Source: Candidatus Poribacteria bacterium
GTDB taxonomy: Bacteria > Poribacteria > WGA-4E > WGA-3G
Direction of reading: 5' to 3'
Assembly (NCBI GenBank): GCA_965242965.1
Contig: OZ251518.1
Span: forward strand, 3,744,001-3,808,000
DNA: 64,000 nt
Of this stretch, positions 1 to 64,000 are shown one piece after another. The number at the start of each line of letters is the position of its first letter. Within the stretch, counting starts at the first letter, position 1. Under the pieces are notes generated by a model, which saw only the letters and a program-made list of their open reading frames with translations, did no database searches and was not told where the DNA came from. Made by a program: the position numbers and the translations under genes.

Positions 1-239
1 CGGAGGCGATGATTCACGTGATGGATGGCGCGGTGCAGAAACCTTTCTTCGGGCATTACCAAGATAGGAATAAGATCTTAGACGAATTCGCACCCGCTGC
101 CGCGCGGCAACTCATCAACATTGTCGTTTACGCCGTAACGCACGGCGGTATCTCGGATTACAGCAACTATGTCCCAGCGGCGGCACTCTCGGATGATGCA
201 GAACGCATCCCGGAAGCCGCACCGAAGACTCGGTTGTGA
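1..239 (+). CDS. 3' end of a CDS truncated by the window edge, possibly a DUF4159-like protein
   Basis: Open frame ending ...LINIVVYAVTHGG, similar to the C-terminal motif of DUF4159 domains as I recall it; TGA at 237-239. Confidence 0.4.
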   Translation, partial: EAMIHVMDGAVQKPFFGHYQDRNKILDEFAPAAARQLINIVVYAVTHGGISDYSNYVPAAALSDDAERIPEAAPKTRL

Positions 240-327
240 GGAAGATATTTTTGTAGACGAGACATCCTGCGGCATTGAGCCAGGGATGTCTCGCCTCCCG
301 GAGAAAAAGCCAATACGCATCCGATGG

Positions 328-356
328 TTGACAAACTGCAGTGAGCAAGGTATAAT
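328..356 (+). promoter_or_regulatory. Consensus sigma70 promoter for the sulfurtransferase/pterin operon
   Basis: TTGACA (328-333), 17 bp spacer, TATAAT (351-356). Confidence 0.75.
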
Positions 357-360
357 ATAG

Positions 361-927
361 GGAGAGTGTTTCAGAACCGGTAGGAGAGACCTCCTGGTCT
401 CGATGGCTTCGGGTAGGAGAGACCTCCTGGTCTCGATGTTCCCGTAGCGCGGGGCCCCGCGTTGTCTATCGTCAAGCGGTGGCGTTTTAGGTCCGTAGGA
501 CCTTAATGTCTATAGCCCGCGCGCCCGCGAAGAACCCTAAGGTCCTTTAGGTCCTTAATAGATTTTGCCAGGGCCGCGTGTGTTTTTTATTAAGGACCTA
601 AAGGACCTTGACAACGGAACGACACATGCTGCTATAGACATGTAGGTCCTAAAGGACCTAAGAACCGTTTTTTTTCGTATGCGGGGGCCTGTCCCCCGCG
701 AGCATTGGATTGCGCGGACGATGGCGAGGGAAACCCTCTCGGATGCGCGTGTGGCATCCGAGGGCCCAAGCCCTACGATGAAGGGGGGCTTTCTGCCGTC
801 GCGGCCCCGGTAGGCGCGCCGACAGGAAGGCATCGAGACCGGGAGGTCTCTCCTACGGGGACATCGCTTGCTCGGTATTCGCCCCCAACCGGGATAACTA
901 CCGAAACGGATTTATGAAACACCCTGA
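361..927. mobile_element. MITE-like shell carrying GTAG-REP hairpin modules
   Basis: Degenerate TIRs GGAGAGTGTTTCAGA ... TATGAAACACCCTGA; ATATAG duplicated on both flanks (355-360, 928-933); internal GTAG hairpins. Confidence 0.75.
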
Positions 928-960
928 ATATAGTAACAACAAAGGAGACTTAAAACAGCA

Positions 961-1809
961 ATGGCAAATTACGCAAACCCCGATGTCTTGGTAAGCACGG
1001 AATGGGTAGCGCAACACGGCGGCGATGCTGGCATCCGACTGCTTGAAGTGGACGTAGATACGTCCGCTTATGGCGACGGACACATCGCCGGTGCGGTTGG
1101 ACTCAACTGGCAGACGCAGCTCTGTGACCAGGTGCGGCGCGACATTCTCACCAAAGAACAGTTTGAGGCACTCTGCAACGACAGCGGCATCGACAACGAT
1201 ACCACCGTCGTTTTCTACGGCGACAATAATAATTGGTTCGCAACTTACGCATTGTGGCAGTTCCGTTACTATGGGCACGACGAAAGTTTGCTCAAGGTGA
1301 TGAACGGCGGCCGCCAAAAATGGATGGACGAAGGCAGAGCACTCGTCACCGAAGTCCCTGACTATGCAAGCACCGGGTATCGGGCGAAATTTCCTGATGA
1401 CAACGTGCGCGCGACGAAGGACAACATCCTGCCAACGTTGGAACAGGGTGTGATTCACCTCGTAGATGTCCGTTCGCCGGCAGAATTTTCAGGCGAAGTC
1501 ATCGCGCCACCCGGCATGAACGAGACGGCGCAACGCGGCGGACATATCCCCGGCGCGGCGAATATCCCGTGGGCAACCGCTGTCGCCGATGACGGCACCT
1601 TTAAATCCCACGACGAACTGCAGGCAATCTACGGCGGCGCAGGCGTTGACGCGGATAAGGAGACTATCGCATACTGCCGCATCGGCGAACGTTCATCGCA
1701 TACGTGGTTTGTGCTGAAGTATCTGCTCGGTTATGAGAAGGTGCGCAACTACGATGGGAGTTGGACGGAGTGGGGCAATCTTGTCGGCGCGCCCATCGCC
1801 CGCGACTAA
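961..1809 (+). CDS. Thiosulfate/3-mercaptopyruvate sulfurtransferase (tandem rhodanese, CysA/SseA type)
   Basis: GHIAGA and GHIPGA motifs, active-site YCRIGERSS, C-terminal YDGSWTEW signature; AAGGAG ribosome-binding site. Confidence 0.93.
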   Translation: MANYANPDVLVSTEWVAQHGGDAGIRLLEVDVDTSAYGDGHIAGAVGLNWQTQLCDQVRRDILTKEQFEALCNDSGIDNDTTVVFYGDNNNWFATYALWQFRYYGHDESLLKVMNGGRQKWMDEGRALVTEVPDYASTGYRAKFPDDNVRATKDNILPTLEQGVIHLVDVRSPAEFSGEVIAPPGMNETAQRGGHIPGAANIPWATAVADDGTFKSHDELQAIYGGAGVDADKETIAYCRIGERSSHTWFVLKYLLGYEKVRNYDGSWTEWGNLVGAPIARD

Positions 1810-1880
1810 ACTTGGAATTGTAAGGGCGGCCATGGCTGCGAGCGGCTATATCCGCCCACCAACACGCGACACATTGAATT

Positions 1881-2165
1881 ATGCCGAAATTCCTCACGAC
1901 ACACGCCATCGCTTGCATGACGCGCCAAGATGTCGCGCGCTTGCTAAAACGTTTCCGCGAAGCGGAAACCACCGAAGTCAGGAACATCCGAATGCTTTGC
2001 GATACACTCTCCGGACGGCTCGTCTGCGAGTGGGAAGCCCGCGACCGGACAACCCTGATAGCGTGGTTGAAAACGTGCAACGTGCAACTGCGCGGCACCG
2101 GCGAATGGCTCATGACGGTGCAATATGAATCGGTTGGCGATGAACTGAAAGCACCCAGAACGTAG
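1881..2165 (+). CDS. Small hypothetical protein, DUF4242-like
   Basis: 94-aa ORF in operon position; MPKFLTTH...CEWEA pattern. Confidence 0.55.
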   Translation: MPKFLTTHAIACMTRQDVARLLKRFREAETTEVRNIRMLCDTLSGRLVCEWEARDRTTLIAWLKTCNVQLRGTGEWLMTVQYESVGDELKAPRT

Positions 2166-2233
2166 TTCGTCAACGAAGATGACAGCTGCATTGCAAGGCA
2201 ACCTTTATTGAACGCCTTGCGCCAATACAAAAA

Positions 2234-3061
2234 ATGTATTACTTAACCCGGCAGACTGCTTTTGAAGCCTCGCACTACAACCGCATTCCCGAACTGAGCG
2301 ACGCTGAGAATTACGCGCTATTCGGGGCCGCCGCGAATCCGAATAGCCACGGACACAACTACGTGCTTGAGGTGATGCTGAAAGGCGAACTTGAAGCGGA
2401 CAACGGGATGGTTATCAATTTGGTGACGTTAGACGCGTTGTTGAAGGAAGAGGTGCTCGCACACTATGATCATCGGCATTTGAACCTTCAACACCCGGTG
2501 TTCTCACGCAACCCGCAGTTGCAACCGACAGACGAAAACATCGCCATGGAGATTTGGGGGCGGCTGGTTCCGTCTCTCCCAGACGGCTTGCTGCATCGGG
2601 TGCGCCTGTATTCACAGACAACGCAATTCGCTGACTATTATGGAGAAGGACTGATGGTTTACCTCACCAAAGTCTACGAGTTTAGTGCCGCGCATCGCCT
2701 GCACAGCCACGTCCTCAGCGATGCCGAAAACCGCGACATCTTCGGGAAGTGCAACAATCCGGCGGGGCACGGCCATAACTACGTCATGGAAGTCACCGTT
2801 AAGGGCGACGTAGATGCGAAAACGGGGCTCGTCGCGAGGCTGAATCTGCTTGACGAAGCGGTGGAAACCCAGGTCTACGCGCGGTTTGACTACAAGCATC
2901 TCAATCTGGATACGCCAGAATTTGAGACGCTCAACCCTACTTCGGAGAACTTCGTGAAAGTGTTGTGGGATGCGCTGGAACCCGCGGTGGCACCAGTCTC
3001 CTTACACCGCATCCGTTTGCGCGAAACTCCGAAAAATCATTTTGACTATTACGGTGAATAG
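2234..3061 (+). CDS. Tandem-domain 6-pyruvoyl-tetrahydropterin synthase (PTPS/QueD family)
   Basis: Two T-fold domains, each with HGHNY; the second has HRLH...GKCNNPAGHGHNY, PTSEN and RETP. Confidence 0.9.
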   Translation: MYYLTRQTAFEASHYNRIPELSDAENYALFGAAANPNSHGHNYVLEVMLKGELEADNGMVINLVTLDALLKEEVLAHYDHRHLNLQHPVFSRNPQLQPTDENIAMEIWGRLVPSLPDGLLHRVRLYSQTTQFADYYGEGLMVYLTKVYEFSAAHRLHSHVLSDAENRDIFGKCNNPAGHGHNYVMEVTVKGDVDAKTGLVARLNLLDEAVETQVYARFDYKHLNLDTPEFETLNPTSENFVKVLWDALEPAVAPVSLHRIRLRETPKNHFDYYGE

Positions 3062-3124
3062 AGATGGAGACGCATTTTGCTTGCGTAGCGCGAGTGCCGG
3101 TGTGCCGGGGCTGCGCCGATAGCT

Positions 3125-3706
3125 ATGAAAAATAAACAGCATAACGAGACAGCAGAATTAGAGGGGCTCTTCACGCGGATTCTCGAAAATCTGGGTGAAG
3201 ACCCGGGCCGCCAAGGCTTAGTGAACACGCCGCTGCGCGCCGCGAAAGCGATGCAATTTTTGACGAGCGGCTACCACCAAGACATTGACATACTCTTGAA
3301 CAACGCGGTATTTGACGAGGACTACGACGAAATGGTGATTGTCAAAGACATCGAATTTTACAGTCTTTGCGAGCACCACATCCTCCCGTTTTGGGGGAGA
3401 TGTCACGTCGGTTATATTCCGCGGAAACGGATTATCGGGTTGAGCAAAATTCCGCGCATCGTGGATATGTTTTCACGACGGCTGCAAGTGCAGGAACGGC
3501 TCACCCGCGAGATTGCCGAGGCGTTGGAAAACACCTTGGACCCGCAGGGTGTCGCCGTCGTCATGGAGGGGCAACACCTGTGCATGATGGCACGCGGCGT
3601 GGAGAAGCAGGCACCGAAGATGACGACGAATGTCATGCGCGGTATTTTTCGGGCGAATGATTCTACCCGTTCCGAATTTCTGAAATGCATCCAAAGTGGG
3701 ACGTAG
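3125..3706 (+). CDS. folE: GTP cyclohydrolase I
   Basis: [36 protein letters not shown]. Confidence 0.97.
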
Positions 3707-3745
3707 CGCGAGGCACCTGAGCACCGCGTGAGGAAAGGCAAAACC

Positions 3746-4486
3746 ATGAAGAACCCGGCTATAGAACTCGAACCGCTTGAGGGAAAGGTGGCAGTCATTA
3801 CCGGTGCGTCGCGAGGCATCGGCAGGGCGACAGCGCGCGCTTTCGCTGCGGCAGGCGCGAAGTTGGTGCTCGCCGCACGCACGCCGGACGATGTTGAGAA
3901 CGTCGCCGCGCAACTCCGACAGGAAGGCGTTACGGTGCTAGCCGTTCCTACCGATGTCACGCAAGTAGACGCTGTGGCGAGGCTTTTCCAACGGACGCTG
4001 GATGCGTATCAACGGGTGGATATTTTGGTGAACAACGCCGGAAGCGGCCGCTTCGGCCCCGTGGTGGATTTCACGCCAAGCGATTGGGACAGCGTTCTCG
4101 ATTCCAACTTGAAAGGCGTTTTTCTCTGTGCGAAACTTGCGCTACCGGCAATGTTCGCGCAAGGCAGTGGGCACATTGTCAACGTGCTTTCCATTGCGGC
4201 GCGGGAGCCTTTTGCAGCATCTAGCGCGTATTGCGCGGCGAAGGCGGGCGCGCTCGCTTTCACAAAGGTGTTAGCTGCGGAAGTGCGGCAACATCACATT
4301 CGAGTTACGGCAGTGCTTCCCGGTTCAGTGCATACCTCGTTTTGGGATGAGAATTCGGAGCATCCCGACTTTGAGGCGATGCTGAAACCGGAGCATGTTG
4401 CTGCGGCGATTGTCTCTGTCTGTCAACAACCGCTGCAGATGGTTACCGATGAGATTGTGGTGATGCCGCCACTCGGCATCTTGTGA
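3746..4486 (+). CDS. SDR-family oxidoreductase, probable sepiapterin reductase
   Basis: TGASRGIG, NNAG and YCAAK motifs; lies directly after PTPS and folE. SDR call is firm, substrate is inferred. Confidence 0.8.
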   Translation: MKNPAIELEPLEGKVAVITGASRGIGRATARAFAAAGAKLVLAARTPDDVENVAAQLRQEGVTVLAVPTDVTQVDAVARLFQRTLDAYQRVDILVNNAGSGRFGPVVDFTPSDWDSVLDSNLKGVFLCAKLALPAMFAQGSGHIVNVLSIAAREPFAASSAYCAAKAGALAFTKVLAAEVRQHHIRVTAVLPGSVHTSFWDENSEHPDFEAMLKPEHVAAAIVSVCQQPLQMVTDEIVVMPPLGIL

Positions 4487-4495
4487 ATCAAACCG

Positions 4496-5815
4496 CTATG
4501 AAAACCGTCCCAACCGCCGCCGAATACGAATTTCTCTGATGGCGCGCGCATCCGCATCGGTAATGGTGATGACAGCATCGCCCAACTCCAAGGCTGTCCC
4601 CGTTTTGGGAATCGTGCCAGTCCGTTCGAGGATATAGCCAGCGACTGTTTCATAATCACCTTCGGGAATAGACAACTCGTAGTGCTCTCTCAAGATAGCC
4701 ACCTCGGCTCTGCCATCACATTCAAGGGTTCGTGTGTTAAGAACGCGGATGAAATCGGGTCCGTCGCGTTCATCGGCGAACTCGCCGACGATTTCTTCAA
4801 CCAGGTCCTCCACAGTCGCGAGCCCGACGATGCCGCCGTATTCGTCCACGGCGAATACCATCGTGTGTCGGCTCTCTTGAATTTCTTGGAGGAGCGCGTT
4901 GATGTTTTTCGATTCCGGCACGAAGTGCAAGTCGGTGCGGATAAACGGTGCTATTGTCGCCGGTTGGTTATCGGCATAGATAACATCAAGGAGGTGGACG
5001 ATGCCGATGAAGTTATGGCTCTGTTCTTCGTAAACCGGAATGCGCGAGAAGCCGGCATCTGCCGCGGTTTGTAAAAAATCTGCGTAGGTTGTGTTTTTTT
5101 CTATTGCGATGATGTCCACGAGAGGCACCATCACTTGGGCAACTGTGCGATGCTGCAGGTCCAACAGACTGTGGATCATCCGTCGCTGGTGGGTTAGGAG
5201 ATTACCCGATTTTTCGCCCATAGTCGCTAACAGCCGCAGTTCTTCGCGCTGTGCATCGGGGCTCGGCGCGCTTGCATGTCTGTCACCGATTTTGACGATG
5301 AGGCGCGATACCGTTTGCACAACGGAGATAATCGGGGCTAAAATCAGTTCGGAGAACCGCAACGGATAGGCATAACGGATAGCCAAACTATCGGCCTTGA
5401 CACGAAAGATGGTTTTAGGTAAAATCTCACCAAAGATCAGGAGGAGGATGGTAATGCCAACCGTAGCGATGAGCCCTTGAAGGCTTTCCGTGAGGTTCGG
5501 CAGTGCGCCAGCCGTCAGCCTCTCCCCGAATTGGGCGATGAGGACATTCGCAAGGTTTGTGCCGACGAGCGTGAGTGCCAGCATCCTTTCGGGCGATTCA
5601 ATCAGCCGGTGGATAATTTTGGCTTTCGCGTCACCGGTGTCAACACGTTGGTGCATCCGAATTTTGTTGACAGAGACGAGTGCCGTTTCTGAGCCGGAGT
5701 AAAACGCCGATAGCGCGAGGCAAATCAGTATCGCGATGGACAACGAAACGAACACTGCTAGTTGTGCTGAACCGTCTGCGCCTATGAGAAAAAGGGATAG
5801 GAGAAGAATTTTCAA
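4496..5815 (-). CDS. CNNM (DUF21)-CBS-CorC 'hemolysin family' membrane protein
   Basis: SGSETAL, FGEILPK, FSRIPVY, VDEYGG...EDLVEEIVGE and a CorC_HlyC tail. Confidence 0.92.
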   Translation of the reverse strand: MKILLLSLFLIGADGSAQLAVFVSLSIAILICLALSAFYSGSETALVSVNKIRMHQRVDTGDAKAKIIHRLIESPERMLALTLVGTNLANVLIAQFGERLTAGALPNLTESLQGLIATVGITILLLIFGEILPKTIFRVKADSLAIRYAYPLRFSELILAPIISVVQTVSRLIVKIGDRHASAPSPDAQREELRLLATMGEKSGNLLTHQRRMIHSLLDLQHRTVAQVMVPLVDIIAIEKNTTYADFLQTAADAGFSRIPVYEEQSHNFIGIVHLLDVIYADNQPATIAPFIRTDLHFVPESKNINALLQEIQESRHTMVFAVDEYGGIVGLATVEDLVEEIVGEFADERDGPDFIRVLNTRTLECDGRAEVAILREHYELSIPEGDYETVAGYILERTGTIPKTGTALELGDAVITITDADARAIREIRIRRRLGRFS

Positions 5816-5824
5816 GTTTTTCCT

Positions 5825-7156
5825 CTACGACTGCGAACCTTTGGCACGAATAAACAGCCGCGTGATGAAGTTCCCGTCAATGTCCGTGATTTCAAATTCA
5901 AGTCCGTTATCGTCAACGGACGATTCACCGACGGCGGGGATGCGTCCGAAGAGCCCGAAGGCGTAACCGCCGATGGTATCGGCACCTTCTTCGCTCAGTT
6001 TGAGTCCAAACTGTTGGTTGAGTTCACGGACGCTCACGCGTCCGGAAGTCTCTAACGACAGCGGTTCTTCGGTGTGTTGGATATAGAGAAATTCAGCGGG
6101 CATGTCGTGTTCATCGACGATGTCGCCGACAACCTGCTCGATGATATCCTCAGTAGTGACGATGCCGGAAACGCCGCCGTATTCATCAAGGAGAATCGCC
6201 ATTTTGGTTTTTTCGCGAGCCAGTTGCGGCAGCACCATGCCGATTTTTCGGGTTTCAGGCACCCGAATCGGTTCACGGATGAGCGGTGCGCTGAGTGCCT
6301 GCGGTTGCGCCTCCCGCATTGCGAGGAACGCTTCAAGCGTCAGCGACTCCAACTCCAAATGTGGCCACTGCGCCAGGTCCTTCACGTAGAAGATGCCGCA
6401 GATATTGTCAATCTGTTCTTGATAGACAGGGATGCGTGAGAACCCGGATTCCTTCGCGCGACTCAAAGTGGCGTGAAGTGTCTCGGAAGTCGGTACGGCG
6501 ATGACAGCGGTTCGTGGCACCATAATTTCTTTCGCTTCAATGTCGCGCAATTGCAGGATATTCATGACAATTTCGCGTTCATCAGGCGGGAGTGCTTCTT
6601 CGTGATAGGTATCAACGATGTTTTGAAAATCCGTTGCAGTCAGCTGTTCACTGGGTGCGAAGTTGCCGCCGAATATGGGCGCGAGGATGTCAATAATCTT
6701 GCGCAAAACGGCGCGCACCGGCGTAATCACAACGGAGAAGCCCCACAGCGGGGGTGCTGTCCATGATGCAAAGGGTTCGGCGTATTTAATCGCGAATGTC
6801 TTCGGTGCCAGTTCGCCGAAAATGAGCATCAGGAGCACGCTGAACGTCGTCGCCGCGGCCAGTTGGATGACTTCGGTGTATGCCGGGTGCGGTAGCACGC
6901 GTCGGATTACCCACAGCATGAGGATGGCGAACGCGACGTTGACGAGGTTATTACCGAGCAACACGGTAATAAACAACCGACGCGGGTTGTCAACGAAGTT
7001 CACAATCGCTGTTGAACCGCGCTTTTTGAGACGAAGCCGCTCGATTTGCACCCGAGTCAACGCGCACAACGCCGTTTCGGAACCGGAGAAAAATCCGGAC
7101 AGCATGAGTAGCCCGACTAAACTGAGCAGATAGGGGAGTAGTGGAACAACTTCCAT
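5825..7156 (-). CDS. CNNM (DUF21)-CBS-CorC 'hemolysin family' membrane protein, paralog
   Basis: Same motif set (SGSETAL, FGELAPK, FSRIPVY, DEYGG); start placed at ATG 7156. Confidence 0.92.
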   Translation of the reverse strand: MEVVPLLPYLLSLVGLLMLSGFFSGSETALCALTRVQIERLRLKKRGSTAIVNFVDNPRRLFITVLLGNNLVNVAFAILMLWVIRRVLPHPAYTEVIQLAAATTFSVLLMLIFGELAPKTFAIKYAEPFASWTAPPLWGFSVVITPVRAVLRKIIDILAPIFGGNFAPSEQLTATDFQNIVDTYHEEALPPDEREIVMNILQLRDIEAKEIMVPRTAVIAVPTSETLHATLSRAKESGFSRIPVYQEQIDNICGIFYVKDLAQWPHLELESLTLEAFLAMREAQPQALSAPLIREPIRVPETRKIGMVLPQLAREKTKMAILLDEYGGVSGIVTTEDIIEQVVGDIVDEHDMPAEFLYIQHTEEPLSLETSGRVSVRELNQQFGLKLSEEGADTIGGYAFGLFGRIPAVGESSVDDNGLEFEITDIDGNFITRLFIRAKGSQS

Positions 7157-7305
7157 GTTTTTTGAACCTACGGGAGACTTATGAGGGTTGCTGCGGCTGC
7201 CCAAGCCTTTTTGGCGACAATGAGTTGACAGTGACGCGCAACCGTCCGTTAGGATAACTATCTTTTTAAATCATAACATATTCGCAAACGGATTGCAAGA
7301 AAAAA

Positions 7306-7950
7306 ATGATGACAAAATTAGAACAGATGCAGTGCATCGAGGCGTGCGGCATTATTGCCATCATTCGTGCCAATAGCGCGAACGAACTCATGAAAGCCGC
7401 CGAGGCGATTCACGCCGGTGGTGTTAACGTTATTGAAGTGACGATGACAACGCCGAATGCGTTACAAGTTATCGGCGATGTTGCCGCGGCACACGGCGAT
7501 GCTATCCTTGTCGGTGCCGGTTCCGTGCTTGATGCTGCAACGGCGCGCGCCGTGATACTCGCCGGCGCGGAGTTCATCGTCAGTCCTGTCACCAAACCGG
7601 ATGTGATTGACGTGTGCAACCGGTACGGCAAAGTCGTTATGCCAGGCGCGTTTACGCCGACAGAGATTTTGGCGGCGTGGGAGAACGGCGCAGATTACGT
7701 CAAGGTGTTTCCCGCAGGGGCAGTCGGTGCCGCCTACATCAAAGATGTGAAGGCACCGCTGCCGCAGATTCCCCTCGTGCCGACAGGCGGCATCAACGCC
7801 GAGAACGCCGCCGAGTTCCTCGCCGCGGGTGCCACTGCATTAGGTGTCGGAAGTGCGCTGGTGGAGAATCGCCTCATTGAAGCCGGCGCATTCAACGTGC
7901 TTACCGAACGCGCACAAAAATTGGTAGCCGCTGTGCAATCCGCGCGGTAA
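7306..7950 (+). CDS. eda: KDPG/KHG aldolase
   Basis: IEVTMTTP, GAGSVLD, PGAFTPTEI, VKVFPA, PTGGI. Confidence 0.93.
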   Translation: MMTKLEQMQCIEACGIIAIIRANSANELMKAAEAIHAGGVNVIEVTMTTPNALQVIGDVAAAHGDAILVGAGSVLDAATARAVILAGAEFIVSPVTKPDVIDVCNRYGKVVMPGAFTPTEILAAWENGADYVKVFPAGAVGAAYIKDVKAPLPQIPLVPTGGINAENAAEFLAAGATALGVGSALVENRLIEAGAFNVLTERAQKLVAAVQSAR

Positions 7951-7972
7951 ACGGCGGCAATCGTGAATTTTC

Positions 7973-8001
7973 TTGACAATTCATCGCGTTTTTGCTAATG
8001 T
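7973..8001 (+). promoter_or_regulatory. sigma70-type promoter upstream of the kinase
   Basis: TTGACA, 17 bp spacer, TGc-TAATGT. Confidence 0.55.
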
Positions 8002-8069
8002 TAACGCAACGGGTAGCAAGTCTGGTTACGAAAGAACACTTCCCTCAATCTTTAATCTAGCGAGTCACC

Positions 8070-10049
8070 ATGAAGGTTAACGAACAAATCTTAGGCAAAT
8101 ACAAGATAGTGGAGGTTCTGGGTAGCGGGAGTTTTTCTACCGTCTATCGCGCAGACGAGGAGATGACCGGACGTGCTGTCGCAATCAAGGCCCTAGATGA
8201 AGCCCCTTATTTAGAGGGACGCATGAAGTATCTCCACAACGAGATTCGCGCAATGTCAAAGATTTGGGGACACCCCAACATCGTCTCGATTCATACCGTT
8301 GAGCCCCGCCACGATAAGTATATAGCGTTGATTGTCATGGAATATGTTGAGGGGAAAAGCCTGCACGAGTTGATGCAGAACGGCGCGCTGAACATGAAGG
8401 AGGCACTCAATATCGGCCTTGATATCTGTTGCGGGTTAAAAATGGCGCATTCCGAAAAGATTCTGCACCGCGACCTGAAACCGGAGAACATACTGCTCAC
8501 TGCGGAGAACCAGGCGAAAGTCGCTGATTTCGGCATCGCGCGCACGCTCAGCGATGCCACCGCATTCGCGGGGACGGTGACGGGCACCCGACGGTATATG
8601 GCCCCCGAGCAGAGCTTCGGTGAGTATGACTTTCGCGTAGATCTTTATGCTACCGGTTTAATCATCTATCAGGCAGTAACCGGTCGCTTTCCGTTTTCTG
8701 CGGAGAAGGAGGATATGGATAAGCAGAAAGCCGGCGGCGAGATTGAAGATTTGGAGGTGTGTCCTGAACCGTTGCAAGATTTTTTCCAGAAGGCCCTCCA
8801 TCACGAGCCGGATGCGCGTTACCAGACAGCCGATGAGATGTATGATGCGTTGAGCGGGATTCAGCAGAGTGAATACATCAAGTATGCCACGTCACTCATT
8901 AACGAGGCAACCAGCGGGCGGCGGAAAACGTCGCTTGCGGGTGCCCTTGAGCGTGGTAGAAAAACCTTCCGCCTCTCGCGTGAGGAGGCGGAGCGGATTA
9001 ACCAAAATCTCTTTTACAAACACCAGCGCGGAGAATTAAACCACAAAAGAGAGAAGTTGGTAGCGCAGCTCACCCAATTTTACGATGAGGCGGCTCAGCG
9101 TGCGCATGCGTATGAATATCGGCGCGTTATTTCGGAAGTCCACAAGGCAAATCGTCTCTGTCTGAAGGAATATGTCCCGCAAAACGACGATGCCGACGGT
9201 GACGCTACGCTCCTTGAAAAGGTGGATGACGTTTTCCATCACCTCAGTGCCTGGGAGAACCTGTCAAACGCGAACGCACCGACGGTGGATAGCGTTATTG
9301 AACTCATCCATAAATTGCCGACGAACGAAGAGGCACTCCTCAAGGCATGGTTGGAGGGTGAAGACGCGCCTATGACAGCGGCACCTGTCCCGCCACCGCC
9401 AATTCAACCCGTTGAAAGGGCTGCCAGCAGTTACCGTCTATTGATGGAGGATGCTTCGCCGGAGTTTCTGTTGGATAAAATCCACGGCGATATCCAATAT
9501 CCGCATGAGCGCGAGGCACTTCGCATCTACCAGAAAGCCATCATTTGTATGCAACAGGAACGGGAGCGGCAGGCACGTGCGCACTATCGGAAACTCGGCG
9601 CGTTTTATCAGAAACAGGCGCACATTTTCGGGAAAGAGAACGACGCTATGGAGCTCGTCGCCAACTGTTATACGCGGGCACGGTTCGCTTACACCGCGGC
9701 AAATAAACAGCGCACCGCCAAAAGGAATGCCAGAAATGGCGGTGTCTACTACTCGCGCCTCGCACGGCGGCTTGAACTGCAGCGGGCTTGGGTGGAAGCA
9801 GGGAAATCTTATGTCCTCTCGGCGGACAATTATTCCTACGCCAAGCAGGACGCGCAAGTGGAAGAATGCTGCGCCGCCGCAACCGTCTGTTATTTCAACG
9901 CAGCGGATAGTGCCTACCTCCAAGGCGATTTGCAAACCGCCTACGACTTTTGCATGTTGATTTTGGCCATCGGCGAGAAATTGCAAACACCCACGAAAGC
10001 CGTGATTGAGACGGAGAAACTCCTCGCCGAAATCCCAGTACGGGATTGA
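8070..10049 (+). CDS. Hanks-type Ser/Thr protein kinase with a long soluble helical C-terminus
   Basis: LGSGSFSTVY, VAIK, HRDLKPEN, DFG, YMAPE; no obvious transmembrane segment. Confidence 0.92.
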   Translation: MKVNEQILGKYKIVEVLGSGSFSTVYRADEEMTGRAVAIKALDEAPYLEGRMKYLHNEIRAMSKIWGHPNIVSIHTVEPRHDKYIALIVMEYVEGKSLHELMQNGALNMKEALNIGLDICCGLKMAHSEKILHRDLKPENILLTAENQAKVADFGIARTLSDATAFAGTVTGTRRYMAPEQSFGEYDFRVDLYATGLIIYQAVTGRFPFSAEKEDMDKQKAGGEIEDLEVCPEPLQDFFQKALHHEPDARYQTADEMYDALSGIQQSEYIKYATSLINEATSGRRKTSLAGALERGRKTFRLSREEAERINQNLFYKHQRGELNHKREKLVAQLTQFYDEAAQRAHAYEYRRVISEVHKANRLCLKEYVPQNDDADGDATLLEKVDDVFHHLSAWENLSNANAPTVDSVIELIHKLPTNEEALLKAWLEGEDAPMTAAPVPPPPIQPVERAASSYRLLMEDASPEFLLDKIHGDIQYPHEREALRIYQKAIICMQQERERQARAHYRKLGAFYQKQAHIFGKENDAMELVANCYTRARFAYTAANKQRTAKRNARNGGVYYSRLARRLELQRAWVEAGKSYVLSADNYSYAKQDAQVEECCAAATVCYFNAADSAYLQGDLQTAYDFCMLILAIGEKLQTPTKAVIETEKLLAEIPVRD

Positions 10050-10205
10050 GGGTGTTTCATAACTCGCTCAACATCGCGGTGACGGGCCCCGCGATAGAGA
10101 AAAAAAGGGACGTGTCGGTAGGCGCGCCGGGTCTTGATGCCTTCGGGTAGGCGAGACCTCCTGGTCTCGATTCCCTCTGGGTAGGCGAGACCTCCTGGTC
10201 TCGAT
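10047..10205. repeat. Partial MITE-like/REP cluster (left TIR only)
   Basis: TGAGGGTGTTTCATA begins at the kinase stop codon; GTAGGCGAGACCTCCTGGTCTCGAT occurs twice. Confidence 0.7.
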
Positions 10206-10223
10206 TTTGCTGAAGTGATAAAA

Positions 10224-11225
10224 ATGTATGATATTCTTACCATCGGACGTAGTTCCTTGGATCTCTATGCGAATGACATCGGTGCCGCGTTTGCCGATAT
10301 TCGGAGTTTCGGCGCGTTCGTCGGGGGCTGCCCTACGAATATCAGCGTCGGCATCCAACGCCTCGGGCTCCGAGCCGCGCTCCTCACCGCTGTCGGCGAA
10401 GACCCGGTTGGCGAATTCCTGCTCAAGTTTTTGAGAAACGAAGGCGTGGAGACGCAGTTCATCGTGCACAAGCCGGGACACCGAACGAGTGCTGTCGTCC
10501 TCGGTATTGAACCGCCGGACCGGTTTCCGCTCATCTTTTATCGCGACAATTGCGCCGATATTGAGCTCACCATTGACGATGTCCTCGCCGCGCCGATTGC
10601 CGAAAGTCGAGCCGTGCTGATTAGCGGCACCGGGCTGAGCAAGGAGCCGAGTCGGAGTGCCACACTTTATGCCGCCGAAAAGGCGAAATCGGACGGAGCC
10701 GTGGTTTTCTTGGATCTGGATTTTCGGGCGGACCAGTGGCATGACCCGAGGGCGTTCGGCGTTGTCATTCGTTCTGTGTTGCCGCAGATTGACATCGCTA
10801 TCGGCACCGAAGAGGAAATCAAGGCGGCAACCTTGACGCATCTCTCGCAGCTCACGATTGCGCACTCCCAAATCTCGAATCCAGATATTAGGGGAGATAT
10901 TGCTGCGGCGATTGATACGCTTTTAAATGGCGGATTAAAGGCGTTAATAGTGAAGCGTGGTATTGAAGGCGCGGACATCCATTTAGCGAACGGGGAGAGG
11001 ATGCACGCCGCCCCTTTTCCCGTTGAGGTTTACAATACCCTCGGTGCCGGTGATGCGTTCGCCAGCGGCTTTATCTATGGTAACCTGAACGGGTGGAGTT
11101 GGGAGAAATCGGCGCGGTTTGGCAACGCAACCGGTGCGATTGTCGTTACTCGTCACGGCTGCGCCAATTTTATGCCGACGCTTCCCGAAGTGGAGGCATT
11201 TGTCGCCGAACGCGGCGGCCTGTGA
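10224..11225 (+). CDS. iolC: 5-dehydro-2-deoxygluconokinase
   Basis: PfkB motifs (GGCPTN, FYRDNCAD, DFRADQW, GAGDAFASG); adjacent to iolD. Confidence 0.93.
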   Translation: MYDILTIGRSSLDLYANDIGAAFADIRSFGAFVGGCPTNISVGIQRLGLRAALLTAVGEDPVGEFLLKFLRNEGVETQFIVHKPGHRTSAVVLGIEPPDRFPLIFYRDNCADIELTIDDVLAAPIAESRAVLISGTGLSKEPSRSATLYAAEKAKSDGAVVFLDLDFRADQWHDPRAFGVVIRSVLPQIDIAIGTEEEIKAATLTHLSQLTIAHSQISNPDIRGDIAAAIDTLLNGGLKALIVKRGIEGADIHLANGERMHAAPFPVEVYNTLGAGDAFASGFIYGNLNGWSWEKSARFGNATGAIVVTRHGCANFMPTLPEVEAFVAERGGL

Positions 11226-11285
11226 AGCAAAGAGAAGGGAAGAGAAGAGAAGGAAAGGGAAGAGAAGAGAATAGGAGGTATGTAT

Positions 11286-13151
11286 ATGAAAACACGAAAA
11301 CTCACAATGGGACAAGCCGTTGTCAAATTTCTGGAACAACAGTTCGTTGAGCGCGATGGCAACGAAATCCAATTCTTCGCTGGGATGTTTGGCATCTTCG
11401 GGCACGGCAACGTCGCCGGCATTGGACAGGCGTTGCATCAATACGCCGACTCGTTCCGTTTTTACCAGACGCGGAATGAGCAGTCAATGGTGCACACCGC
11501 CGCTGCGTTTGCCAAGATGAACAACCGGTTGCGCGCGCTTGCTTGCACTACGTCCATCGGGCCCGGCGCGACGAACATGCTTACCGGTGCTGCCGGCGCG
11601 ACGATTAACCGATTGCCGGTGCTTCTCCTGCCGGGTGATATTTTCTCAACCCGTCTCGTTGCACCGGTGTTGCAGCAGCTTGAATCGCCGAGTTCACAAG
11701 ACTTTTCGGTGAACGATTGCTTTAAACCGATTTCGCGCTATTGGGATAGAATCAATAGGCCGGAGCAGATTATCACCGCGATGCCGGAGGCGATGCGCGT
11801 GCTTACTTCACCGGCAGAAACCGGCGCAGTCACGCTCGCACTGCCGCAAGACGTGCAAGCGGAGGCTTATGACTATCCCGTTGAACTCTTTGAAAAGCGG
11901 GTTTATCCTATCCCGCGTCAGCGCGCCGATGTGAACGCGCTCAACCGCGCAGCCGCGTGGATTCGGGAGAGCAAACGGCCGCTCATCATCGCTGGCGGCG
12001 GTGTGATTTACAGCGAAGCGACAGCGCAGCTTGCCCGATTTGCAGAACAGACAGGGATACCTGTCGGCGAGACGTTTGCAGGAAAAGGTTCACTGCACTA
12101 TAATCATCCGCAGAACCTCGGTGCAATTGGGGCGACAGGGACACCGGGCGCGAACATCACTGCCCGCGAAGCAGACCTGGTTATTGCCCTCGGCACGCGC
12201 CTGAGCGATTTTACCACCGCCTCCAAAACGGCGTTCCAGAACCCGGATGTCCGTTTCATCGGTATCAACGTTGCGGCGTTTGATGCATTCAAACATGCCG
12301 CCTTGCCGCTCGTCGCCGACGCGCGCGTCACGCTGGAAGAGCTCGCTGTCGCTGTCGGAAACTATCGGGTGGATGCGGCTTACGCGGCGCGCATTACGAA
12401 CTATCGAGACGCATGGGAAGAAGAGGTGGAGCGGCTCTATCACCTTGGCCACGCGCCGTTGCCGAGTCAGAGCGAAGTCATCGGGATTGTGAACGAGGTG
12501 TCGCGTCCGGAAGATGTGATGGTATGCGCGGCTGGCAGTCTGCCGGGCGATTTGCATAAATTGTGGCGCGCGCGCAACCCCAAGCAGTTCCATCTGGAAT
12601 ACGGCTACTCGTGCATGGGCTACGAAATCGCAGGCGGACTCGGCATCAAAATGGCAGACCCGGGGCGCGATGTCTATGTCATGGTAGGCGACGGTTCCTA
12701 TCTGATGCTCGCGCAGGAAATCATCACCTCCATTCAGGAAGGTTACAAACTGATTGTGGTGTTGGTAAACAACGATGGGCATAGTAGCATCGGCGGTTTG
12801 TCGCGCGCGACCGGGGTGCAGGGGTTTGCCACCCGTTTTCGCTATCGCGAAGAGGCGAACGGGCAGCTGGAAGGCGAATTCTTGCCGGTAGATCTTGCCG
12901 CAAACGCCGCCAGCCTCGGCGCGAACGTCATTGAAGCGAAGACGTTGCAGCAGCTCAAATCGGCATTGCACGACGCGCGCGAAGCATCGCATACCACCGT
13001 GGTGAAGATTGACGTGGACTATTACGAGCAGGTCCCGCGGTATGAATCGTGGTGGGATGTGCCTATCGCGCAAGTCTCCGAAGTTGACTCCGCGCAGGCG
13101 GCGTATGAAGAATACGAAGTTGACAAACAGAAGGAACGGTATTTTCTGTAA
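11286..13151 (+). CDS. iolD: 3D-(3,5/4)-trihydroxycyclohexane-1,2-dione acylhydrolase
   Basis: GIFGHGNVAG, RNEQSM, EYGYSCMGYE, ThDP motif GDGSYLM...NN, WWDVP; AGGAGG 7 nt upstream of ATG 11286. Confidence 0.96.
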   Translation: MKTRKLTMGQAVVKFLEQQFVERDGNEIQFFAGMFGIFGHGNVAGIGQALHQYADSFRFYQTRNEQSMVHTAAAFAKMNNRLRALACTTSIGPGATNMLTGAAGATINRLPVLLLPGDIFSTRLVAPVLQQLESPSSQDFSVNDCFKPISRYWDRINRPEQIITAMPEAMRVLTSPAETGAVTLALPQDVQAEAYDYPVELFEKRVYPIPRQRADVNALNRAAAWIRESKRPLIIAGGGVIYSEATAQLARFAEQTGIPVGETFAGKGSLHYNHPQNLGAIGATGTPGANITAREADLVIALGTRLSDFTTASKTAFQNPDVRFIGINVAAFDAFKHAALPLVADARVTLEELAVAVGNYRVDAAYAARITNYRDAWEEEVERLYHLGHAPLPSQSEVIGIVNEVSRPEDVMVCAAGSLPGDLHKLWRARNPKQFHLEYGYSCMGYEIAGGLGIKMADPGRDVYVMVGDGSYLMLAQEIITSIQEGYKLIVVLVNNDGHSSIGGLSRATGVQGFATRFRYREEANGQLEGEFLPVDLAANAASLGANVIEAKTLQQLKSALHDAREASHTTVVKIDVDYYEQVPRYESWWDVPIAQVSEVDSAQAAYEEYEVDKQKERYFL

Positions 13152-13201
13152 ACACCGGCACTGCCGGTAGGCGCGGTTTCAAACCGCGTCTATCGGGTTT
13201 T

Positions 13202-13456
13202 ATGAAAAGGAAAACGATGAAAGCATCAGAACTTTTAGCAAAAGTCAAAGCGGGGGAAGCCATTCCGTGCGGTAATTGCGATGGAACAATCCCCGCAGAC
13301 CAGGTTTTAGGGTTTGTCTTTAAACGCGGTGAACTGGCACCGCGCATGGAGAACGCCAACGTCGGCGACATTACATGCGTGCCGTGCCAAACCGCTGATG
13401 AGGATATTAAAATTACGCCTCGGGGCCCGGATATTAAGTTCATCCGTGGACATTAG
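13202..13456 (+). CDS. Small hypothetical protein with two CxxC motifs
   Basis: CGNC ... CVPC; true start may be ATG 13217. Confidence 0.6.
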   Translation: MKRKTMKASELLAKVKAGEAIPCGNCDGTIPADQVLGFVFKRGELAPRMENANVGDITCVPCQTADEDIKITPRGPDIKFIRGH

Positions 13457-13464
13457 AGGTTTCC

Positions 13465-13739
13465 GCTTCGTTCGTAGCGCGGGGGCCTGTCCCCCGCATT
13501 CGTTGCAAGGCGAGGGAGATCCGTAGGCATCAGGTGGTTTCCCTTTTGTTCGTAGCGCGGGGGCCTGTCCCCCGCGTTCGTTGGACGAACCTGAGTAGGA
13601 GAGACCTCCTGGTCTCGATTCCCCGCGTTCGTTTCCCGGCGAGGAACTCTAGGGGTTTCTTCGTTCGTAGCGCGGGGGCCTGTCCCCCGCGAATGTCGGG
13701 GTGCGCGGACGATGGCGAGGGACAGGCCCTCGCCCTACA
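13465..13739. repeat. Cluster of GTAG-REP hairpins (BIME-like)
   Basis: GTAGCGCGGGGGCCTGTCCCCCGC three times, one GTAGGAGAGACC hairpin and an inverted GGCGAGGGACAGGCCCTCGCCCTAC. Confidence 0.85.
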
Positions 13740-13745
13740 GTAATG

Positions 13746-14145
13746 TGAGGGTGTTTCATATATCAATGTCTTCCCGGTAGGAGAGACCTCCCGGTCTCGA
13801 TGCATGCCGGTAGGAGAGACTTCTAGTCTCGATGTTCCCGTAGCGCGGGGGCCCTCGGATGCCATACGCGCATCCGAGAGGGTTTCCCCCGCGAGCTCCA
13901 TCGTCAAGTTATGTTTTTAGGTCCGTTAGGACCTACATGTCTATAGCAACACGTGTCGTTCCGTTGTCAAGGTCCTTTAGGACCTTAATAAAACACGCGG
14001 CCTGTCAAAAGTTATTAAGGACCTAAAGGACCTTAGGGTTCATCGCGGGCGCGTGCTATAGACATTCAGGTCCTACAGACCTGAAGAGAACAAGAGACGT
14101 TTTTTCCGTGAAGGCTCTCTTACACAGGTTTATGAAACACCCTCA
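13746..14145. mobile_element. MITE-like shell with REP cargo
   Basis: Perfect 15-bp TIRs TGAGGGTGTTTCATA / TATGAAACACCCTCA; GTAATG duplicated on both flanks. Confidence 0.85.
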
Positions 14146-14156
14146 GTAATGTGGCT

Positions 14157-14897
14157 ATGGCAGAACAGATCGTTGGCAGGAACCCAGTCATAGAACTCTT
14201 GCGGCGTGGGACGCGCGAGATAGAGAACATCTGGATTGCCGAGGGGCACAACCACCCGCGCATCCGTCAAATTATCAGCATGGCGGAACGAAACGGCGTT
14301 CGCTATCAACGGTGTCCGCAGCAGCACTTGAACGTGCTGGAGCCCAATGTGCCGCACCAAGGCGTTATTGCCACGGTAAGCCGCACACGCTATTCGGAAC
14401 TGCCGATGCTTCTGAAGAAGGTGCAGCGTCGCAACAAGCCGGCATTGTTCGTCATGCTGGATTGCGTTCAAGACCCGAGGAACCTCGGCGCGATTCTCCG
14501 AACCGCGGCGGCGACAGATGTAGACGCGGTGCTGATTCCGAAAAACAACGCCGTGGGTGTCACCCCGGCTGTCCACAAAGCATCAGCCGGTGCGTCTGAC
14601 GCTGTGCCGATTGCCAAAGTGACTAACGTTGCGCGCACGCTTGAGACGCTCAAGGCCGCGGGCGTGTGGGTTGTCGGCTCCGCTGAGGATGCCGAACTTG
14701 CATATACCGATGCCGATTTGACGGTGCCGTTATGCCTCGTCTTAGGCGGTGAAGCGGATGGCATCCGGCGGCTCGTCAAGCAGAAATGCGACTACCTCGT
14801 CCGGCTCCCGACGTTAGGACAAATTGCGTCGCTCAACGTCTCGGTAGCGGCAGGCGTGCTGCTTTACGAGGCGTTACGGCAGCGCGAGGTGATATAG
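14157..14897 (+). CDS. rlmB: 23S rRNA Gm2251 2'-O-methyltransferase
   Basis: GRNPV, HQGV, QDPRNLGAILRTA, KASAGA, SLNVSVAAG SPOUT motifs. Confidence 0.93.
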   Translation: MAEQIVGRNPVIELLRRGTREIENIWIAEGHNHPRIRQIISMAERNGVRYQRCPQQHLNVLEPNVPHQGVIATVSRTRYSELPMLLKKVQRRNKPALFVMLDCVQDPRNLGAILRTAAATDVDAVLIPKNNAVGVTPAVHKASAGASDAVPIAKVTNVARTLETLKAAGVWVVGSAEDAELAYTDADLTVPLCLVLGGEADGIRRLVKQKCDYLVRLPTLGQIASLNVSVAAGVLLYEALRQREVI

Positions 14898-14911
14898 GCG
14901 TGTGTGCGCGC

Positions 14912-15419
14912 TGTAGGAGAGACCTCCCGGTCTCGATGCAATAGGGCTGCGCGCCTCCCGGGGCCTCGGCGGCAGAAAGCCCCCTTCATCGTAGGCGTGG
15001 GCCCTCGCAGGTTTCCACACGCGCCTGCGAGCGGGTTTTCCTCGCCATTGTCCGCGCAATCCAACGCGCGCGGGGGACAGGCCCCCACACTACGAAAAAA
15101 ACGTCTCTTAGGTCCGTAGGACCTTAATGTCTATAGCACGCTCGCCTGCGAAGAATGCTAAGGTCCTTTAGGTCCTTAATAGGTTTTGCCATGTGGCGCG
15201 TGTTTTTATTAAGGACCTAAAGGACCTTGAAAACGGCACGACCTGTGTTTCTATAGACATGTAGGTCCTAAAGGACCTAAAACGCCACCTCTTGACAATG
15301 GAGATTGCGGGGGACAGGCCCCCGCGCTACGGGCACATCGAGACCAGGAGGTCTCTCCTACCGGAAATCGAGCCCCGAGGTCTCTCCTACCGAACACATC
15401 GAAATATGAAACACCCTCA
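14912..15419. repeat. REP mosaic with right TIR only
   Basis: Same hairpin modules; ends in TATGAAACACCCTCA (15405-15419), whose TCA supplies the radC stop. Confidence 0.8.
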
Positions 15420-16151
15420 AATAAATCCTTCCTCCTTCAGACTGACGAAGACACCGTCGCCGATGATGACGTGATCCAGCACCTTAATGCCGATGTGATT
15501 TCCCGCTTCGATGAGTTGTTTCGTCGCACGGATGTCCTCTTGACTCGGCTGCGCATCGCCTGAGGGATGGTTATGCGCGAGGACGATGGAATTCGCCGAT
15601 TCCTCAATCGCGAAGCGGAAGATTTCGCGCGGATGAAAGACGCTAGCGTTGAGCGTGCCTTCAAAAATCGTGGTTTCTGCAAGTTTCTTGCCCCAGCCGA
15701 CATCGCCAGCGACACCTTTCGTTGTGACACCGCCTTTTGTGTCAAGGCAGAGCACACAGACGATTTCTTTTTTCAGGTAGCGCATTTTGGACATCAGCAG
15801 GTCAGCCACATCGCTTGGGGCGGTAATTTTCTCGCGTTCGCCGTGGAAGCGTGCCAGCCGTTTGCCGAGTTCCAGCGCGGCGACGATTTCCGCGGCTTTC
15901 GCTTTGCCGACACCTTTGATTTTCTCGAACCGCTGCGCGCGGGTATCCGCCATCTCCTTCAGATCGCCCTGATAAGCGACGAGTATCTGTTCGCCGAGTT
16001 CAAGAGCGGTAGTGCCTTTAAAACCGCTTTTGAGCAAGATCGCGAGGAGTTCGGAGTCTTTCAGGGTTTCGGGTCCGTGTTTCAGTAGCCGCTCGCGCGG
16101 ACGTTCGTCTGCCGGCAGGTCCTTCATGCGTGGACGAGTTGCGTTATACAT
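15417..16151 (-). CDS. radC: RadC (UPF0758, JAB domain) protein
   Basis: ERPRERL, HPREIF, HNHPSG...PSQED, LDHVIIG. Confidence 0.95.
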   Translation of the reverse strand: MYNATRPRMKDLPADERPRERLLKHGPETLKDSELLAILLKSGFKGTTALELGEQILVAYQGDLKEMADTRAQRFEKIKGVGKAKAAEIVAALELGKRLARFHGEREKITAPSDVADLLMSKMRYLKKEIVCVLCLDTKGGVTTKGVAGDVGWGKKLAETTIFEGTLNASVFHPREIFRFAIEESANSIVLAHNHPSGDAQPSQEDIRATKQLIEAGNHIGIKVLDHVIIGDGVFVSLKEEGFI

Positions 16152-16387
16152 TGCATTCCTTTCAGTTAATAGAAAATGTTAAGGATAGTATACCTATTTT
16201 TCGAGATAAATGCAAACGGTTTTTTTCCCTTGACATTTTCTGCAGGGAGATGTTATCATTGCAAGCGCGCTTGTGAAGCGTTACGTCCGCGAATCAGGGA
16301 GCGAGCTTGTCAACTTCCTTTTCGCGAACGTCCCTTTGAAACATACAGAGAAGAACGTCATTGCACCGACAACCGTTAGTGAACGCC

Positions 16388-19300
16388 ATGCGAACAACAA
16401 AAACACTCAACATAAAACCGCACCACAAAGCGATAACCGTCTATTACGATGCGCTTGAGCGGTATCACCAGCACGGAGTCACCCACGAAACTGCCGGGCG
16501 CGCTGCTTTTCAAGCACTCCTTGAAGCCTGCGCGCGACAGAAGAATTGGACGCTCGTCTGTGAATACACGCTCCGACTTCCGGTGGGTTCGCGGGGGACA
16601 GACCCACGCGCTGCGGGGAAACACAGCACCCTCATCCGTCTTGACGGTGTCCTGCTTGACGCGTATAACCTCCCCTGCGGTACCTGGGAGGCGAAAGGCA
16701 TTCAAGGCAATCTGGCTACCGAAGCCCGGCGGAAGTTTGATGCCGGCTACCCCCAGGATAACATCCTCTTTCAAACCCCGGAACGTGCGATGTTGTATCA
16801 GCACGGAGCCCTCGTGCTTGACGAGGACATCACGAACCGGGAGAACCTCGTCGCTGTCCTCAAACGCTTTTTTGCCTACGAACGCGAACATGCCGCCGAG
16901 TGGGAAGCCGCTGTCACCGAATTTCGGGACATTGTCCCGGCCCTGAAGCGCGAGGCGGCGGAACTCATCCAAGCCCAACATCGCACGAGTGCCCGGTTCC
17001 AAACAGCCTTCGCCAATTTCCATCGGCTCTGCCAAGCAGCGATTAACCCGAACCTCTCCGAAGCAGCGGTGAAGGAGATGCTCATCCAGCACCTTTTAAC
17101 GGAACGAACGTTTCGCACCGTTTTTGGGAATCCGGACTTTACGCAGCGCAATATTATTGCACGCGAAATTGAGAAGGTTATCAGAGCACTCACCGAGGAT
17201 GCGTTCAGCCGGGACGAATTCCTCAAAAATCTGAACCCTTTCTACCAAGCGATTGAACGAGAAGCTGTCACCCTCGTCGATTTCTCGCAAAAACAGCACT
17301 TCCTGAATACCGTCTACGAACAGTTTTTTCAGGGCGATTCTGCTGAAATCGCCGATACGCACGGTATCGTCTATACCCCGCAGCCTATCGTCGATTTCAT
17401 GGTGAAGAGCGTGGACTATCTGCTCCAAACCAAATTCGAGCGTTCTCTGTCCGAGGCGGGCGTGCACATCATCGACCCGTTTGTGGGCACCGGCAATTTC
17501 ATCGTTCGGCTGATGCACGAGATAGACAGGTTCCAGTTAGAGGCAAAATACCGTTCGGAACTCTGGTGCAACGAGGTGTTGCTGCTGCCGTATTACATCG
17601 CGAGTATCAACATTGAGCACGAATTTTACGCCGCCATCGGAAAGTATCTCCCGTTTGAAGGCATCTCCCTTGTGGATACGTTTGATTTGGCGGAAGCCCG
17701 GCAGTTGTCGCTCTTAACGCAGGAGAATACCGCGCGCGTGGAGAGACAGAAAGCATCGCCGATGTTTGTCATCATCGGTAATCCGCCCTATAACATCGGG
17801 CAGAAAAACGAGAACGATAACAACAAAAACCGCAAGTATCCGACGATGGATAAGCGGGTGCGTGAAACCTACTCGCGCGACTCGGCTGCGGCCAGTAAAA
17901 AAGCCTTGGGGGATCTGTATGTCAAAGCGATTCGCTGGGCATCGGATAGAATCGGCGAAGCGGGGATTATCGCGTTCGTGACGAACCACAGTTTTCTTGA
18001 AGGCATCTCCTTTGATGGCATGCGGAAACATCTCGCGGCAGATTTTGACGCGCTCTATGTGGTAGACCTCGGGGGGAATGTCCGGCAAGGGCAACCGGGA
18101 GATGCGAATGTGTTTGGAATTCAGTGTGGTGTGTGCATTACCCTTTTTGTGAAAAGAAAACAGGCAACCCCCAAGTCGCCTCGCATCCTTTACAACGGGG
18201 AGACGCGACTCCAGAACAAATCGCAGACTTTTGAATTTTTGGAGAAATGCCAGCATGTAGGCAATGTGACGTGGCAGCAGATTCAACCTGATGCCAGACA
18301 TACATGGATTACCAGCGGCCTTCACTCGGAATTTGGCACGTTCGTTCCAATCGGCATCAAAAAAGCGAGGAAAGAAACCGATGCATCTGTCCCTGCGATT
18401 TTTCACAAATTCGGGCTCGGATTGCAAACGGCTCGGGACGCTTGGCTTTACAATTTTAACCACGACACCCTCATCCAAAACGTCAAGGCTACTATTGATA
18501 CCTACAACGCTCAGGTATTTGGTTGGGAGCGGCGAACAAATCCGGACATATCTGTTGATGATTTTGTCTTGGACGATGGAACAAAAATCAAGTGGAGCTC
18601 GGGGTTGAAAAGGAAACTGATGAGCGGACAAACCGCGGCATTTGCCGACGAGAAAATCCGGGAGGCAATCTACCGACCCTTCACGAAAACGAATCTGTTT
18701 TTTGACAGAACGCTCAATCATATCGTGTCCGTGTTTCCGAGCACTTTTCCGACACCAGCGACAGAGACAGAAAACCAGGTCATCTGGCTCAAAACCGGCA
18801 GGACCTGGCCGATGTTCGCGCTCATGGTAAACAAAATTCCCGACATACTTCCGCAAGGTGCCTCACAGTGCTTCCCCTTCTACGTCTACGATGAAGATGG
18901 CACTAACCGCCGCGAAAACATTACCGATTGGGCGTTGCAAAACTTCCGCGCGCATTACGGCGACGATGCCATCACCAAGTGGGACATCTTCAACTATACG
19001 TATGGCATCCTGCACCATCCTGGGTATCGCCAACGTTACGCGGCAGACCTGGGGCGCGATTTGCCGCATATCCCCTACGCCGAGGATTTCTGGGCATTTG
19101 CGAATGCCGGGGCGCAGTTAGCGGAGATTCACGTGAATTACGAGGCGCAGCCGCAATATCCGCTCACGTTCATCACGAAACCGGACGCACCACTCAATTT
19201 GCGCGTGGAAAAAATGCAATTGTCCAAAGACCGGACGCAACTGAAATACAACGAGTTTCTCACGTTGGCGGGAATTCCGGCGGCAGCGTTTGCGTATCGG

Positions 19301-19498
19301 TTAGGGAATCGTTCGGCGTTGGACTGGCTCATCGAGGGGTATCAGGTGAAGACAGATGATCGGAGTCAACTTGTCAACGATGCGAACAACGCGGCGAAGC
19401 CACGGTATATCGTGGAACTCATCGGTTCTGTCATCACGGTGAGTCTGAAGACGCAGGAGATTGTTGCAGGGTTACCTGAAATGTTCCGTGGTCCGTAG
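16388..19498 (+). CDS. Single-chain restriction-modification enzyme (Type IIG/ISP-like, no helicase)
   Basis: N-terminal D...WEAK nuclease-like motif; GIVYTP, DPFVGTGNF and IGNPPY methyltransferase motifs; LlaBIII-like C-terminus (YRPF, DLPHIP, LGNRSALDW). Confidence 0.85.
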   Translation: MRTTKTLNIKPHHKAITVYYDALERYHQHGVTHETAGRAAFQALLEACARQKNWTLVCEYTLRLPVGSRGTDPRAAGKHSTLIRLDGVLLDAYNLPCGTWEAKGIQGNLATEARRKFDAGYPQDNILFQTPERAMLYQHGALVLDEDITNRENLVAVLKRFFAYEREHAAEWEAAVTEFRDIVPALKREAAELIQAQHRTSARFQTAFANFHRLCQAAINPNLSEAAVKEMLIQHLLTERTFRTVFGNPDFTQRNIIAREIEKVIRALTEDAFSRDEFLKNLNPFYQAIEREAVTLVDFSQKQHFLNTVYEQFFQGDSAEIADTHGIVYTPQPIVDFMVKSVDYLLQTKFERSLSEAGVHIIDPFVGTGNFIVRLMHEIDRFQLEAKYRSELWCNEVLLLPYYIASINIEHEFYAAIGKYLPFEGISLVDTFDLAEARQLSLLTQENTARVERQKASPMFVIIGNPPYNIGQKNENDNNKNRKYPTMDKRVRETYSRDSAAASKKALGDLYVKAIRWASDRIGEAGIIAFVTNHSFLEGISFDGMRKHLAADFDALYVVDLGGNVRQGQPGDANVFGIQCGVCITLFVKRKQATPKSPRILYNGETRLQNKSQTFEFLEKCQHVGNVTWQQIQPDARHTWITSGLHSEFGTFVPIGIKKARKETDASVPAIFHKFGLGLQTARDAWLYNFNHDTLIQNVKATIDTYNAQVFGWERRTNPDISVDDFVLDDGTKIKWSSGLKRKLMSGQTAAFADEKIREAIYRPFTKTNLFFDRTLNHIVSVFPSTFPTPATETENQVIWLKTGRTWPMFALMVNKIPDILPQGASQCFPFYVYDEDGTNRRENITDWALQNFRAHYGDDAITKWDIFNYTYGILHHPGYRQRYAADLGRDLPHIPYAEDFWAFANAGAQLAEIHVNYEAQPQYPLTFITKPDAPLNLRVEKMQLSKDRTQLKYNEFLTLAGIPAAAFAYRLGNRSALDWLIEGYQVKTDDRSQLVNDANNAAKPRYIVELIGSVITVSLKTQEIVAGLPEMFRGP

Positions 19499-19551
19499 TC
19501 CCGACGCGTGCTGGAGCCTGTTCCCGGCACGATATCTGAGGAGGAAAAAAC

Positions 19552-19941
19552 ATGCAATTAACCAAACCCATACTAACCATCGCATTGATACTTTTATCGC
19601 TCAGCATCGGATGCGATAGGACGGACACAATCAACACCCTCATCACGCCCGGCGAGGAGAACACGGAGATTCTTATCATCGGGCCCTATACCGAAACCTG
19701 CCAAGGTCTCATCGAGCAAACCTGCTTCCTTGAATTCAACGAGGAGGCGCAAGAATGGCATCTTTTCTATGAAAACATTCAAGGGTTTGACTACGAGCCG
19801 GGGTTCATCTGGACGCTCAAGGTGAGGCTGGAAGACCGGGGAACCGAGATTCAGGATGTCGGACGCTACGCCTATCATCTCGTGGAGGTGTTGAGCAAGA
19901 AGGCGGCATCATCGGATGAGATGCCGCCGCCGATTCCGTAA
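19552..19941 (+). CDS. DUF4377-domain lipoprotein
   Basis: Lipobox SIGC; C-x-G-x5-C and FYENIQGFDYEPG motifs; GAGGAG ribosome-binding site. Confidence 0.8.
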   Translation: MQLTKPILTIALILLSLSIGCDRTDTINTLITPGEENTEILIIGPYTETCQGLIEQTCFLEFNEEAQEWHLFYENIQGFDYEPGFIWTLKVRLEDRGTEIQDVGRYAYHLVEVLSKKAASSDEMPPPIP

Positions 19942-19947
19942 GTAATC

Positions 19948-20263
19948 TGAGGGTGTTTCATAAATCTGTGTAGAGTCCCCTTCACCGTAGGGCGAGGGCC
20001 TGTCCCTCGCCATGCCCGGACCCTATAAAAGACCGTAGTTCGGGAGCGCCCGCTCCCGAACGGGTCAAGATCAGGCGATCTTGACCTACAGAATGGGCCC
20101 AACGCTCGCGGGGGACAGGCCCCCGCGCTACGGGTACATCGAGACTAGAGGGCTCTCCTACAAGAACATCGCTGGCATCGAGACCAGGAGGTCTCTCCTA
20201 CCGGGGATACATCGAGCCCCGAGGTCTCTCCTACCGAACGCATCGATTTATGAAACACCCTCA
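19948..20263. mobile_element. MITE-like shell with REP cargo
   Basis: Perfect 15-bp TIRs; flanks AGTAATC / AATAATC (7 bp, one mismatch). Confidence 0.8.
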
Positions 20264-20298
20264 AATAATCTCCGAAAAATCGCGCGTTGTAACCGCGC

Positions 20299-21120
20299 CT
20301 ACCGGCCGTGGATTGCCTGCAGATTGAGCCGCGCGGCGACATCGTCAGAGACAGCGTTCGTCCAATCGACATCCGCAACGCTTTGCAGGCTCATCAGCGC
20401 GACATCTACCAACGGGTTCGATAGGGAATAGTTCAACAGGAAACTATCCACGTCAACGGCTGCCATCTCGGTGGGAAAGCAGTGGCGCGTGAGATTTTGG
20501 AAGGCGTTGCTCGTTGTGGAACGCATCAGCACGATGCCCATTTCCTGCGCTTCGGCATCGGGGATAACGCCGCGCTTTCCGAACGCATCGCAGGTGCTTT
20601 GATACATCAGGTTGTAGTGGATTTGCATCATATCCAATTCGCCGGTGGCGATGAGTTGCTCCACACCACCCGAAGGCCCATCTGCAGAGAACCCAATAAA
20701 GCGAACCTTCCCTTCTTTTTTCAACTTCAGATACGCCGCTAATCCGCCGCCGTTCAAAATATGTTCGGTGTGTTCGGCATAGAACCATCCGCCGTGGAAT
20801 TGCAGGACATCGATGTAGTCGGTGCCGAGGCGTTGGAGGCTCCCTTCCACGTCGGCGGCGATGCCATTCGGCTCAAACGCCTCTGTCTTGGTAGCGACGA
20901 TGCATGCATCACGCCTGCCCGCAATCGCCTTGCCGATGACAATTTCGCTGTAACCGCCACCGTAGGTAGGCGCGGTGTCGAGATAGTTGATGCCGATGTC
21001 AAAGGCATAGTGGAGCATCTTAACGAGTTGCGTCTCATCGTGCTCGGGACGGACTCTGCCGCCGCCGTATCCAATTTCTGAGACGTTGATGCCTGTCTTG
21101 CCGAGGGTGCGGTATTGCAT
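20299..21120 (-). CDS. Aldo/keto reductase
   Basis: MQYRTLGKTG, DTAPTYG, SLQRLGTDYIDVLQFH, GKVRFIGFS; AGGAGG upstream of ATG 21120. Confidence 0.9.
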   Translation of the reverse strand: MQYRTLGKTGINVSEIGYGGGRVRPEHDETQLVKMLHYAFDIGINYLDTAPTYGGGYSEIVIGKAIAGRRDACIVATKTEAFEPNGIAADVEGSLQRLGTDYIDVLQFHGGWFYAEHTEHILNGGGLAAYLKLKKEGKVRFIGFSADGPSGGVEQLIATGELDMMQIHYNLMYQSTCDAFGKRGVIPDAEAQEMGIVLMRSTTSNAFQNLTRHCFPTEMAAVDVDSFLLNYSLSNPLVDVALMSLQSVADVDWTNAVSDDVAARLNLQAIHGR

Positions 21121-21181
21121 CAGTAATCCTCCTATAGACGAGAGAGATGATATAGGCGCGGTTTGCAACCGCGCCTACTCC

Positions 21182-24100
21182 CTAAACGTAATCCATCTGC
21201 GAAGAAGCGCGGCTCTTATTTTGGCGGATAGTGCGGTTGCTCGGCTTGACACAATTCGCGCCGAATAACGCTTCCACCTTCTTAATAACCGGCGGTTCAT
21301 AATCGATGCCGTAGTCGGCACCGCACTGCACGATGACTTTGCCGAACTTCCGGCTCAGGAGGTGGAGAATCAGGCAATGCTCACCCTTGCTGTCTCGCGC
21401 AATCTTCTGGAGATTTTCCAATTTCTGGACGTTGTCAATGTCGGCTTCGGGGATAATTACCTCAACTGCCGAGGTCTGCTCGGCGATGACAGTTTTAATG
21501 TCGGAGAGCTGCTCGGCGAGGATTTGCCGTTCTTCCTGCGCCTCATTGTCACCGGAGCGGCCACCGTTTCGTCTGTTTTGCCCGACTGTGCCACGGAGCC
21601 ACACCACGTTCCCTTCTGCTAAAAGGTCAGATGCGGATTTATATGCATCCGGAAAAACGACGACTTCTACTGCCCCCTCGAGGTCTTCAAAACCGAGGGC
21701 TGCCATCGAATCCCCCTTTTTCGTGGTGAGGAGTTTCACCTCCGTTATCATCCCGGCGATGTAGATTTCGCTGCCGAGTGGATGTTCAACGAGGTTCTCC
21801 GTAGTCGCGTTGGTGAAGTTGTCGATAACGTCACTGTATTCTTCCAACGGGTGGCCAGAGACGTAAAAGCCGAGCTGCTCTTTCTCCTTCATGAGGCGTT
21901 CAAGCGGCTTCCATTCTTCGGTATCCGTGAAGGTGAAGGTGATGGCGGGTTTCTCCTCGATGTCGCCGAAGATACTCATTTGTCCGCGTTCTCGTTCTGC
22001 CTGAGCCGTCTGCGCTGCCTTCATGGCGCGTTCTACGTTTTCAAAGAGTTGCGCTCGGTGTCCTTCAAGCAGATCGAAGGCACCACTCATAATGAGGCTT
22101 TCAATGGCGCGCTTGTTTACCAATTTGGTATTGACGCGTTCGCAGAAATCCTGTAGGGATGTGAACGAACCTTCCTTCTCCCGGACTGCCACAAGTTCGT
22201 CTATCGCCGCGTCCCCGACACTCTTGATAGCGAGGAGTCCGAAAAGGATGTCATTGCCATCCACCGTGAAATCTTTCCGGCTGCTGTTGATGTCCGGCGG
22301 CAGTAGATTGATTTCAACATCGAGAAAATCGGCGAGTCTGGCGCATTCGGCGCGGTATCGCGTCATTTTCGGCGTGCTGCTTGCCTCCCCTGTCATCATG
22401 GCTGCCATGAATTCGTGCGGGTAGTGCGTCTTGAGGTACGCCATGCGGTAAGCCAACATAGCGTATGCAACCGAGTGCGATTTGTTGAAGGCGTAGCCGG
22501 CGAAGGGTTCAAGGAGATCGAACACCTCTTCTGCTTCCTTCCTCGCGATGCCGTTTTCTGTCGCGCCTTCCACAAATTTATCGCGCTGTGCGGCAAGCAG
22601 TTCCTCGTTCTTTTTCCCCATCGCCGAACGGAGGATGTCCGCCTCACCGAGTGTGAACCCCGCCATATCGCGCGCAATCTGCATTACCTGCTCCTGATAC
22701 ACACAGACACCATAGGTGTTCTGGAGCGCGTTCTCCAGCGATGGATGCATGTAAGTCACGGGTTCCAAGCCGTTCTTCCTATTGATGAACTGCTGCATCG
22801 TGCCGCTTTCAAGCGGACCGGGGCGGTAAAGTGCCGGAATCGCCGTGAACTCCTCAAACGTATCGGGTTTCAACTGCGTGACAACGCTATACATGCCCGG
22901 TGAATTTTCCAATTGGAATAAACCAGCAATCAACCCGCTGCTGATGAGCGAGTAAGTCGGTTTATCGTCAAACGGGATTTCTTCCAATTTGATGTCTTCG
23001 CCATGATTCTCGCGGATGAGGTTAAGACAGTCGTAAGTCTCGGTAAGGCTCCGCACGCCGAGGGAATCGAACTTGACGATGCCGACATCCTCAACCGTTT
23101 TGCCTTCAAACTGCGTGGCGACTTGCCCATGTTTATCCTTGAAGAGTGGCACGTGGTCTGCAAGGCGGCCGTTTGAAACGACAATAGCAGAGGCGTGGCA
23201 CGACACATGCCGTTTCATGCCTTCAACAGATCTGCTGAGTTCGATCAGCTCCCGATTTTCAGGTTTGTTGGCGAGTGTCTGGAATTCAGGAACCTGTTCC
23301 AACACATCGTCCAGCGTGATTTTGGGAATCTCCGGGATCAGCCGCGTCAGTTTTTTCACCTCGCTCATGTCCATCTCTAACGCGCGGCCGACATCCTGAA
23401 TCGCTGATCTCACGCCGAGCGTCGCAAACGTCGCAACCTTTCCGACAGAGTCTTCGCCATATTTTTGGACGAGATACTTGATGACATGCTCCCGCGCCCG
23501 GTCGGCGAAGTCGATATCAATGTCGGGTGGACTGATGCGTTCGAGGTTGAGGAACCGCTCGAACAGGCAGTCGTAATCCATCGGGTTAAAGGTGATTACG
23601 CCGAGGGCATACAGCACGAGACTGCCGGCGGCGGAGCCGCGCGCCGAGAGCGGGTATCCCTGTTGGTTTGCGTAGTTGACGTAATCCCACACGATGAGGA
23701 AATAGCCGGAATAGCCGGTCTGCTTGATAATATCCAGTTCGTAGTCTAGCCGATTGCGTATCTCTTCGGAGAGGTGTCCGCCATATTTTTTTCGGAGCCC
23801 TTCATAGCAGAGTTCCTTGAGATAGGTGTCGTTTGTATGTCCTTCCGGTACCTCATACGTCGGCATCAGGCTTTGCCCGTAGTCAAGTTTGAGGTTGCAC
23901 CGATTCGCGATTTCCAGCGTGTTGCTGATAGCCTCCGGTGGGAAATCCTTCAGCACCTCGCGCATCTCGTCAATGTTTTTGAAGTAGAAGTGGTTGTCAA
24001 ACTGCAGCCGTCCCTCGTCGTTGACGGTTTTCTTAGTCTGGATGCAGAGGAGGACATCGTGCATACGATGGTCTGTTTTCCGGAGGTAGTGGCAGTCATT

Positions 24101-24712
24101 CGTGCCGACAAGCGGCAGATTGTATTCCTGCGCCAACTGCACCATTACCGGGTAGGCGGCTTTTTCCTTGTCAATGTAGTGGTTTTGCACCTCAACGTAG
24201 AGGTTGCGTTCACCCATAATCTCCTTCAATTCCCGGAAGTTCTTAACCGCTTCGTCACGCTTGTTTGAAGAGAGGAGTTGCGGCACCTGTCCTTGGATGC
24301 ATCCGGTGAACGCGATGATGCCGCCGTGGTATTCCCGCAAGATTTCCATGTCGATACGCGGTTTGCTGTAGAACCCTTCGGTGTATCCGAGCGACACCAA
24401 CTGGAGGAGGTTCTGATAGCCGGTTGCGTCCTCGGCGAGCAGCGTCAAATGATAGGGCCCGCCTTGGCCTTTCCCGCGTATTGTTCTGTTTCCGGGTGCG
24501 ACATACACTTCGCATCCGACGATGGGATTGACACCGGCAGCTGTCGCTTTCGTGTAAAGTTCCCATGCGCCGAACATGTTACCGTGGTCGGTCAGTGCGA
24601 CAGCGGGCGCGCTGTTCTCCACCGCCCACTGCACCATATCCGAGATGCGGCACGCGCCGTCTAGCATGCTATATTCGCTATGATTATGTAAATGGACAAA
24701 TTCTGAAGACAT
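21182..24712 (-). CDS. dnaE: DNA polymerase III alpha subunit
   Basis: PHP motif HLHNHSEYS, RGSAAGS, FERFLN, PDIDIDF, YAFNKSH; no intein-sized insert. Confidence 0.98.
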   Translation of the reverse strand: MSSEFVHLHNHSEYSMLDGACRISDMVQWAVENSAPAVALTDHGNMFGAWELYTKATAAGVNPIVGCEVYVAPGNRTIRGKGQGGPYHLTLLAEDATGYQNLLQLVSLGYTEGFYSKPRIDMEILREYHGGIIAFTGCIQGQVPQLLSSNKRDEAVKNFRELKEIMGERNLYVEVQNHYIDKEKAAYPVMVQLAQEYNLPLVGTNDCHYLRKTDHRMHDVLLCIQTKKTVNDEGRLQFDNHFYFKNIDEMREVLKDFPPEAISNTLEIANRCNLKLDYGQSLMPTYEVPEGHTNDTYLKELCYEGLRKKYGGHLSEEIRNRLDYELDIIKQTGYSGYFLIVWDYVNYANQQGYPLSARGSAAGSLVLYALGVITFNPMDYDCLFERFLNLERISPPDIDIDFADRAREHVIKYLVQKYGEDSVGKVATFATLGVRSAIQDVGRALEMDMSEVKKLTRLIPEIPKITLDDVLEQVPEFQTLANKPENRELIELSRSVEGMKRHVSCHASAIVVSNGRLADHVPLFKDKHGQVATQFEGKTVEDVGIVKFDSLGVRSLTETYDCLNLIRENHGEDIKLEEIPFDDKPTYSLISSGLIAGLFQLENSPGMYSVVTQLKPDTFEEFTAIPALYRPGPLESGTMQQFINRKNGLEPVTYMHPSLENALQNTYGVCVYQEQVMQIARDMAGFTLGEADILRSAMGKKNEELLAAQRDKFVEGATENGIARKEAEEVFDLLEPFAGYAFNKSHSVAYAMLAYRMAYLKTHYPHEFMAAMMTGEASSTPKMTRYRAECARLADFLDVEINLLPPDINSSRKDFTVDGNDILFGLLAIKSVGDAAIDELVAVREKEGSFTSLQDFCERVNTKLVNKRAIESLIMSGAFDLLEGHRAQLFENVERAMKAAQTAQAERERGQMSIFGDIEEKPAITFTFTDTEEWKPLERLMKEKEQLGFYVSGHPLEEYSDVIDNFTNATTENLVEHPLGSEIYIAGMITEVKLLTTKKGDSMAALGFEDLEGAVEVVVFPDAYKSASDLLAEGNVVWLRGTVGQNRRNGGRSGDNEAQEERQILAEQLSDIKTVIAEQTSAVEVIIPEADIDNVQKLENLQKIARDSKGEHCLILHLLSRKFGKVIVQCGADYGIDYEPPVIKKVEALFGANCVKPSNRTIRQNKSRASSQMDYV

Positions 24713-24975
24713 TTTGTTGTTCCTAGCGGTTGTTCAGCTCCTTCTGTGCTGATATGATGGATTGACTTACCAGACTGCATCGCCGTTGGGCGCGGCTTGC
24801 CTCTCATCACGTGAGGTGAGGGACAAGTCCTCGCGCGCCGTTAGCAGAGACATTATGCCTGTTGTGAGATGTTTGCACGTTTCATGTTATGATAGCAAAA
24901 ATCGGATAAAATTTCCATAACATTTTTGTTTTCGATAAGGTTCGCGAGGGACAAGATTGCGCGCTGCGTCTCAGG

Positions 24976-25570
24976 ATGTTCCCCTTCACTGTAGTGCGAG
25001 GGCCTGTCCCTCGCCATGCTTCGGGTTACCCAACGATCGCGGGGGCCTGTCCCCCGCGCTACGGTATCGGGCGTGTTTCTTGGCAGCAGCCCGGCCCCCT
25101 TCATCGTAGTGCGAGGGCCTGTCCCTCGCCATGCTTCGGGTTACCCAACGATCGCGGGGGCCTGTCCCCCGCGCTACGGTATCGGGCGTGTTTCTTGGCA
25201 GCAGCCCGGCCCCTTCCCCGTAGTGCGAGGGCCTGTCCCTCGCCATGCTGCGGTCTACCGGAAGTTCGCGGGGGAAACCCGCTCGGATGCGCGTGTGGCA
25301 TCCGAGGGCCCCCGCGCTACGGTACTGGGCGGGTTTCTTCACGATCGCGGGGGACAGGCCCCCGCGCTACGGTATCGGGCGGGTTTCTTGGCAGCAGCAC
25401 GGCCCCCTTCCTCGTAGGGCGAGGGCCTGTCCCTCGCCATGCTGCGATCTACCGGAAGTTCGCAGGGGACAGGCTCTTTTAGGTTCGTAGGACTTTAATA
25501 ATGTTTATAGTGTAGCATCGAGACTAGGAGGTCTTTCCTACCGGGAAGGCATTGATATATGAAACCCCTC
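24976..25570. repeat. Tandem ~115-bp REP-pair units (BIME-like) ending in a right TIR
   Basis: Units start at about 24991, 25107, 25220 and 25414; the first two are nearly identical; ends TATGAAACCCCTC. Confidence 0.85.
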
Positions 25571-25580
25571 GTTTTTTAAC

Positions 25581-25609
25581 TTGACACATCGCGTCAGACT
25601 TGCTATAAT
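25581..25609 (+). promoter_or_regulatory. Consensus sigma70 promoter for the MFS gene
   Basis: TTGACA, 17 bp spacer, TGc-TATAAT. Confidence 0.75.
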
Positions 25610-25683
25610 AATTACATCATTTACTGACGCTTTGCACCACTCCGAAAAAACACAAAAAAAACACTTCGTGCCACGACAACATA

Positions 25684-26916
25684 ATGGAAAAACCGAGACT
25701 GCTGCTGTTATTTTTAACCCTATTTTTTGTGATGCTTGGGTTTGGCATCATCATTCCCAACCTCGCCTATTACGCCGAAGATATCGGGGCAACGCCCACC
25801 GAAATCGCCGTATTGATGTCCATCTATTCCGGGATGCAACTGCTGTTTGCGCCGCTGTGGGGCAGATTATCCGACAAGCACGGCCGCAAGCCTGCGATTC
25901 TGCTCGGTTTGCTCGGTAACGCTGTCGCGTTAGTTGGCTTCGGACTGGCGAAAAGTTACGTCTGGCTCTTCATTGCGCGGAGTGCAGCCGGTGTCGCGTC
26001 AGCGGCGGTGCTACCGACTGTAATGGCTTATGTCGCCGATGTGACGACAGAAGAAGAGCGCGGCAGCGGCATGGGCTTAATGGGCGCGGCGATGGGGCTC
26101 GGCTTCATCCTAGGTCCCGCGCTTGGCGGTATCATGGGCCGGCACGATGTGCCTTTCTTTGTCGCCGGTGGTTTATCGCTGCTGACGTTTCTCTTTGCGA
26201 TGTTCCTGTTACCGGAGTCCCTCCCTCTCAATAAGCGCGGTTTCAAACCGCACTTACCGGGGCCGGAGGCGCATGACGAATCCGGTCAAGGGAGCGCGAG
26301 GGACAGACTCTCGCACTACGGTTACAAGGAATTCTGGACAGGCCTGAAATCGCCGCTCAATTCGCTGTTTCTCGTCGCGTTTTTTACTACCTTCAGTTTC
26401 GCGGGCTTAGAAGCGACGTTCCCACTTTTCATTGAAAAAGGGTGGAACTACGGACAAAGAGAGATGGGGTGGATGTTCGCGATCATCGGCGTGATTGTCG
26501 TCCCGTTGCAAGGCGGTTTACTCGGACGGTTGATTAACAGGTTCGGCGAACGACGGCTTATCCTTATCGGGATGGTGCTGAATGCGGTAGGGATGGCACT
26601 TTTGTCCGGTCCTTCTTGGTTCGCGCCAACGTCGTTCCTGATGCTCACAAGTTATCTGACGCTCGCCGGCATCGGCAATCAACTCATCCGTCCGACGAAT
26701 ACGTCGTGGATTTCTAAACAGACGCATATTGGGCAAGGCACGGCTATCGGCATCATGGACGCGTTTTTAAGCCTGGGGCGTATCCTTGGCCCGCTTCTCG
26801 GCGGTTGGCTTTATGAGCAGGATGCGTATCCTTATCCTGTGTTGGCTGGCATTTTGCTGGTTGCGACGGTTTGTCTGTATGTCCCGTTGCGGCGCATTCG
26901 TCTCTTTCAGGATTAA
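25684..26916 (+). CDS. MFS transporter (DHA1/TetA-like)
   Basis: Motif A GRLSDKHGRKP, motif C GFILGPALGG, about 12 hydrophobic segments. Confidence 0.92.
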   Translation: MEKPRLLLLFLTLFFVMLGFGIIIPNLAYYAEDIGATPTEIAVLMSIYSGMQLLFAPLWGRLSDKHGRKPAILLGLLGNAVALVGFGLAKSYVWLFIARSAAGVASAAVLPTVMAYVADVTTEEERGSGMGLMGAAMGLGFILGPALGGIMGRHDVPFFVAGGLSLLTFLFAMFLLPESLPLNKRGFKPHLPGPEAHDESGQGSARDRLSHYGYKEFWTGLKSPLNSLFLVAFFTTFSFAGLEATFPLFIEKGWNYGQREMGWMFAIIGVIVVPLQGGLLGRLINRFGERRLILIGMVLNAVGMALLSGPSWFAPTSFLMLTSYLTLAGIGNQLIRPTNTSWISKQTHIGQGTAIGIMDAFLSLGRILGPLLGGWLYEQDAYPYPVLAGILLVATVCLYVPLRRIRLFQD

Positions 26917-26921
26917 TACCA

Positions 26922-27272
26922 AATTAGGAGCAGGATTATCACGATTAGGAGCAGGATTATCACGATTAGGAGCAGGATTTCCACGATTAGGAGCAGGATT
27001 TCCACGATTTCCATGATTTCACAGGATTAGGTTTCTGACGCGCCGGCACCGTTTTGGCATGCCACGAGGTATTCGACCTATCATCTTGCGAAATCTTGTG
27101 AATCTTGTAAATCCTGCTCCGGATTTGCACGATTAGGAGCAGGATTATCACGATTTCCAGGATTTACCAGGATTAGGTCTCTGGTGCGCCGGACACCGTT
27201 TTGGCACACCACGGCGTATTCGATCCATCAGACTTGGGGCATCTTTAGGTCTGTAGGACCTTAATGTCTATA
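26922..27272. repeat. Second repeat family: 21-bp tandem units and 9-bp subunits in inverted arrangement
   Basis: About four copies of ATTAGGAGCAGGATT(A/T)TC(A/C)CG-like units, then a GGCACCGTTTTGGCA core, inverted AATCTTGTAAATCCTGCTCC, and a second partial copy. Confidence 0.8.
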
Positions 27273-27280
27273 GAATGTGC

Positions 27281-27538
27281 TTAATAGATGCTACTCCGAT
27301 GCCCGATTTGGTAAACGGTCAGGTTTCGGGTGCGCCGGTCAAAGGAATAGAGCACGCGATAATGATGGGCGACCTTTAAACGGAACTTCCCAGAATGTTC
27401 ACCCTTCAGTGCATGGTGCCGACGTTCGTCGCACTCTCTACACAAATCTTCCAGTTTCTGGAGAGCCCGTCTTCGGATCGGAGCACTTAAACGCTGCAAA
27501 CCGGTTCTGGCCCGCGGTTCAAGAGTTAGCGTGTACAT
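27281..27538 (-). CDS. RelE/ParE-family toxin
   Basis: 85 aa, basic; ALKGEHSGKFRLKVAHHYRVLY...IGHRSSIY. Confidence 0.85.
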   Translation of the reverse strand: MYTLTLEPRARTGLQRLSAPIRRRALQKLEDLCRECDERRHHALKGEHSGKFRLKVAHHYRVLYSFDRRTRNLTVYQIGHRSSIY

Positions 27539-28286
27539 CTAACTCTACCCCAAATTCTTTCGCGAGTTCTGCAAGTGAGATTAGTTCCGCTGTGCCTGCT
27601 TCAACCGCCGCGATATCGCTATCAATCTCCTCCAAGAGATCCTGCCTCACCTCTAGTCCATCGTCCGAATCGTAATCATAAACCTCTAGGAATTGCTCCA
27701 TCTCCAAGTAGGAGACGAAGAATTCAAGGAACGCATATCGTAAACAGTTTTGCGCAGAAGTTTCTGGAAACCGAGCTGCCTCCTGCAGTGAAAACTGACC
27801 CGGGTTTACGGTGTCCGATGTTGTTGTGAGCAGTTTGGTAATCTGCATCCCCAGGTCAAAAATCGGCCAGTTGGCGAGTATCTCCAGCAGCGCGCGGAAA
27901 TCAGCGTCTGCTAATTCTGTCACCTTTATGTTCGGTGGCGGTTCGCCGAGAACGCCGAGTCCCATCCGTTTCGCGACGCGTCCCTCCTGCGATGTCTGCC
28001 GCTGCGCCTCAACGACTTTCACTCGGTGTTTTAGAAACGCCGCATCGTTATCACACGTCCCAAGAAGCGCGAGAAGAGAAACTTCCGCTTCTTCCAGATC
28101 GAAAGCAATCCCGAGGTATTCTTCAAAAAACTCACGGAATTCTTCTTCCAGTGCCACCCTGTCGGCATCCTCGGCGAGCAATACAACCAGCCGGTCGCGG
28201 GCAGTAAAAAGCGAGTCCTTCACAACCGAACCTACCCACTCGCGGAATTGCTTGGGGGTTAGCGTTGTAACATCTTTGACTATCAT
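27519..28286 (-). CDS. Putative antitoxin, unusually long and acidic (255 aa)
   Basis: Overlaps the toxin start; C-terminal DSDDGLEVR...ISLAELAKEFG; start ATG 28286 with AGGAG. The longer track ORF extends into REP repeats. Confidence 0.6.
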   Translation of the reverse strand: MIVKDVTTLTPKQFREWVGSVVKDSLFTARDRLVVLLAEDADRVALEEEFREFFEEYLGIAFDLEEAEVSLLALLGTCDNDAAFLKHRVKVVEAQRQTSQEGRVAKRMGLGVLGEPPPNIKVTELADADFRALLEILANWPIFDLGMQITKLLTTTSDTVNPGQFSLQEAARFPETSAQNCLRYAFLEFFVSYLEMEQFLEVYDYDSDDGLEVRQDLLEEIDSDIAAVEAGTAELISLAELAKEFGVELDVHANS

Positions 28287-28317
28287 TAGAAACTCCTTTT
28301 CTCTTTCAAAACACAGT

Positions 28318-28656
28318 CTCGATTTCTTCCCGTAGGAGAGACCTCCTGGTCTCGATTCCCCGCGGTAAGAGAGACCTCCTGGTCTTGATGCAATAGGGCG
28401 GCGCGCCTTCCCGGGCCGCGGCGGCAGAAACCCCCCCTTCATCGTAGGACGGTGGGAAAACCTGTCCCTCGCCAGCGTAGGTCAGGATCGCCTGATCCTG
28501 ACCTGTTTGTGATCAGGCGATCACAAACTACAGAATGGGAAACGCACATCGGAACGATGGCGATCGCGGGGGACAGGCCCCCGCGCTACGGGATGCATCG
28601 AGACCAGGAGGTCTCTCCTACGGGGATGTATCGGGACAAGGATGTCCCTCCTACCG
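28318..28656. repeat. GTAG-REP hairpin cluster
   Basis: GTAGGAGAGACC..., GTAGGTCAGGATCGCCTGATCCTGACC and CGCGGGGGACAGGCCCCCGCGCTAC modules. Confidence 0.8.
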
Positions 28657-28663
28657 AAGAAAG

Positions 28664-31600
28664 TTAATCGTCAAATTCAGTCAACGGTGGCAACCGATGC
28701 GTCACTCGGCGCGTATTGTATTCAAGCCGATACCGCCGATGCGCCGCATCATCTGGATAATGCTCCGTATCGGGATAAGGGTAGGCGGACATCCCGTGAA
28801 ACGGCAACGGTTCAACTGTCTGCGAGGTAAGTGTGTTGATATCGCCGTCTTTGTCCCATCCGTCGCTATAGAGGATGAAGTCGCGCACCCATCCCGGCTT
28901 TAATTTCTGCAGGCGCGCCGCGTCAAATTCCACCGTGATTTCGTCACCGGCGTTGAGGATGACATACATATCGTCTACCGCCTGCAGCAACGGGTTCACA
29001 TCGCCGTAGCGAGTGTAGTGTCCCGCGAGATCTCGCCATTGCGCCGCTGGCGTCACCTTTTCGTAATCAAACAGATGCGGCGCGTGCGGTGTCGGACGAT
29101 ACATCTCCGAAAAACCACGATAGTGCAAGTCCGCGCTATCCGGTGTCAACTCCGTTATCTCCATCGGCACATCTTGCTCGCCGACGGTGAAAAATGCCGC
29201 GTCCCAATAAATCTGCAAATCGGTGTCAATCCGAACCTGTCTGTCGTCGGACAGGAACTTGCCAGTCATATCTACGGTAATCGTCTTGTTTTTGCCCGCG
29301 GGCAGGCCAATCATCTCAATAACCGTTTCCCATTCGCCTGCCTCGTTTTTCACTGAAACCGAAGGGAACTTCGGGCTGATTGCCGGATTTTGATAGAGCG
29401 CGACGTTGATGCTGGTATCTGTCGGGAAGATCCAGCCGCTGAGATAGAGCGTCACGGGCGTATCGCTGTCCGTAGCAGCCTGGGCATCGCTAGGGACAGG
29501 CCCTCTCCCTACGGGATGAGAAGTAGCACTGCCTTCTACGGCGAGATTGAGGATAATCGCGTGTGGTTCAACAACGCCTTGATGAGGCCCCGGGGCATGT
29601 TCTACGGCGTAACGGTAATCCACTGCGCGCAACGCATCCGAAACATCCTCGCCACGATGATTGAAAGCAGTGCTCGGATGCAGTTTTTCCGCAACGCCAT
29701 ACACCTTGAATTCGGCGAACGGCGGCGGTGTGTATTGCTCATTCGTGAAGATATCCGTGCCTTCCGGATGATCTACCGTGATGAGTTTCACCACGTCAAA
29801 ATAGGCAGTTTCCCACAATTCCTCCGTAATCTGAACGGAATATCTGCCCGATTTCGGTTGGATGTGAGATGCCGGAATTTTGACAAAATCTTTCGTTTCA
29901 TCGGGCGCGACGAACCCCATGGACGTAACGAGCCCCAACGGCGCACGCCACAACAAATCCGTGACAAACCGATACCGCTCACCGTCGTAGACATATAAAA
30001 ACGGACAAGAGCCCTTCAGAACCTGTTTTTCCAAGATGCGCTGTCTTGCCTTGGGCGCGATGACGTTTTGCGGCACCCCGTTTGTCCAGACTACGCGCAC
30101 CACATCAGCCGCCTCAAACGCGCCTAACCCGAAATGTGAAACCTGTTGCGAGACATACTGCACCTGATACAGGTCACCGACTTTCACCTCTAATTTTGAA
30201 CCGAGCCCATCACGATTGATTTTGTTATTGCCCGCCGTAATGCCCTCCAGTTTCACTTGAATCCAGTTGTTTTCGTTACCGCCGCGGTTTTGCAGCACGC
30301 GCAAGCTTCCCTCGTTGTCAATCACAACGAGATCCAGCGCACCATCATTATCTACATCGCCGACTGCACCCGTGATGCCAATGATATCCGGTGGTAGCAC
30401 ATCTTGCACCTCCGTGAACCTTCCCGTTCCATCGTTCCGAAGGAGTGCCATGCCGAGTTCGCCGATCATCCAGACATCAACAAACCCATCATTATCGTAG
30501 TCGAGATTGCGAACGGTAGTGACACGCGCGCCTGCTTGGAGTGGATATGGAAATCCACTGCTACGTTCTTGAACAAAATTGGCATCGCTTCCGTTAAGAT
30601 AGAGGTGATAACCCTTCTCCGCGGTCAAGAAGATATCGATGTCGCCATCGTTATCATAATCGCCAACCGTTGCGGCAGCGTAGTGTGCATCCTGAGCGAT
30701 GCCGATATCATCAGTTCGCGCGCGGAGTCTACCTTGGCGGAGGTTATCCCACAACGTGCTACCCGTTTCCTCGTGCGTCACGAAGATGTCAATGTCGCCA
30801 TCGTCATCGAAATCCGCAGCCAGTGCCGCCGTCGCGACTGAAGCATCGCGAGTGCCTGTCCCTTCCCCCACCGTGTCCTGCAGGAATGTCTGTTCCGAGA
30901 CATCCGTGAAAGTGCCATCGCCGTTATTGCGATACATTTGGAGCTCGCCGCCAGAAACCAAGTCCAAATCTCCATCGTGTTCTGCATCAATGGGCAATAA
31001 GAGAGGAACATGCCCTCGTCCTACCGTATCTGCATTGCTGAGGATTTCTGTCTGTTCAGCGAACGACGCTTCTTGCAAACGCGCCAGCACGATTCCCTCG
31101 CTAGTTGACAAGAGAAGTTCCTGCGTGCCATCCTTATCAATATCAGCGAACGCCGCCGAGTGCTCCCCCAACGCCGGAAATTGATAGGCGCGGATAAACT
31201 TTTCTCCCTCGTTCCGAAATAGCGTGCCTATCGGCGCGACATACATATCCAACTTGCCATCGCCATCATAGTCAGCAAGAGAGACAGAAGCCACCCCCGT
31301 GTCCGTAGACACTCGGAGATTGCCCAATCCGAGTTCCGATGTCACATCCACAAATTGCACCCGAATCGGTTCCGTATGTTTCGCAGTAAGCCGCGCTTTA
31401 AACCCTGGACTGAACCTTTCGATCGGATGCCCCAAAATGTCTGTCACCAACTCGCCGATGCCCTGCTGATACCGTGGTGTCGCGCGATGCAAATTTTCAA
31501 AGATGCGGAAGTTTCGCGATGCCGTTTTCACGTCACCCTGCTCAATCAGAGCCATTCCCTCTGTCAGATATTTCAGTTTCTCCGCGTCCGTATCCCATAA

Positions 31601-32266
31601 CAGCGCGTGCAATTCTGCACCCAGTTCCATCGCCTGTTCCCCTTCCGCTTGCCCTAGGCGCGCCTGAGCCAGTTTCATCAGCACGACAACGTTCGCCGGC
31701 GAGATGTCGTGTAGTGCTTGGAGATGCGTCACCGCCTCCCGCAGTGCCTCCTGATTGTTCCGCTGTCCGAGGTAGTGGCGCGCCAGTTTATAGCGAAATT
31801 CAAGGTTATCCGGGGCGAGGCGTACCGCCTCCGTCATCGCCTCAACCGCCAGTGCCGTTTTCCTCTGCAACTGATAAACCTCCGATAAAATGAAGTGGAG
31901 TTCGCTATCCATCGGTGCCACCTGAATGCCCTGTTTTACCGTCGTCTCAGCCGCATCCGCCTGCTGCAACCGTAAATGCGCGACAGCCAGATTACCATAG
32001 CCTATCGCCTCATCAGGCAGCAGTTTGATAAGTGCTTCAAACGCCGCAATAGCCTTAGACGGTTGAGATTCTTCCAGATACGCAAGCCCCAGATTCTGAT
32101 GTCGGACAGCGTTCTCAATGATTTCAGAGTTGTCCATCTTTTGCGCGATAGTAGCACCAACTGAAGTTAACCAGAGCAGCAGTGCGCACCATACGACGCA
32201 TCGTAAGCGCAATGTCGTAGAACAGGCACCTGCCCTACCGTTTGAACGTGATAAAGTCAGTTCCAT
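28664..32266 (-). CDS. Secreted TPR + FG-GAP/VCBS + ASPIC/UnbV (CRTAC1-like) protein
   Basis: Signal peptide, TPR repeats, many DxDxDGxxD motifs, HFGLG...VRVVWTNG, KGSCPFLY domain; start at 32266 overlaps the upstream stop (TAATG). Confidence 0.88.
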   Translation of the reverse strand: MELTLSRSNGRAGACSTTLRLRCVVWCALLLWLTSVGATIAQKMDNSEIIENAVRHQNLGLAYLEESQPSKAIAAFEALIKLLPDEAIGYGNLAVAHLRLQQADAAETTVKQGIQVAPMDSELHFILSEVYQLQRKTALAVEAMTEAVRLAPDNLEFRYKLARHYLGQRNNQEALREAVTHLQALHDISPANVVVLMKLAQARLGQAEGEQAMELGAELHALLWDTDAEKLKYLTEGMALIEQGDVKTASRNFRIFENLHRATPRYQQGIGELVTDILGHPIERFSPGFKARLTAKHTEPIRVQFVDVTSELGLGNLRVSTDTGVASVSLADYDGDGKLDMYVAPIGTLFRNEGEKFIRAYQFPALGEHSAAFADIDKDGTQELLLSTSEGIVLARLQEASFAEQTEILSNADTVGRGHVPLLLPIDAEHDGDLDLVSGGELQMYRNNGDGTFTDVSEQTFLQDTVGEGTGTRDASVATAALAADFDDDGDIDIFVTHEETGSTLWDNLRQGRLRARTDDIGIAQDAHYAAATVGDYDNDGDIDIFLTAEKGYHLYLNGSDANFVQERSSGFPYPLQAGARVTTVRNLDYDNDGFVDVWMIGELGMALLRNDGTGRFTEVQDVLPPDIIGITGAVGDVDNDGALDLVVIDNEGSLRVLQNRGGNENNWIQVKLEGITAGNNKINRDGLGSKLEVKVGDLYQVQYVSQQVSHFGLGAFEAADVVRVVWTNGVPQNVIAPKARQRILEKQVLKGSCPFLYVYDGERYRFVTDLLWRAPLGLVTSMGFVAPDETKDFVKIPASHIQPKSGRYSVQITEELWETAYFDVVKLITVDHPEGTDIFTNEQYTPPPFAEFKVYGVAEKLHPSTAFNHRGEDVSDALRAVDYRYAVEHAPGPHQGVVEPHAIILNLAVEGSATSHPVGRGPVPSDAQAATDSDTPVTLYLSGWIFPTDTSINVALYQNPAISPKFPSVSVKNEAGEWETVIEMIGLPAGKNKTITVDMTGKFLSDDRQVRIDTDLQIYWDAAFFTVGEQDVPMEITELTPDSADLHYRGFSEMYRPTPHAPHLFDYEKVTPAAQWRDLAGHYTRYGDVNPLLQAVDDMYVILNAGDEITVEFDAARLQKLKPGWVRDFILYSDGWDKDGDINTLTSQTVEPLPFHGMSAYPYPDTEHYPDDAAHRRYRLEYNTRRVTHRLPPLTEFDD

Positions 32267-32526
32267 TATTCCTCCTCTTTCCCAATGTCCTCGCCAGCCA
32301 TCAGAATCGCCTGTCGGAGTGCGTTCCGCCGGTGCTTCAGCGAGTCCTCCAGCCCCTTCAGATGCAGGAGCCAAGAGTCTTTCGATTCGCCCTCCGCCGT
32401 GCCAAATCCATCAGTCATCGCGAGGCGGATATATTTCAACCGTTCAGTCTGAAGCACCTTGACTTGTGCGTCATAGTCTTCAATGCCCGATGCAAGTAGC
32501 GTAGCAAGTTCACGGATTTTTTCCAA
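32266..32526 (-). CDS. Small helical hypothetical protein, translationally coupled to the TPR/CRTAC1 gene
   Basis: TTG start with GGAGGA; its stop overlaps the next ATG. Confidence 0.7.
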   Translation of the reverse strand: MEKIRELATLLASGIEDYDAQVKVLQTERLKYIRLAMTDGFGTAEGESKDSWLLHLKGLEDSLKHRRNALRQAILMAGEDIGKEEE

Positions 32527-32701
32527 AGTTTGTCCTCCAGAATTAGAACTTGGACATTTTGAGATATGTTAACATTCTATTGTAGCCTATTGCGCGTTTT
32601 TATGCAAATGTCAAAAAAACACCTATTTTTCATGCTCTCCGACAAGCCAGAAGCCGTCAGCGGGGCAAACTAAATGTCCTGCAAAAACCGCCGCGTTTTT
32701 C

Positions 32702-32730
32702 TTGACAAAAGAAGCATCTGGTGGTATAAT
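32702..32730 (+). promoter_or_regulatory. Consensus extended sigma70 promoter of the first RM gene
   Basis: TTGACA, 17 bp spacer, TGg-TATAAT. Confidence 0.8.
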
Positions 32731-32768
32731 GTTATTGTTCAAAAATCACGGAAAGGAAAAACCGCGTT

Positions 32769-35561
32769 ATGCCGCAAACCGACATCATCCAAACCATTCT
32801 GAAAGACAGCAGTTACCACCTCAGTCTCTTCACGGAAACCGAGATTGAGGCGTTGCGCAAGAGAATCTTCACGCAAACGGTGGAAGATAATCCTGCCGCG
32901 TTTGTCACCTGCGCTATCCGCAATAGGGCGATTCAACTGAAACCGGAAGAACTCATCCGCCAACTTTACGTGGCGCGGCTCTTGAACCAGTACGGCTATA
33001 CCCCAGACCGGGTGGCATTGGAGTATCCTGTCAGTTTTGGACGGGAACGGAAACGTGCCGATATCGTCATCGTTGACAAAGACCGGCCGGATACCCCCTA
33101 TATCATCGTTGAGGTGAAAAAGCCGAAACTCTTAGAGGGCAAAACGCAACTTCGTTCCTATTGCAACGCCACCGGCGCGCCTATCGGGGTGTGGACAAAC
33201 GGACAGCACATCTCCCACTACCACCGCAGAGAACCGAATTACTTCGAGGAGATTACCGATATTCCAAACGTGCACCAGGCACTTTCGGATATCCTAAGTG
33301 AACGTTTCACCCTCAAAAACCTCATCCTCAAGGATAAACTCTCCATGGAGCGGAAATCGTTGAAGGACATTGTCTTGGAACTAGAAGACGAAGTCCTCTC
33401 CAATGCGGGGGTTGATGTCTTCGAGGAAGTCTTCAAACTCATTTTTGCCAAACTCTACGATGAGTTTAAGAGTCAAGAAGACAAAGCGTTTATCTCTCGC
33501 CTCCTACGGCAGAACGTGAGAATGACTGCACAAGAACAAAGCAGTGCTAACGCTCTTGATGTTGCGGACTCTGATGCCGTTAAGAAGGCAGTTGAGGAAA
33601 TTCCGAATGATGATTTTCGTGTTTTGGAATTCAGAAACACTGGGCAAACGGATGCCGAACTGAAAGCCAAAATCCAACGCCTTTTTGATGAGGCGAAAAA
33701 TCATTGGCAAGGCGTTTTTCCAGAGGCTTCAACGTTTGAACTCTCCGACAGCCATCTCGCCGTCTGCGTCTCTAGTCTGCAAGACGTAAAAATGTTCAAT
33801 TCCAATCTGCAGGTGGTAGATGAAGCGTTTGAATATCTGGTGAGCAAATCCGCGAAAGGCGAAAAGGGACAATACTTCACGCCGCGTCATGTCATCGACA
33901 TGTGCGTGAAAATGCTCAATCCGCAGCCCGGCGACTCCATGATTGATACCGCCGCCGGGAGCTGTGGATTTCCGGTACATACGATTTTCAAACTCACCGG
34001 CACCTTGTTTAGCACGGGCGATATCGCTGCGGCGGACAAGCAGCATATCCGCAAGGTGTTTGGCATTGACTTTGACGAGAAGACGGTGCGCGTTGCGCGG
34101 ACGCTCAATCTAATTGCAGGCGATGGCGAGGCGAATGTGTTGCACCTGAATACGCTAGACTATGAACGCTGGAGTGACTGGACAGAACGCGATAAACAGT
34201 GGATTATCACCTATAGTGGTGGGTTCAAGCGGTTGGAAGGCTTCAGAGCCGAGCCTGGGGAAAACCGGCGGTTTCACTTTGATATCCTCATGGCAAATCC
34301 ACCGTTCGCGGGGGACATTAAGGAACGCCGCATCTTGCAACGGTATCGCCTTGGTTCTAAGCCAAACGGCAAAATGCAGACCAAGGTTGGGCGCGATGTG
34401 TTGTTTATTGAGCGGAATTTAGATTTCCTCAAACCGGGTGGACGGATGGCGATTGTCCTTCCCCAAGGAAAATTTAGTGCCCCTATGCACCGACATATCC
34501 GCGAATTTATCATGGAGCAGGCGCGCATCTTGGCTGTCGTCAGTTTGCATGAGAATACGTTCAAACCGCACACCAGTCCCAAAACGAGTCTCTTATTCGT
34601 GCAAAAATGGAACGATGAACCGGGCCAGGGCCCGCTGTGCCCAAAGGTGGATAACTATCCTATTTTCTTCGCCGTGAGCGAAAAAGGCGGCAAAGATACC
34701 TCCGGCAACTATATCTATTTCAAAGATGGTGACGGTGACTGCAAGTTCGACAAAAATGGGCATCTCACTGTTGCGCATGATTTGCACAATCACGATGGTG
34801 AACTGCCTGATGGCATCGCTGAGTCTTTCATGGCGTGGGCGAAACGGGAGAACCTCTCTTTTTGGCAATCCAATAATTCAACGGAGTGGGCTCCCATCCC
34901 CGGTCTCACGTTTGAGAAGGATTACGTCAATGTCCAGTCTGCCGGGCGTATTGACGCGGATTATTTCCAGCCGAAATACGAGCGAATTGAAGCGGCGATT
35001 AAGAGATATCCGCAGGGGTATACCCGCATTCGCGACGAATTTGAGCACAACAAAAGCACCTTCAACATTGAACCGGAGAAAGTGTATCGCTACGTAGAAA
35101 TCGGGAGCGTCAATCCGGTTACCGGGGATATCACCGCTCAGGAGGTGTTGGGCAAAGATTTGCCGGCGAATGCAAAGCGCGTGCTGAGAAAGGGGGACAT
35201 CATCGTCTCGAAAGTCCGCACCTACCGAGGCGCGATTACCATTGTCCAAGAAGATGGGTATGTCGGCAGCGGCGCGTTTTGTGTCTTGCGAGAAAATGGA
35301 CGGGTTAACAAGGAGACGTTGCTTTCGTGTTTATGCTCAGACGTTTTTCTACCCTGGTCTTTGAAACCGAGCACCGGCACCTCCTATCCTATCTTGGATG
35401 ACGATGACATTCTGGATTTTCCGATTCCGTTGCTCTCTCCAGCGGAGCAGGCGCAGATTAAACAAAGTGTCACAGCATCCTTTGACTTGCTGCGGGAATC
35501 CAAAGCGTTGCGGCTGCGGTGTAAGCAGGCGATGGAAATCGCGATGGGGCTAGAAGATTAA
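32769..35561 (+). CDS. RM copy 1: HsdR-N-type nuclease + N6-adenine methyltransferase + fused single TRD
   Basis: KPEE...RADIV...VEVKKP; GQYFTPR, DTAAGSCGF, NPPF; C-terminal RIDADYFQPKY...GTSYP half-S domain. Confidence 0.9.
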   Translation: MPQTDIIQTILKDSSYHLSLFTETEIEALRKRIFTQTVEDNPAAFVTCAIRNRAIQLKPEELIRQLYVARLLNQYGYTPDRVALEYPVSFGRERKRADIVIVDKDRPDTPYIIVEVKKPKLLEGKTQLRSYCNATGAPIGVWTNGQHISHYHRREPNYFEEITDIPNVHQALSDILSERFTLKNLILKDKLSMERKSLKDIVLELEDEVLSNAGVDVFEEVFKLIFAKLYDEFKSQEDKAFISRLLRQNVRMTAQEQSSANALDVADSDAVKKAVEEIPNDDFRVLEFRNTGQTDAELKAKIQRLFDEAKNHWQGVFPEASTFELSDSHLAVCVSSLQDVKMFNSNLQVVDEAFEYLVSKSAKGEKGQYFTPRHVIDMCVKMLNPQPGDSMIDTAAGSCGFPVHTIFKLTGTLFSTGDIAAADKQHIRKVFGIDFDEKTVRVARTLNLIAGDGEANVLHLNTLDYERWSDWTERDKQWIITYSGGFKRLEGFRAEPGENRRFHFDILMANPPFAGDIKERRILQRYRLGSKPNGKMQTKVGRDVLFIERNLDFLKPGGRMAIVLPQGKFSAPMHRHIREFIMEQARILAVVSLHENTFKPHTSPKTSLLFVQKWNDEPGQGPLCPKVDNYPIFFAVSEKGGKDTSGNYIYFKDGDGDCKFDKNGHLTVAHDLHNHDGELPDGIAESFMAWAKRENLSFWQSNNSTEWAPIPGLTFEKDYVNVQSAGRIDADYFQPKYERIEAAIKRYPQGYTRIRDEFEHNKSTFNIEPEKVYRYVEIGSVNPVTGDITAQEVLGKDLPANAKRVLRKGDIIVSKVRTYRGAITIVQEDGYVGSGAFCVLRENGRVNKETLLSCLCSDVFLPWSLKPSTGTSYPILDDDDILDFPIPLLSPAEQAQIKQSVTASFDLLRESKALRLRCKQAMEIAMGLED

Positions 35562-35706
35562 AACGCCGCGTTTTTTAGTTTGCCATTTTTTAGTTTTTGT
35601 GGTATCCTATAATTGCTTGGGTTCGTGAAACGGCCGCGGCGAAAAGGCGGCACTCGGCCCTGGCACAGTGTATGACTGAGCGCGTCGCGTTCACTTGCGT
35701 TGAAAC
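35561..35706 (+). promoter_or_regulatory. Duplicated promoter and leader upstream of RM copy 2
   Basis: TTGCCA, 17 bp spacer, TGg-TATCCT; near-identical to 38681-38825. Confidence 0.6.
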
Positions 35707-35707
35707 T

Positions 35708-35850
35708 TGTAGGTCAGGATCGCCAGATCCTGACCTGTTCGGGAGCGGGCGCTCCCGAACTACAGAGGTGGGCCCGAGGCATTCCGGTAGGAGGGACCTC
35801 CTTGTCCCGATACGCACCACATCGAGACCAGGAGGTCTCTCCTACTGGGA
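35708..35850. repeat. GTAG-REP hairpin cluster in the leader of RM copy 2
   Basis: GTAGGTCAGGATCGCCAGATCCTGACC, TTCGGGAGCGGGCGCTCCCGAACTAC and GAGACCAGGAGGTCTCTCCTAC. Confidence 0.8.
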
Positions 35851-35882
35851 AGACATTGATCAGTTAATCAGGGAACGTAGTT

Positions 35883-38681
35883 ATGCCGCAAACCGACATC
35901 ATCCAAACCATTCTGAAAGACAGCAGTTACCACCTCAGTCTCTTCACGGAAGCCGAGATTGAGGTATTACGCGAGCGAGTCGTGACGCAAACAGTCAGCG
36001 GCAAGCAGACAGCATTCGTGAACTGCGCCGTTCGGAATAAGGCGATTCAACTGAAACCGGAAGAACTCATCCGCCAACTTTACGTGGCACGGCTCCTGAA
36101 CCAGTACGGCTACACCCCAGACCGGGTGGCTCTGGAGTATCCTGTCAGTTTTGGCCGGGAGACGAAGCGCGCCGATATCGTCATCCGCGATAAAGATTGG
36201 CCGGATACTCCCTATCTTATCGTAGAGGTGAAGAAGCCGAAGTTGCAGGATGGCAAGGCACAACTCCGCTCCTATTGTAATGCCACCGGCGCGCCTATCG
36301 GGGTGTGGACAAACGGACAGCACATCTCCCACTACCACCGCAAAGACCCGAACTACTTTGAGGAAATCACCGATATTCCGAGCGCGAACCAAAGTCTCGC
36401 GGACATCCTCAACGAACGGTTTACCTTGAAGGACCTGATTCTCAAGGACAAACTCGTCTCGGCACGGAAATCCTTAAAGGACATCATTTTGGAATTGGAG
36501 GATGAAGTCCTCGCCAACGCCGGTGTAGACGTGTTTGAGGAAGTCTTCAAACTCATCTTTACTAAACTCTACGATGAGTTTAAGAGCCAAGAAGACAAAA
36601 CGTTTATCAACCGCATCCTCCAGCCAAAAACGGCCATCGCGAGCAAAGGTGAAAACGGGACTTACGCGCCTAACAGTCCGGATTATGAGACTATCAAGCG
36701 GGCGATTGAAGGGATTCCTGACGATGGTTACTTTCGGGTTTTGGCGTTCAGAAACACTGGGCAAACGGATGCCGAACTGAAAGCCAAAATCCAACGTCTT
36801 TTTGATGACGCGAAAAATCATTGGCAAGGTGTTTTTCCAGAGGGTTCAACGTTTGAACTCTCCGACAGCCATCTTGCTGTCTGCGTCTCCAGTTTGCAGG
36901 ATGTGAAGTTATTTGACTCAAATCTGCAGGTAGTCGATGAGGCGTTTGAATATCTGGTGAGCAAATCCGCGAAAGGGGAAAAGGGACAATACTTCACGCC
37001 GCGCCATGTCATCGACATGTGCGTGAAAATGCTCAATCCACAGCCCGGCGACTCCATGATTGATACCGCCGCCGGGAGTTGTGGGTTTCCGGTGCATACG
37101 ATTTTCAAACTCACCGGCACCTTGTTTCCTGCAGGCGACAGCACGCCGGCGGACAAGCGACATATCCGCAAGGTGTTTGGTATTGACTTTGACGAGAAGA
37201 CGGTGCGCGTTGCGCGGACGCTCAACCTGATTGCGGGTGATGGCGAGGCGAATGTGTTGCACCTGAACACGCTTGACTATGAACGCTGGAGCGACTCGAC
37301 AGAACGCGATAAACAGTGGATTATCACCTATAGCGGTGGGTTCAAGCGGTTGGAAGGCTTCAGAGCCGAGCCTGCGGAAGACCGGCGGTTTTCCTTTGAC
37401 ATCCTCATGGCAAATCCCCCTTTTTCTGGTGAGATTAAGGAGAGCCGCATCCTACATCAATACCGCCTCGGCTTTAAGCCAAACGGCAAAGCGCAAGCCA
37501 GGGTGAAGCGCGATATTTTGTTCATTGAGCGGAATTTGGATTTCCTCAAGCCGGGTGGACGGATGGCGATTGTGCTACCCCAAGGCAGGTTCAACAATCC
37601 TTCCGACAAATATATCCGCGATTTTATTGCCGAGCGTGCTCGCATATTGGCTGTTGTCGGATTGGACATTAACGTGTTCAAACCGCACACCGGCACGAAA
37701 ACCAGCGTGCTGTTTGTCCAAAAGTGGAACGATAACGCCGCTGATGGGCCTCTATGTCGCAAAGTAGATGACTACCCCATCTTCTTCGCCGTGAGTGAAA
37801 AAGGTGGCAAGGATACCTCCGGCGACTATATCTATCTCGAAAATGGTGATGGAGATTACAAACTCGACAAAAACAGGCATCTCATTGTTGCGCATGATTT
37901 GCACAATCACGATGGTGAACTGCCTGATGGCATCGCCGAGTCTTTCATGGCGTGGGCGAAACAGGAGAACCTCTCTTTTTGGCAATCCAACGATGCAGCG
38001 CAATGGGCTCCCATCCCCGGTCTCACGTTTGAGAAGAATTACGCCGATGTCCAGCACGCTGAACGGATTGACGCAGACTACTTCCAACCGAAATATGATG
38101 ACATCGTGAATGCCATCCAAACCTACCCAGGCGGCTGGGATACCCTCGGAAATCTCGTTCAGTTAGAGGACACCATTTTCAGGCATGCGCGAGAAACCGA
38201 ATACCGGTATATTGAACTTGCCAATATCGGAGCCAATGGCGAGATAACCGGTTGTATGACAGCATTAGGGAAAGATTTGCCGAGCCGCGCACGTCACTTA
38301 GTCAGCACCGGAGATGTCATTGTTTCATCCATAGAAGGCTCTCTGGATAGCATCGCCTTGATTCCAGAGGAATATGACGGGGCCCTCTGTTCAACAGGTT
38401 TCCATGTGATTCGCTCAGATACGCTGGATTCGGAAGTGCTGTTCGCCTTCTTGAAAAGTTGCGCCGGGCAGTTGCAGCTCAAGAAAGGGTGTAGCGGGAC
38501 AATCCTGACTGCCATTAACAAGGCGGAATTCCGTAAGGTGATTTTACCCAAAATTACGGCGGAAAAGCAGGCGGAAATCCGGCAGCAAGTCGCTCAGGCT
38601 GTGAACTTGCGCCGGCAGGCTAACGCGTTACTGGCAGGGAGCACTCAGGCGGTGGACATTGCGATGGGGCTAGAAGATTAA
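35883..38681 (+). CDS. RM copy 2: nuclease + N6-methyltransferase + a different fused single TRD
   Basis: Same motifs as copy 1; C-terminal domain diverges after ERIDADYFQPKY and both end in IAMGLED. Confidence 0.9.
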   Translation: MPQTDIIQTILKDSSYHLSLFTEAEIEVLRERVVTQTVSGKQTAFVNCAVRNKAIQLKPEELIRQLYVARLLNQYGYTPDRVALEYPVSFGRETKRADIVIRDKDWPDTPYLIVEVKKPKLQDGKAQLRSYCNATGAPIGVWTNGQHISHYHRKDPNYFEEITDIPSANQSLADILNERFTLKDLILKDKLVSARKSLKDIILELEDEVLANAGVDVFEEVFKLIFTKLYDEFKSQEDKTFINRILQPKTAIASKGENGTYAPNSPDYETIKRAIEGIPDDGYFRVLAFRNTGQTDAELKAKIQRLFDDAKNHWQGVFPEGSTFELSDSHLAVCVSSLQDVKLFDSNLQVVDEAFEYLVSKSAKGEKGQYFTPRHVIDMCVKMLNPQPGDSMIDTAAGSCGFPVHTIFKLTGTLFPAGDSTPADKRHIRKVFGIDFDEKTVRVARTLNLIAGDGEANVLHLNTLDYERWSDSTERDKQWIITYSGGFKRLEGFRAEPAEDRRFSFDILMANPPFSGEIKESRILHQYRLGFKPNGKAQARVKRDILFIERNLDFLKPGGRMAIVLPQGRFNNPSDKYIRDFIAERARILAVVGLDINVFKPHTGTKTSVLFVQKWNDNAADGPLCRKVDDYPIFFAVSEKGGKDTSGDYIYLENGDGDYKLDKNRHLIVAHDLHNHDGELPDGIAESFMAWAKQENLSFWQSNDAAQWAPIPGLTFEKNYADVQHAERIDADYFQPKYDDIVNAIQTYPGGWDTLGNLVQLEDTIFRHARETEYRYIELANIGANGEITGCMTALGKDLPSRARHLVSTGDVIVSSIEGSLDSIALIPEEYDGALCSTGFHVIRSDTLDSEVLFAFLKSCAGQLQLKKGCSGTILTAINKAEFRKVILPKITAEKQAEIRQQVAQAVNLRRQANALLAGSTQAVDIAMGLED

Positions 38682-38939
38682 AACGCCGCGTTTTTTTGTT
38701 TGCCATTTTTGTCTTTTTGTGGTATCCTATAATTGCCTGGGTTCGTGAACGGCCGCAGCGAAAAGGCGGCACTCGGCCCTGGCGCGATGCATGCTTGAGC
38801 GCGTCGCGTTCACTTGCGTTGAAACACGCAACTCACAAAAAACGGCGGCAGTCAACTTGCGGTTCGGTGCTGCAACGCCGATGAGTTGAGGTGTAGGCAT
38901 TCTTAATCAGCCCACAAAAAGGAGGCATCCGGATAACCC
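38681..38939 (+). promoter_or_regulatory. Promoter and structured 5' leader of RM copy 3
   Basis: Same promoter block as 35561-35706; stems GTGAAC/GTTCAC, TTGCGT/ACGCAA and CAACTCA/TGAGTTG; AGGAGG. Confidence 0.5.
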
Positions 38940-41054
38940 ATGATAGCGAAAGACATCATCAGAGACATCCTGAGGGATAGCGATTACCATCTTGACCTTT
39001 TCACAGAAACCGAGGTTCGGGCTTTACGCGAAAGAATCTATACCGAAACGGTGAAGGGTAAGGAGACGTATTGCATTAGCTGCGCTGTTCGGAATAAGGT
39101 GGTTCAGTTGAAACCCGAAGAACTGATTCGCCAACTCTACGCAACACGGTTGATTGAGACATACGGCTACCCCAAAACGCGATTGGCCTTTGAATACTCT
39201 GTCAGTTTCGGCCGGGAGACGAAGCGCGCTGATATCGTCATCCGCGATAAAGATTGGCTGGATACTCCCTACATTATCATAGAGGTGAAGAAGCCGAAAC
39301 TTGCAGCAGGGAAAAATCAACTCCGTTCCTATTGCAATGCCACCGGCGCGCCTATCGGTGTGTGGACAAACGGTGAAAAGATTTCGCACTACCACCGCAA
39401 AGACCCGAATTACTTTGAGGAAATCACCGATATTCCGAGCGCGAACCAAAGTCTCGCGGACATCCTCAACGAACGGTTTACGTTGAAAGACCTGATTCTC
39501 AAGGACAAACTCGTCTCGGCGCGGAAATCCTTAAAGGACATCATTTTGGAATTGGAGGATGAAGTCCTCGCCAACGCCGGTGTAGATGTTTTTGAGGAAG
39601 TCTTCAAACTCATTTTTACCAAACTCTACGACGAGTCACTGAGCGAAGAAGACAAAACGTTTATCAACCGCGTCCTGCGGCGGAAAACCGGTGCCGCTCT
39701 CCAAGAGGATGACACGCCTTACACGCCTAATAGCCCAAATTATGATGCGATAAAGAGGGCTGTCGAAGCAATCCCTGACGATGGTGACTTTCGCGTCATG
39801 GCGTTCAGAAACACCGGGCAAACCGATGCTGAACTAAAAAAGAAAATTCAACGCCTCTTTGACGAAGCGAAAAACCATTGGAAGGGTGTCTTTCCGGAGG
39901 GTGAAACGTTTCAACTCTCGGACAGTCATCTCGCCGTCTGCGTCTCTAGTTTGCAGGATGTCAAGTTGTTCAACTCAAATCTGCAGGTGGTAGACGAGGC
40001 GTTTGAATATCTAGTGAGCAAATCCGCAAAGGGAGAAAAAGGACAGTATTTCACGCCGCGCCACGTCATTGACATGTGCGTGAAAATGCTCAATCCGCAG
40101 CCCGGCGAATATATGATCGATACGGCTGCCGGAAGTTGCGGATTTCCCGTGCATACCCTTTTCAAACTCACCGGGCATTTGTTCACCAATGCCGAAATAT
40201 CCGAAGAAGATAAGCAGCATGTCCTCAAAGTGTTCGGCATTGACTTTGACGAAAAGACTGTCCGAGTGGCGCGAACCCTTAACTTAATCGCGGGCGACGG
40301 CGAGACCAATGTCCTGCATCTTAACACATTAGATTATGAACGTTGGAACGAAAGAACCGTCGGCGACCCGAGATGGATTATCACCTACGGCAGAGGGTTT
40401 GATCGGTTGAAGGCGTTAAGAGCGGAACAAGACGAAAACAAGCGGTTCAACTTTGATATCCTCATGGCCAATCCCCCGTTTGCTGGAGATATTAAGGAAC
40501 GGCGCATTTTGCAACAGTACCGCCTCGGCTTTAAACCGAACGGCAAAGCGCGAACCAAAGTCGGACGCGACATTCTGTTTATTGAGCGGAACCTTGATTT
40601 CCTTAAACCCGGTGGACGGATGGCGATAGTGCTACCACAAGGCCGCCTCAACAACACATCTGAAAAGTATATCCGCGATTTTATCGCCGAGCACACGCGA
40701 ATCCTCGCTGTCGTTGGTTTGAATCGGAACACTTTTAAACCACACACCGGCACCAAAACCAGCGTTTTGTTCCTCCAAAAATGGAACGACGACCCGAGCA
40801 AGGGACCGCTCTGCCCCAGAGTTGATGACTACCCAACCTTTTTGGCCATCAGTGAAAAAGGCGGAAAGGATAACTCGGGCGAGTATGTTTGCCTCACAAA
40901 TCAAAACGGACAACCCAAGTTGGACGAAAATGGACATCTCATTGTTGAGCATGACCTGCACAATCACAATGGTGAACTGCCCGATGGCATCGCCGAAGCC
41001 TTTATTGAATGGGCGAAAAGCGAAAAGTTGTCCTTTTGGGAAGACACCGAATGA
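38940..41054 (+). CDS. RM copy 3: nuclease + N6-methyltransferase without fused TRD (Type IIB A-subunit-like)
   Basis: Same motifs; ends FWEDTE-TGA at the point where copies 1 and 2 continue into a TRD. Confidence 0.9.
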   Translation: MIAKDIIRDILRDSDYHLDLFTETEVRALRERIYTETVKGKETYCISCAVRNKVVQLKPEELIRQLYATRLIETYGYPKTRLAFEYSVSFGRETKRADIVIRDKDWLDTPYIIIEVKKPKLAAGKNQLRSYCNATGAPIGVWTNGEKISHYHRKDPNYFEEITDIPSANQSLADILNERFTLKDLILKDKLVSARKSLKDIILELEDEVLANAGVDVFEEVFKLIFTKLYDESLSEEDKTFINRVLRRKTGAALQEDDTPYTPNSPNYDAIKRAVEAIPDDGDFRVMAFRNTGQTDAELKKKIQRLFDEAKNHWKGVFPEGETFQLSDSHLAVCVSSLQDVKLFNSNLQVVDEAFEYLVSKSAKGEKGQYFTPRHVIDMCVKMLNPQPGEYMIDTAAGSCGFPVHTLFKLTGHLFTNAEISEEDKQHVLKVFGIDFDEKTVRVARTLNLIAGDGETNVLHLNTLDYERWNERTVGDPRWIITYGRGFDRLKALRAEQDENKRFNFDILMANPPFAGDIKERRILQQYRLGFKPNGKARTKVGRDILFIERNLDFLKPGGRMAIVLPQGRLNNTSEKYIRDFIAEHTRILAVVGLNRNTFKPHTGTKTSVLFLQKWNDDPSKGPLCPRVDDYPTFLAISEKGGKDNSGEYVCLTNQNGQPKLDENGHLIVEHDLHNHNGELPDGIAEAFIEWAKSEKLSFWEDTE

Positions 41055-41084
41055 CAGTTAAAAGAGACTGTCCTGGACGGACGA

Positions 41085-42515
41085 GTGAAGGTGCATTATT
41101 CAATCGTGAATTACGCCGAGATTGCCGAAAACTCCGATTTTAGGCTAGCGGCGGAGTATTATCATCCCGTCAGTTTGGCTATTCATCGCAAAATCAGGGA
41201 TAGCGGCGGCATCTCTTTTTTTCAGTGCCTCACGAAATTCTCATCCGGGAAAAACCTGCCGCAAACTCCGACTGGCAAATTCAAGTTCATTAGAACCCAA
41301 AATGTCAGGACTATCCTCGTCAGCGATAACGGAATGAGTCATACCGATAGGGCAGACGAATTAACTGAAATCGGGGAATTGCTTTTTGTGAGAGTCGGGG
41401 ATGTTGGCGATAGTTCTGTCGTCACGCCCACCTCGGCCAACAGCACGGTGAGTGATAATGTGCTACGGCTAAAAGTCACAGGAATAAACCCGTTTTTCTG
41501 CTCGGTTTTCTTTAATTCCACAGTCGGGCAGACATATTTCAAAAGAGTCTTCAAGGGCACTAGCCAAGGGTTAATTAGCCGCGAAAATTTCAGGGACATC
41601 CTCATCCCGCAATTCTCGGAAAAATTCCAAAATGCAATGGAATTTTTCTGTCTGGAAGCGGATTCTCTGCACCAGCAGAGCGTTCTCAAGTCCAGTGATG
41701 CCGAAAAACTGTTACTTGTTGAACTTAACCTCGCCAACTGGCAGCCGAAACCACAACTCGCCTTCGTCAAAAACTATTCGGATGTTCAGGGGGCAGAACG
41801 CTTTGACGCAGACTACTTCCAACCCAGATACGATGACATCGTCAACGCTATTAAAGGCTATCCGGGAGGTTGGGATACGTTAGGAAACCTCGTCACGTTG
41901 GAAAAGTGCGTTGAGGTGGGTAGCCGGAAATACCGGGAGACAGGCATCCCCTTCGTGCGCGTGAGCAATCTGAGTCCGTTTGAAATCACGCACGAGAAAT
42001 ACATCTCGGAAGAGTTGTACGCGGAACTTGAGCAACACCAACCGAAACAGGGAGAAATCCTGCTCAGCAAGGATGCAACACCCGGCATCGCGCATCATCT
42101 GCGCGAACAGCCGACTAAAATGATTCCCGCAGGCGGCATCCTCCGATTGAAGCACAAATCCGAACTCGTCCGAACTGCCTATCTGACGCTAGTACTCAAT
42201 TCGATTTTGGGGCAAGAACAGGTGAGTCGCGATGTGGGAGGTTCGGTAATTCCGCATTGGCGGCCATCTCAGGTGGCAGAAACGCTCATTCCTATTCTGC
42301 CTGATGAGAAGCAGGCGGAGATCGAGCGGAAAGTCACCGAATCCTTTAACCTGCGCCAACAATCCAAGCACCTGTTGGAATGCGCAAAACGCGCCGTGGA
42401 CATCGCAATTGAGGCGGATGAAGAGACGGCTCTGAGATGGTTGGAAACCGGCTCCAAATCTACCAACGCTGCACCGGGAGTGCTTCGATTTCCTCAAAAT
42501 GCGCATCCCGCGTAA
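41085..42515 (+). CDS. Two-TRD specificity subunit (HsdS-like)
   Basis: Two half-domains starting RLAAEYYHP and RFDADYFQP; IPFVRVSNL, GEILLSKD, IPILPDEKQAEI. Confidence 0.87.
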   Translation: MKVHYSIVNYAEIAENSDFRLAAEYYHPVSLAIHRKIRDSGGISFFQCLTKFSSGKNLPQTPTGKFKFIRTQNVRTILVSDNGMSHTDRADELTEIGELLFVRVGDVGDSSVVTPTSANSTVSDNVLRLKVTGINPFFCSVFFNSTVGQTYFKRVFKGTSQGLISRENFRDILIPQFSEKFQNAMEFFCLEADSLHQQSVLKSSDAEKLLLVELNLANWQPKPQLAFVKNYSDVQGAERFDADYFQPRYDDIVNAIKGYPGGWDTLGNLVTLEKCVEVGSRKYRETGIPFVRVSNLSPFEITHEKYISEELYAELEQHQPKQGEILLSKDATPGIAHHLREQPTKMIPAGGILRLKHKSELVRTAYLTLVLNSILGQEQVSRDVGGSVIPHWRPSQVAETLIPILPDEKQAEIERKVTESFNLRQQSKHLLECAKRAVDIAIEADEETALRWLETGSKSTNAAPGVLRFPQNAHPA

Positions 42516-42525
42516 CACAGGTACT

Positions 42526-43305
42526 TGAGGGGGTTTCATAAATCCCCGTAGGAGAGACCTCCTGGTCTCGATGCAATCGGGCGGCGCGCCTACCGGGGCC
42601 GCGGCGGCAGAAAGCCCCCCTCATCGTAGGGCGAGGGCCCTCGCATGCCATCTGCGCATGCGAGTGGGTTTCCCTCGCCATCGTCCGCGCAATTCAACGA
42701 TCGCGGGGGACAGGCCCCCGCACTACAAAAAAAACGGTCCTTCACCGTAGGGCGAGGGCCTGTCCCTCGCCATCGCTCGCGCTACGCAAAAAACGTCTTT
42801 TGTTCTCTTAGGTCCGTAGGACCTTAATGTCTATAGCACTCGGCGATCCGAAGAGCTCTAAGGTCCTTTAGGTCCTTAATGTGTTTTGCCATGCGGCGCG
42901 TGTTTTTATTAAGGACCTAAAGGACCTTGAAAACAAGACGACACGTGTATCTATAGACATTAAGGTCCTAAAGGACCTAAAACGCATCGTGACGATGGAC
43001 GCTCGCGGGGGACAGGCCCCCGCGCTACGGGCGGAGAAAATCCCCTCCTTCATCGTAGGGCGAGGGCCTGTCCCTCGCCAGCGTCCGCTCGCCAGGCCCT
43101 GTAGGTCAGGATCGCCTGATCCTGACCTGTTTGTGATCAGGCGATCACAAACTACAGATGGGGAAACACGCATCGTGACGCTGGACAACGCGGGGACAGG
43201 CCCCCGCGCTACGGGAACATCGAGACCAGGAGGTCTCTCCTACCGAGAAGAAATCGAGCACCGAGGTCTCTCCTACCGAACACATCGAAATATGAAACAC
43301 CCTCA
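42526..43305. mobile_element. MITE-like shell with REP cargo (780 bp)
   Basis: TIRs TGAGGGGGTTTCATA / TATGAAACACCCTCA; flanks GGTACT / GGTAAT. Confidence 0.8.
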
Positions 43306-43536
43306 GGTAATTACCGTTCTGAAGCATTGCCCTGCCCCCCACTCTTCCTCAATTGCTTGCTTCATTTCTGCAATGTCTTCCGGCGGAAACAGGCCTACCA
43401 ATTTGACCAGGTCTTTCCCCGGGGTGCCCTTGATTGGTTCGCCGAGGAGGTCGCGTGTGTAATCCAATACCTGCTTCTGTTGCATCGGCGAGAGTTTATC
43501 AAGCCGCGTCAGGAGTTCGTGTTTCACATTGTCCAT
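43303..43536 (-). CDS. Small DUF2281-like/antitoxin-like protein, possibly 3'-altered
   Basis: LDKLSPMQQKQVLDY...GTPGKDL...EMKQAIEE; AGGAGG; stop supplied by the adjacent TIR. Confidence 0.55.
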   Translation of the reverse strand: MDNVKHELLTRLDKLSPMQQKQVLDYTRDLLGEPIKGTPGKDLVKLVGLFPPEDIAEMKQAIEEEWGAGQCFRTVIT

Positions 43537-43703
43537 TGCAATGCCTCCTTAAAAACCATTTGATAGCCATTTTACCATACCCTATATGAAAAAACAATGA
43601 AAAAACCTTGACAAAACGTCCTGTCATAGTGTAAAATTTAGTAATCTCTATAAACGTTGCACTTCGCTGGAGTGCTTCATCGGAAGAATTACGGAGGTTT
43701 ACC

Positions 43704-44486
43704 ATGCTTACGCAAGCCCAGGTTGATTTTTATCACGAAAACGGCTACCTCAAAGTGGAGCAACTCTTCACACCGGAGGAAACGAACGAGCTCGCATCTG
43801 AAATGGTGCGCATTATTAACAACTGGGGACAGGAGACGATCGGCTGGCCCGGCCCCTGGCGCACACGCTACCTCAAAGCGGAAGACCAGGATACGACGAA
43901 GGCTGTCTTCATGCATAACCCGCATTTCTATTCGGCTACGTGGGGACGCGTGATTTTCCACGAACGGCTGACGGGTGCAGTGCAATCGCTCATCGGCGAC
44001 ACTATCCAGTGGCACCACACCGTGCTGCACGCCAAGCCGCCGGAAAAAGGCACGCCGTTCCCGATGCATCAGGACTATCCCTTCTACCCACACGATGGGC
44101 TTGACTTCGTGGATTGCCTCGTGCATCTTGACGACGCGCCTTTTGAGAGCGGCGCACTGCGGGTAGTCCCCGGCAGCCATAAGGAAGGACCGCGGGAGCA
44201 TATCACGGGTGAAGGCACCGCGCCTCATCTGCCTACCGATAAGTATCATCCGGATTTCCTAGACTCTCTCCCGATTCCGGCGAAGGCAGGCGATGTGATT
44301 TTCTTCAGTTATTGCCTCATACACTGGTCAGAGGTGAATCAGACGGAGCAGTGGCGGAAGGCGGTGCGCTTCGGGTATCATAAACCGGATATGCGTCCTG
44401 TCGGCCGCGCCCCGGAGGAGGCCTACAACAACATTGTTGCAGGCGGTTTCAAGGTGAACCCGGCGGAACGGGAGCTGCTCGCCTAG
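43704..44486 (+). CDS. Phytanoyl-CoA dioxygenase (PhyH) family Fe(II)/2OG oxygenase
   Basis: FYHENGYL, HQD, GALRVVPGSH, AGDVIFF...IHWS...R. Confidence 0.92.
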   Translation: MLTQAQVDFYHENGYLKVEQLFTPEETNELASEMVRIINNWGQETIGWPGPWRTRYLKAEDQDTTKAVFMHNPHFYSATWGRVIFHERLTGAVQSLIGDTIQWHHTVLHAKPPEKGTPFPMHQDYPFYPHDGLDFVDCLVHLDDAPFESGALRVVPGSHKEGPREHITGEGTAPHLPTDKYHPDFLDSLPIPAKAGDVIFFSYCLIHWSEVNQTEQWRKAVRFGYHKPDMRPVGRAPEEAYNNIVAGGFKVNPAERELLA

Positions 44487-44571
44487 GCGAAAGTCGTTGG
44501 GTTTGTTCCTGCCGGCTCATTTTCGGCAAACGTGCCCGCGCGGTGTGTAAGGGAGGATGTCTCTATCGGCG

Positions 44572-44604
44572 AAAAAAAACTGCCCCACTTTCGTGGGGCA
44601 GTTT
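44572..44604 (-). terminator. Intrinsic terminator
   Basis: AAAAAAAACTGCCCCAC-TTTC-GTGGGGCAGTTT: perfect stem with a U-tract on the minus strand. Confidence 0.8.
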
Positions 44605-44613
44605 GACGTTATT

Positions 44614-45322
44614 TGAGGGGTTTCATAAATCGCTCAACGTCGCGGGGGAAACCCTCTCGGATGCGCGTGTGGCATCCGAGAGGCCCCTGCGCTACGATGA
44701 AAAAAACGCCACCCCTTCACGTAGGGCGAGGGCCTGTCCCTCGCCATGTGTCTTGCTGTCAAACCGCATCCCCCCTGTAGGGCAGGATTACCTTATCTGA
44801 CCCGTTCGGGAGCGGGCGCTCCCGAACTACAGAGGTGGGCCCGATGCCTGCCGGTATTCGTCCTCCCTCCAAGGCGGGATAAATCCCCGTAGGAGAGACC
44901 TCCCGGTCTCGATGCAATAGGGCGGCGCGCTCACCGGAGTCCCTCGCCAGCGTCCGCGCAATCCAACGCATGCGGGGGACAGGTCCGCGCACTACAAAAA
45001 AAACGGTTCTTAGGTCCGTAGGACCTTAATGTCTATAGCCCGCGCACCCGCGAAGAACTCTAAGGTCCTTTAGGTCCTTAATAGTTTTTGCCAGGGCCGC
45101 GCGTGTTTTTATTAAGGACCTAAAGGACCTTGACGTGGGCCGATACGTTTTTCTATAGACATGTAGGTCTTAAAAGACCTAAAACGCCACTCTTGACGAT
45201 GGTCAACGCGGGGGAAACCCGTTCGGATGCGCGTATGGCATCCGAGGGCCCCCGCGCTACGGGCACATTGAGACCAGGAGGTCTCTCCTACCCAGAGGAC
45301 ATTGATATATGAAACACCCTCA
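44614..45322. mobile_element. MITE-like shell with REP cargo (709 bp)
   Basis: TIRs TGAGGGGTTTCATA / TATGAAACACCCTCA; perfect CGTTATT duplication (44607-44613, 45323-45329). Confidence 0.87.
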
Positions 45323-45324
45323 CG

Positions 45325-48300
45325 TTATTTCCGTTTTTTCAGTTCCCCCAACGTCGTCAAATGCCGGTTGACAGCAGAGAAATGCCCTCTCATTTGCCGC
45401 GTCGCTAACAATTGGCGCGCACCCATAAGCGAGACATCCTCAAGCCGATAGTAGTATTCAATCCCCGGCTTCGCCGTTTTATCAACGAAGGTGTAATCTG
45501 TCCGCTCACCTGTCGTGCCGGCACCGGGGATGAGCCTCGGCGTGATAGACGTAAACTTCCCGTCGCCCGTTTCGCTCCGCAGGATGTTGAATCCGGCATT
45601 GTCCAACTCCGATGCGGTGTGCCACGTGAGCAGCACACCTGACTCGGCGCGAACAGCGCGGAAGTGCGCTAACTCCACAGGCAACGGCCCGCCGCGCCGA
45701 TAGCCCGGTGTGCCGATATCCTCCGGATGCCCATAATAGGTGTTGACATCCTTGATAGTGAGACTCGCGGCGTTCACCCAGCCGGAACGCTTCGTGCCAT
45801 CGGCGGGGAGCCCTTTCCGATAACGGCGGATTATTGAACTACGGCGGCCTTCTTCCCTTCCTGCTGGCAATTGCCACATCGGTGCGTTTTCCGCCAAGTT
45901 ACCCACCTCATCGACTAAAGTGCCTTCGCTGTCGCTGAGTGTCAGCGTGAATCCAGCGGGGCTCAACACCGTATCGCGTTGGTTTTTCATGCCGAGTGCG
46001 GCGCGATGCGCCTCGTTGTAATAGAGGCTATACCGCCGCGCCGAGGGAAAATGTTCCTCGCCGGAATTGCGACTCCCTGCAGAGAAAATGAGGAGCGTCT
46101 GATTGGGGAGCACTATCCGCTTTTCCAACGTCAACACTGCCTTCAGTTTCCCGCGAAATTCGTCGGCATCGGCATTCTGTATCTCCAGTGTCCAGCCTTT
46201 CAGGTTCACCGCCTGCGTTTGCGAACTGTTGTATAACTCTATCCACTGCGGCAGCCTGCCGTTACTACCCGCGGCGAACATCATTTCACTGACACTCACG
46301 GTGGCATCGTCAGCGAAGTCAGACGCTTTAGACTTCACGGCATCGTTAGGATATCCCGGTGTGCCGCCCGTTGCCCAAGAGACACGCACCTGCCTGTCAT
46401 AGCCGAGGCCCGTCGGGCCCGCTTTCTCCCACGCGGTTTTATGATACCCGACGACGGTGGCTTTGTCGCGCCGCCAAACGGCATCGGCGACGAGGGCTTC
46501 TTCGGTGTTGCCGCCGGGATGCCGCGTGTTCTTCAACGGCCAGATGTCCGTTTGGAAGGTTCTGGCAGTGTCGGCGATGAATGCATCGGTATCCGTGCCG
46601 CCGCCACCGGCCACATCGATGATGTTCGCCGATTTACCGTTCTGATTGCGGGCATTGCGGAGAATCAACAGGAATTGCCCATCGTTCGGAATGCGGAGTT
46701 TCGGTGCTACCAGATACAGATGCGTTGCGCCTTTCTTTTTCCCGGTCGCGTCAGGTGCTTTAGCGATGTTTTCACCGGCAGCAAGGTGCGTTTTACCCGG
46801 CGCGGTATTCGTCACCAATAAAATGCCGTTGGCGGGAAGACTATATTGCGCGCCATTTGGGATTTCGACGAGCGATTTATCCGCTTTTTCGTCATCCGCA
46901 ATGATGCTGATTTCCCAGTTTTTGAGCGGCACGGGTTTGCTCGTGACGTTGCGGAGTTCAATCCAATCATTTTCATCGTCGCTGCCATTGCCGATTTCAT
47001 TGAAAACGATAGGCGTGCGTGGCACGCGGGTTCTTGAGACGCGGGGGAGCCCGCCGCCTCCGCCTCCGCCGCCACCACCACCTCCTCCGCCACCAGAGGA
47101 TGCTTGGGTGACAGGTTCGGGTTCCGGTTCAGGTTCCGGCTCAGGTTCCGGTTCAGGTGTGCCGATAATCGGAATGTTCAGGATAGGCGGCGCATCGCCT
47201 GTCGAAATTTGAAGCGGCGTTTCCAACGGCGCATCCGGCGATAAATTCTGCGCGCGTTTGGCGGCCATCACCACAGAATTCCCATCACCGTCAACGATGT
47301 CAGAACCGACAGGAATCGTTAAACTATTCGGTTTAGGACTCACATACTGCGCATTATCCGCGCTCGTCACGGTATAAACGAATGTCACCAACGTTGAGTT
47401 CGTGTCTTCTTGCCGCGCCCAATACGCCTGCCGTTCATTTGAACCGACATAGAGGAGAATATAGGGCGGCGTGCCGGTGTATCTGACGTTGTCTTCGTCA
47501 AACGTTGCTTGCACCTCAATGACGCTTCCGGCGGTATATTGAGCGGGTGGATTCGGCGGGAATTGGAAACTGCCGGTGATGGCAGGTGGGGAGACATCCC
47601 ACGGCACAACAAGGTTTTTGCTCATATCCAAGGCGTAAGCATTCCCCGATGCCTTCGTCACACTGCCGTGATGGAGATTGAAAGTGAAAGTGCCCTCGCT
47701 TGTAGGCGTGACAGTCACCGTCCAGATATGCTGAATCACATCCGTATGAACAGGTGCACTGAGGGTTGCGGTTGCGTTGTCCTCAGCGATGAGGTTGACA
47801 TCTTCAACAGTGAATGCACCGGGGCCCGTGGTTGCGAGGGCACCCGAAAAACGGAAGGCCACGTCAAAAGTCGGCAGATTCGTAGTTTGCTGCACATTCA
47901 CGAGGGTAATTGATTCCAGCGTCAGCACCTGCGAGTCTCCCGACGTTGCCGCAGCGCATGCAACGAGAGCAGAACAGCCAGACCAGGGGCTTGTGCCTTC
48001 AGCGTTTCGGGCGCGCACCTGCACCTGATACGCCGAGTCTTGGTTTAAACCGGTGAGTATCGCTGTGGTGCTAGCATCAGCGTGATATACATCTATCCAA
48101 TCGCCCGTGGCCCCCTCGCGGTATTGAACATCGTAGCCGGTTATCTCCGGGCCGGTGTTTGCGGGTGCTGTCCATGTCACGTGTAGACTCGTAGCGGACA
48201 AAGAGAGCACTGTCGGTGCAAAGGGAGTTGAGGGAGGCTCTGCCACATCTGTAACGGTGACGACGATGATTTTGCTGACGCTCTTCGCGCGTCCATCGGT

Positions 48301-51282
48301 GCCCCCTGTCGCCGTGACTTCAACGATGTATTCGTTATTGCCCGCCGTGTTTGCCGGCAACTCGCTTCCCTGGTCTGTCGGATTCTCGAAGTTTGGCGCG
48401 GTGCTGAAATACAACACGCCGGTATATGAAATAGTAAACATCCCGCTATCCGCGCCGCTCAGCGAGTAAATGACATTGTCTGGCGCGTCTAAGTCCGTGG
48501 CACTCACCGCGGTCGCGTCGCCAACCAGAGTGCTATTTTCAGCAACGTTGAAAGCAGTATCGCTACTGTTGAAAGTCGGAGCCGCGTTTGCGTATGTCGT
48601 GGTAACTGACAGCGCAGTGCCGGTGGTAGAGATAGGGTTTCCCGCCGGGTCTGACACGCTGGCAGCAGTCAGTGTCGCGATGATGTCCCCTCCTGTTGTG
48701 GATGCTGCTGCAGGCGTGATGAGCATCTCGTAGACTGTTGCATCGGAAGGGTCTGGCGTTGGTACCCCTTTCGCTGCGCCGATAGCACTTGAACCGGTGA
48801 GCGTGACATCCGTTTCAGTAAACGAAAGCGCGTCTATCTCCTCGCTGAACGTGAAAGTCACAGGATAAGGGCCCACCGCCGCTGCCTGCGCGCTGACAGC
48901 CACCGTCGGTTGAGTCCTATCATAGATGACACTGACATCTCGGATTGAACCGGTATTGACAAGGACATTCCCTGTCACGTCCGTTACACTTCCCCGCTCC
49001 AAGGTAACCGTTACAGGCCCCTCTACTGTCGGACGGATAGTTATTGTCCAGACTCTCTCGTCGCTGGCATTCTGCGTCGGACCGCGTAGGAGAGTTGCCG
49101 TGTCCGGGGTGACACTGATATCCGCTGCGGTGAACGAATTGGCATCCAATTTCTCATTAAACGTATAAAGGACGACAAAATCCGTGTTGACGTGCTCCTT
49201 CGGTGTGCTGGCCATCACGGTAGGGCCGGTATCATAAGGCACGGTGACACTAAAAGGCGTGGTGCCGGCGTTGCCAGCCAGGTCTGCCACGCCTCCCGGG
49301 TTTACGGTGATGACGATGTCTCCATCAGCCTGTGGTGTGATAGTGGCGATGTAGTTCTCACCTGAGCCGGCAAGCGAGGTGACAGTGCCGTAGTTGACGG
49401 TAATGTCCCTTGTCTCAAAACCAGTTACGGGTTCATTAAAATCAATTTCCACTGTGAAAGGATGATGCGCTGTGCCGGTCTGCGGGAGGCCACTTGGGAA
49501 ACTCGGGCGCGCGACTGTCACCGTCGGCGGCGTGATATCATACTTCACAGTGGCGGTGTTGATACCCGCGGCGGCGATGGCATTCCCAACCACATCGTGA
49601 ACGCCACCGGCATTCAAGGTAACCGTAATATCGCCATCGGTTGCCGTGTTCGCTGGTGTCACCGTCACCGTGTAGATATGCGCCGTCCTATCTATCAAAC
49701 TCGGTTCACTGACAGTAGGATTCGTCAAGCCCGGTCCAGTGGCACTGATATCCGCAGCGGTGAATCCATCGGCACCGGTGCCGAGTGCCTCAGAGAAGTC
49801 AAACGTTACGTTGAACGCGGTGTTCGCGCGCGCCGGTCCGCTGATAACCACTGTCGGTGCGACGATATCCGTGGGTCTGGTATCAAAATCAATAGTCCGT
49901 GAGTATTGCGGGGTAGCAGGCACCGGAATCACGGTGGTGCCGGCGGTTGCGGCGTTTTCCCGCAAACCGAGTTGCAGGGTTCCCGCGCTATTCGCGGCGG
50001 GTGTGATACTCACGGTGTAGGTTGTCCCGCTCCCCGAAACGCTGAACGTTGGGTTCCGCGCGCCTGCTGTCAAAACCACGTTCAGTGAGACATCGGCTGT
50101 ATCAAACCCTGTCACGCTTTCGGAGAAGGTAACGGTCACGTTGAAGCTCCCGATTGGCGTGCTGGTAGGTTCGGTGAAGGTTACCGTTGGCGCGTCGGGG
50201 ATATCTCCCCAAAGCATATCGGTGAACATGCCGCGGACGATATCGCCCGGGTCATGAATAGATTCCGCAGAACCGTACCGCGGTGTCATCAAAGAGTTCG
50301 GGTTGCCGGCCGGATAGGTAGTCTCGTCCAAATGGGCGTAGCTGGAACCCGGATTCCAAGGGTTCGGCGCGTAAAGTTTCGGACGAATGCCACCGTTTTT
50401 CGCGACTCCGTATTTCCCAACCCAATAGAGATTATTGCTGGTGAAGGCAGAGAGGAGGGCAGCGGAGGGATCTTCGTATTTGGCTATCAACTTATTTTGA
50501 AGCGAATCCGTTGCACCCTCAATGACAAAGAAATCGTAAATCCCGGGGGCACCGTAGTACCTGTCCTGTCCTTGTATCCAGAAGCGAACGGTTCCCAATT
50601 CTGGTGTCAGAGGCCTGCCCGCCGCCAAAAAACCGAGGCCGTGAAACAATTCATGGAGCACTACCGTCACAAAGTCATATCTCCCCGGCGGTGTGTTCCC
50701 GTCAAGTCCGAAATACCAAAGATCGGCTTTGTTGCTGAACGATGTCAGGATGTCTGGGCTCCCGGGGTTCAAATCGGCTCCGCGAAGTTTATCGGCATGC
50801 GCATCGGTGAACCAGAAACTGCCCACAGCAGAACTAAATAGCCATCTAAAAGAGGTCCTCGCGGACCCTAAAGTGTTTGCCTCCTCGAACTGTTTCAATT
50901 CCGCGGTTACCCGGATTGTTACGGGGGATGAGATAATGCTTGAGGCGATGTTCACGGCGTGTTGAAAGGCTGCTTGTGCCTCTGGCGTGAAGCCGGTGTA
51001 GGTAACCTCAAATGCGGCGGCTTGCGCGGCATTCCCGGTGATGCCGAGTGAACGCGCCGGGACGCGCGTGTGCATGTCTTGATTAATCGCTTCGATAATA
51101 ATTCCTTCTGCCGCGACTTTCTCGCCGGTGTATGTGAAGTCTTGGCTGAGGACTGCCGGTGTCATTCCGACGCACAGCAATAACACGAGGCACGCCAGAA
51201 GTTGCTGTGTCCCGTAAAAGCGAGAGGTTAATCCTTTGTTAAGTAAGGGGGGGGTCTTGTTAGTTTGCGTTAGTTGTTTCAT
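45325..51282 (-). CDS. Large secreted multidomain protein: zincin-like peptidase, Ig-like repeats, cadherin, FN3, lamin-tail-like domains
   Basis: Signal peptide; HELFHGLGF; repeated F-S/N-E-x-V/L Ig-like units; VAENST...ATDLD...APNFENP; WTAPANTGPEITGYDVQY; (PE)n and poly-G linker; NEI...DWIELRN and SEMM...QWIELYN; PLPVELAHF domain. Confidence 0.88.
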   Translation of the reverse strand: MKQLTQTNKTPPLLNKGLTSRFYGTQQLLACLVLLLCVGMTPAVLSQDFTYTGEKVAAEGIIIEAINQDMHTRVPARSLGITGNAAQAAAFEVTYTGFTPEAQAAFQHAVNIASSIISSPVTIRVTAELKQFEEANTLGSARTSFRWLFSSAVGSFWFTDAHADKLRGADLNPGSPDILTSFSNKADLWYFGLDGNTPPGRYDFVTVVLHELFHGLGFLAAGRPLTPELGTVRFWIQGQDRYYGAPGIYDFFVIEGATDSLQNKLIAKYEDPSAALLSAFTSNNLYWVGKYGVAKNGGIRPKLYAPNPWNPGSSYAHLDETTYPAGNPNSLMTPRYGSAESIHDPGDIVRGMFTDMLWGDIPDAPTVTFTEPTSTPIGSFNVTVTFSESVTGFDTADVSLNVVLTAGARNPTFSVSGSGTTYTVSITPAANSAGTLQLGLRENAATAGTTVIPVPATPQYSRTIDFDTRPTDIVAPTVVISGPARANTAFNVTFDFSEALGTGADGFTAADISATGPGLTNPTVSEPSLIDRTAHIYTVTVTPANTATDGDITVTLNAGGVHDVVGNAIAAAGINTATVKYDITPPTVTVARPSFPSGLPQTGTAHHPFTVEIDFNEPVTGFETRDITVNYGTVTSLAGSGENYIATITPQADGDIVITVNPGGVADLAGNAGTTPFSVTVPYDTGPTVMASTPKEHVNTDFVVLYTFNEKLDANSFTAADISVTPDTATLLRGPTQNASDERVWTITIRPTVEGPVTVTLERGSVTDVTGNVLVNTGSIRDVSVIYDRTQPTVAVSAQAAAVGPYPVTFTFSEEIDALSFTETDVTLTGSSAIGAAKGVPTPDPSDATVYEMLITPAAASTTGGDIIATLTAASVSDPAGNPISTTGTALSVTTTYANAAPTFNSSDTAFNVAENSTLVGDATAVSATDLDAPDNVIYSLSGADSGMFTISYTGVLYFSTAPNFENPTDQGSELPANTAGNNEYIVEVTATGGTDGRAKSVSKIIVVTVTDVAEPPSTPFAPTVLSLSATSLHVTWTAPANTGPEITGYDVQYREGATGDWIDVYHADASTTAILTGLNQDSAYQVQVRARNAEGTSPWSGCSALVACAAATSGDSQVLTLESITLVNVQQTTNLPTFDVAFRFSGALATTGPGAFTVEDVNLIAEDNATATLSAPVHTDVIQHIWTVTVTPTSEGTFTFNLHHGSVTKASGNAYALDMSKNLVVPWDVSPPAITGSFQFPPNPPAQYTAGSVIEVQATFDEDNVRYTGTPPYILLYVGSNERQAYWARQEDTNSTLVTFVYTVTSADNAQYVSPKPNSLTIPVGSDIVDGDGNSVVMAAKRAQNLSPDAPLETPLQISTGDAPPILNIPIIGTPEPEPEPEPEPEPEPVTQASSGGGGGGGGGGGGGGGLPRVSRTRVPRTPIVFNEIGNGSDDENDWIELRNVTSKPVPLKNWEISIIADDEKADKSLVEIPNGAQYSLPANGILLVTNTAPGKTHLAAGENIAKAPDATGKKKGATHLYLVAPKLRIPNDGQFLLILRNARNQNGKSANIIDVAGGGGTDTDAFIADTARTFQTDIWPLKNTRHPGGNTEEALVADAVWRRDKATVVGYHKTAWEKAGPTGLGYDRQVRVSWATGGTPGYPNDAVKSKASDFADDATVSVSEMMFAAGSNGRLPQWIELYNSSQTQAVNLKGWTLEIQNADADEFRGKLKAVLTLEKRIVLPNQTLLIFSAGSRNSGEEHFPSARRYSLYYNEAHRAALGMKNQRDTVLSPAGFTLTLSDSEGTLVDEVGNLAENAPMWQLPAGREEGRRSSIIRRYRKGLPADGTKRSGWVNAASLTIKDVNTYYGHPEDIGTPGYRRGGPLPVELAHFRAVRAESGVLLTWHTASELDNAGFNILRSETGDGKFTSITPRLIPGAGTTGERTDYTFVDKTAKPGIEYYYRLEDVSLMGARQLLATRQMRGHFSAVNRHLTTLGELKKRK

Positions 51283-51297
51283 TCGTATTTTCTCCTA

Positions 51298-51508
51298 TAA
51301 TTTGGAGCAGGATTAGGAGCAGGATTTTCAAGATTAGGAGCAGGATTTCCAGGATTTCCAAGATTTCACAGGATTAGGGCTCTGGTGCACCGGCACCGTT
51401 TTGGCAAGCCACGAGGTATTCGATGCATCAGAACCCCAAAAAAAATCTTGCTAATCTTGCTCAATCTTGTAAATCCTGCTCAATCTTGCTCAATCCTGCT
51501 CCTAAATT
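51298..51508. repeat. Second repeat family: inverted arms of 9-bp units around a conserved core
   Basis: GGAGCAGGATT... arms with GGCACCGTTTTGGCAAGCCACGAGGTATTCGA core and ...AATCCTGCTCC; homologous to 26922-27272. Confidence 0.8.
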
Positions 51509-51510
51509 GC

Positions 51511-52329
51511 TTACCTTCGGCGTTTCACATTGCCCCAGGTGGTTGTCAATTTCCCTCCCGGTTGCACTGCCAGCCCACCGATAGTTTTCATGGCGAGATT
51601 TATCTCATCGATGTCAATCACCCGGTCCCACATAAAGACCTCGGCAATGACAGCGTTGAGCCATTGTCCGTCCTCCCGATGCGCGATGAACACCGGCCGC
51701 TCGCCGGTTTCACAGGGTCCGCCGCCGTTATCGCCTGCCTGCGCGACCGGGTCCTTCTCGCCGTTGACATAGACGCGCACGCCTTCCTTCAGTTTAAACG
51801 TGCCGCATTGATGAATCCACTCGCCTTGCGGCGCGGCACCGGGGCCGTTCGGTTCGGACACGCCGGAGCCGGGGCACGTCCACACCGACATCCCTGCGCC
51901 GAAGTCGTCATACACGTAGAGCGCGAATTCCCACGCATTGCCGTTACCTTTCATGACGATAGGCTGCCGCGTTTGCCCGTGTGCATCGGTGCCGACTTTC
52001 AACACTTTGACCCAGGCACAAATCGTGATGCCCTTCTTATCGTCAAAATGCGAGTCGATGTCCTTATTCTGCCCCGCCATGTCGATTTTGACATAGGTGG
52101 ACTTGCCGTCAAATTCCATCGCTTTGTTGATGGATTCGTGCTTGGCATCCACCCATTTCGGCGCATCTTTGCTGAGTTCGGTTTCAAACTCATTGGGGCC
52201 ATGGTCAGCGACGGTTTCACCCGCTCCTTCGTTGAGCGGTAGATACATCCACAATCCATCTTCTATGTCCGCAGCGTGGACAGCAAAGACGACTGCGATG
52301 AACAGCGTAACAAATATAACTTGACGCAT
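51511..52329 (-). CDS. Secreted LamG/concanavalin-like domain protein
   Basis: Signal peptide; YLPLNEGAGETVAD, AMEFDG, ITICAWV; C-terminal AVQPGGKLTTTWGNVKRRR. Confidence 0.88.
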   Translation of the reverse strand: MRQVIFVTLFIAVVFAVHAADIEDGLWMYLPLNEGAGETVADHGPNEFETELSKDAPKWVDAKHESINKAMEFDGKSTYVKIDMAGQNKDIDSHFDDKKGITICAWVKVLKVGTDAHGQTRQPIVMKGNGNAWEFALYVYDDFGAGMSVWTCPGSGVSEPNGPGAAPQGEWIHQCGTFKLKEGVRVYVNGEKDPVAQAGDNGGGPCETGERPVFIAHREDGQWLNAVIAEVFMWDRVIDIDEINLAMKTIGGLAVQPGGKLTTTWGNVKRRR

Positions 52330-52359
52330 CTTTTTTTCCTCCTATAGAAGTTGGTTTAG

Positions 52360-52455
52360 ATGAGAGTGTTTCGTAACTCGTTGTTGTCAAAATGGTTTCG
52401 TGATACCCTGAACGATTCAGTTTTCCCGGTAGGAGAGACCTCCCGGTCTCGATTT
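52360..52455. repeat. Degenerate minimal TIR pair plus one REP hairpin
   Basis: TGAGAGTGTTTCGTA ... CGTGATACCCTGA, then GTAGGAGAGACCTCCCGGTCTCGAT. Confidence 0.55.
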
Positions 52456-52456
52456 C

Positions 52457-53263
52457 TTACTTTTGACGCGCCAAACGGGCCCGAGCAACGCGCAGGAGAT
52501 TCTGCGTCTCAGCAGCATCAGGATTTAACTGCAAGGCGCGTTCCAACGCCGCGACAGCCTCACGATAGGCACCCTGCTGTGTATAGCAAAGCCCGAGTTC
52601 ATGGTGCGCCTGCGCATGGTTTGGATCGAACTGATGAATTGCCGTGAACGCCGCAATCGCCTCCACAAACCGTTCTGTTTCACGGTAAATGGTACCGAGT
52701 TGCATCAGTACCTCCGGCAAATCGGGTTGCAGGGAGATTGCCGTTTCAAAAGCAGCGATGGCTTCGGGGAACATCCGTTTATGCCGATACGCCACGCCGA
52801 TGCCGAAGTAGGCATGGACGTGCGTCCCATCGCGCGTGAGTGCCTTCTCAAATTCAGCGATTGCCTCGTCTAATCTGCCGGCGAGTCCGTATACCCTGCC
52901 CAGGTCTGCATACGCCGATGCCATGTCCGGCCGCAACGCAATCACGCGCCGATACGCCTCAATCGCCTCGCCGAGTTTCCCCTGCATCACGTAGACCGTG
53001 GCCAAGTTGTGATGTGCCGCGGCAAGCGTCGGCTTCATCGCAATAGCGCGTTGATACGCCGCTACCGCCGCGTCCAACTTCTCTTCGCGCAGGTAAGTCG
53101 TGCCGCTGTTATTATAGTCCTGCGCGGTTGGAGATGCCGCGGGCTTCTGCGCAGCAGGTTGGGTGACAGGCGGTTTCTTCGCAGGTGGCGGAGTCTCTGC
53201 ATCGCATCCGCAAATAAGCCCGAAGATTGCGAGAAAGAGGAACGCTGACAGATATTCCCTCAT
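52457..53263 (-). CDS. TPR-repeat lipoprotein
   Basis: Lipobox ICGC; about six 34-aa TPR units. Confidence 0.9.
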   Translation of the reverse strand: MREYLSAFLFLAIFGLICGCDAETPPPAKKPPVTQPAAQKPAASPTAQDYNNSGTTYLREEKLDAAVAAYQRAIAMKPTLAAAHHNLATVYVMQGKLGEAIEAYRRVIALRPDMASAYADLGRVYGLAGRLDEAIAEFEKALTRDGTHVHAYFGIGVAYRHKRMFPEAIAAFETAISLQPDLPEVLMQLGTIYRETERFVEAIAAFTAIHQFDPNHAQAHHELGLCYTQQGAYREAVAALERALQLNPDAAETQNLLRVARARLARQK

Positions 53264-54942
53264 TTTTCAGATTCACCCTCAATCACCGTGATGCGCTGAT
53301 TCGCCTTGAGTGCAACCCGCCGTTCGGTTTTCCCGGAGGGCCAGGTTACCTCAAGTTGCGCGACTGTGTCGTTTTGTCCCAACCCGAACGTTAATGTCAG
53401 TTCGCTTTGAGAACAATAACTGCTCCCTGTCCGCACCGTCCGCTGTTGCATTGTATCGCCTGCAGTCACCTGCACCTTCGCGCCGATGCCGTCCCGATTG
53501 CTCTTCGTGCCGACAAGTTTGACGCGGAGGTAATTCCCGATAGACTCGCTATCATTGCGCAGGAGCCAAGGTGTGGCATAAGCCGCATCAACGCCGTTGT
53601 TGCTGACGAGTAGATCCAAGTCGCCATCATTGTCGTAATCGCCGTAGGCACAGCCGCGGCCGACACCGGGGGTTTGCAACCCTGCGCGTTTGCCGATGTC
53701 GCGAAAAGTGCCATCGCCGCGGTTTTGGAAGAGAGCCGGCAGTTGCGCATAAGGCGTGTGTTGCTGATACCTAGCCACCTCCGGCTCAATGTGTCCGTTG
53801 ACAAAAAACAGGTCGAGGTATCCATCAAAATCGCAATCGAAGAAGAGCAGCCCGAACGTCAGCGCGCGGCGGCTCACATCGCCGATTTGCACCTTATCCG
53901 CCGTGTCTGTAAAGTAATCTGCACCCGGTTCCGCAGAAAAGAACGCCGTTTTTTCGTTGCTGAAATTACCGATGGCGATAGCGGTGCCGCCGGTGTTATG
54001 GACATCTGCCGCGTCAATTCCCATGCTCCCGCGCGCCTTGCCGGTGGCACTGAAGGCGACTCCCATCACAATCGCTTCATCGGTGAACGTGCCATCGCCA
54101 TTATTCCGATACAGGCAATTCGGTTCCGTATCGTTAGCGACACCCAGGTCTGGCCAGCCGTCACCGTCGTAATCTAGCACGCACACGCCGAGTGATTTTC
54201 CGTTAGGATTGTGCAAGCCTGCCGGTAATGTCACATCTTCAAACGTGCCATCGCCTCGGTTGCGATAGAACAGACAAGATTGCCCCGCGTAAACCGTCGG
54301 CGTGCAATAAGAGGGATGCCCTGCGACGTTGCAAGGGATATCCGTTTCCTGTGTCCACGCAACGTAATTACAGAGAAAAAGATCGAGCCAACCGTCCCTA
54401 TCTGCGTCAAAAAACGCCGCACTCGTTCCCCAGCCAGCGTCACCCACGTTTGCGAATTCGGTGGCATCCGTGAACGTCCCGTCGCCATTATTGCGGAACA
54501 ACCGATTTTTGCCGACAGCGGTGAGGTAAATATCGGCATCGCCATCGTTATCGTAATCGGCACTCGTTACGCCCATGCCGTAAATAGGGACGTTGAGGTT
54601 GGCTTCTGCGGTAACGTCAGCAAATGTGCCGTTCCCGAGGTTCCGGTAGAGACGCGAGGTATGCGTTGCATCCGGCGCGTGCCAGTCTCTCCCGTTCACC
54701 AGCAAGATATCCAGATTGCCATCGGCATCGTAATCCAAAAACGCGCAGCCAGAACCCATCGTTTCCGGCATATAACGTTCGCCGGTAGCCCCGGTCATGT
54801 GCCGAAATCGGATACCTGCCGCTTCAGTGACATCAACGAATTTGACATTCGCACTTGCAGGGAGATGGACACAAAGGATAAAAACAACAACCTTGCAAAT
54901 CTTCACAAAGCAGCGCAAGAAGTCAAACTTTGTAGAATTCAA
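53260..54942 (-). CDS. CRTAC1-family (FG-GAP/VCBS + ASPIC/UnbV) protein
   Basis: ETMGSGCAFLDYDADG, repeated DYDNDGD and NxGDGTF, NRDGIGA, SYCSQS...FGLG...WPSG. Confidence 0.92.
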   Translation of the reverse strand: MNSTKFDFLRCFVKICKVVVFILCVHLPASANVKFVDVTEAAGIRFRHMTGATGERYMPETMGSGCAFLDYDADGNLDILLVNGRDWHAPDATHTSRLYRNLGNGTFADVTAEANLNVPIYGMGVTSADYDNDGDADIYLTAVGKNRLFRNNGDGTFTDATEFANVGDAGWGTSAAFFDADRDGWLDLFLCNYVAWTQETDIPCNVAGHPSYCTPTVYAGQSCLFYRNRGDGTFEDVTLPAGLHNPNGKSLGVCVLDYDGDGWPDLGVANDTEPNCLYRNNGDGTFTDEAIVMGVAFSATGKARGSMGIDAADVHNTGGTAIAIGNFSNEKTAFFSAEPGADYFTDTADKVQIGDVSRRALTFGLLFFDCDFDGYLDLFFVNGHIEPEVARYQQHTPYAQLPALFQNRGDGTFRDIGKRAGLQTPGVGRGCAYGDYDNDGDLDLLVSNNGVDAAYATPWLLRNDSESIGNYLRVKLVGTKSNRDGIGAKVQVTAGDTMQQRTVRTGSSYCSQSELTLTFGLGQNDTVAQLEVTWPSGKTERRVALKANQRITVIEGESEK

Positions 54943-55921
54943 CGACGTTGCCTGCCATATCGGCGACTTTCTCGACGAGCCTGTCTCGTTCCTCGTCGTC
55001 CATACTGGTGAACCCTTTGGCGATGTCGATTTTTTCCTGCAACTGCTCGGCGTTATCCGGTCCTGTCACAAGCGTGCTAACTGGGAGGGACCAGACGAAC
55101 CGAATCGCTTCGGAGATGCTGACGCGGTCTGGCACAACTCTCGGGTTCATGCCGTGCTGTCCGTGCTTGGAGCCGCCGAAGAAGCCGCCGTTCGCCAACG
55201 CCTTCATCCCGATGACACCGATGTTGCGTTCAACGAGTGTCGGCACGACGCGCTCGATGAAACTTTCGTAACTGACATCAACGAGGTTCATGGACAATTG
55301 GCACGTGTCGAAAATATCACTCTGCTCCAACACGCGTTCGTGCGCGGCGGGACTGGAGTGCCCGGTGAAACCGATGTATCGGGTTTTGCCGGTTTCCTTC
55401 GCTTCCTGCATCACGTCGAAAACGCCGTTATCGATGCGTTCGTCTACGTCTTCTGGATTCCGGACGGCATGCACCTGCCAAAGATCGAGTCTGTCGGTAT
55501 TGAGACGTTTGAGCGATGCTTCGAGGTGCTGCCGTGCGCCTTCCGCGTCGCGCGCTGTCGTTTTCGTCATCAGGAAAATATCATCGCGATACTTCGGCAC
55601 GAGCAGTTTTCCGAGGCGGCTTTCGCTGCGCACACCATTTTCGGCGTAAGATTCCGCGCTATCAAAGAACCGCACGCCGCCTTTCAGAGCTGTCTCGATG
55701 GTTTTCTGTGCCTCCGCTTCCTTCATATTCACAATATGCCAGCCGCCGACACCGAGCATCGTCACTGCTTCGCCTGTGCGTCCGAGCCGCCGGGTAGGCA
55801 GAAGCGTTCCCAGCCGGTCGCGGGTTTTGTGTTCTTCGCCAGAACCTACCGATGCAGTGGACAAGAGGATGCCCGTAGTCAAGCCTGCCATCGATTTCAG
55901 AAATTCACGTCGATCAATCAT
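54923..55921 (-). CDS. Tat-exported aldo/keto reductase
   Basis: DRREFLK twin-arginine signal; FFDSAESY, SLKRLNTDRLDLWQVH, GKTRYIGFTGH. Confidence 0.9.
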   Translation of the reverse strand: MIDRREFLKSMAGLTTGILLSTASVGSGEEHKTRDRLGTLLPTRRLGRTGEAVTMLGVGGWHIVNMKEAEAQKTIETALKGGVRFFDSAESYAENGVRSESRLGKLLVPKYRDDIFLMTKTTARDAEGARQHLEASLKRLNTDRLDLWQVHAVRNPEDVDERIDNGVFDVMQEAKETGKTRYIGFTGHSSPAAHERVLEQSDIFDTCQLSMNLVDVSYESFIERVVPTLVERNIGVIGMKALANGGFFGGSKHGQHGMNPRVVPDRVSISEAIRFVWSLPVSTLVTGPDNAEQLQEKIDIAKGFTSMDDEERDRLVEKVADMAGNVVEFYKV

Positions 55922-56026
55922 GGTTTTACACCTCTCTAATTTAGCTTTATTCTATATCTATTTCGGTTTTTTGTCAAGAAATTTTTTGCTTGACAAAAAT
56001 CGCCTACTTCCATTAAAATATCTGCC

Positions 56027-56752
56027 ATGACATACGCACAACGCAACCCTATTCCCGATAAACTTGTCGTCCTCACGTTTGATGATGGATGCAAATCGCA
56101 AGCCACCTTCGTCGCACCGCTCTTGACGCATTACGGCTTCAGCGCGACGTTCTATATCACCGAAGGGCTCGGGTTCCTGAAAAATAAGGAAGCCTATATG
56201 ACATGGGAAGAGGTGCGCGGCTTACACGATGCCGGCTTTGAAATCGGCAATCACACGCGCCATCACCGAAACGTTACGCAACAATCCGATGCCGAACTCA
56301 GTGCGGACTTACAACACATTGATGCGCAATGCGAAGTTTACGGCATTCCGCGCCCGACAACCTTCTGTTATCCCGGCTATAGCCACGGTGAAGCGGCGGT
56401 GAAGGTGCTTGCAAAGCACGGCTTCCAATTCGCGCGGCGCGGCGTTGCCCCCGAATTCCCTTACGATGGCGAAGGCGGCAGAGGCCCAGCCTATAACCCC
56501 GCGGTGCATCACCCACTCCTCGTTCCGACGACAGGTGCCTCCGGACCGCATTGGAATTTTGACGATTTCACGTGGGCCCTCGCGCAGGCGAAAGAGGGAC
56601 ATATCCCTGTCCTCACCTTCCACGGCGTGCCAGACCTGGAGCATCCGTGGGTGCATACCGAACCTGAGGCATTTGAGGCATACATGGCTTACCTGGCTGA
56701 GCACGGGTATACCGTCCTTTCCCTGCGAGATCTTGGCGAGTATGGGGTTTGA
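56027..56752 (+). CDS. Polysaccharide deacetylase (CE4) family protein
   Basis: LTFDDG, EIGNHTRHH, FCYPG, LTFHG. Confidence 0.9.
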   Translation: MTYAQRNPIPDKLVVLTFDDGCKSQATFVAPLLTHYGFSATFYITEGLGFLKNKEAYMTWEEVRGLHDAGFEIGNHTRHHRNVTQQSDAELSADLQHIDAQCEVYGIPRPTTFCYPGYSHGEAAVKVLAKHGFQFARRGVAPEFPYDGEGGRGPAYNPAVHHPLLVPTTGASGPHWNFDDFTWALAQAKEGHIPVLTFHGVPDLEHPWVHTEPEAFEAYMAYLAEHGYTVLSLRDLGEYGV

Positions 56753-56794
56753 TTGGGGGATTTTCCTTTTTAAGACAGGGGAGGTTTCTTCAAT

Positions 56795-56905
56795 GCATCG
56801 AGACCAGGAGGTCTCTCCTACCGGAACGAATCGAGAAGCGTGAGGTCTCTCCTACCGAGGGGAGTTGAGACGAGACCGTAGTTCGGGCTCGCCTGATCCC
56901 GAACG
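56795..56905. repeat. REP hairpin cluster
   Basis: CATCGAGACCAGGAGGTCTCTCCTAC and GTAGTTCGGGCTCGCCTGATCCCGAAC. Confidence 0.7.
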
Positions 56906-56936
56906 GGGTGGAAGGAGATACTGGCACATTTAGTAT

Positions 56937-57494
56937 ATGCTTAAAGAATTATTCACGAACAACCTTACTCGGTGGGATAAACTGCTGTTTCACCGCATCT
57001 TCAGTTGGAGCGACAAGAAGTTCCTGAACCGTTCCCTGCGTCTCTTCTCATGGAGCGCGAACGGCTACCTCTATCCCCTTATCGTGCTCTACATCTTCTT
57101 GACAGGCGATGCCGACATGAGTGCCGCTTTTCTGGTATCAGCCGCCTTCGCGTTTTCCATTGACAGGTGTCTCTATATTCTCCTCAAACAGTCAATGAAA
57201 CGCGACCGGCCCTTTGAAGGGATAGTTGACGTGGAGTTCCGCGTTCAGCCGCCAGACCGGTTTAGTTTTCCCTCAGGGCATACGGCATCGGCGTTCCTCA
57301 TGGCGACGCTCCTAGTCTGCACACTTTCGCTGAATAAAGCGGAGCAAATCCCGATATTTCTGTGGGCAAGCACGGTAGGGGTTGCGCGAGTTTATCTCGG
57401 CGTGCATTATCCTACGGACGTTTTAGCGGGTGCGATTCTCGGTATCACAACGGCGCAGTTGGGGATGTTGGCGCAGGCATTTTTTGTCTCGTGA
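56937..57494 (+). CDS. PAP2-family membrane phosphatase
   Basis: K...RDRP, SFPSGH, ARVYLGVHYPTDV. Confidence 0.92.
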   Translation: MLKELFTNNLTRWDKLLFHRIFSWSDKKFLNRSLRLFSWSANGYLYPLIVLYIFLTGDADMSAAFLVSAAFAFSIDRCLYILLKQSMKRDRPFEGIVDVEFRVQPPDRFSFPSGHTASAFLMATLLVCTLSLNKAEQIPIFLWASTVGVARVYLGVHYPTDVLAGAILGITTAQLGMLAQAFFVS

Positions 57495-57529
57495 TTCTGT
57501 GGTTTTGCGTATCTGCACATCATGGATGC

Positions 57530-57920
57530 GTGGCGAGGGAAACCCGCTCGCATGCGCGTGTGGCATGCGAGGGCCCTCGCCCTACGGTATTCGGGGTTTC
57601 AATGTCCTTGCGGTTGGTTTTGCGTATCTGCAAAGCGAACTGCTTCGCGAAGCACGCGCTATCCGGTCTTGATGCCTTCCTTGTAGGAGAGACCTCCCGG
57701 TCTCGATGCAATATTAAAAAAAACAAATCCTCCCCGCATCAAAGTGCCGTTGATTTTAATCTTGACATTTTTCCGACGGTGTGTTAAACTCTTCTTAACA
57801 GGGATAGGAATTGAGACTAGGCGGACGCGCCTACGGGCAGAAATCGATCCCCGAGGTCTTTCCTACCGGGGTATGAGTCAAGATCGGCGTGGCGAGGGAC
57901 AGGCCCTCGCCCTACGGTTA
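57530..57920. repeat. REP hairpins flanking a sigma70 promoter
   Basis: Usual REP modules; TTGACA (57762-57767), 17 bp spacer, TAAACT (57785-57790). Confidence 0.7.
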
Positions 57921-57972
57921 AAGGGCCCTCCCAGTCTTGATGCAGTCTTGAAAGCGATAGGAAACAAACGTC

Positions 57973-58440
57973 ATGCAAAATGTGTGGATACAACGAACCA
58001 TCGGAATACTCGTCATACTCGCCGCATGCGGCGTGATCGCCTGGGCGCAAAAGCATAGCAGCACCGAAAAAGGCACCACGCTGGCAGACCTCGGCGTAAC
58101 CGAAGAACAGAAAACCCAAATCAAAGCGATGTGGGAACTCAAACGCCAAAAGCAGATTCAGGCCACCAAAGCCCTGCACACCCTAAACCAACTCGCAAAA
58201 GATGCGCGCGTTGAAGATGCCACGATTCAGAAGACTTTGACGGAGATACGCGCGAAACGGAAAGAGGTCCAGCAACAGATAGAACAAGCCGAAGAAGCGT
58301 TGACGCAAACGCTACCGCCACGCGCACAACTCCACCTGACACTCTTAGGCGTGTTAGATAACGGATTGCCGCGCAGAATTGTGAGACAGCAACCCGACAA
58401 TAAAAAGGAAGCCGAAACCAACCAATCGCCCGCAAAATAG
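57973..58440 (+). CDS. Periplasmic Spy/CpxP-like helical protein
   Basis: Signal peptide; LGVTEEQKTQIK, coiled coil, LPPRAQ. Confidence 0.6.
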   Translation: MQNVWIQRTIGILVILAACGVIAWAQKHSSTEKGTTLADLGVTEEQKTQIKAMWELKRQKQIQATKALHTLNQLAKDARVEDATIQKTLTEIRAKRKEVQQQIEQAEEALTQTLPPRAQLHLTLLGVLDNGLPRRIVRQQPDNKKEAETNQSPAK

Positions 58441-58444
58441 GGGG

Positions 58445-59287
58445 ATGGGAACCATGGAACATCATCCACCAGAACCGATTTTTGATTTCGCGAACCTACC
58501 CGATAGCGAACTAGAGCTCGCCACCGGTGCCCTGCTCATTGCAAAAAGCGATTATCCTGAATTGGATGTCGCCGATTATCAGCAGCGGTTAGATGCCATG
58601 GCCGACGCTATCCGTCAAAACCTGCAAGGGACAGCGTTACCTGAGCATCACATTGCCGAAATGAACCGTTATCTTTTCGAGGAGCAGAAGTTTCAGGGGA
58701 ATAATAAGGACTACTACGCGCTGAGCAATAACTTCCTCAACGTCGTCCTTGATAGAAAAATGGGGTTGCCCATTACCCTGTCTGTCCTCTACATTGAAGT
58801 TGGCAAGCGCGCAGGACTGCCCCTCGCCGGCGTTAACTTTCCGGGCCATTTCCTTGTCAAATACAAAAGTGAACATCTCGACGTGTTCATTGATGCCTTT
58901 GACAACGGGAAATTCATGTCCGAAAACGCACTAGAGGCGAAACTTCAGGAGACTTTCGGACAACCCATAAAACTCCAACCGAGCATGCTAGCCGAGGCGA
59001 CGCATCGGGAGATTTTGGCGCGCATCTTGCGGAATCTCATGCACGCCTATACGCGCCTTGAGCGGCACGATGCAGCACTGCATGCCGCGCAGCGCATCAC
59101 GTGGTTCTTGCCGAATTCCGCCGGTGCTCTTCGTCAATTCGGCTACATGCTCTACAGAAACAACGCCTACAGCGACGCAATCTCTGTTTTTGAGAGATGC
59201 CTTGAAATTGAGGACAATCCCGTGGAAGTCGCCGCCATTGAGCGGAATATTCGGGTGCTTCGTCAGCTCCTCGCGCGTCTGAATTGA
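58445..59287 (+). CDS. SirB1/transglutaminase-like (Transglut_core2) protein with TPR
   Basis: FQGNNKDYY, GLPITLSVLY, GVNFPGHFLV, ILARILRNL. Confidence 0.9.
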   Translation: MGTMEHHPPEPIFDFANLPDSELELATGALLIAKSDYPELDVADYQQRLDAMADAIRQNLQGTALPEHHIAEMNRYLFEEQKFQGNNKDYYALSNNFLNVVLDRKMGLPITLSVLYIEVGKRAGLPLAGVNFPGHFLVKYKSEHLDVFIDAFDNGKFMSENALEAKLQETFGQPIKLQPSMLAEATHREILARILRNLMHAYTRLERHDAALHAAQRITWFLPNSAGALRQFGYMLYRNNAYSDAISVFERCLEIEDNPVEVAAIERNIRVLRQLLARLN

Positions 59288-59575
59288 TGTGCTGCGGTTT
59301 TGAGTCTGGCAGCATCGGGACCGGGAGGGCTCTCCGACGGTATTGCATCGAGACCGGGAGGGCTCGCCTACCGCGCGTCTGAATTAATGTGCGGCAGTTT
59401 CCCCTTGCATTTTCGCACCGGAGCTGCTAAAATACCCTTTACACAGAATTAACGATGGATTTGCCTCCATCATGCAACAAACATATAAATTTGATAAGAA
59501 ACGTAGTCATCGTCATCACCGTTGGCGATGATGGAATTAGGAAAGAGGCGTAATAGCATCCGAAATACGAAAAAA

Positions 59576-60805
59576 ATGAACACAGATTTTTTAACGTGCC
59601 GCGCTTTCGTCATTCTCCTGTTAATTCTGGCGCAGCTCGGGATAGGACAGGCTCTCGCCCTACAAGCTGAGCGGGCATCGGGACAGGAGGAAGGCACTGT
59701 TGTAACAAAAGAAGGCGTGCCGATTGTGTCGGCGATGAAGATAGCGCAACGTGACGATTTCACGACGTATCAGTTGCAAGCCGGTGACCAGGTGGTAGTC
59801 ACGGTGGAAGGGTATCCCGAATATAGCAAGGAGCGCGTGCCTGTCCCTATCCAACCCGACGGCTACCTCTCCTATCCGCTGATAGGCGTTATCAAGGCGA
59901 CAGGACTGACGATTTCGGAACTTGAGGCGCGGATGCAGTCCGCATTCGCTGAACGGCTGCAGAGCGCGAGCGTTTTCGTCACGCTAATGCAACCGAAACG
60001 CACCATTCTCGTGCTAGGTGCCGTGGAACCGAGGGGACGAGGGAATCCGCATGTCTTTGAAACCGGACAGGTTTATCTGATGCACGCGCTCGCGGCCGCA
60101 GGCATTAACTATGAACTGGCAGACCTGACTGCGGTTACCATCTGGCGTGATGGAAAACTTTACCAGAAAGTCGATTTTATCGCGCTCGTTGAAGCAGGCG
60201 GACCCGATATCCCGTTGAGAGACTACGATACGATTCTCATCCCATCTGCCTTTGAGCAGCGTCCCATCCGAGTCATCGGCGCAGTGATGGCACCCGGTGT
60301 GTATCCTATCTCAACGCAACAAATCCCCGCGATTCAGGCGTTGAAACTTGCCGGCGGCTCCAGAGCCGATTTCACAGACCTGGGTAAAGCGGAAATCATC
60401 ACCAACGAAGGACGCATTTCCGTTGACTTGACATCGGACAATGTCGATGCGATGCTGGCACCGGGCGACACACTGTATATCCCCCTCGCCGAGGCGAAGA
60501 TTAGCGTCATCGGCGCAGTGGATAAACCGGGCGAATACGTTATCACGGAACCCGTGCTGTTAGCGAAGGCTGTCGCAATGGCGGGTGGACTGAACGAAGA
60601 CAGAGCGAACCCGAAAAAGTGCATCCTGACGCGCGCCAGCGGCACCACCGAAGAACTCAACTTTGACGAGATGCACTCCACGGTGTATCTCCATCCAAAT
60701 GACCAGGTTCGTGTTCGGGAGCGCATGCGGATTGATTGGCGTGTGCTGACGTTCGCTGCATCGCTAACCAGCTTGCTCGTGAATGTGCTTGGGCTGCGGA
60801 ATTGA
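59576..60805 (+). CDS. Polysaccharide export protein (Poly_export + SLBB repeats, Wza-like)
   Basis: YQLQAGD, IQPDGYLSYPLIG, repeated V-I-G-A-V-x-x-PG SLBB units; start uncertain (59522-59576). Confidence 0.87.
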   Translation: MNTDFLTCRAFVILLLILAQLGIGQALALQAERASGQEEGTVVTKEGVPIVSAMKIAQRDDFTTYQLQAGDQVVVTVEGYPEYSKERVPVPIQPDGYLSYPLIGVIKATGLTISELEARMQSAFAERLQSASVFVTLMQPKRTILVLGAVEPRGRGNPHVFETGQVYLMHALAAAGINYELADLTAVTIWRDGKLYQKVDFIALVEAGGPDIPLRDYDTILIPSAFEQRPIRVIGAVMAPGVYPISTQQIPAIQALKLAGGSRADFTDLGKAEIITNEGRISVDLTSDNVDAMLAPGDTLYIPLAEAKISVIGAVDKPGEYVITEPVLLAKAVAMAGGLNEDRANPKKCILTRASGTTEELNFDEMHSTVYLHPNDQVRVRERMRIDWRVLTFAASLTSLLVNVLGLRN

Positions 60806-60893
60806 TTCTTTGTAGTGTATAACGTCAAGACGGCCTGGGAAATGGAGCTCTTTGCCAAGACAACGTCAAACAACCGCTAGGAACTAAAAAAAT

Positions 60894-63245
60894 ATGCGAG
60901 AAACAGTTGACACAAGTGTCAGCCCTACAACCGCCCGGCAACTTGAGGAAATTCGCGAGATTCGATTGTCGGACTATTTTTGGATGCTTTTTCGGAGCAA
61001 GTGGAGCGTGCTGTCCATTTTCTTACTCACCGTTTTAGGCGCGTTCCTCGTCACCGATTTCACCACGCCGGTGTATCAGTCAGAGACTACTGTTCGCGTC
61101 GTTGATGGGCAACAAACGCCTTCGCTGTTCTCCCAATTGCCGTTATCGGGACTCTTTGGCGGCACATCGCTGGGTGCGTATGCGGCGCAGTTGCAGTCCC
61201 GCGATTTGGTTATCGCGCCGGCAGTGCGGCAATTGAGAGAAGAAGGACTTCTCGAACCGCTGCCCGTTCATCGCGGCAGAATACTGACGTGGTTGGCAGA
61301 GCGGGTTAATATTGATGTGGTGCAAGGTGCCACGGAGCAGGGAGAACTCACTGTGGCGGAGTGGGAAGACTTCTTCATCAAAACCCTCATTGACGAGCAG
61401 TTGAAGATAGATGAGTCATCGGATGGGAACGTGATTACCGTTACCGTGAAGCAGCGGCTGCCGGAACGCGCGCAGCAGTTGTGCAATAAAATCGTTGCTG
61501 TCTTTCAGCAGGTGGTGGCGGCAGAGACAGAAGAGCAGATGCGGTGGTGGGAGAAGCCGATGCCGCAGTCAATGCTGGCGGCAACGCAACAGAACCTGAA
61601 AACGGCGGAAGAGGAACTGTTTAATTTTCAGCGCGACTATCCAGAGATTACCTTGAACGCGGAGGGTGCCACACAAGCGCAGCTCATTCTGGCACTTCAG
61701 TTGAAGGAAAATGAGTTGATAGGGCTTTTGTCAGGCGCGGCGTTGCAACGCGAAGAATACGCCGCGGAATTGGCGAAGATTGAGGAGAATCTCGTGTCGG
61801 AGACGGTGGCGACGAATCCTTCCTACTCCAAATTGCGCGATAATCTACACGAGTATGAAATTGAACGCCAGGGCATGACAGGCAAATACGATGAGACGCA
61901 TCCGGACGTTGTCGCGTTAGATAAGAAAATCGCGGAGACGAAGGCACGCCTCGCCGAGGAGGAGCAGCAGATAAGAAGCACGACAACGGCTTACAACCCG
62001 CTGCACCAAGCACTCACCGAGAAGGTGAACGAGGCAGAGGCAACTATTAAGAGTCTCACGGAGCAGAAAAATCAGGTTTCAGCACAGATTGCGTCGCATA
62101 TTGCGCGGCTCAGCACCTGGTCTTCGCAACAAATCAAGTTGTTTCGGTTGAAGCGTGACGTTGAAATTTACAACGCGCAGACTATCGCTTTGGAGGCGAA
62201 GATGCGGGAGTCGGAGATTGTCGCCGAGGCGCGCACCGAGAACCTCAAGGTGTTAGATATGGCGCGCGTCCCTGAGGAACCTGTCGCGCCGCGTCTGAAG
62301 TTGAACCTCGTTTTAGGCGCGATGCTTGGTGGGCTGCTCGGCTTCACATTCGCTGTGGCGAAGAATTACTTCCAAGATACCTATCTGCGATTAGAGGAGG
62401 CGGTGCGGCAATTGGAATCGCTGCCGAATCCGCCGAGTTTCCTCGGTGTTATCCCCTCCGTAGGCAGAATAGCCCGCAGGAAGCCGCCGCAACTCATCGT
62501 TCACGACGCGCCGCACTCGCGGGCGGCAGAAGCGTTTCGGGTGCTACAAGCGAAACTGCCGTTCCTCACCCCCGGCAGTGCGCTGAAAACAGTGCTCGTC
62601 ACCAGCGCGACGCGCGGCGAAGGGAAAAGCACCGTCTCGTCCAATCTCGCCATGTCACTGGCACAAAAAGGGAACCGGGTGTTGCTTATTGATGCCGATA
62701 TGCGCCGTCCTTCGCAGCACAAAACGTTCGCTACCGAAGCAGCAGATGCCGAAGAAGCAACGTCAACCTCGCTTGCTATTCGGAAACCGGGGTTAAGCGA
62801 GGCACTCATCAGCATGAACGCGGACAACGGTTACGATGTGTTCCAGGCCACAATCAAGCCGACAGGCGTTCCGAATCTGCATCTTGTATCCGGTGGCACC
62901 GTGCCGCCAAATCCGATTGAGTTGTTAAACTCCGAGATGATGTCGCAGTGGTTAGAATTCGCACGCACCGAATACGATGTTGTTGTAATTGATTCTCCCC
63001 CGGTCCGCGCTGTCGCCGACGCCGTGATTTTGGCACCTATCGTCGATGCTGTTGTCTATGTGTTTGACATCACCAAAACGCGGCGGTTTGACATGCTGAC
63101 AGGCGTGCGGCACCTCACCGAAGTCTTACCGACGAAGAGCATCGGTGTGCTGTGCAACATGATTCATCCGAAGCATGCGAAGTCCTACGGCTATTACGGC
63201 CGCCATACCCGTTATTATGAGTTAGGCGATGGGAGCGTAGATTAA
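60894..63245 (+). CDS. Polysaccharide co-polymerase / BY-kinase (Wzc-like)
   Basis: Two transmembrane segments around a coiled coil; AEAFR, Walker A GEGKST, DADMRRP, IDSPP, C-terminal Tyr cluster YGYYGRHTRYY. Confidence 0.92.
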   Translation: MRETVDTSVSPTTARQLEEIREIRLSDYFWMLFRSKWSVLSIFLLTVLGAFLVTDFTTPVYQSETTVRVVDGQQTPSLFSQLPLSGLFGGTSLGAYAAQLQSRDLVIAPAVRQLREEGLLEPLPVHRGRILTWLAERVNIDVVQGATEQGELTVAEWEDFFIKTLIDEQLKIDESSDGNVITVTVKQRLPERAQQLCNKIVAVFQQVVAAETEEQMRWWEKPMPQSMLAATQQNLKTAEEELFNFQRDYPEITLNAEGATQAQLILALQLKENELIGLLSGAALQREEYAAELAKIEENLVSETVATNPSYSKLRDNLHEYEIERQGMTGKYDETHPDVVALDKKIAETKARLAEEEQQIRSTTTAYNPLHQALTEKVNEAEATIKSLTEQKNQVSAQIASHIARLSTWSSQQIKLFRLKRDVEIYNAQTIALEAKMRESEIVAEARTENLKVLDMARVPEEPVAPRLKLNLVLGAMLGGLLGFTFAVAKNYFQDTYLRLEEAVRQLESLPNPPSFLGVIPSVGRIARRKPPQLIVHDAPHSRAAEAFRVLQAKLPFLTPGSALKTVLVTSATRGEGKSTVSSNLAMSLAQKGNRVLLIDADMRRPSQHKTFATEAADAEEATSTSLAIRKPGLSEALISMNADNGYDVFQATIKPTGVPNLHLVSGGTVPPNPIELLNSEMMSQWLEFARTEYDVVVIDSPPVRAVADAVILAPIVDAVVYVFDITKTRRFDMLTGVRHLTEVLPTKSIGVLCNMIHPKHAKSYGYYGRHTRYYELGDGSVD

Positions 63246-63259
63246 ACTTCCATGTGTTA

Positions 63260-63452
63260 TTCGTAGGGGGCTGTCCCTCCGCCTTTCTCCATCGCGGGGG
63301 ACAGGCCCCCGCGCTACGGTAAAAAACGGCCCCCTTCACCGTAGGGCGAGGGCCTGTCCCTCGCCGTGCCTCGGTCTGAGAAACAGCTTTGGTTGGCGTG
63401 CGTTTTTCGCGCAGATCGAACGCTCGCGGGGGACAGGCCCCCGCCCTACGGT
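63260..63452. repeat. REP hairpin cluster between convergent genes
   Basis: CGCGGGGGACAGGCCCCCGCGCTAC and GTAGGGCGAGGGCCTGTCCCTCGCC. Confidence 0.8.
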
Positions 63453-63469
63453 GCGGTTTTCTGCGTTTT

Positions 63470-64000
63470 TCACGCCCGCATCTTCCCCAAACTCGCAGGC
63501 GGACGCGATTTGCCCACTAACCCCGCAAGCACCACCATCGTTAAAATATAAGGAAAACTATTAAGCAACTGCACCGGAATGTTCCATTGATTGGCGAGTT
63601 CAAAAGCGGCGGCGAAACCGAATAGCAGACACGCCGCAACGCCACTCAACGGCCGCCAATTCCCAAACACGACTGCCGCTAACGCGACGTAGCCGCGCCC
63701 GGCTGTCATCCCCTTTGTAAAATAGTGGACTTCGGATGCGAGGAAACAACCGCCGAGCGCGGTGAGGATACCGCTCAACATAACCGCCGCGTATTGCCAC
63801 GCAGCGCGGCTTAGGCTAAGCGTGGCGAGTGCCTCCGTTGATTCGCCAGCGGCGCGCAAACGCAAACCCCACGGTGTTTTAAAGAGGAAAATGTGACTTA
63901 TTCCCATCAGCACCGGCACGACATAGACAAGAAACCCGTAAGAACCGATAATCGGCAGCTGCCATTGCGGAAGTCCCTCAACACGTCCGGATGTCGGCAA
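63470..64000 (-). CDS. ABC transporter permease (nucleoside/sugar BPD_transp_2 type), 5'-truncated by the window edge
   Basis: TPWGLRLRAAGE, GRGYVALAAVVFGNW, PYILT...PPASLG. Confidence 0.9.
   Translation of the reverse strand: MPTSGRVEGLPQWQLPIIGSYGFLVYVVPVLMGISHIFLFKTPWGLRLRAAGESTEALATLSLSRAAWQYAAVMLSGILTALGGCFLASEVHYFTKGMTAGRGYVALAAVVFGNWRPLSGVAACLLFGFAAAFELANQWNIPVQLLNSFPYILTMVVLAGLVGKSRPPASLGKMRA

Follow-up and report, generated by a model that had tools for sequence, protein, structure and literature searches.

The window, a stretch of 64,000 nucleotides from a Candidatus Poribacteria bacterium of the sponge-symbiont type, raises the question of how three neighbouring copies of one restriction-modification (RM) gene, only the last of which is followed by a separate gene for a specificity (S) subunit, recognise their target sites. 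According to the open reading frame listing, positions 32769–42515 are filled by four co-directional genes, all on the + strand: copy 1 (32769–35561; 930 aa), which combines R~M~TRD-A~helix in one chain; copy 2 (35883–38681; 932 aa), built likewise as R~M~TRD-B~helix; copy 3 (38940–41054), a TRD-free RM chain of 704 aa; and the S gene (41085–42515), which has a GTG start, begins 30 nt downstream of copy 3 and encodes a 476-aa protein in which two TRDs are combined with two conserved helices. The array consists of one RM gene in three diverged tandem copies, two of which carry half of an S subunit as a fusion. It is quite probable that this is a chromosomal Type IIB locus (BcgI/BsaXI-type) expanded by tandem duplication to three RM paralogs, and that the fused chains act as HaeIV-like homodimers; the Type IIB reading follows from the missing HsdR, the collinearity with RM.BsaXI and the S-like tails.

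The RM core and the two-gene enzyme

In Pfam searches all three copies match HSDR_N_2 (residues 59–166, E 1e-26 to 2e-27), N6_Mtase (about residues 350–618, E 1e-32 to 6e-35) and the Eco57I domain; in copy 1 the nuclease comprises residues 59–166 (32943–33266, + strand) and the methyltransferase residues 349–617 (33813–34619, + strand). The translations of copies 1, 2 and 3 all keep D98...E115-x-K117, DTAAGSCGF and NPPF. Pfam and translations thus agree with the earlier note, which had described three adjacent paralogs sharing an HsdR-N-type nuclease and an N6-methyltransferase; judged by their sequence, each copy joins a PD-(D/E)xK nuclease to a gamma-class N6-adenine methyltransferase, with intact motifs. 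Compared with copy 1, copy 2 is 72% and copy 3 is 73% identical overall, and over residues 1–700 the copies are 70–85% identical to one another, depending on the region. In a profile search the RM parts proved collinear with RM.BsaXI (E 3.5e-25), the nuclease aligning at profile positions 56–127, EVK motif included, and the methyltransferase at positions 345–614; passages of PMC11997821 describe BsaXI cleavage as requiring its PD-(D/E)xK site.

Pfam found no helicase domain in any of the four proteins, and no HsdR exceeded the cut-off anywhere in the 5.70 Mb genome (best TIGR00348 match 32 bits vs 284.55); the same search gave matches in 9 of 14 control genomes. The absence of an HsdR helicase, claimed earlier for the array, thus holds for the whole genome, and Type I R-M was rejected because the helicase/translocase motor is missing from it.

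Copy 3, which scores 933 bits against PADLOC PDLC03034, closes with a short C-terminal helix of the kind that characterises BcgI-like RM chains and Type I M. The S gene matches PADLOC Specificity_I in two stretches (E 8e-31), both halves give TRD-type matches, and the gene, adjoining a PhyH gene, is syntenic with the S genes of relatives. As in BcgI-like Type IIB enzymes, a nuclease and an NPPF methyltransferase share one chain, an S subunit with two TRDs is encoded next to it, and an ATP-dependent translocase is absent; copy 3 with S is, by these features of its sequence, a two-gene Type IIB enzyme of the BcgI/BsaXI type. Orthologs of copy 3 of ~700 aa were present in all 160 related loci, and an RM chain of about 700 aa with a separate S was found in 80/80 genome loci and 80/80 metagenome loci. 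The pair would represent the ancestral enzyme of the locus. By analogy to (RM)2S complexes, it would methylate both halves of an asymmetric bipartite site, at one adenine each, and, failing that, cut on both sides of it.

The half-S tails and their possible pairing

The tails of the fused chains (about residues 701–930; copy 1, residues 701–930 = 34869–35558; copy 2, residues 702–932 = 37986–38678; both + strand) are 40.7% identical to each other and align to residues 215–449 of S with 28–39% identity. Copies 1, 2 and S have the junction motif W-x-P-x-P-x-L-x-F-x-K-x-Y...R-x-DADYFQP in common (alignment columns 733–765), and sequence searches match the tails to Type I S subunits (E about 1e-20 to 1e-23), including 5ybb_D and 3okg_A (E 1e-23). 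While the full-length AlphaFold2 model is unusable (pLDDT 38), that of the copy 2 tail (mean pLDDT 83.6) consists of a globular TRD followed by a 38-residue C-terminal helix (193–230), and Foldseek matches it to HsdS (E 3e-12) and to the BsaXI S subunit (E 3e-9). Motif, S-subunit matches and the HsdS-like model bear out the earlier proposal that in copies 1 and 2 an RM chain continues into the second half of S; they support a predicted tail of one TRD and one long C-terminal helix, equivalent to that half. As in HaeIV, the product of each fused gene unites R, M and one TRD in a single chain.

Each fused chain would pair with itself through its S-type C-terminal helix to form (RM~halfS)2, provided that the short linker between RM and TRD allows an M2S-like assembly, copy 1 reading a palindromic bipartite site A-N-A' and copy 2 a site B-N-B'. 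It is precedent that supports such 1:1 and 2:2 homodimers: HaeIV is listed with two chains, half-S homodimers are known from EcoR124I, EcoDXXI and NgoAV, and the sites of the latter are palindromic. That the enzymes are active, dimerise, read symmetric sites and cut on both sides is what we infer. If this is as proposed, the locus would draw three specificities from four different TRDs.

The earlier note had gone one step further and suggested mixed pairing of chain 1 with chain 2 as well, which would add an asymmetric hybrid site, A-N-B', and with it a fourth specificity; this would extend the homodimer reading and not exclude it, and we regard it as possible but somewhat doubtful. The two genes are intact, co-directional and 321 nt apart, their products carry the same kind of helix and end in an identical ...IAMGLED, and a hybrid enzyme would presumably protect its host unaided, since Type IIB complexes methylate their own recognition sites. 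There is also a precedent, as co-expressed N- and C-truncated EcoDXXI S genes restore the wild-type hybrid specificity, which keeps the 1:2 heterodimer plausible. Complex prediction, performed with copy 1 residues 670–930 and copy 2 residues 671–932, favours it weakly: the score was 0.56 (best of three controls, 0.00), contacts agreed between runs to at least 72%, and partner pLDDT was at least 69. Of 157 solved complexes, 116 reach the pass mark, as do 2 of 215 mismatched pairs, but scores of at most 0.60 comprise only 18 of the 157 solved complexes, and both of the mismatches that passed. Moreover, such a weak pass may reflect memory of solved S-subunit coiled coils, and the score is silent on whether homo- or hetero-pairing is preferred. 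Read by eye, the two helices share only about 45% of their residues, and in all 16 homologs read each helix type accompanies its own TRD type, which would fit self-pairing as well. Finally, both chains occur together in only 1 of 176 genomes, which gives no hint of selection on the pair as a unit.

Contiguous asymmetric sites are the targets of most characterised fusions of RM with a single TRD (the MmeI and BpuSI types). Copies 1 and 2 might likewise be monomeric Type IIG enzymes, with a short site of this kind, methylation of a single strand and cleavage on a single side. MmeI-type enzymes are also predicted to have C-terminal helices. Single-TRD fusions are the commonest Type IIG form according to Table 4 of PMC3874165 and a portion of PMC3526280. 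This reading is nevertheless unlikely, because the tail derives recently from the locus's own two-TRD S gene and retains in full the 38-residue S-type dimerisation helix, which is conserved under purifying selection (tail dN/dS 0.20, as against 0.115 for the RM part, copy 1 compared with its ortholog in the congener G002). An MmeI/BpuSI-type specificity region was rejected for copies 1 and 2 on the basis of Pfam and Foldseek, the latter matching an S-type TRD and helix: no MmeI-family Pfam domain was found in copies 1–3, and in the structural search, led by HsdS and BsaXI S, BpuSI came at rank 48 only (E 0.023).

Proposed expansion, exchange and retention of the array

Homodimeric fused chains derived from a two-gene enzyme could have arisen as follows. 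The RM-S unit would have been duplicated, giving rise to copies 1 and 2, and an in-frame deletion would have fused the C-terminal helix of RM directly to the C-terminal TRD of S at its start, resulting in the R~M~TRD~helix order of the HaeIV design. The slot beside the PhyH gene (91–95% identical) contains RM and S in one relative (G009), and a fused gene, RM and S in the congener G002, whose layout is that of the array minus copy 2. Two different fused copies were present in this genome only (1/176 genomes of the phylum). Copy 2 also appears to be missing from one contig of another sponge metagenome (run X6), which joins position 35571 to 38691. These positions lie in a repeated gene end and 3' flank, the first unit of which covers the end of copy 1 (35485–35706, + strand) and contains a TATAAT hexamer with a weak -35 element, and the second of which follows copy 2 (38605–38825, + strand); the two units (repeat families D8 and D10) are 83–91% identical. 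The flanks are likely substrates for unequal crossing-over, by which copy 2 could be gained or lost.

Exchange also seems to have taken place within the genes. The RM part of copy 2 is a mosaic in which some 90-nt windows are 94–97% copy 1-like and others 93–99% copy 3-like, and two database proteins (P0008 and P0010) are further mosaics; gene conversion among the copies is evidently the process behind this pattern. The TRDs, in turn, are swappable modules: the TRD of copy 2 (residues 744–895) is 76% identical to the N-terminal TRD of the G009 S protein, TRD-A shares 61–69% identity with the C-terminal TRD of unfused S genes, a match seen in at least 14 genomes, and both the TRD-A and the TRD-B type are also found as second TRD of apparent R~M~S fusions of 1176–1178 aa.

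The mosaics, and the apparent dispensability of copy 2 in G002 and in the X6 contig, would suit a locus in which copies 1 and 2 no longer work, surviving as mere remnants of duplication or as a store of RM and TRD sequence that recombines with an active copy 3 and S. Such an explanation is very unlikely, however, as both copies are full-length open frames with all catalytic motifs, and copy 1 is 88.7% identical to its G002 ortholog, from another species, with a dN/dS of 0.13. In addition, a lone fused gene exists in another genome (G017), with no RM or S-like gene detected within about 4 kb on either side; and no invertase, inverted repeats of at least 40 nt or simple-sequence tracts that could drive switching were found. 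The dN/dS computed for copy 1 against G002 indicates purifying selection on the fused copies, whose function is evidently retained.

Tandem paralogs may mis-assemble in principle, but a triplication by assembly artefact can practically be dismissed: the RM parts are pairwise 74–83% identical at the DNA level, that is, they differ at 17–26% of positions with no more than 71 identical bases in a row, the assembly consists of two contigs, G002 shares the layout except for copy 2, independent public runs from three studies cover 29–30 of 30 bins of the stretch and contain copy 2-specific contigs, and close orthologs of copy 2 from other assemblies are 83–95% identical over the whole length.

The promoters of the array are less uniform than was assumed. 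A promoter for each copy had been proposed, yet only that of copy 1 is convincing, a sigma-70-type site at 32702–32730 (+ strand; TTGACA-17-TATAAT, extended TG) located 39 nt before the ATG. It agrees at 12/12 hexamer positions and is the sole site above 10/12 between 32300 and 43000, a region with 11 promoter-like sites vs 8.8 +/- 3.3 in shuffles. The best matches for copies 2 and 3 reach 9/12 only; with no convincing promoter of their own, these copies may depend on read-through.

Comparison with known systems

BcgI and BsaXI are two-gene Type IIB enzymes, (RM)2S, and copy 3 with S resembles them as an RM chain accompanied by a separate two-TRD S; it aligns with the nuclease and methyltransferase of RM.BsaXI, and S.BsaXI, which matches the copy 2 tail model structurally, also has 476 aa. 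However, RM.BsaXI is 916 aa long and has a "paddle" near its C-terminal end (residues 800 onward), implicated in cleavage in sections of PMC11997821, whereas copy 3 has 704 aa and its profile match to RM.BsaXI stops at residue 626. Its length and the end of the match fit the BcgI-like group, whose RM chains have a single C-terminal helical tail.

AloI, CjeI and TstI are R~M~S single chains with two TRDs and about 1250 aa; copies 1 and 2 differ in keeping only one TRD and one helix. Apparent R~M~S fusions also occur in the RM family of the array itself (P0015, 1176 aa; P0062, 1178 aa; P0074, 1225 aa), and the second TRD of P0015 and P0062 is TRD-A or TRD-B. With EcoR124I delta-50, EcoDXXI delta-N/delta-C, NgoAV and the Type 1 1/2 methyltransferases (M.AhdI) the fused copies share the principle of one TRD and one helix, which in those systems pairs to read a palindromic bipartite site, mixed halves giving a hybrid site; there, however, the halves are free S polypeptides recruiting a separate M (and R), whereas copies 1 and 2 carry the half-S as a covalent part of the RM chain. 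The best NCBIfam matches of the array proteins are MAD2 and MAD5 of the methylation-associated defence system (MADS). Membership was rejected, the scores falling far short of the curated equivalog cut-offs (293 bits vs 720 for MAD2 and at most 127 vs 400 for MAD5); the similarity is one of shared ancestry of the methyltransferase and S modules.

The earlier note had considered the architecture undescribed. This does not hold for the single chain of R, M and one TRD, already known from HaeIV, nor for combinatorial pairing, which is explicit in section 26 of PMC3874165. The new element is the array itself: no account of tandem paralogs combining two different fused chains and an RM+S pair in one locus was found in the literature searched, and such an array is apparently undescribed so far. 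HaeIV of Haemophilus aegyptius, listed as 2R~gammaM~[GAY] in Table 4 of PMC3874165, is a single-chain Type IIB/IIG enzyme with the site 7/13 GAY N5 RTC 14/9. Among 201 Pasteurellaceae genomes, 10 contain an unfused RM of the same family as the array; no fused frame of that family was among the matches listed, where those in frames of 870–874 aa are weak (32–34% identity). Copies 1 and 2 are likened to HaeIV by domain architecture: in chains of about 930 aa they share the order N-terminal PD-(D/E)xK nuclease, gamma-class m6A methyltransferase and one TRD, and their S-type C-terminal helix would permit the homodimer inferred for HaeIV. What sets the array apart from HaeIV is that two such chains with different TRDs are neighbours, and that the same locus holds the two-gene enzyme of which both are recent paralogs.

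Genes of the array

The array comprises, all on the plus strand, copy 1 (32769-35561, an ORF of 930 aa), copy 2 (35883-38681, 932 aa), copy 3 (38940-41054, 704 aa) and, 30 nt past copy 3, the specificity gene S (41085-42515, 476 aa, GTG start). In each of the three copies Pfam places HSDR_N_2 at residues 59-166 and N6_Mtase at about residues 350-618, and Eco57I is matched as well; the catalytic motifs, said in the earlier note to be intact, are indeed so in all three translations (nuclease D98...E115-x-K117, SAM motif DTAAGSCGF, catalytic NPPF). Over residues 1-700 the copies are 70-85% identical to one another, varying by region, and each scores 920-950 bits against one and the same PADLOC model (PDLC03034, "MTase_I"); the RM module thus belongs to an already catalogued family. 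In the genome (5.70 Mb, 2 contigs searched) there is neither an extra copy of the RM module nor an extra S-like piece, and the supposed absence of HsdR extends to the whole 5.70 Mb, nothing being found above the TIGR00348 cut-off. What did not hold is that every copy has its own promoter: the match is convincing in copy 1 only (12/12, at 32702-32730), while those of copies 2 and 3 (9/12) are at chance level. The identity of the parts of the array is nearly certain.

The flanking genes are ordinary chromosomal ones (DnaE, an MFS transporter, FG-GAP/TPR proteins, PhyH and a giant Big_12 protein), and the window contains no tRNA genes. About 13 kb from the array lies a second, unrelated methyltransferase/specificity gene (16361-19498, plus strand), the product of which (1045 aa) has ISP_coupler, N6_Mtase and Type_ISP_C domains; domain search detected in it neither the nuclease nor the helicase part that belongs to a Type ISP enzyme. 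Just upstream, on the opposite strand, is a RadC-like JAB gene (15417-16151, minus strand).

Half-S tails and their relatives

About 230 additional residues form a tail on copies 1 and 2. Identity between these tails is 40.7%, and they align with residues 215-449 of S at 28-39% identity; the junction motif proposed to be shared with the middle of S is confirmed by this alignment. Searched as a profile, the fused proteins hit two Type I S subunits, 5ybb_D and 3okg_A, with E about 1e-23, the match spanning one TRD and one conserved helix. The tail of copy 2 was modelled with AlphaFold2 on a 29-row alignment (mean pLDDT 83.6, pTM 0.77); in the model about 26 disordered linker residues lead into a globular TRD, which is followed by a C-terminal helix of 38 residues. 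Foldseek places the model with HsdS structures (E 3e-12) and the BsaXI S subunit (8w0p_C, E 3e-9), the value for BpuSI being 0.023. The model of full-length copy 1 (9-row alignment, mean pLDDT 38.4) was unusable, and the tail model alone was relied on. Profile matches, tail model and Foldseek placement together bear out the view that copies 1 and 2 are RM proteins fused to half an S subunit.

The fold search also matched the tail model to Esub1 (8vsq_A, 8vsr_B/D), with a target-normalised TM of 0.71-0.76. Esub1 stands alone as a protein of about 185-196 aa and was crystallised together with Prx; its fold is therefore that of one TRD with a helix. Fusions of TRD-B, the TRD of copy 2, are further found in three other layouts (database proteins P0133, P0135 and P0130): a 648-aa, M.DrdI-like MTase~half-S protein without the nuclease domain, a protein of 1256 aa in which a DprA-type domain (PF02481) is also present, and an RM~half-S protein of 934 aa at only 51% identity.

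Among the loci compared, RM (about 700 aa) and S are as a rule encoded by separate genes: this layout occurs in 80/80 genome loci and in 80/80 metagenome loci, fused or tandem forms occurring in 0/80 of either collection, counts that cover the best 80 of more than 570 candidates in each, so that rarer forms may have been missed. The two-gene form of RM plus S is, judged from these comparisons, the ancestral state. G009, from another genus of the same family, has an RM (695 aa) and an S gene (437 aa) directly before the same PhyH gene (91% identical). Within the window's genus, the order in G002 is a fused gene of 941 aa (88.7% identical to copy 1), an RM gene of 712 aa (81% to copy 3), a DUF4145 gene, S and PhyH (95%); in G001, a copy 1-type tail stands at the start of the contig and is followed by RM and S. 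Of 176 genomes of the phylum, 83 encode the RM module, only five have uninterrupted fused frames of at least 900 aa (G000, which is the window's own genome, G002, G017, G136 and G158), and G000 alone has two such frames. The best 120 database proteins fall by length into 104 of 693-751 aa, 13 of about 923-937 aa and three of 1176-1225 aa.

Just two TRD types occur among the fused homologs compared, TRD-A (copy 1) and TRD-B (copy 2), each of which is also the second TRD of single-chain R~M~S proteins of 1176-1178 aa. The TRD of copy 2 (residues 744-895) has 76% identity with the N-terminal TRD in the S protein of G009 and 49-61% with TRDs of many S proteins, some of which carry the name of Bacteroides or Parabacteroides; in at least 14 genomes, separate S genes have C-terminal TRDs with 61-69% identity to TRD-A. 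By these matches TRD-A and TRD-B are ordinary, exchangeable modules.

In relatives, the gap between RM and S is a cargo slot; it exceeds 450 nt in 51 of 133 loci (L024-L183), and 25 of the 41 gap ORFs scanned have Pfam matches (also L020:7830-8543). These are DUF4145 (six), AAA_15/AAA_21 ATPases (four, one with an OLD TOPRIM domain), YhcG/DUF1016 nucleases (three), Fic (two), RhuM (two, one also with Fic), Bro-N (two), DUF3800 (two) and, one each, Schlafen AlbA_2, DUF6119, Trypsin_2 and Guanylate_cyc. The window's own slot, the 30 nt between copy 3 and S, is empty. In a Poribacteria locus (L031:11191-12523) the RM gene is followed by two S-region ORFs (193 and 189 aa), a candidate split S, and a Rodentibacter locus (L103:12454-13170) has an additional half-S-like ORF of 238 aa after a full S gene.

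Mosaicism and the presence or absence of copy 2

Copy 1 and its G002 ortholog differ with a dN/dS of 0.13 overall (0.115 in the RM part and 0.20 in the tail), as in a gene kept under purifying selection. The RM parts are identical at the DNA level to 83.1% between copies 1 and 2, 74.3% between copies 1 and 3 and 78.1% between copies 2 and 3; in windows of 90 nt, copy 2 is a mosaic, some stretches being 94-97% identical to copy 1 and others 93-99% to copy 3, and the longest identical run between copies is 71 nt. Database proteins are mosaic too, as P0010, in which the N-terminus is of the copy 3 type and the middle of the copy 1 type, with TRD-B in the tail. Read from these patterns, copies 1-3 appear to exchange sequence by gene conversion. 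Phase variation or a shufflon was rejected, since 32400-42900 contains no notable simple-sequence tracts and no inverted repeats of at least 40 nt.

The gene end plus about 145 nt past the stop codon is duplicated behind copies 1 and 2. In run X6, a sponge metagenome from a separate study, one contig bridges 35571 to 38691 and skips 3119 nt, which is exactly copy 2; copy 2-specific contigs are found in runs X1, X2 and X4. Several of the public runs containing the window are labelled sponge metagenome, and none of the 19 runs listed is from RNA. Contigs of the runs were used for coverage and for the one bridging contig, and depths were kept out of the comparison of the genes. These contigs suggest that two-copy and three-copy forms of the array both occur in nature. 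A palindromic REP-like element lies in the spacer of copies 1 and 2 (35819-35846) and, reversed, after S (42548-42573); its 22-nt core is present in 1,620 copies across the 5.7 Mb genome when at most two mismatches are allowed (769 forward, 851 reverse; control pattern 0). The huge contig depths in the bins 35606-35939 and 42286-42590, and the many spurious contig joints between them, are due to this genome-wide repeat.

Proposed specificities and known restriction systems

Three identities were rejected: the array is not Type I, because the genome has no HsdR, nor MADS, because scores fall far below the curated cut-offs, and the MmeI type is ruled out by the Pfam scan and the Foldseek result for the copy 2 tail model. 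Profile alignment matches the RM part with RM.BsaXI in both nuclease (EVK motif aligned) and MTase. According to PMC11997821, cleavage by BsaXI needs the PD-(D/E)xK site and the complex is (RM)2S; the paper also describes RM chains of the BcgI-like group as having one terminal helix, which joins the two S helices of M2S complexes in a four-helix bundle.

Copy 3 and S would make up a BcgI/BsaXI-type (RM)2S enzyme recognizing an asymmetric bipartite site with the two TRDs of S (C/D). Copies 1 and 2 would act as homodimers with palindromic bipartite specificities, A/A and B/B. Such specificities are expected from the HaeIV architecture and from half-S homodimers: HaeIV is listed as 2R~gammaM~[GAY] with the site 7/13 GAY N5 RTC 14/9 (PMC3874165) and appears to be homodimeric in solution (PMC4027205), and half-S homodimers recognize palindromic bipartite sites in EcoR124I delta-50, both EcoDXXI truncations and NgoAV (PMC3874165). 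In copies 1 and 2 the terminal RM helix runs straight into the TRD, so that a homodimer would presumably regain a set of four helices, with the RM ends and the tails contributing two each. Homodimerisation and the symmetry of the sites are what we infer from architecture and precedent; the whole picture, A/A and B/B homodimers beside C/D from copy 3 and S, is probably correct.

Copies 1 and 2 might also heterodimerise and yield a hybrid A/B specificity, which we consider possible though rather doubtful. The idea is physically reasonable and was anticipated in the literature, as co-expression of N- and C-truncated EcoDXXI S genes restores the wild-type specificity (PMC3874165). Complex prediction with residues 670-930 of copy 1 and 671-932 of copy 2 points weakly in the same direction: the pair scored 0.56 and the best of three controls 0.00, with run-to-run contact agreement of at least 72% and partner pLDDT of at least 69. 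Of 157 solved complexes, 116 attain the mark applied, as do 2 of 215 mismatched pairs; scores of 0.60 or below were seen in only 18 of those 157 and in both mismatches that passed. The pass may, moreover, reflect likeness to known structures, since S-subunit coiled coils have already been solved, and the score is silent on whether homo- or hetero-pairing is preferred. Against mixed pairing, each helix type goes with its own TRD type in every homolog compared, and both fused chains occur together in only 1 of 176 genomes. Unlikely, and slightly more so, is the fuller scenario in which A/A, B/B and A/B enzymes operate beside C/D and a single crossover between the repeated 3' flanks adds or removes copy 2; one event would then switch two specificities on or off in the symbiont population, and the array would be a natural combinatorial restriction system built of self-contained RM~half-S chains.

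Homodimers of copies 1 and 2 beside copy 3 and S remain the preferred reading. In the array a BcgI-type enzyme is probably caught turning into a HaeIV-type one, with duplication, an in-frame junction of RM and S, and a TRD swap as the steps. The array also allows a natural test of what the Type I literature says of unfused half-S chains, namely that they permit combinatorial pairing, and for the biology of sponge symbionts it may represent a way for restriction specificities to diversify fast within a population. If active, the enzymes would have new Type IIB specificities on which tag-based methods, 2b-RAD for example, could draw.

The earlier note knew of no description of the architecture. 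For the single chain there is one, the HaeIV design being known; for the tandem combination none appeared in the literature searched, which lay mostly outside subscription journals and outside REBASE and leaves absence unproven: neither tandem RM~half-S paralogs nor a natural heterodimeric Type IIB enzyme is described there, passages of PMC12707154 and PMC3526280 included. Apparently new is the tandem of two different RM~half-S paralogs and an RM plus S pair, with gene conversion and with one copy present or absent. In 201 Pasteurellaceae genomes, where a link to HaeIV was sought, no fused frame of this RM family was among the matches listed. Compared with the known systems, copy 3 and S are an instance of the BcgI/BsaXI-like type, copies 1 and 2 are HaeIV-like, with the architecture given for HaeIV in reviews, and relatives of the AloI-like R~M~S design are present within the RM family of the array; the three Type IIB layouts that have been published, RM+S, RM~half-S and RM~S, all occur in one gene family, two of them side by side in G000 as recent paralogs.
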